Below are positions 1 through 41,088 of a DNA stretch of 41,088 nt, one piece after another. The stretch spans positions 136,131 through 177,218 of the forward strand of contig RQSC01000907.1 of assembly GCA_013416795.1 (NCBI GenBank), written 5' to 3'. The notes beneath the pieces are model-generated. The model was given only the letters and a program-made list of their open reading frames with translations. It did no database searches and was not told where the DNA came from. The first letter of the stretch is position 1. Each line of letters begins with the position of its first letter. The position numbers and the translations under genes were made by a program. The DNA is from Prasinococcaceae sp. CCMP 1430 (lineage: Eukaryota; Plantae; Prasinodermophyta).

Positions 1-902
1 CGAGAGCGGCGCGGGCGACGCCGTCGCCGCGCTGCAGGTGCGGCTGCGGCTGCGCGCGCGCGCGCGTGCGCGCTGGGGCAGGAGGTCACGGGGGTGCCCC
101 CATACGGCATACTCCTCCGTCGACGCGCGCCCCTAGCTCATTCCTCGCCCATCCGATGTGCGTGCGCCGCCGTGAAGCGCAAACTCCTGACGGGCGATGC
201 CGTCAATCTGGCGCGATGTCGCGCTGCACGAGCATAGCTCGCCTCCCTGCTCGAGGTCGCGCATGCGGCGCTGGGCCTCACAAAGTCGGGCGTGGTAAAC
301 GCATTCGTGCAATGGTTCGGAAGATCGCATGTGGCGCTCATCGTCATCGGGCAGGTGCGAGCGCTTCGCCACGGGCTGGAGAGCCAGAGTCAATCGCGAG
401 CTTGCTGCCTCTGCGACAGCTCGGACTCCCCTCTCCCTGCCACCTGACGCTCTCCCTGGTCCTCACTCCGCCCATCCCACACCTCCGTGAAACGCAGGTA
501 TCAAATTTTGACTCCTCGGTCGGTGCACACTGGATGGTGAGCGTCATGTACGTGGCGTGGGCGCTCGCCGATCTCGTGAGGTACCCGCACTACGTTGGGG
601 GACTGCTGGGCGCGTCCCCTCGCTGGCTCGAGTGGCTGCGCTACACGCTCTTCATCCCATTGTATCCAATCGGCGTCGCCGGTGAAGTAACCGCCATCTG
701 GCTTGCAATGCCTGCGGTGAAGGCGCACGACCTCTTCAGCATCGCACTCCCAAATGTGTACAACCAGTCGTGGTCGTACTACCGCTTCCTGGCTGTCGGG
801 CTGGCTGTCTTGTACCCGGTACTCTTCTCGAAGCTCTACCTGTACATGTTCAAGCAACGTGCCAAGCGTCTCGGCGGTGGCGCCAAACCCAAGGTGAACT
901 AA
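1..902 (+). CDS. PAS2: Very-long-chain 3-hydroxyacyl-CoA dehydratase (PTPLA/HACD, PASTICCINO2-like), 5' end outside window
   Basis: Spliced join(<1..37,238..354,498..902), both introns phase 0 (GTGCGG..ATAG, GTGCGA..GCAG). Gives ALQ-LASLLEVAHAALGLTKSG..FVQWFGRSH and WALADLVRYPHY..WLRYTLFIPLYPIG..E..YLYMFKQRAKRL, all HACD motifs. Confidence 0.9.
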   Translation, partial: RAARATPSPRCRCGCGCARARVRAGAGGHGGAPIRHTPPSTRAPSSFLAHPMCVRRREAQTPDGRCRQSGAMSRCTSIARLPARGRACGAGPHKVGRGKRIRAMVRKIACGAHRHRAGASASPRAGEPESIASLLPLRQLGLPSPCHLTLSLVLTPPIPHLRETQVSNFDSSVGAHWMVSVMYVAWALADLVRYPHYVGGLLGASPRWLEWLRYTLFIPLYPIGVAGEVTAIWLAMPAVKAHDLFSIALPNVYNQSWSYYRFLAVGLAVLYPVLFSKLYLYMFKQRAKRLGGGAKPKVN

Positions 903-1016
903 TGAAAGATGCGGCGCGCCATTCGGCAGTGCTGAACGTGCTCTTCGTCGCGGCCTGAAATAAGGGTACTGCATGTACATACTGTATGAAGGAGTGAGTG
1001 CCCATGTGCATAGCCG

Positions 1017-3572
1017 CTACAGGTCGAGGTCGTCATCGGCGTCGGAGGAATCAGACGCACTCACGGCGGCGCCCAGCGTAGCCTCACTATTGCTGCCGCC
1101 ATCCATTGCGCTCGTGAGGGCGTCGCTGCCGTCGTCGTCCATGAGCGGGTGCAGGCATCCCATCTGCTCGCCCCGGTCCGCGGTTCCGTCGCCCAGGCCA
1201 CCGCCTGAGAGCGCCAGCCGCCACGAGTCGGTCACGAGGGCGCGCTTGATAGCGAAGTCGGTCTTGCCCCTGGGATGGAGCGCTGGGTACCTGTTCACCT
1301 CCAAAAGCCACACCTTGTAGTCCTCGTCAAGCATGACATCGATGCCGAGCACCTTCGGTATCCACATCCTCGCGTGCATCTTGTACGTGAGCGAACCCAC
1401 GCGCTGTGGGAAGCACCTTCTGCCGGCCTGCGCGCATTTGAGGCACACCGTGCGCAGCTCAGCCCACATGGTGTCGAAGCTGCGTCCGACAGTCGAGCAG
1501 TGAGCCCTGAGTGGATCAAGAGTGCGCGAAAAGCCCGGGCGCTTCGAGGCCTTGACGGCGTCCATCACGGCCTCGCGCATCGCCTGCGATACGTCATTGG
1601 CGAACCCGATGGGCTCCTCCTCCTCTTCGAAACTGCTGTCCGCCGTGGGCGCCACAAGTTGCTCAAAGAGCTCATGGTCTTCGTCGGATGCCTTCACGTT
1701 GAGCTGTTGGTTGGTCAGGTGCCGCATCCTGTCACTCGCGAGATCCTCGGCGGTGACGTCGCTGCCGTAGTCACGCGCACAGAACAGCAGCTGGCCCTCG
1801 TTGCAAATCCACGCGCGCGCTGGCCATCCCAGCACCACGACGTACATGCGGACTGAGAACTTGCGCCCAGCCAGCAGGAGCGGCCGCTCGATATACCTCT
1901 GCACCAACGCCTCCTTCGAACCATTGCTAGGCGCAAGCGCGGCCTCGTTGACGCTTTCGCTGGTCAAGATCCGCATGCCGTAGCCGCCCGAGCTCGCGCT
2001 GTCCTTGACGATCCACATGGATCCAGGCTGCGCCCTGGCGGCAATCAGGGCCGCGCGCGACTCCCGCGGCAGCGCGTACGACTCCGGCCAGTACGAGGCA
2101 GACTCTGGATCAGCATCCAGCAGCGAGTGCAAGCCCACCTTGGTGCCCACGAAGCGCCATTGCGGTGCATCGAAGCGCCAGTTGAGTTGCAGCAAGTCGT
2201 CCCGGTATCGTTTTGGGTACTTCGCGAGGATGCGTGCGAGCGTCTCAACGCTCCGCTTGCACATCTCCGCGTCATTCTCCACGCACGAGCGCGCGTTCAG
2301 GTACTGGAAAAGGCTATTTCCACCTGCGTCTGAACAGCACCTGAGAAAGTAACTCTGCGGCTCTGCCGTGTATCCCTGCATCTGCAGCACATAGCCCAGG
2401 ATAAGCGCGCATGTGGGGTCCTCGACGGCCTTGCGGAACTTGCCCTCCGGCCCGCCCGCCAGCGCCATCCGAAGGAGCCTCACAGCGTCGCCGAGTTTGC
2501 CCTGCTTGATGAGGAGCAGCGCAAGAGACGTGTTGGTCGACACGAAGTCTGGCGCGATGCGCTGCGCACGTCGGTAGATGGTCTCAGCCTTGCCGTCCTC
2601 GCCCATGGCCTCGAGCGCACCACCGAGGGCGATGTACGGCGGCATGTACTCGAAAGCCGTGGACATTGCGCGTCGGAAGGCCTCACACGCTTCTGCCAAA
2701 CGACCCTGCTGCTGCAGAGTCATACCGAGGCCATGCGCTGCCTGGTAAGTGCTGCCGTCCGCTGCGAGGCAGCTGCGGAACGCCGCCTCGGCGCCGGCGA
2801 CATCCCGGCGAGCGAGAAGCATCTCCCCATTCTTGAGGGCTTCAGTGGCCTCAGGCGGGCGTTCGCGCTCCTCGGCCTTGCTCGTGAGCTCCGCCACCTG
2901 CCGCTCCGACCCCGCGTCCGTCGCCTTCGCCGCGTCCGCTTCAAACTCCTTCCACAGGTCTTTGAGAACATCCGCCACGGCGGCAGCGGTGCGTGTGGCG
3001 ATCAGTCGCGCAGACACGGTCGGATCGTCAGGGGCGCGCTCAGAAGCAGCATCGAACGCCCGGCACGCGCCCCCGTACGCGCTCGCGCTCGCCTCGGCCG
3101 ACTCGAGGCGCTTGCGTACACCCTCGAGGCCTTGATCGGGGTCTGAGATAACATCTATCGCCGCGTTGTGGTCATAGTGAGCGCCGCCGGCGTCCTTTTG
3201 CGTGGCCGCGCCCGAAGCCGCGAGAGCCTCGCCGAGACGGAAGTGCGCTTTGGCCCACCCGGGGTCGTCGCTGACAGCGCACCGCGCCCACTTCTCGGCG
3301 TCCCCGGCGTTACCCGCCGCAAGTGCCGCCGCCGAAGCGTTCGATGCCAGCGATGCGACCTCTCGCCCGCCCGCTGCCGCCCCTTCCGCGTCCCCACCAC
3401 CACCACCACCACCACCAAGCAGCGCGTCGCGCGCGGCCGCGAAGAGGCGCGCGGCCAACGCATAGTCGCGCTCGCGGAACGCGGCGGCGGCCGCCGCCTT
3501 GAGCGCCGCGGCGTCGGTGTGGGCCACTTCCGGCGAGGCGGTGAGCTCGTGCGGTACTACCGCCACCGCCAT
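1017..3572 (-). CDS. TPR-repeat protein with C-terminal tubulin-tyrosine ligase-like (ATP-grasp) domain
   Basis: 851 aa single ORF. TPR helices (AAFRERDYALAARLF, WAKAHFRLGEAL, AHGLGMTLQQQGRLAEA) followed by TTL motifs WIVK..SSGGYGMRI, VQRYIERPLLLAGRKFSVRMYVVV and LGIDVMLDEDYKVWLLEVN..P. Confidence 0.88.
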   Translation of the reverse strand: MAVAVVPHELTASPEVAHTDAAALKAAAAAAFRERDYALAARLFAAARDALLGGGGGGGGDAEGAAAGGREVASLASNASAAALAAGNAGDAEKWARCAVSDDPGWAKAHFRLGEALAASGAATQKDAGGAHYDHNAAIDVISDPDQGLEGVRKRLESAEASASAYGGACRAFDAASERAPDDPTVSARLIATRTAAAVADVLKDLWKEFEADAAKATDAGSERQVAELTSKAEERERPPEATEALKNGEMLLARRDVAGAEAAFRSCLAADGSTYQAAHGLGMTLQQQGRLAEACEAFRRAMSTAFEYMPPYIALGGALEAMGEDGKAETIYRRAQRIAPDFVSTNTSLALLLIKQGKLGDAVRLLRMALAGGPEGKFRKAVEDPTCALILGYVLQMQGYTAEPQSYFLRCCSDAGGNSLFQYLNARSCVENDAEMCKRSVETLARILAKYPKRYRDDLLQLNWRFDAPQWRFVGTKVGLHSLLDADPESASYWPESYALPRESRAALIAARAQPGSMWIVKDSASSGGYGMRILTSESVNEAALAPSNGSKEALVQRYIERPLLLAGRKFSVRMYVVVLGWPARAWICNEGQLLFCARDYGSDVTAEDLASDRMRHLTNQQLNVKASDEDHELFEQLVAPTADSSFEEEEEPIGFANDVSQAMREAVMDAVKASKRPGFSRTLDPLRAHCSTVGRSFDTMWAELRTVCLKCAQAGRRCFPQRVGSLTYKMHARMWIPKVLGIDVMLDEDYKVWLLEVNRYPALHPRGKTDFAIKRALVTDSWRLALSGGGLGDGTADRGEQMGCLHPLMDDDGSDALTSAMDGGSNSEATLGAAVSASDSSDADDDLDL

Positions 3573-4005
3573 CGCCGCGCGGCCGCTACCGCGGCGGCGG
3601 CAGCAGCGGCGGCACCTGCACCACCAGCACGCGAACGCGCGCCGTGTGGTAGCGCTGGCGGCCGGCAGCGAGCCGTTTTTTTGGTCCGTGCCTCTTCATG
3701 CGGACGAGGACGCAGCCCTGGTTTCCGCCACCGCGGCGGCGTTGGCCGGCAGCCGGCGCCACTGTGCGCCGCGGGCGTGGGCGCGGGCGTGGGGGCGGGC
3801 GTCTCAGACCGGCGTCAGCGCACACCGGGCGCGATGGGCGCGCCCGCGGCGGGGGTAGGCGCGCGCGCCGCCGAGCGCCACTCCTCATCGCCGAGCTTGT
3901 CACCGGCACAACGAGGCGCTGGCGGGCGGCGCGGTCGCGCTTGGCGGGGCGCGCGCGCGCAGCCCTGAGGGCTTCGCGAGCGCGTGCACCAGCGGTGGCG
4001 GTGCC

Positions 4006-4929
4006 GTGCTGCTTGCGCTCAACGCGGCGGGCGGGGAGGTCGTTCGCTTCGACAGGGACGTGAGCGCGGGCGAGACGCGCATGACGCGCTGGAAAGTGCC
4101 CGGCGGTGAGCGTGCCGGCTGCATCGTGCCGCGGGCCAAAGGGGGCGTGCTGCTGGGGCTGGCTGGCGGAGGCATCGTGTCTGCCGCTCTCCCCGAGGGC
4201 GGGGGCGAGGCTGTACTTGACGAGGTTCAGGTATGCGATGTGTTAGGTGACGTGTCGGGGCAGGACCCCGAGAAGCTGCAAGCCGCGAAGGTGCGGCGCG
4301 CTGGCCTGGAGCTCTGCGCCGCGCGGGCGGATAGCGCCGGCAGGCTGTGGGTCGGCTCACGGCCGCGGTGTGACCCCGGAGCTTCCGCCGGAGGCGCAGA
4401 GCTCTTCTGCGTGGAGGGTGCTTGGCGGATGCGCCAGGGCGAGCTCACGCCAACAGCGGTGTCGAACGTGGTCCATGAGGTAGGGAACGATCTGCTGTGT
4501 GATCACGGCGTCGCGTGGTCGCCCTGCGGCGCCACCATGTACTTCGTGGACGCGGCCAGCGCAGAGGTTTGCGCCTTTCCACATGACGCCCGCACGGGCG
4601 TGCTCGGCGAGCGCCGCGTCGTTGCACGCGTCACCGGCGAAGGTGAGGCACCGCGCGGACTGGCAGTGGACGTGAACGGGGGTATATGGACCGCTGTGCA
4701 TGGCGGGAGCCGCGTGGTGTGCCTCGACGCCGAGTCCGGCGAGGTGCGCAAGGAGGTAACGCTGCCCGCCAAGCGACCGACAGGAGTGTGCTTTGGCGGA
4801 GAGGGCATGGCGTGGCTGTTCGTCACGACGGAAAAAGCTTCCGGCGGCGATGACGACGCAGGCGGTGCCATGCTGGCGCTCGAGGTGGGTGCTGTGGGCA
4901 CTGCCGTCAATGCCTGTCAGCTAGGATGA
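4006..4929 (+). CDS. SMP-30/gluconolactonase/regucalcin family beta-propeller protein; start uncertain
   Basis: Motifs DSAGRLWVG, DHGVAWSPCGATMYFVDA, PRGLAVDVNGGIWTA, VTLPAKRPTGVCFGGEGMAWLFVTT. Frame is open from 3859 with no ATG before the domain, so an upstream exon is likely (candidate ATGGGC at ~3834 followed by GTAGGC). Confidence 0.8.
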   Translation: MLLALNAAGGEVVRFDRDVSAGETRMTRWKVPGGERAGCIVPRAKGGVLLGLAGGGIVSAALPEGGGEAVLDEVQVCDVLGDVSGQDPEKLQAAKVRRAGLELCAARADSAGRLWVGSRPRCDPGASAGGAELFCVEGAWRMRQGELTPTAVSNVVHEVGNDLLCDHGVAWSPCGATMYFVDAASAEVCAFPHDARTGVLGERRVVARVTGEGEAPRGLAVDVNGGIWTAVHGGSRVVCLDAESGEVRKEVTLPAKRPTGVCFGGEGMAWLFVTTEKASGGDDDAGGAMLALEVGAVGTAVNACQLG

Positions 4930-5356
4930 CATCAGCAAGACGTAAAAAAAAGCTTGAGTCTTGCATGCAGTGGCGAGCGGCTCTCTCTAGCTAGCGCCGT
5001 TGCGTGCCATTGAGGGTGCTCTCGTGCTGCAAATGCCTACGGCAGTGAAAAGGCCTCGCTCTGCTTTTGCATGAGATGGGCACCGGCATTCCTGGGAACG
5101 TATCTGGTTGTCATTTGATGGCTTCGAAAACGGCGTCATTCGCGTGCTTTTGTGGTAGGGCACTGTTGCCCTCCGTGCGTAGTAGCTGTAAGATTGATGC
5201 GTGGTGCATGCGCAGCCATTACCAAGGGCACGTGCCCTGTTGTGGCTTGGGGCAGTGCTCGCATGCGTCGGAGAGGGACGTCCGTAGATTGTAGTGACTC
5301 ACACCCCACTGTTTGCAATGGACGGACGGGTTGAGACCTCCCTCGATAGGGATGAG

Positions 5357-5764
5357 TCAGGTGACCATCGGCGTGGCTGGCGCGATGCCCTCCTCGTGAC
5401 TCTCTCCATCATGCCCAGATGGCTGCTGATGCATAGGCATCGGCCGCTGCGTGAGGACCATCCTCTCCTCAACCGCCTCCGCGCGATCCTGATAGCGCGT
5501 TTCTTCGACGACGCCGGTGACATTGTTTTGGAGCAACGAACCCACGTGCTCCATCAACTCTGCCTTGCGCCACGCGGCGCTTTGCACCTGCTTCACACCC
5601 TCCTCCTCGAGCGCACACGCATAATTCATGCATCCAATGACCCACTCCAGGGAAGAGAGACTCCTCGACAGCTTCTCCTGGTACTCATCGGCCCTCAGCT
5701 TCATGATCGCAAGCTCCGCGCCCACACCCGGGGCGCCGCCGTCGGCCCATCCCTCTCCCTCCAT
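5357..5764 (-). CDS. Hypothetical small coiled-coil-like protein (~135 aa)
   Basis: ATG 5764 to TGA 5357, E/K/L-rich helical sequence with gene-like codon usage; no family recognised. Confidence 0.45.
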   Translation of the reverse strand: MEGEGWADGGAPGVGAELAIMKLRADEYQEKLSRSLSSLEWVIGCMNYACALEEEGVKQVQSAAWRKAELMEHVGSLLQNNVTGVVEETRYQDRAEAVEERMVLTQRPMPMHQQPSGHDGESHEEGIAPATPMVT

Positions 5765-6511
5765 AGCCGCAGGCGTCGCCGAGCGTCGGCGTCGCGAGAG
5801 CGCAAGAATGCCAGCGCGCAGGCGGGCCGGCGTCGCGCGACAATGGCGGCGGGACGGGGCACGGAGCACGCGCGGTGTGGTCCGTGCGCGCAACACCCCC
5901 GCCGCTCGTGTTTTGTCTGGCATTCTTCAAGAGCTTATTGAACCCTGGAAAAAGAGCATACCTCAAATTGCGCGTACGAATACTGCATGTAACCGAAACT
6001 CAACAGGCGCTGCGCAGCGTCGTTCCCCCGCGGCCAGCGTGCGCGCGGAACGCGCCGGTTCGGCTTCCGCCCTCACGCCAGGCGCGCCCCCGGCGCCGAC
6101 CGCGCCAGCCAGACCTGAGGGCAGATTGGGGAGCTGCACAGGATCAGCCGCGGGGCACGACGAGCGTGACGTCGACCTCCAGGGTCTCTCCCTGGTCGAG
6201 GGGTCATTCAGAGGGGACGTGCGCGGACAGTCACACGAACGTACAATCTCACCCGTGAGGCCTCAGTGGTTCACCCTCTGTTCGGAGTGTTGACTCTCTA
6301 CGTGCCGCCGAACGGCAGGACGAACAGGCGCGGCGCAGCGCCGGCGCGGCGTTTGAGCCACTGCCGCTCCGCGCGCCACGCCGCGCGCAGCGCGGAGGGC
6401 GGAATCTTGCCCGGCCTCGCGGCAGCCCAACTGGCGCCCCTGGACACCCCCAAAACCATCCCCCACCACCCCCGCCAGCGATCAGGCGCCCCCCCCCCGC
6501 GAGCGGCCGCG

Positions 6512-8251
6512 ATGCAGTACGGGCCCACGCCACCGCCTCCTCAATCAGCGCTGGAGGAGATCGACGGCGACAACGAAGGGGCACTGGCGGGCAACGCGAC
6601 GGGGGGAGCGGCACACAAGGAGCGCCTGACGCCCCTCGAGTTCCGCCGAGCGGCACACCGCACGCTCGCGTCGGCGGGCCGCAGCCGCAGGGCAGGCAAC
6701 GCCGCGTTCAAGGACGGCGAGCTAAAGCGCGCTGAGCAACTCTATGTCGAGGCCATGGAGTCGCTGCTTGGCCTGCTCGAAGTCCCTGTCTTCAAGCGGA
6801 GAGGCGCATGCGGCTTCGGGGACGTCGCAGCGAAAACGCATGGCCTGTGTCACACCACACTCAGCAACCTGGCTGCAGTCGCGCTCAAGCAAGAGCGCTG
6901 GGCAGATGCGGCCAGCCTCGCCGAAGAGGCCGGCATCAAGCACGCGGGCAAGTGCGAGGGCAGCGCCAGCCCGGGAGCAGTTGCGAAGTGCTGGTGGCGG
7001 GCGGCTACGGCGAGGCACGCCATGGCCGACTACAAGAGTGCTGCCTTGGCGGTGCAGGCGGGCCTGTGCGCCGCGCCTGGCGATGCCGCTCTGGATGCGC
7101 TACGGTGCAAAGTCGCCGCGGCGGAAAAGAGGGAGCGCGTGGCGACCAAAAAGCGATACGGGAGGCTCTTTGAGACCGCTGTCTATGCCGAGCACGCCGA
7201 GCGCACGCAACGCGAGGCCGCAGCTGCGGAGCGAGCCACTGCACGTGCAAGGCGACGAGAGATAGCGGACGAGACACTGCGCAATGCCGAGGTAGCCGTA
7301 GAGGCTCTGCGCGACAAAGAGCGAAGCGCGAAGAGAACGGGCGCCTTGACAGACGGCAAGCTCGATCGCCGCGACTTGAATGCTGGCCGCAGCGGCACCC
7401 CGGTGGCGGACAGTCGCGCGACTCGCGCTGACGGCAACGGTCACGCCAGCGACGGCGTGGGTGAGCACGTCGACCCAGCAAATGCGAGCGTGATGGCGCA
7501 GGTCGAACGCGCAATGGAGAAGATCGAAGGCTGGGTGGTCGATGAGACGTCAGCTTCGCCGGAGGACGTGGAGCGCTGGAGGAACGGCGTACTCGCTGAC
7601 GTGCTTGAGCCGGGTGTAGAGAAGCGGCGCGCCCAGAAAGAAGCCAGGGTGCTGGACGCCGTCATTCATGTCAACGCCAAGGTGAAGAACAATGAGGATC
7701 TTACCGAGGAGGACAGGCGCATCGTGCGCGACTTCCGCCGCAGCGAGATTGCTCGACTGGAGGCGAAGCTTGACAGCAAAGACGGACTCACGGAGGAGGA
7801 AAGTGGGCAGCTGCATGCAGGTGAGAGCAAAAGAATAGACCCGCGTCTCGCGAGGGTCATGAGCGCCGTCTGTGTGCATGGACAAGCAGGCTGACAGGGC
7901 GCCCATGGTGTGTGCTATGCGCCGCTCTGCACGTGGAACGCGTGCGTCCTAGCCCGTGGGGCCGAAAAGGAGGAGGCGAGGATGGAGTCAGAGGTGGCCG
8001 AGAGAACGCGCCGCATGGAGGACCTCAGCGCCCGCATTTTGGGCGGCGGATACGTGGGGCCGCGCGAGCGCTACTTTCTGTGGAAGGAAATAGAGGAAGA
8101 GGTCCGCCAGTTGCAATCCATAGACGACGATCGGGGCCTAACGCACTCCGAATACAGGGCGTACAAGCAAATGAAGGAGCTCCTGGACGAGCGCCAGGAG
8201 AAGCGCGACGAAAGAGCGCGGCAGCGCGCGCTGGCAAAGACCACCACGTAG
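6512..8251 (+). CDS. TPR-domain protein (FKBP/co-chaperone-type TPR) with long charged coiled-coil C-terminus
   Basis: join(6512..7820,7953..8251); phase-1 intron GTGAGA..CCTAG with GCTGAC branch. TPR motifs AGNAAFKDGELKRAEQLY, LSNLAAVALKQERW, KCWWRAATARHAMADY. Confidence 0.75.
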
Positions 8252-9320
8252 CGCAACGTAGCTATTCAACTGGAATTATTTTGTGTTGGACTAGTCGCAT
8301 GTGTACGTGTATGCATTCCCGCCTGCACCACTCATTCGGGGAGGCGGGTCTGGCAGTGTGTACGCTTGCTCGGTGGTTCCTTGTTTGACGGAGGATGGAT
8401 GGCGCTGGCTGGCGCTGCGCGGGAGCCACCCCTGCGCAATCAATCGGATTCGGGATTCGAGTTCCTGTTCGGAACCGCACTTCGCTCGGCCCGCCCTTGT
8501 TTCAAGTCGTGTGGCTGGGTTTGTTGATGATTGACCCGACCGACCGACCGAATCGACCGACCGACCGAATGACGCTAGGGAGATCTGCTGGCTGGCGGCG
8601 GCGCGTGTCCTTTCGAGTGCTCGGTCGGTCGGTGGGCAGGCTCGGCCCGACGGCACGCGCGCGCGAGCCCCCGCTGCGGATCCGGATCTGCCGCGGCCTG
8701 CGACGCCGACGCCGCGCGCCGCGCTCGCCTGGAAACGGGAACTGGGAAAAGCGGGCCAACCCTAAAACCGCGCCTTTTCGCGCGTTCGCGACGCGAAACC
8801 GCCCGCCCGCCGGGCGCGCGGCGGGTGCGTTTTGGCCCGCGGGCCGCGTCGAGGGAAAACGCGGGGACGCCGCGCGGAATGGCGGAGCGGAAAGTACGCG
8901 GGGACGGGCCGGAACAGGCGGCGCCGCGCGNACGGGCGGGGCGAGGAGTCGCTCAAGGTGGACATCACCACGAGCTCGGTCTTCACGCGCGTGATGACGC
9001 GCTCGTTGACCTCCATGCACAAGGTCTTCGCCATGGTGTTCGCCACGGGCGGGTGCAGCGAGCGCGGCGGCACGGGCGCAGGCGACGAGAGCGCACGGGC
9101 CCGCCGGGTGCACTTGGGCCAGGGCGCTCGGCAGGCGGGGCCCCACGGGCGACGCGAGCGCCGCGTGCGCGCTGAGGGAAAGGATGGGGCGAGAGGAAGG
9201 CGGCTGACGCGCGCGCTCGCCGCCCGCGCCGCCCGTGTGGCCTCTCCCGGCCTTGGACCTGCTGCCACGCGCGCGCGCTCGTTGCACCGCGCCGCGCGTG
9301 CGCCCCTCCGCAACGCACAG

Positions 9321-11150
9321 AATGTGATGCCTGGCACGTTCCTCTGTCACGAGCGCATGGCCGTGGTGAACCCCGACAACGGGCGCGTCGTGAACGGCGT
9401 CAAGCAGCCCACGGGTGAGCAGCCCATGTGGTCGCACACACGCCGCTACAGCTGGATCCACAACGGCGAGATCTACAACCACCAGGCGCTGGAGGAGAAG
9501 TACGACATCCAGGCGCCCTCGGGATCGGACAGCGAGGTCATCGGCTTCCTGTACGAGAAGCTTGGACCGGCGTTTGTCAAGGAGCTTGACGGCATGTACG
9601 CGTTCGTGGTTGTGGACCGCGAGGAGGGGACCACCTTCGCTGCGCGCGACCACATGGGCATCATCCCCATGTACATGGCGCGCGGCAAGGACGGTAGCGT
9701 GTACTTCGGCAGCGAGATGAAGATCTTCGCCGGCGACGACCAGATCGAGAGCTACGAGGAGTTTCCTCCTGGCTACCAGTTCACGCGACTGGCCGACGGC
9801 ACCGAAAAGATGGAGCGCTGGTACGAGCCGCGCTGGATTACCGACCGCGACTACGTGCCCACTGAGGAGGTCGACTACACCAAGGTGCGCGAGGCCTTCA
9901 TCGACGCCGTGGTGAGCCACATGATGGTCGACGTGAACCATGGTGTGCTGCTTAGCGGCGGGCTGGACTCAAGCCTGGTCACCGCCGTTGCCGTCAAGCA
10001 CGGCATGAAGGCCAGCAACCGCAAGTGGCACAACGAGAAGCTGCACTCGTTCTCCGTGGGCATCGAAGGTGCGCCGGACCTGCTTGCGGCGCGCAAGGTG
10101 GCAGAGTTCCTCGGCACGGACCACCACGAGTTCACGTTCACCGCACAGGAGGCGCTCGACGCGCTGCCGGACGTGGTGTACCACATCGAGTCCTTCGAGC
10201 AGGTGCGCGCGTCAGTGCCGATGTTCCTGCTCAGCCGAAAGATCAAGGGCTTCGGCGTCAAGATGGTCCTGTCGGGCGAGGGTGCCGACGAGATGTTCGG
10301 CGGGTACTTGTACTTCCACGAGGCACCCAACGCCGAGGAGTTCCACCGCGAGTGCGTGCGCAAGACTGAGCGCCTGCACAAGTGGGACGTGCTGCGCGCA
10401 AACAAGTCGACGGCGGCATGGGGCGTTGAGGCGCGCGTGCCCTTCCTCTCGCAGGGCTTCATCGACGTCGCGATGAACATCCGTCCGGAGGACAAGATGA
10501 TCGACATGAAGGAGCGTCCCGACGGCGTGCACCCCAAGAGCGAGAAGTACATCCTGCGCAAGGCCTTCGACACGCCCGACGACCCCTACCTGCCCGAGGA
10601 GGTGCTGTGGCGCCAGAAGGAGCAGTTCTCCGACGGCGTGGGCTATGACTGGGTGGACGGACTCAGGGACCATGCGGAGGCAGCCGTCTCCGACGAGATG
10701 TTCGAGGCGCGCGCGGAACGCTTTCCGGACAACACGCCGGCCACCAAGGAGTACTACCTGCTGCGCTCGCTCTTCGAGGAACACTTCCCAGAGAAGTGTG
10801 CCGTGGAGCAGATCCCCTCGGGCAAGTCGATCGCGTGCTCCACGCCCGAAGCAGTAGCGTGGAAGGAGGAGTGGATGAACAGCGTGGGGGATATCTCGGG
10901 CCGGGCTGTGAACGTGCACGACTCGTCAGACGGCTTCAGCGTGGATGGTGAGGCCGTGGCGGAGATGCCGTCGGCTTCGGTGGTGGCGACGGCCGCGGGG
11001 GTATCAGCGCGGCGGCGCGCCAGCGTGCGCGTGGCACGGGGGGGCATGGGCGGTGCTAGCACAGCTCCGCGGAGGAGGCGGACACATGCGCGGGCGACCG
11101 GCGCGCTGTCCATGTCGGCGGCGTCGTTCGCGCGCGCTGCGCTGTTGTAG
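9321..11150 (+). CDS. ASNS: Asparagine synthetase B (glutamine-hydrolysing), main exon; exon with N-terminal Cys not found
   Basis: FLCHERMAVV, HNGEIYNH, LDGMYAFV, ARDHMGIIPMY, LLSGGLDSSL, MVLSGEGADEMFGGY, RVPFL, EKYILRKAF, WRQKEQFSDGVG. Acceptor CGCACAG ends at 9320. Confidence 0.95.
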   Translation, partial: NVMPGTFLCHERMAVVNPDNGRVVNGVKQPTGEQPMWSHTRRYSWIHNGEIYNHQALEEKYDIQAPSGSDSEVIGFLYEKLGPAFVKELDGMYAFVVVDREEGTTFAARDHMGIIPMYMARGKDGSVYFGSEMKIFAGDDQIESYEEFPPGYQFTRLADGTEKMERWYEPRWITDRDYVPTEEVDYTKVREAFIDAVVSHMMVDVNHGVLLSGGLDSSLVTAVAVKHGMKASNRKWHNEKLHSFSVGIEGAPDLLAARKVAEFLGTDHHEFTFTAQEALDALPDVVYHIESFEQVRASVPMFLLSRKIKGFGVKMVLSGEGADEMFGGYLYFHEAPNAEEFHRECVRKTERLHKWDVLRANKSTAAWGVEARVPFLSQGFIDVAMNIRPEDKMIDMKERPDGVHPKSEKYILRKAFDTPDDPYLPEEVLWRQKEQFSDGVGYDWVDGLRDHAEAAVSDEMFEARAERFPDNTPATKEYYLLRSLFEEHFPEKCAVEQIPSGKSIACSTPEAVAWKEEWMNSVGDISGRAVNVHDSSDGFSVDGEAVAEMPSASVVATAAGVSARRRASVRVARGGMGGASTAPRRRRTHARATGALSMSAASFARAALL

Positions 11151-11307
11151 GTGGGGTCAGCGCCGGCTTCGAATCGAAGCGGGCGTGAGCAGCGTGCCGC
11201 TGAGTGTACGCGTAAGCATGACGCAGCGAATCGCCACACCTCCTCCAGTGGTCGCGCTGGCGCCGCCGCCGGCCAGTGATGTGCTGTGCTGCTGACTAAG
11301 AAAAGAA

Positions 11308-12461
11308 TTACTGCTGCGCGCACTGAACGCCGGGCCCGCCCGCGCCGCCGCGCGGGTCGTCATCCTCGTCATCGTAGGCCTGCTGGCGATCACGCGCGGC
11401 GCCCTGGCGCATGTCCGCCTCAAAGTCGACGGAGTTCAGCATGCACTCCTCTGCGTCGTCGACGTCCATCGACGCGGCAGGCGGCGCGCCGAACACCGCC
11501 TGCAGCTGCTTGGCCTCCGCCTCGCCGATGTCGCCGTCCTCCGGAAACGTGACCTTGAACTTGACGTACAGGTTGCCCTTGTCGAAGGGGCGCCCATGGA
11601 CGGGCATGCCCTCATCGTTGATCTTCTTGACCTCGCCTGGGCGAATGATCTCCCCTGGTTGCGTCTTGACGAGCAGCGTGCGCCCGTCCAGGTGCTTGAT
11701 GGTGCCCGTGTATCCTGTGAGTGCCTCGACGAGCGTGATCTCCTTTTCGACGATGAGGTCGCTCCCCTTGCGCGTGAAGGTCTTGTGCTCCTTCTGCTGC
11801 AGCACAAACACAATGTCACCCGGCACGGTGTCCGGCGCCTCGTCCGCCTCGCCCCGGAAGACAATCTTTTGCCCATGCCGCATGCCCTTCTCGACGAAGA
11901 CCTCGAGAATCTTGCGTTGCTGCACCACCTTGTTGCCCTTGCACTCGTCGCAGCGGTCGCCGGGCGCGAAAACCTGGCCCGAGCCGTTGCACTCGGAGCA
12001 CACGACCTGCACCTGCTGGATCATGCCAGGGCCGATCTGCCTCATCTGCATACGAGCGCCCGCGCCGCCGCAGGCCCGGCAGGTCGTGGTGCGGCCGCTC
12101 TTCGAGCCAGTGCCCTTGCACTTCGGGCAGATCAGGTTCTTGCTCAGGGAGAGCTTCTTCTTGGCGCCGTTGTACAGGTCGTCGAGCGTCATCTTCAGCT
12201 GGTGGACGACGTCCTCGCCGCGGCGCTCCCTGCGCCCGCGCGAGCTGCCACCCATACCACCCATACCACCGCCGAACATTTGCTCGAAGATGTCAAACGG
12301 GTTGCCGCCACCACCGCCGGGGCCCATGCCCTCCTTGAGAGCGTCCTCGCCGTACTCGTCGTAGATTTCTTTCTTCTCGGGGTCGCTCAGCACCTCGTAC
12401 GCAGCGGTGATCTCCTTGAAAACCTCGGGGTCACCGCCCTTGTCGGGGTGGTTCTTCATGG
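11308..12461 (-). CDS. DNAJA: Type I DnaJ/Hsp40 (DNAJA/J3-like), last exon; first exon not in sequenced bases
   Basis: HPDKGGDPE J-domain motif, G/F region, four CxxCxGxG repeats, C-terminal farnesylation motif CAQQ. Polypyrimidine tract and GTGCAG acceptor immediately before CC-ATG-AAG-AAC. Confidence 0.95.
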
Positions 12462-13368
12462 CTGCACGGGCGCGTGCGGCGATGCGCGGGGAGGGGCGAA
12501 TTGGGATGGGGACGGGAGGCCGCAGGGAGCAAAAGAAGCACGCCGAAGTGGCAAAGGAGAGCGTCAGCGCAGTGCGATGGGCGGAAGTCCCCCCCTCCTC
12601 TTCCCCCTTCCCCTCACGCGCGGCGCGCGCGCGCGAGGCGGGGGGAGACGAAGCGCCACAAATGCTCGGTACGGCGACTCTCCTTCACGTCCGCCCACCC
12701 AGGCCACCCCGCCCCGGCAGCGCACGGCGCCAAGACGGCCGTCGCAAGAGCACGCGGCTTTTTCGGGATACCACAGCGCACTCCAGCGTGCGCCTCCAAG
12801 TCCGGGGCGCAGCGGCTGGCGCACTCCCCTTCTTTCCCCGCCCGCGGCACCGCGGCGCTTCCTTCTTCTCATGGACACCCTCCACACCCATGCACCGGCC
12901 CGCCCCGCCCCGCCCGCTCGGGCACGCCGCCGCCCGCGCGCCCCACCGCGCGCGCGCTGTGGTGGTCCCCGCGCGCGCGCGCGCGCGAATGCGCCGACGC
13001 GCACCGGCCCGAACCCGAACCCCGACCCCAGGGGAAACACCTGCAAATCAAACATTTCATGCTTCGAATATAAACCCTATTACCAATTTAACCCAATTCG
13101 CGGCCCACCGCCGGCGCGCGTGGAGGCGAGGTGCGGGCGGGGCGCCGAGGCCGAGGCCACAACCCCCAAAAAACGGAAGTGCCAAATTCGACGCGAGCTC
13201 ACCCCCGTCTCACGTATAACAGAATGTGCAAATACCTTCAATATCTAATTTCGATGCGCCAAACCCGAACCCTGAGACGTCTACGCCTCCCTCCCGGGAA
13301 ATGCTGTGGCCGGCGCGCGGCGCGGCGCGCGCGAGTTCCGGAAGCCGGCCGGCCGGCCGACCGGCGCG

Positions 13369-13459
13369 NNNNNNNNNNNNNNNNNNNNNNNNNNNNNNNN
13401 NNNNNNNNNNNNNNNNNNNNNNNNNNNNNNNNNNNNNNNNNNNNNNNNNNNNNNNNNNN
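13369..13459. other. Assembly gap (91 N), probably hiding the DnaJ/CCDC81-like divergent promoter and first exons
   Basis: Run of N; the genes on both sides lack their 5' ends. Confidence 0.9.
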
Positions 13460-14883
13460 CGGGCGCTGCCGCGCGCAAGTGGCGCGCGCTCGATGAGGGG
13501 GCCGTCCGCGCCGCGTGGCGCGAGTTCGGCGCAGCGGTCGCCGCGACGCTGCGCGCAGGCAGCGGCGTCCTCGTGCCAGGGCTCGGCACGTTCTCGGTCG
13601 GCGAGGTGTACCACCCGAGCGGTGGCTCACAGCGTCCGCTCGCAGGGAAGCATGCGACCTTCGAGTTCTCGCAGGCCTTCAAGAACGTGCTCCAGGCCAA
13701 GCCCGCGCTCTACCAGACGGGCCCGCGGCCTGTGAGGAAGACAAACTTCGCGCTCATCGCGCAGCGCACTACGCTGTCTCGCACCGATGCTCAGCGCGCG
13801 CTCACGCTGTGCTTCAACGAGCTCTCGAAAATGTTACTTGCCGGCGGGCGCCGGGTTTCGGTGGCAATCCCGTCGGTTGCGACCGTCAAACTCACCCGGA
13901 AGGGCATCGCCAAGGTGAACATCAACGCGATGCTCGAGGACCTGCTCGCGCCCCCCAAGTACGCGAGCAAGGCGGTCGACGTCGCGCCGCCGCCGCTCTC
14001 CGAGCGTGCGAAGCCGCCGCAACCCGAGATCAACGTCGAGCTCACAGCAGACAATGCCGCAGAGGTGTTCATGGACGTCTGCGTCGATGCAGACCGCGTT
14101 GGTTGCGGCATGGTACGCGCCGTGGACATCTTCAGGGCCATGGCCCCAGGACAGCCGCTGCAAGGGCTCGAGGAGCTCGCGCCCGCCGACAACGTCGCCG
14201 CGGCGCTCGAGCGCCTCATGACCACCAAAGGCCTCCTCAACTACACACGCTTCGCCAGGGTGCTCGCCAAAGCTCTTCGCAAGGAGCCTCCCGCCGTGGC
14301 TATCACCAAGCGCGGCAAAGCCATCGCAAAGGGCGAGGCCACCAAGGTCGCCGAGGAGGGGGGCATCATTGCCGACGATTGGGAAGTTGTTGAGGCTGGC
14401 ATTCCGTGGGTGCCATCCACGCGCTTCAGCAGGCCGACGCTCACTCGCGAACAGTGCGACGCGTGGAACAGCGCCGCTGCCGAGGCGCGCAAGCGTGCGT
14501 ACGCTGAGGGTGAGGGCCTGGCGCCCTCGGTCGGCAGCGGCACGTATGCGCGCGCCAGCGTGGACTTCGGGTATAACAGCGGCTGGAGCACGGCGGGCAT
14601 GCCGCCTACCTTCGTCCAGCGACGCTGGGCACGCACCGCCGAGGCCATGGCTGCGTGGGAAGCAGAGGACGCACCGCTGCTCGAGGCCGAGAAGCGCGCC
14701 GAGCAGGCACGCAAGAGCAAGGCCGCCGAGGCCAAACTAGCCTACCGAGCGGACCTCGACGCACTCGTTGCCACGCGCGCCGCCGGCGTCGCGGCGGCCC
14801 TCGGTGCGGCGAACGCGTGGCCCTACCATGTCGCCTGGGATGCGGCCTCGCCGCGGCCCGCCACCGCGCCTGGGAGACACTGA
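13460..14883 (+). CDS. CCDC81-like protein (tandem HU-like domains) with an EF-hand-like segment; 5' end in gap
   Basis: AVRAAWREFGAAVAATLRAGSGVLVPGLGTFS and NFALIAQRTTLSRTDAQRALTLCFNELSK..RVSVAIPSVATV fit the two eukaryotic HU-CCDC81 domains; VFMDVCVDADRVGCGMV is EF-hand-like. Confidence 0.65.
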
Positions 14884-15080
14884 GGAGCCGCCCGCCCAAG
14901 CGCACGCGCGCGGACGGTCGCCACGGGCATCTTTAGACTCGCGCATCAATCCCGCCCCGCTCCCGGTCTAGTAGTAAATCATGGTGTGCCACGAGGGTAG
15001 GAGAGATGCGTCGCGCCGAGCGCGACAAGTCCAGACGTGGTGAAGACTTACTGTACGTGAGGCCGGAGACATACATGTGG

Positions 15081-16955
15081 TCAGCGCGAGCTGTGGTCGA
15101 TGTACTTGATCGCGAGGTACGCACAGATGAAGAAAGCGCAAGGAAAAATGAACATGTAGCCGACCTGGTTCTCGAGCGTCTTGTGCTCCATTCCGTAAAA
15201 CTCCAGGATGGTCTCTCCTCCCACCGAGAAAACTGGGTCGGTATCCTGGAATTGGTTGAGCATGAAGCTCTGGAAGGGATACCTAAGGAAGTCAATGGCC
15301 GCTGCCCAGCGCCAGCCATCCGGAATATTGTCGTCTGTGATGAAGAGCCCGCCGAAGAACAGCTGGATGGTGACGTAGGTAGGGAGTGCAGCGTTCGCAA
15401 CCTCCAGGTTCGGGCACGCGCTCGCAAAGAAGTAGGCGAGGATGATCCCCGCGACGGAGCTGAGATAATATGTCAGCCAGTAGTATCCAAAGGTGCCCTG
15501 CATCCCAATAGCGAAGTACGTGGCGCAACAGTACACGGTAGTCGTGAGGAGCGCCATCAAGCCCTCCTCGAGCACTTTCCACACCAGATATGTCAAGCTA
15601 TTGTAACAGCCGTCGTTCCTCTCGCGGTAGAAGAGCGGGCGCTCGAGCACCAGCGTGGGCACGTACGCGGCGGCGCCGTAGCCGTTGAGCGCGGTCGCCA
15701 TGAAGAGCACCGACGTGGTGCTCTGCACCGACTGAGGGTCTACGTCGCTGCCGACTCCCCAGTAGAGCGACATAAGGATGAACGAGAAGAGCACCTTGTC
15801 GCCGAACCTCGGTCCGAGAAAGTCGGGGGTTGGCATCGCCTTCGCGGTGCGCCAGCGCAGCAGCGTGCCCAGTGCGTGCCATGACGAGTTGCGCGTGGCC
15901 GTGGTCATCTCGATGCGCGACCTCTGTGCTGTCGTAGACTGGGCTGCCTCCTCCCTGACGGCCGCCACCAGTGTCGCGCGCTCCTCGTCGGCGCGCTTGC
16001 GCTCGGCGCTCGAGGCGAAGCGCTCCGCCATCGCGCTTGCGTCGTCAGCGGCGAGCGCGAAGCCCTTGGCGTTGGAGGCGGTGCGGCCCGCCTCGATTGC
16101 CTCGCGCTCGCGTGCGTACTTGGTGACCGCCCCAATGCCCCCGTTCATGATGTCAATGACCCATTCGCACAGCGAGTACGATGTCATGTGCTCGGGGTAC
16201 TCGAATCCTTCGCCCTCGAAGAACTTCCTGAGCCCTGCGCCGCCGCCGCTGAGATCACCGAAGAAGGTAGTCGAACCCCCCTTCAGCAGTAGCAGGCGAT
16301 CGAACATTCCAAACGCCATGCCCGTGGGCGAGTGTATGGTAGCACAGATGGTGCATTGCGTGCTCTTGGCGAGCTCCTTGAGCACGACAACCACCTCGTT
16401 TGCCATCGTAGAGTCCAGCCCAGTCGTGGGCTCGTCAAGGAAGAGCACGTCCGGACGCGTGACCAATGCGAGGCCAACGTTGACGCGCTTGGCCTGCCCA
16501 CCGCTCACGCCGCGCTTGAGGTCGTTGCCGATGACGGTGTCGGCGCACTCGGTCAGGCGAAGCTGCTCCATCACCGTGTCGACGAGCGCCTTCATGTCGG
16601 CGGCGGGCATTTTCGAGTCGTTCTTGAGCGCCGCCGTGTAAGAGAGCATTTCGCGCACGGTGAGGATGTCGCACAGGGTGTCCTTTTGCTCCACATAGCC
16701 CACGCGCTGCCGCAGCGCCCCGGCCGTCGGCGCAGCGCCGCCGTACAACACCTCGCCACTGATCGTGCCCGCCGTCTTGCGGCCGGCGAGCACGTCGAGC
16801 AGTGTCGTCTTGCCGCAGCCGGAGGGGCCCATGAGCGCGGTGAGCTCATTGGGCCGCAGATAGCCGCTGACGCCGTGAAGGATCTCGATGGGCTCAGCTT
16901 TGCGCCCACGGCCGGGCACCGAGTAGTGCACGTCCTCGAAGGTCACAAGTACCAT
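15081..16955 (-). CDS. ABCG (White-family) half-size ABC transporter
   Basis: 624 aa, intronless. Walker A GPSGCGKTT, signature VSGGQAKRV, LFLDEPTTGLDS, H-loop TIHSP, C-terminal ABC2 membrane domain (LERPLFYRER). Confidence 0.95.
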   Translation of the reverse strand: MVLVTFEDVHYSVPGRGRKAEPIEILHGVSGYLRPNELTALMGPSGCGKTTLLDVLAGRKTAGTISGEVLYGGAAPTAGALRQRVGYVEQKDTLCDILTVREMLSYTAALKNDSKMPAADMKALVDTVMEQLRLTECADTVIGNDLKRGVSGGQAKRVNVGLALVTRPDVLFLDEPTTGLDSTMANEVVVVLKELAKSTQCTICATIHSPTGMAFGMFDRLLLLKGGSTTFFGDLSGGGAGLRKFFEGEGFEYPEHMTSYSLCEWVIDIMNGGIGAVTKYAREREAIEAGRTASNAKGFALAADDASAMAERFASSAERKRADEERATLVAAVREEAAQSTTAQRSRIEMTTATRNSSWHALGTLLRWRTAKAMPTPDFLGPRFGDKVLFSFILMSLYWGVGSDVDPQSVQSTTSVLFMATALNGYGAAAYVPTLVLERPLFYRERNDGCYNSLTYLVWKVLEEGLMALLTTTVYCCATYFAIGMQGTFGYYWLTYYLSSVAGIILAYFFASACPNLEVANAALPTYVTIQLFFGGLFITDDNIPDGWRWAAAIDFLRYPFQSFMLNQFQDTDPVFSVGGETILEFYGMEHKTLENQVGYMFIFPCAFFICAYLAIKYIDHSSR

Positions 16956-17484
16956 CGCGGCGGCGCGGTCGCACTTCAGCGCCCCGCCCCTCCCCCGCGC
17001 ACCGCGCGCGCTTCGTGGCGCACCGCCTGGCGGCCCTCCATGCGGCGCGCGCGCGCGCGCGCGTCACACTACGCGCCGCGTGGCGGCGGCTCGCGCCCCC
17101 TCCTCCGACCGACCGAGCCGCCGCGCAGCTCTCTGTCTGGCTCGAAACGTGGGGCGCGCCGCGCGCGTATCCGGCGCGATCCGTCCCCGAACGAGCCCCG
17201 CCGCGGACCCACCGCCCCGCGGCGTGGCGCCGCGCTCGGTCGGTCGGTCGGTCGGGGAACCGCGCGCACCTCGGAGGCGTACCATCACTCCCATGGATGG
17301 TACCTGGTACAGTACTCGCCCACGATCTCGAGGGATGCAAAACCCAAACCACACGCCGCGCGCACCAACCCAAAACCCAATCAAAACGCATCCACTCACG
17401 ATGAATGGGACCCTACCCTAAATAGTACCACATGCGCTCTGATCGCCCGTTGGTACATATGATTGTATATTTAGTGTATCATCA

Positions 17485-19465
<1,981 letters not shown>

Positions 19466-19562
19466 GCGAGCGTCCTACCTGAGCCGCTGCACGAGTGTAA
19501 AAGTTGTGATAGATATTTACATCCTCGGTGCGAGGTGCCGCGCAAGCTTGCCCTGACCTCGT

Positions 19563-20558
19563 TCAGTCCATGTCATCCGCCTCGACGCGCTCGCGCGCGA
19601 AGCGCACCGGCACGTCTGGTGACCCTCCGTTGTCGACCTCGCCGCCGCCATCCATCGCCATCGCCGCCGGGCCTGAATTGCCGTTGCCGGCCAAGCCACC
19701 AGCAGTGCCCGCCGCCACCTTGACGTTTGCCTGGCCGCTGGCTAGCCCCGCCGCGAGCTGCCTCTCGCGCCTCTTGGCCCGCTTCTTGGCGGACTTCGAC
19801 AGGCCCATCCCACCGCCGCCGCCGAGCGGCTGGTCAAGCCGGCTCGCGCCGCGGCCCCTGTGATTGCCCTTGCCCACGCCCCCCTTGACCCACAGCCGCC
19901 GCGTCTTGTGATTCGGGTTGAACTGCTTGACGTCCGCGTGGCTCGCCAGGCGATACTTCAACGGGATGTCCACGCCGTCCTTCGGAAAGGGCACGCCGTC
20001 GATGTAGTTGGCGAAGTCCGGCACGAGCGGGTTGTCCAGGGCGGGCTTGCGCAGGCGGTACATCGCGCGCTTGGCCGCGTGCATATTCGCAAACACCACG
20101 TTGCAAGAGGAGTCGTTGATCCACTCCACGTGCGTGGGCTCGTGCGCACGAAAGTACTCGAAGATCTCTCGCGTCGACATGGCGTCCGTGCCGTAGAGGT
20201 GCACCGCCTCGGGGCGCACCTCGACGCCCGGCGGCGCGTCCTTCGCCTCCTCGAGGAAGTCGAGCGCCGCCTCGCCCCCCGAGACGTCCATGCCGACGGC
20301 CGCGGCGGCATCGGCGTCCCTGGCGGCGTCGTATCCTTCGATCCCGAAGCGCTCCGCGCGCTTCGCGCGCTCCTGCGCGAGGAGCACTGCCTTGGCGCGC
20401 TGCTCCTCGACGGCGGCCGCGGCGGCGGCCTTGGCCTCCTCCGCCACCTTCTCCGCGGCGAGCTGCTCCTCGGTCGGGCGGATCGTCGCGCTCGGCGCGA
20501 TCGTGCCGAACTTCGCGGCGCGTGCCTCCCGCTTCGCGATCTCCTCGGCGGAGTACAT
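19563..20558 (-). CDS. NCBP3: Nuclear cap-binding protein subunit 3 (NCBP3) family RRM protein; start uncertain, may extend past the n at 20771
   Basis: KREARAAKFG and KRAERFG repeats, then RPEAVHLYGTDAMSTREIFEYF..PTHVEWINDSSCNVVF, diagnostic of NCBP3. Confidence 0.85.
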   Translation of the reverse strand: MYSAEEIAKREARAAKFGTIAPSATIRPTEEQLAAEKVAEEAKAAAAAAVEEQRAKAVLLAQERAKRAERFGIEGYDAARDADAAAAVGMDVSGGEAALDFLEEAKDAPPGVEVRPEAVHLYGTDAMSTREIFEYFRAHEPTHVEWINDSSCNVVFANMHAAKRAMYRLRKPALDNPLVPDFANYIDGVPFPKDGVDIPLKYRLASHADVKQFNPNHKTRRLWVKGGVGKGNHRGRGASRLDQPLGGGGGMGLSKSAKKRAKRRERQLAAGLASGQANVKVAAGTAGGLAGNGNSGPAAMAMDGGGEVDNGGSPDVPVRFARERVEADDMD

Positions 20559-21143
20559 GTCCCACGCGGCAGCCGCGGCGCCGCCGCCGCCCGCAGCGGC
20601 CCTCCCCAGGAACGGGTTCGCGTACGCCTTCGTGCGGACCCCCGGCGGGCCGGCGGCCTCGCGTCCGACAGCCCCGCCTCGTACATCGGCACGATTTCCG
20701 AAGGGGTGGGTACAGCAGCCACCGTCAGGTTCCAGGCTGTGGAGCTCATCTTGGAGCCCGCGCCACGGCCNTCGGCGGGCGGTACACGTCATCACCCTCA
20801 CCGCCCCCGCCGCGTCGACGCCCGCCTCCTCCACGTCGGCGGCCACGGCCACGGCCGCTGCGCGCGTCCCGCCCCGGTCGCTATTAGGGTTTATGATGTA
20901 GGGTTTAGGTACAGGGTGACTGCAGTCGACTGCGCAGCTTCCGTCTGACTGACGACCTGACCAGCCGACTCTGAGCGATGACTGCTCAATCTGATCACGC
21001 ACCGGCGTGCACACGCCGACCCACCGACAGACACACAGATGCAGATGGTGATCGGCAAAATAGGCAGACAGAAGGTGGATGGCAGATGGATGGCGAGCAT
21101 GAGTCAGTCAGTTAGTCAGATCTGCTCTTTTTGTGTTGTGTGT

Positions 21144-21175
21144 ATGGATGGATGGATGGATGGATGGATGGATGG
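21144..21175 (+). repeat. (ATGG)8 microsatellite
   Basis: Eight perfect ATGG units. Confidence 0.95.
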
Positions 21176-21288
21176 GACAGGCCGCGGCCGGACCGCCCGG
21201 ATTCGGATTCGGTCCCTTCCGCCTCTCGCTTTCCGCGCACGCGCGAGATTTTTTCGACGGCGCCGCGTCGGCGCCCCCCCCGCGAACG

Positions 21289-21999
21289 ATGGGGGGCGAT
21301 CGCGGCGCCGCCACGCGCGCGCCCGCGAGGCGCGGAGACGCGCGGCGCGCGGCGCTGCGACGGGCGGCGGCGGACGCGGCGCCGTTCGTTGCCGTCGCCG
21401 TGCTGCCGCTGCCACTGCCCACGAACGAGCGCGACGCGCTTCGCGCGCTGCGAGCTCGGCTGCAACTCGAGGGGCGGCTTCCAGGCGCTCCGCAGCCCGC
21501 CGTCGACGACGTGTACCTGGACGTGCTCGAGTGCGCGAAAGTGTGGGAGGAGACGGTCCAGGACGCGCGCGCGCGCGGCGACGGGTGCGCCATCGGCGAC
21601 TTCGACCTCTGCGTGGTGCAGGTGAAGCTGCTGAGGAGCACGATGTGTCCGCGGCTGCACGTAGACCACGTCGCCGCGCGCGCCATGTGCACGATCATCG
21701 GACGCGGTACCGAATACGTCGAGGATCCGGGCGTGCTGTCCAAGGTCGCCTCCTTCACGGCGGCGACTCCCGGCGGCTACGCGCTCGGCGTTGCCGACAA
21801 GCTCAAGGACGCCGTGGAGCGCGTGGCTTCGTTCGGCGAAGCCCGCGAGCGCGAGGTCGTGCTCATCAAAGGCACCGCGTGGCCCGGCTCGCGCCGGCAG
21901 GACGCCATCCTCCACCGCTCACCTCCGGTCGACGCCGACAGCGGCGAGTTCCGGCTGGTGGTCAAGGTGGACGAGGGCATCAACGGCGGGCGATCGTGA
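21289..21999 (+). CDS. DUF1826 family protein
   Basis: MCPRLHVDHVAARAMCTIIGRGTEY and VVLIKGTAWPG..ILHRSPP..RLVVKVD match the DUF1826 pattern (CPxFHVD..R..TYxGxGTE, LLKG..W, HRSP). R/A-rich N-terminus may be a transit peptide. Confidence 0.8.
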   Translation: MGGDRGAATRAPARRGDARRAALRRAAADAAPFVAVAVLPLPLPTNERDALRALRARLQLEGRLPGAPQPAVDDVYLDVLECAKVWEETVQDARARGDGCAIGDFDLCVVQVKLLRSTMCPRLHVDHVAARAMCTIIGRGTEYVEDPGVLSKVASFTAATPGGYALGVADKLKDAVERVASFGEAREREVVLIKGTAWPGSRRQDAILHRSPPVDADSGEFRLVVKVDEGINGGRS

Positions 22000-22237
22000 G
22001 CGCGCGATGCGCTCGATCCGATGCGCTCGCAGGTGAGCGGCACCCACCCAGGCTCCCGCCGGCGCGCGAGGGGGGCGCCCGCCTCGCGCGCGCGCCGTAA
22101 TTGAACTCGCCCGTGGCCGTGGGTGAAAGGGAAAGCCCCCGCGCACCGCGCGCGCACCGCGCCGCCGGCCGGTGCGAGCCAATCAATGGCTCCTCCCCCC
22201 GTTTTTTTTTTTTTTTTGAATCCCGGAGGAGCAATCT

Positions 22238-23236
22238 GTGGCGACGGGAGTTCACATTGATTATTGCCCGGACGGAAGCGCGCGCGCGCCATGCGCCGAG
22301 CGCAGCGCCTGTTCGCGCCACAGGGCCCGCCCATCGCTATCCCCGACACCCCTCGTCCCTCGCACCCCCCTCGTCCCCGCGCTTGGCGCGGTCGGGAACG
22401 CCGGCACCAGCCCCGCGACGGCCACGCGCCACGCGACGCTCGTGCTCCTGCGCCACGGCGAGTCGATGTACAATAAGCACGGCCTCTTCACAGGCGACGT
22501 GGACGTCGGCCTGAGCGAGCAGGGAGTCTACGAGGCGCTCGCGGGTGGGCGCATGTTCTCGCACGTCAACTTCGACCTCATCCTCACCAGCCGGCTGCAG
22601 CGGTCGCGCATGACGGCGCTGCTGGCGATGACGCAGAACGACAGCGGCCAGGTGCCGCTCCACGTGCGCGGCGGGCTCACCGGCGACGTGGGCCCCGACC
22701 CGAACCGTCTGGCGCTGCGCGACCACGCGCTGGACGCGCTGGACAGCCCTGAGTGCCCCACGGTGCCGCTGTACTCCGAGGCGGACCTCAACGAGCGCTG
22801 CTACGGACATCTGCAGGGCATGAACAAGATGCGCGCGGTGCAGACCTTCGGCGAGGAGGCCGTGCGCAAGTGGCGGCGCTCGGTGGACACGCAGCCGCCC
22901 GGCGGGGAGTCGATGCACGACACCGCGTTGCGCGCGGGCGCCATGTTCGAGTCCGCAGTGCTGCCGCGCCTCGCGGCGGGCCAGAACGTGCTGCTGGTCG
23001 CGCACGGCAACTCGCTGCGGTCCATCATCGCGCGCGTGTCGGGTCTGACTGCGGAGGAGTCCATACGCCTGCAGGTGGCCACGGCGAGCCCAATCATGTA
23101 CACTTATGACGGCGAGTCCTTCCACAACCACACTGGCGAGTTCAATTACCCGCCGAAGGATCCCGTCACCGGCGAGGCGTTCGACAAGCCGCAGGGCCTG
23201 ACCTCGAAGCTCGGCCAGGCCGACTCTCTCGTGTGA
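22238..23236 (+). CDS. gpmA: 2,3-bisphosphoglycerate-dependent phosphoglycerate mutase (histidine phosphatase family); start uncertain
   Basis: LVLLRHGESMYN..LFTGDVDVGLSEQG, LNERCYGHLQGMNK, VRKWRRS..PPGGES, NVLLVAHGNSLRSI. Confidence 0.9.
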   Translation: MATGVHIDYCPDGSARAPCAERSACSRHRARPSLSPTPLVPRTPLVPALGAVGNAGTSPATATRHATLVLLRHGESMYNKHGLFTGDVDVGLSEQGVYEALAGGRMFSHVNFDLILTSRLQRSRMTALLAMTQNDSGQVPLHVRGGLTGDVGPDPNRLALRDHALDALDSPECPTVPLYSEADLNERCYGHLQGMNKMRAVQTFGEEAVRKWRRSVDTQPPGGESMHDTALRAGAMFESAVLPRLAAGQNVLLVAHGNSLRSIIARVSGLTAEESIRLQVATASPIMYTYDGESFHNHTGEFNYPPKDPVTGEAFDKPQGLTSKLGQADSLV

Positions 23237-23606
23237 CAGACTGCGCCGCTCTGCGACCTCCCGCCATTCCCCTCACGTGAGTGTGAGCAAGAGTGCCGAC
23301 GAGCACGCTAACCCCTCCGCCACCGCCCCGCGATTCAAGGCAACAACTCAGTAGGCTGCCGGTCCTGCCGCGCAGCCGCAGCCGCAGCCGACTGGCCGCG
23401 GGGCGCGGGGGCGTCGTTGTGAAAGTAATTTGTTTTTTTAGGTCACGGCACCTCGCAGCGGTGAGGGACTGCAGCACGCGCCTGCGACGCGGGCAGGCTG
23501 ATTCACGTGCTCACAGCCAGCCGGCGACGCGGCGCCATTTGATTACGCGATTACGGCGAAGAGGCGAGCGGCGCTGCGGCAAGCGAGCGGCCTCCCAGCT
23601 CGCGCT

Positions 23607-25586
23607 CTAGCCGCCGGCTTTGCTGCCGAGCTCGGCCATCTGGTCGAGGAACTGCTTGCCCGACAACAGCTCGGTCGCGCCGTACACCACGCCGCGCGGC
23701 GGCGTGAGGCGCGCGCCCACCTCCTTGACACTCAGCTGCTCCTGCAGCGAGCCGCCGCCAACCACGAACACCATCGCCTCGCGGAAGGCGCGCCCCTGCG
23801 CAGGCGCGGATACCGGCGCCCCTTTGGGTGCGCGTGGGTCGAGCGTCACGTACGTCTCGACCTCGCCCTTCGAATCAAGAAGCTGCTCAAGCGCGCGGGC
23901 CACCGCGGGCTTGTGCCCGCCGCCCAGCAGCGACTTCATGCCCTGCGTGATGCTCGCCAGACCCTTGCCGTACATCTTGTCCGCCCAGTCGAGCAGGTCG
24001 GCCCCGCCGCCGCCGCTGCCGCTGCCGCCGAGCAGCGACGCGCTCAGGTCCTGCTTCGACGAGCCCGCCGCGCGCATGGCCGCCGCGCGCAGCGCGCGCG
24101 CGTAGCGCAGCGCCGCTGTGTCAATGTTCGACTCGTGAAGCTTGGCCTCGAGCATCTCCGTGTCAGCTCCGCCCATGGACTCGGCGACCAGCGTGGCCAT
24201 GATGGCAAGGCGTAGTTTGTCCTCATCGGTGCCTCGCGCTGTGGCGCCAAGCATGGCGCCGACCTCCTTGAAGTCAACGCCCTTGGTGTACATCTCCTCC
24301 TCTGCCGAGCAGAATGCGTCCAACGAGCGTGCCTTGATGGACCCGAGCAGCGCGGTGGCGATGTTGGTGTGCTTGTCGATCACGCGCTTGCGGTCGGTGA
24401 GCTCGGGCAGCGAGTTGAGCGCGCTCGTCAGGTGCGCGGTCGCATTGCCGTCGCCACCGCCATCGCCACCGCCCTCCGCGCGATTCACCGCCGCCACGTC
24501 CGCCTTGTACTTGGAGAGCGCAGCCTCCACTTCCTCTGCAACCTTGGGAAACGGGCTCGCCTCGTTGGCCGTCCAAAATGCGTCCGCCGCGTCCAGCTGG
24601 TATGATTTGCCCGCCGGCTGGGCGCCCGGCCGCTGCTGCTGCGCCACGCCCTCCGAGCCGGGCAGCGTCACCTTGTTCAGGCGCAAGCCGAGCACGTCGT
24701 GCACAAGCGGCTTGTACGCCCAGAAGTGCTGCACGCCCATGGCCACTTCGGCATTTCGGTCGAAGATGGCGAGCAGCGGCTGCACAAGCGCACCCGTGGG
24801 CGCGTCGGCGAAGAGCGAGGTGCCGCCGCGCGCGGCGAGCTGGTCGCGCAGCCGAGCATCGACCTCGCGTGCCACCATCTCCGCCGCGCCACCCGGCGGC
24901 GCACGGATGAGCGGCACGACCCCCGCTGTCGCCAGCACTGCCACAAGCGAGTCGGCAACGCCGCCCACCGCTGCCTCGACTGCTTCGTCGCTCGCGCCCG
25001 GGTCATTCAGGCGCACGAACGCGCGCTCGTCCAGGAGCGAAAAACACCCCGGCTCGAGCGCGGCGAACGACAGGTACTGATCGAAGCACGCCTTGACCCG
25101 ATCCACCGCGCCTGCTCTCACGAGCGCAGCAGCGAGCTCCTCCAGCAGCGGGCGCGACAGCGGCGAGCAGAAGTTGATGTGCATCTCGTCGTAGAGCCCC
25201 GCCTTGGCGTCTGCAGCGATCCTCTCAACTGCATGCGCGGTGGGCTCGACAAAGTACACGGCAGGCGCATCTGGCACCGGCTGGCGCTCAGCATCAAGGG
25301 TGAGCGCCAGCGTGACGCCGCATCGCCGCAGGTCATTCATCGAGAGCAGCGGGGATACGATCGAGGTCGTGCGTGCGTCCAGCACGAGGATCTTGTAGGT
25401 CTGGCCCTCCGCAGGCGCGCGCGCGGTGCTTCCGGCCGCCGAGTCGGCGCCGTTGCGTTCAAGCATGCGCACGATCGCTGCAGCCTGGCGCGCGCGCAGC
25501 GCGCAAGCTGCTGGTTGGGGCGGCGTGCCGCCCACGCCGCCCTTTTGCGCCGCCGTCGCGGGCGCGCCAATCACCGCCGAGGTCAT
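23607..25586 (-). CDS. SLY1: Sec1/Munc18 family protein SLY1 (SCFD1)
   Basis: YKILVLD..IVSPLLSMNDLRRCGVTL, RQPVPDAPAVYFVEPT, FDQYLSF, YKPLVHDVLGLRLNKV, FPKVAEEV, LPELTDRKRVIDKHTNIATALL, VFVVGGG, VYGATELLS. ATG at 25586. Confidence 0.93.
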   Translation of the reverse strand: MTSAVIGAPATAAQKGGVGGTPPQPAACALRARQAAAIVRMLERNGADSAAGSTARAPAEGQTYKILVLDARTTSIVSPLLSMNDLRRCGVTLALTLDAERQPVPDAPAVYFVEPTAHAVERIAADAKAGLYDEMHINFCSPLSRPLLEELAAALVRAGAVDRVKACFDQYLSFAALEPGCFSLLDERAFVRLNDPGASDEAVEAAVGGVADSLVAVLATAGVVPLIRAPPGGAAEMVAREVDARLRDQLAARGGTSLFADAPTGALVQPLLAIFDRNAEVAMGVQHFWAYKPLVHDVLGLRLNKVTLPGSEGVAQQQRPGAQPAGKSYQLDAADAFWTANEASPFPKVAEEVEAALSKYKADVAAVNRAEGGGDGGGDGNATAHLTSALNSLPELTDRKRVIDKHTNIATALLGSIKARSLDAFCSAEEEMYTKGVDFKEVGAMLGATARGTDEDKLRLAIMATLVAESMGGADTEMLEAKLHESNIDTAALRYARALRAAAMRAAGSSKQDLSASLLGGSGSGGGGADLLDWADKMYGKGLASITQGMKSLLGGGHKPAVARALEQLLDSKGEVETYVTLDPRAPKGAPVSAPAQGRAFREAMVFVVGGGSLQEQLSVKEVGARLTPPRGVVYGATELLSGKQFLDQMAELGSKAGG

Positions 25587-26254
25587 CGCGGCAGCTTGTC
25601 TACCACAGCTGCGCTCACTCTGCGTGGCCGAGCCACGACGCGAGCAGTGCGCCCTCGCCCGCGGCGGGGCGCGCGCCCCGCACGCAGCTGTCGCCCCGCG
25701 CCGCTGCGCGACGGCTCGCCCAACCGGCCGCAAGTTACCCCTCCTCCCCCTTCCCCCCTTCCGTCCGACGGCTGACCGCCCGGCCGCCCCTGCTCCCCGC
25801 GTACGCGGAGTGGCACCCCAGCCCTGCCCGGCCCGGCACTCCACGCGGCTGTTGGCTCGGCGCGAGCGCCTCCAAAAAAAAATGTGTCCGCACGCCTCGT
25901 CAATATCAAAGCGATTTGAAAGATCCTGCGGACCTCGCTCGATCGAGCGAGAGCTCCCCACGGGGCGGTCCGCAATCTGGCGTTTGATGCGTGTTTGAAT
26001 CCAAACCGTGAGGCCGCGTTCGCGCGGATGGACCGGGTTGCGCGTCCCACGTCAAGCAGATTTGATCCGCATTTCCCGCCCCCACCCCATGCGACGCCGT
26101 GTGCCAGCTCAGCGCACCACAGACAGCGCCCGTGGCAGTGCGCGCGCGCCGTCTACAACCGCGCACCGGCAAACGTTCCCCTCCTGCCCTGTTCGCCTCC
26201 TTGCGCTCCCGCGGGACGCGCCTCCCACTGGGTGGCCCTGCGCTCCGTCCCACC

Positions 26255-27606
26255 ATGCCGTCGTCGCACGACTACGATGCCGACCAGCGCAACGCGTCCA
26301 TCCGGATTGCCATCCGGCAGCACGCAACAGGTGCAGAGTTCGTGCACGTGGCGCGCGACGAGGCGCGCGTGAGTGTCCTCGACTCGGGGTTCATGCTCGG
26401 CGACGGCGTGTGGGAGGGAGTGCGCCTGCACAACGGTGTGCTCCTTCATGCGGACAAGCACATCCGGCGGCTCTTCGAGGGGGCCAAGGCGCTCGAGTGA
26501 GGGCGAGCGAGCGCTCGCATCGCGCGTGCACTCACACTGTGCGCGCCCAAGCGTGCGCACCGCTATTGCTGACCATCCGTCCAACCCTCTCTTCCCGCAG
26601 CATGGACCTAGCCATCACGCGCGACCGATTGCGCGACGAGCTTTACCGCATATGTGACGCACAGGGCATGCGCGACAACGTGCACATCCGCCTCATGGTG
26701 ACTCGTGGGCTGAAGTCGACGCCGTACCAGAGCCCGAAGGTCACCATCGGAGACCCAACGAGTACGTGAATTGTAACGCGACATTGCGCCCGCTGTAGGC
26801 GTGGCATGCTGACGCTGCGCCCTATCACATACTTGTCTGCCTCTGGGTGTGCCTGTGAGTGCTGTAGTCGTCATCATACCCGAGTACAAGGCGTCGAGCG
26901 AGCAGACAAAGGAGCGCGGCATGCGGCTGTACACTGTGCACGTGCGCCGCGGGCCACCCGACGTGCAGGATCAGATGCTCAACTCGCACAGCAAGATCAA
27001 TTGCATCACGGCGTGCATCCAGGCGGCCAAGGCAGGAGCCGACGAGGCGCTCATGCTAGACCCGCACGGCTTCGTTGCTACCTGCAATTCGACGAACTTC
27101 TTCGTCGTTCGCGACGGTGAGGTGTGGGCGCCCACGACGAAGTACCAACTGCATGGGATCACTCGGCGGCATGTTCTCGATCTCTGCAGGGCCAACGACA
27201 GTGCGTTTCCTCGCGCACGAGCTTGTTTCTGCCTCTGTGCCGTCGCGCACATGATGTGAGCTGACCCCTGCGCCCACTTGGCTCCCTCTGATGTAGTCCC
27301 ATGCGTCGAGAAGGACTTCTCGCTCACAGAGGTGTACTCAGCAGATGAGGCATTCGTCACCGGCACGATGGTGCGTTGGAGCGAGCCTGCGCTCGCGAGT
27401 GCGTGCGCGTGTGCGCGTGTGCGCGTGTGCGCGTGTGCATGCAGCGCTGACTCCAGCTGCCGCGTGTGACCATCCAGGCGGGCCAGATTCCGGTCACAGA
27501 GGTCGATGGCCGAACCATCGGTGAGGCTAAGCGGGGGCCGATGGTGAAGCGTTTGCAGGACCTCTACAAAGAGTCGATTGACGCGATGGCCAGGGCGGGG
27601 CGCTAG
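26255..27606 (+). CDS. Class IV PLP-dependent aminotransferase (BCAT-like/D-amino-acid aminotransferase-like)
   Basis: join(26255..26496,26601..26761,26868..27200,27297..27370,27478..27606), all four GT-AG introns phase-consistent. Motifs VSVLDSGFMLGDGVWEGVR, RLMVTRG, NSHSKINCI, ADEALMLD, LHGITR, YSADEAFVTGT. Confidence 0.92.
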
Positions 27607-27895
27607 CTAACGAAAGCTGCGTGCGGTAATCAGCGCCGTGTGAAACGCATCCTCGTGCGCTCGGGTGCCGGCCGAAGCGCGTGTGCGGGCGGCCAGTCGC
27701 CCTGTGTGAAGTGGGGCGCAAAACTCGCTTGGGGCAGGATTCAACACGAACATAATAAGATCGCCCGTGGGTAAATATATAGATGTTATGAATACGGTAT
27801 CGTGAGTGTCGAGCGCCAAAAAGGCCGCTGGCAGCGAAGACAGCGGCCGCTGGCACCACACCGCGCACTCGCCTCGCCGCCGCGGCGCCCGCGCG

Positions 27896-28901
27896 ATGGC
27901 CGTCGCGACCGAGAAGAAGGCGGGGCCGCTCGAGACGGGTGGCACGCTCAAGGGCGACAAGGCGCGTGGCAAGGACGCGGCCAGCCAGGGCAACATCATC
28001 CAGTTCACCAGCGACTTCAAGGACGCGAGGGTACGCGCGAACGCAGCAGGCGCGGGGGAGGCCGCGCGCAGGACCGCGCGAAACCCACGCGGACGCGTAC
28101 ACGTGCGGGGCGCGAGCGTGTGCCGCGCGCGTGCCATGCGGCAGGCTTGCCACGCCGGTGCCTTCGTGCACCGCGGGGATCCGTCGCCTTTGCCACGTTT
28201 GGCTGACACGTTCGCCTCGTTCGCCCGACGCGCACTCCGCGCACGCACCGCGCGCGCCGCCGCTGCGCCCTGCTGCCGTGCCCGTCCTCCCCCCGCCCCC
28301 GCCCCCAATGCCTTCGCAGTGGAAGGGCGGCACCTGGGACTTCTCCCAGTTCAAGAAGGACGACGGCGAGACCGACTGGGACGCCGTGATTGACGCCGAG
28401 GTGCTCCGCCGCAAGTGGCACGAGCAGCGCCCCGAGGGCTCGAGCTTCGAGGAGGAGATCACCTTCCGCCTGAGCGAGATCCCCACGTGGGTGTGGATCA
28501 AGCGCTTCCACCTGCCCCAGGCGGAGCTGATCAACGGCCGCGCGTGCATGGTGGGCTACACCATGGCCCTCATCATCGATGCGACCACGCACGTCGGCCT
28601 GGTCGACCAGCAGTTCTCCTTCGCGGGCAAGCTTGCTACCTTCGCCACCGTGCTGGGCTGCCTCTTCATTCGCCAGATGTCCGACCTCGACGGCCTGAAG
28701 AACCTGGCTGACGAGGCCACCTTCTACGATTCGCAGTGGGGTGCGACGTGGACGGAGGGCGCGCCGCTGCCGGAGGACGCTGCGCCGGGCCCGTCCCAGC
28801 AGGACGACCTCGCCAACCCGCCCAAGGGGCTCAAGGCGAGCATTTCCTACGACCCCAAGACCGAGAAGATCGGTCGCAAGGGCATCGAGTGGGACGCCTA
28901 A
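27896..28901 (+). CDS. LIL3: Light-harvesting-like protein 3 (LIL3); transit peptide start may lie upstream
   Basis: join(27896..28030,28320..28901), phase-0 intron GTACGC..CGCAG. DARWKGGTWDFSQF..TDWDAVIDAEVLRRKW, WIKRFHLPQAELINGRACMVGY, GLVDQ, EATFYDSQW. Confidence 0.92.
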
Positions 28902-29590
28902 GCAGCACAATACGCAGGAGCTGCGCGCCCCGTGGCCTGACGCGTGCTGGACGCGCGGCAGGCCATGGCGGGGGCAACAGACATGAAGGCGGCGGGGCGG
29001 GGGGAAAAGGGGGGACAGTGGCACCTCCGCGCTCGTCGTGGGCACGGGCGCGCGCGCGGCGCGCGCGGCGCACGTGCCGACTGTGGGGGCGCCGCGCGCG
29101 CATGCACAACCCAGCGCGCGCGCGCACTGGTGCCTTCTCGGAGGCCCACCTGCGATTGGGCTGCGGTGGGCTCCGGGAGGGTTGCGTGGAGGTAGATTGG
29201 ACGGGCCGGGGGAGGGGGTGCACGTGAGCACCGACCTGCGCGGCAGCAGTCGACCTGCACGGGGGCGTCGCGGCGCGGTGGCGCCGGCGCCTGCTTTTTC
29301 TTGGTGGCGAGCGAGGGACAGACGCGTAAAGTTAATGGATCGGACACGCCCACTTGCAAGCCCGCCTGGCCGGAGCATTCCGCGCGCGCACGCAAGCGCG
29401 TTGGGGAGGGAAGAGTGCGCGCGCGGAGGGATGGCGCGCGCGGCGCGGCCCACGAGGGCAGGGCGCTTTCTGCAGCAGCAATTTACAATTGTGTGGCCCT
29501 TCCGCCTGCAAGGCAGTGAGCTGGACACCGACGTGTCGTGTCGCATCACACACGGATGCCTGCTTCGCACGAGCGGGCGGCCGCACTTTC

Positions 29591-31367
29591 TCAGCAACGC
29601 GTCTCGTATGAGCCCGACTTGCTCAAGTAGCGCACCCACTTGACCGTCTCGTAGCCCGAGCGCTCCCACACTTTGAGGAAGCGCACGCGCAGGCCACTCG
29701 CGGTGAACATGGGCACCTGGAAGTCCATTGAGATGGGCGGGCGGCTCCAAGCACGCTCGCCGTTGATGTTGGTCGAGGCGATCAACTCGACCTGCGCGGA
29801 TATAGCCGCTTCCTCTCCTCCGGGGAAGCGCGGGATCTTCCACTCGATGGCGTTGTACTTCGACTTGTACTTGGCGCGCCCAACCGACACCTCGACTTGG
29901 GCCTTCGCCGTATTCTTGGGCACGGGGATGCGAATGACGATGTTCAGCGCAAAGAGCTTGTCCGTGAAGAGCGCCTTGACCTGCGTGTGCGTGCGCGTGC
30001 GCGCACGTATGCGTGTCGACAGGCGGCTGGGTCAGCGAGCAGCGCGAGCCACGCGCGCGCGCGCGCGCGCGCAGCGCACCCACACAGGCGCACCTTAACG
30101 TTGGCCTCTACCCTGGACCTCCCGAGCTCCTTGATGATAGGCAGGACCCTGAAAGGCAGGTTGACGCCTTCTGTAATGCGGTACTTCATGAGCTCGAACT
30201 CGCCGTCGGGCGGTGTGAACGACACCGTGCGCTCGGACGCGAACTTGCCCATATTGACGCAATGGTGGAAGGTGTGGTCGTCAAGCTCGATGGTGCGAAC
30301 CTTGCGTTGGCCCCCGCTGCTTCCGCCAGCTCCACCGGGAGCCTTTTCCATGCCCAGCTTATCGTTGAGCCCAAGCTTGAGATCGGGCATACCACTGAGA
30401 AGCGTGCGCATGAGGATCTTGCCCTGCACGTCCGCACGCAGCACCGTGCCCTTGGTCGAAAGGAGCAGGTTGACATTCTCAACGATGTCCAGGAACACTT
30501 GATTCTTCTTGTAGAAAATCCCCTCCTGACGCCACGAGACGGCGCCGGTCACCTGCAGCGTGGCGCTGGCCTTCGCCGCCGTGTCGACCTTCTTGCCGAG
30601 TATGCGATCCTGTAGCTTTTGGCCAAACCTGCGATCGCGTGAGGTGAGCGACGCGACGCACGCCAGCGCCTGTCAGTGACCCGCGCACGCGCAATTGCCT
30701 GCGAGGGAGCCGGCGGGGGCGATGCCAGCGCGCTCGTGGCCTCCGCCGCGATCGAGGCGTCGCATGGCGGATGAGCATGTCCGGTGGCGAGCGCTGGTAT
30801 TTCGCTAACCACGGCGCGCATTGCGCACCTATCGAGCATGTCGGTCTCCTGCTCGATGTACAGCTTCAGCACTTCGGGGCTGAGGTTCTGTGGGAAGCCG
30901 TAGTCGATGACCTCGTCCAGGAGCTCGTACACCAGCGACACGTGCTTCATGATCTGGTCCTCTGTGACTTCGACGCCGAAGTACGACTTGAAAAGCGCCA
31001 TCAGCTCCGCGGCAAGCTTGAGGCCCATCGCCATGTTGGCGTTGGTGCGGCTCACGAGCACCACATAAATGTCATTGTGCCGGAGGTACGCGAAGTGCGC
31101 CCCTCCAGATATCGAGCGGACGGGCGCCGCGCCGCCCTCCTGTGAATTGCGAATGCACAGAGTGCGCGCAGTGGCGGAGCGTGCGTTGGCGGTTTGAGCG
31201 GACAGGGGGCAGTGTGCGTTAGCACGCGCAGGCACAAGGCTTTCGCGGGGGCAGCGTGCACGCGCGCCCACTGCACGCACCTTGGCCTCCAGGATGTGCT
31301 GACGGAAGGCGTCTGTGAGGTTGGACACGTCCCACGTGTCATTCTTGAAGCAGCGTGAGATCAGAGA
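29591..31367 (-). CDS. AP2M: AP-2 complex mu subunit; first coding exon not located
   Basis: Exons 31367..31281, 31139..30829, 30628..30094, 29980..29591, phase-consistent. LISRCFKND, VYELLDEVIDYGFPQ, VTGAVSWRQEG, YKKNQVFLDIVE, SFTPPDGEFELMKY, FQVPMFTASGLRVRFLKVWE, WVRY..SGSYETRC. Confidence 0.93.
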
Positions 31368-32588
31368 CTGCGCGTGCGCGCGGGTGCAGCCGTGTCAGTT
31401 ACGCGTCCCGGGAGCGGGCGTGGCGGAGGATCTGGCCGCGCGTGCACGCTGCTGGCGCCGCGTGCCGCGAGCGCATGCCGTCCGCGCGCATGCCGCTTGC
31501 GCGTGCGCGCGCACGCGCGCGTGGTGGGTGGCCCACGCCCCGGCCCGAGCGGAGGAGGGGCACGCGTGCGGTCTGGCGCGGCAGCCGCGGCAGCAGCAGC
31601 GGGGCAGCGGGGCAGCGGCGGCGGCAGCAGGGGGCGCCCCGCCCACCGCGCTCGGGGAACCGCGCCCCATCAGAAAGCACGTGATGCGCAAGGCGCCACG
31701 CGACCGAATGGAATCCATCCCCCTTTTTCAAAAACGTGTACTTTCGCACACATTGATTCCACTTTTAGGTCTGGATGACAGCGAATCCAACAGAATCCAT
31801 CTCGGAGAGCATTTGATGGAGCGCGCCCAGCGTCAGTCTTGCGGAAGGAATTTCGCGCGCGGCGCCGGGGCGGTTCGCCGCGACGCAGGTGCTCGCGCGC
31901 GAGCGCGTGGCGGCTCGGAAAGGCGGCACGGCGGTATTTCGCCAGCGCGTTCCGAAATGCCACCGAAGGCGCGCCGTTTGTACGCGCGCGTGCGCGCGCG
32001 CGCGCGCGCGCCGAGGCCGGCACAGCGCGTGCGTGGCGCGCGGCTCGCCGCGGCTGCGGCGAACGCACGGCTGGCGGGGGAAAAGGCGAGGTGAGGCTAC
32101 GGAGCGGATGGACGCGGCGCTCTGCGACGCGGTGCGGGGTGGAGGGGGAGGGGGAGGGGGCGCCACGGGGGCGCCCGCGCGCGCGGGTCGCCGCGCGCGC
32201 ATGCATAGATCTTCGCGCGCCAAGGGCGCCGCTTGCGCCTTGGCGCTGGCAATGGCAGGCAAGCCTGTGCGCCGAGGCAAACAAGGCGCTGGGAGAGACC
32301 AGCTTCTAGAAGAGGCGCATCGCGCCCTCGCTGGGCGGCGCTGCTATGCACGCCTACCGGGCGATGCGTGCCACGGCTCCTGCGCGCGTGCGGCGCAATG
32401 CGAGCGCACTTGGGCTGTTCCGCGGGCGACGCGAGCAAGCGCTGACTCGGTGCTGCGCTCTCCCCATTCCGTGCCCCCCAGCGCTGCGCCGCCTGCACAG
32501 TCTCTCGCCGTCGACGCAAGCGCGACACCAATGTGCGTGAGATGCTGCTCTTGCTACGCGCCGCTCGCACGCGCGCGCCGGGCGGGGC

Positions 32589-32672
32589 TCCTGTGATGAC
32601 AAACCACACAATATCATTCATGCGTGTCAGCTGAATCTGCGTGATGCACAAACCTAATCTTCTCACTGAGGA
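32589..32672 (+). ncRNA. Box C/D snoRNA with two guides (LSU rRNA and U6 snRNA)
   Basis: Box C GTGATGA 32593-99, D' CTGA 32631-34, C' GTGATGC 32641-47, D CTGA 32666-69, TCC/GGA terminal stem. CATTCATGCGTGTCA (32615-29) complements LSU UGACGCGCAUGAAUG with one G-U; CTAATCTTCTC (32654-64) complements U6 GAGAAGAUUAG. Confidence 0.88.
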
Positions 32673-32840
32673 CCGCACCCGGCGAGGGCCATTTGTGCCG
32701 CCGCCGCCGAGAGATCAGGCGTAGATGCCCGCGCCCCGACCCGTGCAGCCGTGCTGACCCGCCCGCCTCTGGTGCGCGCTGTCCGCGCATCTGTCACCGC
32801 GCGTGTGAACCCCGCGTCGCCGGCGACGCCCCTTCCACAG

Positions 32841-34239
32841 ATGGACGTCGACGCGTCGATATGGGGCGAGGACGAAGACACCATCGCGCTCCAGAATGAG
32901 CTTCAGGGCATGTCGGCGGAACAGATCCAACAGCGCACGCGCCTGATGGAGAACGAGATCCGCGTGCTCAAGGACGAGTCGACGCGGCTGAGCGAGGTGC
33001 AGAGCGGCATTCGCGAGCGTATCAAGGAGAACCAGGAGAAGGTGAAGCTCAACAAGCAGCTCCCGTACCTGGTCGGCAACGTCGTCGAAATCCTGGAGAT
33101 GAACCCCGACGACGATGAAGAGGAGGACGGCGCCAACGTCGACCTCGATGCGCAGCGCAAGGGGAAGTGCGTGGTGCTCAAGACGAGCACTCGGCAGACC
33201 ATCTTCCTGCCGGTTGTGGGGCTCGTGGACGCGAATGAGCTGAAGCCGGGGGACCTGGTCGGCGTCAACAAGGACAGCTACCTCATCCTCGACACCCTCC
33301 CCGCCGAGTACGACTCGCGTGTAAAGGCGATGGAGGTGGACGAGAAACCCACAGAGGACTACACGGACATCGGCGGGCTGGACAAGCAGATCCAGGAGCT
33401 CGTCGAGGCCATCGTTCTTCCCATGACGCACAAGGAGCGCTTCGACAAGCTCGGCATCAAGCCGCCCAAGGGTGTGCTGTGCTACGGCCCTCCGGGCACG
33501 GGCAAGACGCTCATCGCTCGCGCCTGTGCCGCACAGACAAACGCGTGCTTCTTGAAGCTCGCGGGCCCGCAGCTCGTGCAGATGTTCATTGGCGATGGCG
33601 CAAAGCTCGTGCGGGACGCGTTCACGCTGGCCAAGGAGAAGGAGCCCGCGATCATTTTCATCGATGAGATCGATGCCGTGGGCACCAAGCGCTTCGGTTC
33701 GGACACCAACGGCGACCGCGAGGTGCAGCGCACCATGCTTGAGCTGCTCAACCAGCTGGACGGATTCTCCAGCGACGTCAGCGTGAAGATCATCGCGGCT
33801 ACCAACCGAGCGGACATCCTGGACCCCGCGCTCATGCGGTCGGGCCGCCTCGACCGCAAGATCGAGTTCCCGCACCCCAACGAAAGCGCGCGCGCGCAGA
33901 TCCTGCGGATTCACTCGCGCAAGATGAACGTCAACGCCGACGTCAACTACGAGGAGCTGGGCCGGTCGACGGACGACTTCAACGCCGCGCAGCTGAAGGC
34001 CGTGTGCGTGGAGGCGGGCATGCTCGCGCTGCGCCGCGACGGCACGGAGGTCAACCACGAGGACTTCGTCGAGGGCATTGTGCAGGTGCAGGCGAAGAAG
34101 AAGGGTGCGTCGCGTGCGCAGCAGCTGCGCGCGCGCCGATGCTGCGCGTGATGCCTGTGGTCGCCGACGTCCGCTGACAAACGCGCTGGGCCGCGCCGCC
34201 CACCGCTGCTGCGCAGCCACGCACTCCTACTACGCCTAG
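32841..34239 (+). CDS. RPT5: 26S proteasome regulatory AAA-ATPase subunit RPT5 (PSMC3)
   Basis: join(32841..34104,34217..34239) gives the typical end [76 protein letters not shown] directly follows a CCACAG acceptor. Confidence 0.96.
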
Positions 34240-34352
34240 CTCGGAGGCGCCTCACGCGCATCGCCGCCGCTGTTTAATAAACCATCAGTATGATACACGC
34301 ACGATGTGTGAAACTGTAGGACAGCTCAAGAAGTGCCTTTGCATTGCTGTCT

Positions 34353-35138
34353 CTAGCTGCTCGCGTCAGCCTCGAAGGTCACTCTCTCGGTGACCCACGC
34401 CCCTTGGCACAAGCCGAAGTCTCTCCGCTTCAGCACGAATGTGTACGTCGCGGGCGGCACGTTTGCCTTCGCGTGCGGCAATACGCGGGCCACGACGGTC
34501 GCGCGCGCCGCCTCCCCCTGTCCCACCTCCTCGCATGACAGCACCTCGTAATTCAGCAGGTCGCGGAGGTGGGGCAGCTCACTCATCTTGCCCATGAAAT
34601 GGTCTAAGTGGTACAGGCTCGAACTCTTGCCAAGGAAGTAGCGGGAGAGCTCCATGCCTCCCGCCCCCTCACAGAAACTTCTCGCCCAATCGGCAGAGAG
34701 AGACACAGAAAGTGAGGGTGGGAGGGAGGGAAGGAGGGAGAGAGCAGCAGCAGCGGCGACAGCAGCGTCCACAAGCATAGTGCGCATGTCATGTGAGCAC
34801 GAGCGCGGGCGCAGGCGCGGGCGCGGGCGCAGGCGCAGGCGCGGGCGTTGGCGCACACACCTGTACAGGGTCGTGATGCCGTGATTCGCGAACGGCTCGT
34901 TGTTGTTGCGCATCGCATCGAGCTGCACGCACACGGCTTGCTCAGCACTGAGCTCGGTAGATGGGCCAACGAGCGGGTCGGCGCAGTTCTGCGGGTTGCG
35001 GAGTTCGTCGGGCAGGCCTCCGGGCACGAGCGACGCGCGGGCGGCGCGTGGCGGCCGCTGCGCCGAACCACCAACCCCGCGCCGCGCTGCCACCGCCGCA
35101 GCCGTCGCCGCTCGGGCCTGGGCCGACGCCGCCGCCAT
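34353..35138 (-). CDS. Plastid-targeted uncharacterised protein (DUF4864-like)
   Basis: Exons 35138..34861 and ~34677..34353 (weak AAG acceptor). A/R-rich transit peptide, PSTELSAEQAVCVQLDAMRNNNEPFANHG, YTFVLKRRDFGLCQGAWVTERV. Family assignment is from memory of the pattern. Confidence 0.6.
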   Translation of the reverse strand: MAAASAQARAATAAAVAARRGVGGSAQRPPRAARASLVPGGLPDELRNPQNCADPLVGPSTELSAEQAVCVQLDAMRNNNEPFANHGITTLYRCVRQRPRLRLRPRPRLRPRSCSHDMRTMLVDAAVAAAAALSLLPSLPPSLSVSLSADWARSFCEGAGGMELSRYFLGKSSSLYHLDHFMGKMSELPHLRDLLNYEVLSCEEVGQGEAARATVVARVLPHAKANVPPATYTFVLKRRDFGLCQGAWVTERVTFEADASS

Positions 35139-35551
35139 CGATGCCCCGGGCTGCCGCGGTGCAGGCACTGGCGCAGCCGGGGCGGGCGCTCGAGTGGTGC
35201 GTCGCGCTAGCACACGCCTTCACATCCAAAAACCAGAGAGATGCGGAGGCAGGAGAGCGGGAAAGCACGCGTCCCAGGGGAGCACGGCTCCTCCACGGCC
35301 ACCACCCCCAGGTGGGGAGGGGCTTGGCGGTGCAGCGCTCGCCTGGCCGCGACATGCGCGCTGGCGTGTCGCCTCTTTCAAACGGCATATGATACACTTA
35401 CTGGCTCGCGGCCGGCACGCACGGGCGCGGCGGCGGCAGCGAATGGCGACGGGGCGCCCCCCTCGCCCGCCCCGGGGCATGCACCTGCTTGCGCGCGCGC
35501 GCGCCTCGCCGGGCATCCGCTCCAGCGTCGGTGGCCCGGCCCGGGAGCTCA

Positions 35552-36566
35552 TTATGCCCTGGGCATCGCGATGTCGCGCAACGCCCAGAAGCCCAACACG
35601 TCCTCGTCGTCCACGTCCGCCTGCAGAGCGAGGAAGTGCAGCCCACCCACCTCGGCTTTCGCGTCTGCCCAATCGCGCGCCTCCTTGTCCGCCGCGGCGT
35701 CGTTGCGCGGCCACGTCGCATATCGGTAGCGCGTGGACACGCCCGCCTCCATCACCAGCGTCGCGCGAGAATCGTCCGCCTGCAGGGCCACCACCTCCAG
35801 CCCGCACGTCCACGCTGCCACGGCAGCCGCGCGCCGCGAGAGCGCGACCACGCCCGGCACGCTGGCGTTCATGTCCAGCCCCAGCTCGTCGGCGACGGCC
35901 TCCACGTCGATGGTGTCCCCGAACAGCGACCCGCCGCGCACGGACTTCGACTCCTCGATGAGCTCCCCAAGCTCCAGCTCCACGAACGCCCACTGCGAGC
36001 CCGCCAGTTCCTGGGGCAGGTCCTCGAGTGGGCCCTGCTCCGGCGCCATGAGCGGCGGGGCATTCGCCTGGAAGCCCGGGTGCACGGAGTACACGGTGTC
36101 GTAGCGCTCGTCGAGCCAGCTGATGAGCTCGGCGCACCGCCGCGACGGCACGGGCTTGATGCCCAAATCCTTGAGCGCGCGCGAGATGATGGTGTTCATC
36201 TGCGTGCGGAAGAAGCGCACCTTGGTCGGCATCACGCCGCCGTTCGCCTCGTCGGCGACGCGCTGCAGCGCGGACTTCAGGTTGGCGCTGTTCACCTTGT
36301 TGTTGGCGAAGTACTCGGCGTGCTGCACCGCACCCGTCTCGTCGCACACCAGCAGCTCCCACACCTTCTTGCCGCGCTCGTCGAGCATCGGCCGCGAGCA
36401 GAAGTCCAGCTGCCACGTATCGGCCGGCGCGGGCGGGCCGGCCGCCTCCAGCGCGGCGCCGTCGGCATCCGGCGCGGCGCCGGCGTCGGTGGTCGCCTGC
36501 GTGGACGCGGCCGCTGCGATCACCCCCCTGCCCCTCACCCTCCCGACCCGAGGTCCAGCGCGCCCC
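35552..36566 (-). CDS. TAB2: Tab2/ATAB2 family plastid RNA-binding protein; 5' end interrupted by n at 36567
   Basis: WQLDFCSRPMLDERGKKVWELLVCD, VRFFRTQMNTIISRAL, PVPSRRC..WLDERY..VY..HPGF, W..AK..GGLHFLALQ..GFWAL. Confidence 0.92.
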
Positions 36567-36884
36567 NGCACGCAAGAGTCTCCTCGATGGCGGCCTCGGC
36601 ACCGCTCACAAGCACACCCACCCCCCGCCAAAAAAAAACGCGGATTTGATCGCCGCGTGCCGACCCCCGAGGGGAACCCCGTGTCGAAACGCACCCGCGC
36701 AAAACCGCGGAAGGCGCTTTCGCTCGCGCTTTCGCGCGCCTCGGCCCCGGCGGGGTCCCGCGCCCCGCAAACGGATGACGCGCGCGCGCGCGCGCGGCTA
36801 GGTTTTCGGCATGCGCGCAGCGGGGCAGCGGCCGCGATCGCGCGGCGCGAGCGCGGGAGCGCGCGCGCGAGCGCTGTTTTCAGG

Positions 36885-37022
36885 TGCGTGTGTACGTGCG
36901 TGTGCCTGTTTTCGTGTGCGCGGTTCCGCGTTTTCGTGCGTGTGTGTGTGTGTTCGTGTGTGTGCGTGTGGGGGGAGTGTTTTCGTGTGTGTGTGTGGGT
37001 GGGTGTGGGTGTGAGTGTGCAT
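36885..37022 (+). repeat. Degenerate (TG)n/GT-rich simple repeat
   Basis: Multiple interrupted GTGTGT runs. Confidence 0.8.
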
Positions 37023-37436
37023 GTGATTTCGCCTCTTGGTGCCGAAAAGTTCCGCGAGGCTCCTCGCGGTGCGCGCGCGGCGTATTCGCTTCTTTGTTTT
37101 TTCGTGCCAGGTGCGCTCGCGCCGTCGCCGCCTCTTGCTTGGCCCGAAAACGATCCTGTGCTGCGTTGTGGGCGCGCGGCGGCAGCCCCGCGCGCGCTTG
37201 TTGGCGTGATAGTCCGGGCGCAACACCGCCTGCCAGGCATGCGTGATGTCGTTAGCGTCGAGATGGCACGCAGGCACACCCTCAAGGAGACACAAGAAGG
37301 CGCCTCCATAGAGAACCTTTGCGGTGTTAGAGAGCGACGCAAGGCGAGGAGGAGTACCACGAGGCGTGGGTGGACGACGACGCTGACTTCCTGTATTGGT
37401 TGGACGTTATAGCAGAGCGTGAGGACGCCGATGCGC

Positions 37437-37715
37437 TTAGCCGAAGGTCGCCACACTCCATTTATAGAGTCCAAAAGGTGTCGTGAACGCTGTTTCATGG
37501 CGATGGTCTGGGTGGACGAGAACCTGGTGATATCCGCTCCAAAGGTCAATGGCGGAGAGGACGGAGGCTCCCTGGAGGTGGTGGATGCACTCTTCGATAG
37601 TCGGAATAGGATATCGGTTCTTGATGGTCTGGGCGTTGAGTCGTACGTACGCAAGGCACATTCTGATCTTGTCCCGCTCGACCTTCATGAGGATCGGAGC
37701 TGAGTAGTCTTTCAT
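37437..37715 (-). mobile_element. Degenerate Ty3/Gypsy LTR-retrotransposon reverse transcriptase fragment
   Basis: YSAPILMKV..KIRMCLAYVRLNAQTIKNRYPIPTIEECIHHLQGASVLSAIDLWSGYHQVLV..TAFTTPFGLYKW..TFG then TAA; ends before the YxDD motif; no LTR seen. Confidence 0.9.
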
Positions 37716-38047
37716 TTTGGATTTTTTAGATTCACCTCGCGCGGGCGGGCCGCCGATCCGCGGCCCCCTTTGGGTTTTGAATTTTGATTTTTTGGGGTAA
37801 AGTTGTAGGGTTCATCGACGATGACGCCGATCGCGCCGGTGGCGATGCAGAAGATTGAGCGCGGTGCTGGGATCTGATCCGCCCCGTCGCCGCGCGGGGG
37901 CGCCGGCGGATTCCGCGGGGGCGAAACGCGCCTACCGGGCGTTCGCGCGGGTGCGCGCCGGTACGGCGTTTCGGCGGGCGGCGCGCGCGAAATCGAAAGC
38001 GGGTTCTGCGCGTCGGCGGGATCGCAGGGCGCTGCGCGCGCGCGCGC

Positions 38048-38158
38048 NNNNNNNNNNNNNNNNNNNNNNNNNNNNNNNNNNNNNNNNNNNNNNNNNNNNN
38101 NNNNNNNNNNNNNNNNNNNNNNNNNNNNNNNNNNNNNNNNNNNNNNNNNNNNNNNNNN
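38048..38158. other. Assembly gap (111 N)
   Basis: Run of N following a (CG)n tract. Confidence 0.9.
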
Positions 38159-38159
38159 G

Positions 38160-38843
38160 CGGCGAGCGGCGAGTGCGGTCGCCGAGGCCGACGCGTCCGC
38201 AGGCGCGAGCGGCCCGCCTGTCGCGCAGCTGCGCGCGTCGCGGGGCATCAGGCGCGAGCTCGCGGAGCGCGAGCGGCCGCTCTCCGAGTACATGGCGCTG
38301 CCCGCATCGCAGTACTCGGTGCTTGACGCCAAGCGCGTGGAGCGCCTGTCGGACGACACCTTCAAGTGCTTCGTGGGCGGGCTGGGCTTCCTGGGCGTGC
38401 GCGTAGAGCCCGTGCTCACGCTGCAGGTCAAGACCGCCGCGCGTGGCTGCTCGATTTCGCTGCTGTCCACCGAGCTGCAAGGCTCGCCGCTCATCGTCGC
38501 ACAGAACGATCGCTTCGACGCGCGCATGTGCAACGAGGTGAGCTACGCCGACGGCGGCTCCGATGGTGAGAAGGTCATCACATCGGAGGTGACGCTCGAG
38601 GTGGACGTGCAGGTGCCGTGGGCCTTCCGTGTGCTGCCCACGCGCGCAATCTCCGCCAGCGGCTCGGGCGTGCTCCAGGCGATGCTCAACCTGATGGTGC
38701 CGTCCTTCACCCAGCAGCTGGAGGCGGACTACATCAGCTGGGCGTCGGGCGACGACAGCCGGAAGGCGCTGGGCGACCTCACGCTGGACGAGGAGGCGCT
38801 CGAGGCCGAGAAGGAAAACTTGCAGGTCAAGGACCTGCTCTGA
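38160..38843 (+). CDS. DUF1997 family (START/SRPBCC-like) plastid protein; 5' end in gap
   Basis: Frame open from the gap (RRAASAVA.. transit-like). LSEYMALPASQYSVLD..VERLSDDTFKCFV, VEPVLTLQV, PWAFRVLP..GSGVLQAML, LEADYISWA. Confidence 0.85.
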   Translation, partial: RRAASAVAEADASAGASGPPVAQLRASRGIRRELAERERPLSEYMALPASQYSVLDAKRVERLSDDTFKCFVGGLGFLGVRVEPVLTLQVKTAARGCSISLLSTELQGSPLIVAQNDRFDARMCNEVSYADGGSDGEKVITSEVTLEVDVQVPWAFRVLPTRAISASGSGVLQAMLNLMVPSFTQQLEADYISWASGDDSRKALGDLTLDEEALEAEKENLQVKDLL

Positions 38844-40232
38844 GTGCGAGCGCCGTGCTCCGTGCTCCGTGGGATGTGTGTGTATAATAACAGTTGGCGC
38901 CGAAGGCGTCGGCGGCTCCATTTTGTGTGAGTGCACCCATCCTGTGTCGGCGCGCGCGCAGCACCGCCCGCCCTGAACAGCTCGCGCGAGCGCGACGCGC
39001 TTTGGAGCCGAGGCGCCGAGGTTGACGTCGTCGATGTGTCTGTCGCATGCGCGGCGGTTGTCGACGATCAGTGTGTCGTTGTGGGCGCGGCGCCTTGTGC
39101 CCCATCGCGTCACTGTGCGGACATTCGGTCGAGCCACTCGTCCTCGTTGCTTCTGCGAAGACCAGGGAAGGCGTTGCTGTACCTGTTTCACGGCAGCGTG
39201 TCACAGGCGCAGCGCGCGCGGTGGAGAGCACGTCAGCCAGGATGCACGGAACCACATGCAGCCAGGCGCGCCCGCGCACGTGCACGCGCACATTTGTCGC
39301 TCTGATTAGTGATGCGCTGAATGAATGGAAAAGCTAAAGATACTCATCGGGAAACCCGTCGTATGGATAGTCATCTTCATTGCGACCGTGCTCGCGTGCG
39401 TGCGTGCGCGCGCCTGCAAGTGTGGACAGTGTGTGTCCGGGGGAGGCCATGCGTACCATGGCGACACGCTTGTTGTACGAGTGAAGCGAGAGGTCCACTT
39501 GGAGTATCCACTCGGGGCATGGACAGCCGGGCACACGCGGCGGCAGCGGTAGGTGCACGGTCGTCATCGCACCCATGGCGTCGTGGTCCGCAGTCTGCAC
39601 GGCCACAGTCCTCCTCCGTCGCCGCGGTCGTCTCCGCCACGCACGCTTTTTTTCGCCCGCGGCTAGGGCGCCTGCATGCAGCACGGCGGCCGCGTCGGCC
39701 ACGCCGCTGCCGTTGGTCGAGCAGTTCCAGGCATATCGCACGCGCGCATCGGGGCGCGCCCCTCCAGGGAGCGCTTCACCCGCCCGCCATGTCGTCGCCG
39801 CGCGGGGCGGCCGCCGCCTGCTACCCGGGCACGCGCGCGCGCGACGCGTGTGGCAGCCCGGCGCGGCTTCCCAGCCGCCGCCGCCGACGCCGGGTTTCGC
39901 GCGTGTGCGCAAGGCGCGGACCGGGGAACGCAACACGTTGAACCCTATCGGATACACAACCGCATTCAACCCCAAAAATCGAACCCTAACAGCACGAACG
40001 CGCAGACGGTAGCCCTCCCTCTGGCGTGCCCTTTTGCGACGGGGTCTTGGTCATCCTCCCAGTCGTGGCGGCGGCCTCAGCCAGCCTGGGCGTCGCCTGG
40101 GATGAGACTGGTAGGAGCAGCGGCGGCTAGCCGTGGCGCAGAGATGTTTGTGAGCAGCCCCACCGCCAGACAGAGCGCGATCGCGAACCCGTTGGCCGAC
40201 GGACGACTGCGAGGCATGAATGCCTGCCCAGC

Positions 40233-40292
40233 GAGGATCTCACTGTGCTACTCCAGGCTGGAGAGGATCTCACTGTGCTACTCCAGGCTGGA
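40233..40292 (+). repeat. Perfect 30-bp tandem duplication
   Basis: GAGGATCTCACTGTGCTACTCCAGGCTGGA x2. Confidence 0.95.
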
Positions 40293-40445
40293 GAGAGACA
40301 GTGCCTCTCCGCTCCAATCGTGCCCTGGCAACTGACGCGCACACTGCCGCATTCAAGCATGCTACGGCTTTGTCGCGTCTTCGACTCGCCGCATTATAGC
40401 TAGTTGGCAGTACTTATTACTTGGTGGCGCAGAAGACGGCAGCGA

Positions 40446-41088
40446 TCAGCTTTCCTTGTGCTTCCTCTCCGCTCTCCACCGCGAGACGAACTTCTTCACA
40501 AAGACAGCGCTCGCTGCGATGGTGACGCCGTAGAGCACGCCCTCGGCGCCGGCGGCCCGGAGCGCGGGCAGCGCAATGCTGCGGCCAAGCACCAACCACC
40601 CTGCACCTGCTGCCGCGCCAGCGACCGCGCCGACAGCGACCTGCGCCACCGTGTGATAGCCCGCGTAGACGCGCAGCCAGGTGAGGAACGCGGCGAGAGC
40701 CTGCAGCGCCACAGCGCCACAGCGCGCCATAGGCGTCGCACCCACACCGCTGCCATCGCCGATTAGCAGCGCAGCGGCGACGAACGTCGCGAAGTAGTAC
40801 AGCGACTGCGCGTGCGAGCTCGGCATGCCCGGATCAGCCTTTCGCGCATCGGCCGGGCGGCTCTCATTGATGGCGAACTTGAGGGCGCGGCTGAAGAAGG
40901 AGTTGAGGATGGAGCCGACGAGGCACCAGCACGCCGCAGCGTTGTGATAGTACGCGACGGTGACAAAGGCCGCGCACGAGACCGTCCACTTGGTGCTCGC
41001 GTTGATGGCCTCCAGCACGCCTCGCATCGCGCCGCCGCCCGGCGTGCCGTCGGTGGCCGCTCCGGCCGCCGCCGCCGCCGCCGCTGCC
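40446..41088 (-). CDS. LPPE: Lipid phosphate phosphatase epsilon (PAP2 superfamily), 5' end outside window
   Basis: STKWTVS, LKFAINESRP (C1), DPGMPSSHAQ (C2), WLRVYAGYHTVAQVAVG (C3); frame open to the window end. Confidence 0.9.
   Translation of the reverse strand, partial: AAAAAAAAGAATDGTPGGGAMRGVLEAINASTKWTVSCAAFVTVAYYHNAAACWCLVGSILNSFFSRALKFAINESRPADARKADPGMPSSHAQSLYYFATFVAAALLIGDGSGVGATPMARCGAVALQALAAFLTWLRVYAGYHTVAQVAVGAVAGAAAGAGWLVLGRSIALPALRAAGAEGVLYGVTIAASAVFVKKFVSRWRAERKHKES

Follow-up and report, generated by a model that had tools for sequence, protein, structure and literature searches.

What does the DNA immediately upstream of RPT5, the gene for the 26S proteasome regulatory subunit 6A/T5, encode in this window (by which we mean the whole stretch of 41,088 nucleotides that was analysed)? 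The first-pass annotation proposed a single small RNA with one guide for the spliceosomal U6 snRNA and another for large-subunit (LSU) rRNA, probably housed in an intron of RPT5. Each part of that proposal can be weighed separately. Taken jointly, the observations below make it quite probable, in our judgement, that the locus is a functional guide snoRNA of a conserved green-algal family outside Rfam, that its targets are an LSU cytidine and U6 A47, and that it lies in an intron of the RPT5 5' leader.

Structure of the predicted snoRNA

A predicted box C/D snoRNA of ~89 nt occupies positions 32586..32674 of the plus strand, on which all features described here lie, and is recognised both from its sequence and from a full-length match to a model of its homologues (R1, described below). 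Boxes C, D', C' and D and a terminal stem had been annotated at 32589-32672; all are present, within this slightly wider extent. In the terminal stem, the 5' half is GGCUCC (32586-32591), with a bulge at C32588; it pairs with the 3' half, GGACC (32670-32674), identified by sequence and by covariation: UCC pairs with GGA, and GG then pairs with CC across the single bulged C. One base separates the stem from the C box, GUGAUGA (32593-32599), whose GAUGA is invariant in the alignment of homologues (A2). The 31-nt segment between C and D' ends with the D' guide (32614-32629) and is followed by the D' box, CUGA (32631-32634; NUGA in homologues); six bases further on is the C' box, GUGAUGC (32641-32647), with a UGAU-type C' at the equal place in homologues. 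The 18-nt segment between C' and D ends in turn with the D guide, CUAAUCUUCUC (32654-32664), ahead of the D box, CUGA (32666-32669), which is invariant in homologues. The locus belongs to the box C/D class by its C and D boxes, terminal stem, D' and C' boxes, and guides of at least 10 nt in register. As in other members of the class, its C/D and C'/D' motifs would be expected to recruit Snu13, Nop56, Nop58 and fibrillarin, and the target base opposite the fifth guide base upstream of D or D' would then receive a 2'-O-methyl group.

An assembly of chance motifs, or a dead retroposed copy of a snoRNA, could in principle look much like this. The D guide 11-mer, although it has a single exact match in the window, is not significant on its own and is unremarkable in 41 kb, a match with at most one mismatch being found in 13 of 100 shuffles. 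The single-sequence minimum free energy fold is likewise unremarkable (z = -0.25), as is usual for C/D snoRNAs, and the short terminal stem, 3 + 2 bp with a bulge, is the weakest of the family. Against such an origin, the boxes and both guides are intact, and the snoRNA forms an AT-rich island (47% GC, compared with a window average of ~66%). Counting the two strands together, the 41-kb window has only seven RTGATGA motifs, and this is the sole one of the seven that has a credible box layout with guides.

The same species is also represented by two environmental haplotypes (L014 and L015), which are 98.8-98.9% identical to the window. The snoRNA is identical in all three haplotypes, which also speaks against a dead copy, but this is a weak test because an overall difference of ~1.1% predicts only ~2 variants in 89 nt. 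Elsewhere in the putative intron there are four distinct differences, and the 112-nt intron near the 3' end of RPT5 has seven. The same-species contigs derive from TARA Oceans assemblies, and the organism is a marine, GC-rich green alga.

Homologues in other green algae

Metagenome contigs were scanned with the pattern TCATGCGTGTC, 10-40 bases, CTAATCTTCTCNCTGA. All 20 loci recovered are laid out in the order C box, LSU guide, D' box, C' box, U6 guide, D box. Genes neighbouring these loci indicated ICln, and the ICln loci of named genomes were fetched on that indication. Homologues are present at the ICln loci of four trebouxiophytes: Coccomyxa subellipsoidea C-169 (AGSI01000005.1; L036, 9922-10021), [Myrmecia] bisecta (L039, 10113-10227), Symbiochloris irregularis (L044, 7899-8003; 78.3 bits with R1) and Coccomyxa viridis (L045, 7645-7740; 76.1 bits with R1). 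A further homologue (L037) is on a contig of a public sequencing run (Logan). The homologue search in other green algae that had been proposed as a check thus returns the same architecture in four trebouxiophyte genomes. ICln, the neighbour of the trebouxiophyte copies, is the gene for an snRNP assembly chaperone.

Alignment A2 comprises 16 distinct sequences. Its invariant columns are the box cores, AUUCAUGCGUGUCA of the D' guide and CUAAUCUUCUC of the D guide; the spacers, the D'-C' loop, the stems and the flanks vary. Because both guides are invariant while the remainder of the molecule diverges, both appear to be under selection. The terminal stem changes in sequence and keeps its pairing: 72.9% of cells are paired (54.5% in shuffles), and covariation scores 0.488 (0.20 in shuffled alignments), a value that 0 of 500 shuffles reached, with slid controls at or below 0.20. 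Stem pair 7:115 is U-A in nine sequences, G-C in six and A-U in one, and is never unpaired; pair 6:116 is G-C in eight and A-U in five.

R1, a covariance model, was built from alignment A3, which holds 15 members and leaves the window copy out. It nevertheless matches the window snoRNA over its full length (model positions 1-103 of 103; 45.2 bits, E ~3e-8), and its scan of the window returned nothing else better than E = 2. Given that a model of the family built independently of the window matches the locus from end to end, an origin by chance or by dead retroposition becomes very improbable indeed. Comparative sequence analysis therefore confirms 32586-32674 as a real, conserved dual-guide box C/D snoRNA.

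The ICln loci of Chlamydomonas reinhardtii, C. eustigma and Sphagnum, searched as loci rather than as whole genomes, yielded no copy, and the RPT5 locus of Pycnococcus provasolii also has no copy of the snoRNA. In a tree of RPT5, the window alga and its TARA relatives fall outside core Chlorophyta, weakly beside Pycnococcus, a placement of low confidence from a single gene. If that placement holds, the family is common to a prasinophyte-grade lineage and Trebouxiophyceae, and would consequently be old within Chlorophyta.

Predicted target in U6 snRNA

The D guide is a perfect 11-nt complement of U6 GAGAAGAUUAG and is invariant in the 16 sequences. U32661, the fifth base upstream of the D box, pairs with the last A of U6 ACAGAGA. 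Both elements of the first-pass annotation are upheld here: the 11-nt perfect match is borne out, the target 11-mer occurring both in flax U6 primers and in the O. tauri U6 as published, and the register on the last A of ACAGAGA, human A47, agrees with published assignments, in which human U6 Am47 is allotted to SNORD7/mgU6-47. The last A of the catalytic U6 ACAGAGA box is accordingly the supported prediction for the target of the D guide, and an 11-bp duplex at this place would be expected to direct 2'-O-methylation of that A.

One of the two guides might have become inactive in the window alga, for instance through divergence of its U6, so that the RNA would serve LSU rRNA only and retain its U6 element as a relic. 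The window copy is the only one with A in place of U beside the D box, and its U6 duplex is thereby cut to 11 bp from the 12 bp of homologues. The 11-nt guide itself, however, has the same sequence in every homologue in spite of the divergence around it, and the U6 ACAGAGAAGAUUAG segment, with O. tauri and flax as examples, ranks with the most strongly conserved of all known RNA sequences. We consider loss of one guide improbable and retain the reading in which both guides are active.

Predicted target in LSU rRNA

The D' guide is complementary to helix 71 of LSU rRNA (UGACGCGCAUGAAUGG), the LSU segment engaged in the duplex being UGACGCGCAUGAAU. Fourteen contiguous pairs with one G.U extend over 32616-32629, and acceptance of a second G.U lengthens the duplex to 16 (32614-32629); G32630 is left unpaired between the duplex and the D' box. 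The pairing that had been described as 15 nt with one G-U is thus present, but its length must be corrected to 14 with one G.U or 16 with two. Counting upstream from D', the fifth base is G32626, and its partner is the C of LSU UGAC.

We take yeast G2288 to be the G of CCUCG in the yeast 25S sequence, and on that assumption the C of UGAC is C2304. Methylations reported in yeast at A2281 and G2288 correspond to human A3764 and G3771, and the spacing of A2281 and G2288 was used solely as a consistency check on the C2304 numbering. In human 28S rRNA, G3771-C3787 is the closing pair of helix 71, at intersubunit bridge B3, and C3787 is guided by SNORD10. The spacing between O. tauri G2131 and C2147 is 16 nt, the same as between human G3771 and C3787. 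In the newer human numbering G3771 is G3792, and the target site is then C3808. These spacing checks, together with the published assignments, support the original identification of the site as yeast C2304 / human 28S C3787, the SNORD10 site. The equivalent cytidine of helix 71 is therefore the supported prediction for the target of the D' guide, and a duplex of 14-16 bp with helix 71 would be expected to lead to 2'-O-methylation of the C that closes the helix.

Going by the yeast site list, the helix 71 cytidine is not known to be methylated in yeast. Arabidopsis Cm2294 was considered as the equivalent LSU site and rejected: after renumbering it lies 5 nt after G2289, and the true equivalent is C2305. 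Arabidopsis 25S C2305 (current numbering), the helix 71 cytidine, carries no methylation.

The same D' guide may have a second target, as in vertebrate SNORD10; the RNA would then be mainly a U6 guide, for A47 and C77, with LSU rRNA also methylated. AUGCGUGUCA is Watson-Crick complementary to U6 UGACACGCA, where the fifth-base rule points to the base that corresponds to human U6 C77. One guide U, which forms a wobble pair with an LSU G, would form an A-U pair with U6, and it is never C: O. tauri and the SNORD10 consensus have this U, as do all 16 algal copies. SNORD10 has been assigned both U6 Cm77 and LSU-C3787; its Rfam consensus, viewed apart from 72 internal model positions, shows this one guide beside a box, and the standard human U6 reverse primer (...TTTGCGTGTCATCCTT) includes the guide sequence. 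Several observations nonetheless fit poorly with a second target. The U6 duplex in the window copy is only 9 bp with position 1 mismatched, as judged from the human U6 sequence; in O. tauri the U6 sequence GACACUC breaks the duplex after 5 bp, yet the same guide U is kept; and the equivalent C of Arabidopsis U6 is unmethylated. Finally, the invariant 5' AUUC of the D' guide is required by the LSU duplex only, which argues that LSU rRNA is a true target. A two-target D' guide thus strikes us as possible but doubtful, and we prefer the assignment of the D' guide to helix 71.

Host gene

The main coding exon of RPT5 (32841..34104) begins shortly downstream of the snoRNA and encodes a protein 81-91% identical to RPT5 proteins. 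It is followed by a 112-nt intron (34105..34216; G/GTGCGT...GCGCAG/CC), removal of which restores the conserved C-terminus, ...KKKATHSYYA (...KKKTSLNYYC in the relative P0004), and by a last exon with the stop codon (34217..34239), recognised by that restored C-terminus. On the upstream side, a gap of 1.5 kb separates RPT5 from a divergent adaptor-mu gene; this gap is a candidate source of a non-intronic transcript.

From its splice motifs, a putative intron hosting the snoRNA spans 32533..32840 in the RPT5 5' leader. The two motifs noted at the outset are both there, GTGAGA at 32537 and, with its last base at 32840, CCACAG; GTGCGT at 32533 is an additional candidate 5' splice site. The candidate 3' splice site consists of a pyrimidine tract with the CCACAG, and the RPT5 ATG follows directly. 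Haplotypes L014 and L015 preserve the GT as well as the AG. Splicing from 32533 would leave no upstream ATG, whereas splicing from 32537 would leave an in-frame ATG-TGC ahead of the main ATG. A snoRNA gene within an RPT5 5'-leader intron of ~304 nt is a plausible reading of these motifs; splicing of the intron followed by exonucleolytic trimming would then release the snoRNA.

Comparison with homologues bears on this reading in both directions. In another contig lineage a homologue sits in an intron of HSP60 that is flanked by exons at either end, and hosting by an RPT5 intron is plausible by analogy with it. The Symbiochloris irregularis copy falls within the annotated span of the ICln gene. 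The trebouxiophyte copies form a cluster of two snoRNAs with U24, 3' of the coding region of ICln. The closest relatives' RPT5 genes (89-91% identical, on TARA contigs) are intronless and have no snoRNA there, and hosting by RPT5 therefore appears to be lineage-specific. The host gene is evidently not conserved in the family: RPT5 here, HSP60 elsewhere and ICln-U24 in trebouxiophytes.

The snoRNA could accordingly be real but not intronic, with transcription of its own or excision from an unspliced upstream or 5'-UTR transcript. The ICln-side cluster with U24 in trebouxiophytes could be polycistronic, as in plants; in O. tauri, snoRNA genes occur in introns, in clusters and between genes; and the 5' intron of RPT5 is a putative one, read from splice motifs, in a gene whose closest relatives have no intron at that place. 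On the other hand, a frame of GT, polypyrimidine tract and CAG surrounds the snoRNA, and its end falls precisely at the RPT5 ATG; the same gene splices a proven GTGCGT...CAG intron at its 3' end, and the homologue in HSP60 is clearly intronic, with the Symbiochloris copy also inside an annotated gene span. We regard a non-intronic origin as a tentative alternative, appreciably less likely than expression from the RPT5 leader intron.

Implications

The locus adds to the known repertoire a conserved green-algal snoRNA family that is absent from Rfam, and it illustrates a modular reshuffling of guides: the A47 guide is joined with a guide for 18S A28 in plants, with guides for 18S A793 and 26S A356 in fungi and with a guide for the helix 71 cytidine in these algae, and it is found without an rRNA partner in Ostreococcus and human. 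Human rRNA is methylated at the helix 71 cytidine; Arabidopsis rRNA is not, and yeast rRNA is not known to be. Because the family carries the helix 71 guide, we predict that the site is modified in trebouxiophytes and in the window alga.

A more ambitious reading is that a single RNA of ~89 nt specifies three methylated sites, with the D guide responsible for U6 A47 and the D' guide for both U6 C77 and LSU C3787, and that the family represents an ancestral state, of the green lineage or earlier, with the functions of SNORD7 and SNORD10 united in one molecule. Were this so, Ostreococcus and animals would be split descendants, and the moves among RPT5, HSP60 and ICln-U24 would trace guide mobility and recombination. 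We think it unlikely, and prefer to read the RNA as a guide for U6 A47 and the helix 71 cytidine.

Since the genome of Coccomyxa subellipsoidea C-169 is sequenced and the alga is kept in culture, both of these predicted methylations are open to direct test there. What is gained in practice is a better annotation of snoRNAs in algal genomes rather than any new principle.

Comparison with known snoRNAs

At gathering thresholds, Rfam reports no family anywhere in the window, and in ten homologous loci it reports only the neighbouring U24. Permissive E-values return sub-threshold, guide-only matches (SNORD10, snoU6-47, snoZ30a, snR75, Z199 and others). The first-pass annotation would have been overturned by an existing Rfam family holding both guides; none reaches threshold, and SNORD10, snoU6-47 and snoZ30a score 13-14 bits and match one guide each.

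The first of these is SNORD10 / mgU6-77 (RF01290). Its D' guide is essentially identical to that of the window snoRNA (CAUGCGUGUCA followed by NUGA) and selects LSU C3787, and its Rfam consensus carries the window's D' guide as CAUGCGUGUCAUCUGA. SNORD10 also serves both U6 and rRNA, with U6 Cm77 and LSU-C3787 published as its sites. Its U6 site, however, is C77 and not A47, for which the window snoRNA has a separate D guide, and SNORD10 is longer (~139 nt) and contains a large internal insert. Against the SNORD10 model the window reaches 13.9 bits (gathering score 37), and the aligned part is the D' guide and its box only.

The second is SNORD7 / mgU6-47 / Z30 (RF01221, RF01196), which has CUAAUCUUCUC, one variable base and CUGA in equal register, selecting the last A of ACAGAGA. 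Unlike the window snoRNA, snoU6-47, snoZ30a and SNORD7 have no guide for LSU helix 71; the window scores 13.7 bits against snoU6-47 (gathering score 54) and 13.6 against snoZ30a (gathering score 80), with alignment restricted to the U6 guide and D box. In human, both guides exist but on separate snoRNAs, SNORD10 and SNORD7.

O. tauri shows a division of the same kind. Ot-CDsno85, assigned to 25S.C2147, and Ot-CDsno55, assigned to U6.A45, carry the two guide sequences of the window snoRNA and have the same two targets assigned, but on two snoRNAs, one in an intergenic cluster on chromosome 10 and the other at a locus on chromosome 6. Ot-CDsno55 moreover has its U6 guide at D', whereas the window snoRNA has it at D.

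The first-pass annotation regarded the joining of A47 and C3787 guides in one RNA as a different pairing. That much stands, in that we found no description of an A47 guide paired with a helix 71 guide in the literature searched, of which the Chlamydomonas snoRNA catalogue (Genetics 2008) was not a part; neither guide occurs in the first 200 of the 621 supplement files of a plant snoRNA family survey. Other genomes share the pairing, however, and dual guides for U6 and rRNA are already known. Arabidopsis U27 (U27-2) combines guides for U6 A42/A43 and 18S A28 on one C/D snoRNA, Neurospora CD11 serves U6 A47, 18S A793 and 26S A356, and O. tauri Ot-CDsno96 serves U6 A51 (the equivalent of human A53) and 18S A770. 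U27 and CD11 resemble the window snoRNA in joining a U6 guide for the A47 equivalent to an rRNA guide. The rRNA partners in U27, CD11 and Ot-CDsno96 differ from that of the window snoRNA, and none of the three joins an A47 guide with one for the helix 71 cytidine. The algal snoRNA is thus a new family within the already known class of dual-guide snoRNAs for U6 and rRNA.

Introns of RPT5

In the window, the proteasomal gene RPT5 closes with a 3' intron of 112 nt (34105-34216, + strand) and a last exon of 7 codons (34217-34239, + strand) that ends ...ATHSYYA-stop. The in-frame stop at 34149-34150 within this intron is absent from L014 and L015, two environmental haplotypes of the same species, and because nothing interrupted the frame a prokaryote-style gene caller read through the intron, producing the spurious 478-aa protein P0002. 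The hexamer of this intron's proven 5' splice site, GTGCGT, recurs identically at 32533-32538, 4 nt upstream of the GTGAGA at which the first-pass annotation had opened the putative snoRNA-hosting intron; splicing at this candidate site would take a small upstream ATG (32531-32533) out of the mRNA. In the RPT5 relatives on TARA contigs (L001-L013, 89-91% identical), a single exon encodes the entire protein, which indicates that both introns, the 3' and the putative 5', are restricted to the lineage of the window.

Genomic neighbourhoods of the dual-guide snoRNA

The dual-guide snoRNA also occurs beside other genes. In Coccomyxa subellipsoidea C-169 (L036:9922-10247), [Myrmecia] bisecta (L039:10113-10435), a Logan contig (L037:760-1018) and L016:3058-3369, it is paired with a SNORD24/U24 snoRNA directly after the gene for ICln (pICln), a snRNP assembly chaperone. 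The same pair is found at L022:845-1163 and L018:443-820 (- strand), and in all six U24 follows by ~60-150 nt and scores above the Rfam threshold. Symbiochloris irregularis has a likely U24 at L044:8077-8163; the U24 comparison left out Coccomyxa viridis (L045). Other copies form a second lineage, hosted by an intron of a mitochondrial-type HSP60 gene whose flanking exons can be recognised on either side (L035:6529-6593, - strand); further HSP60-linked copies are on L017, L024, L020, L025, L023, L027 and L031. The JAABU* metagenome sets contain ICln-linked as well as HSP60-linked copies, so two paralogues may coexist in some algae.

Elsewhere in the window, just one further RTGATGA...CTGA pair (15337-15463, + strand) has a stem of 3 bp or longer. 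It spans 127 nt of coding-like sequence, shows no recognisable guides, and is probably a chance occurrence.

Relation to known snoRNAs

In Ostreococcus tauri, Ot-CDsno85 is a single-target LSU guide (PMC7671301, supplementary sequences). Its 3' half (..GAAUCUAAAUCCGA) looks like a degenerate version of the U6 guide (CUAAUCUUCUCUCUGA), a likeness that hints at descent of the Ostreococcus RNA from a dual-guide ancestor. Comparison of the Rfam snR75 consensus with window 32589-32636 shows that the 3' guide of the snR75 model (CCAUUCAUGC) complements the LSU residues directly downstream of the helix 71 cytidine, and overlaps the 5' half of our D' guide. Different snoRNA families thus use different registers to pair with this region of the LSU rRNA.
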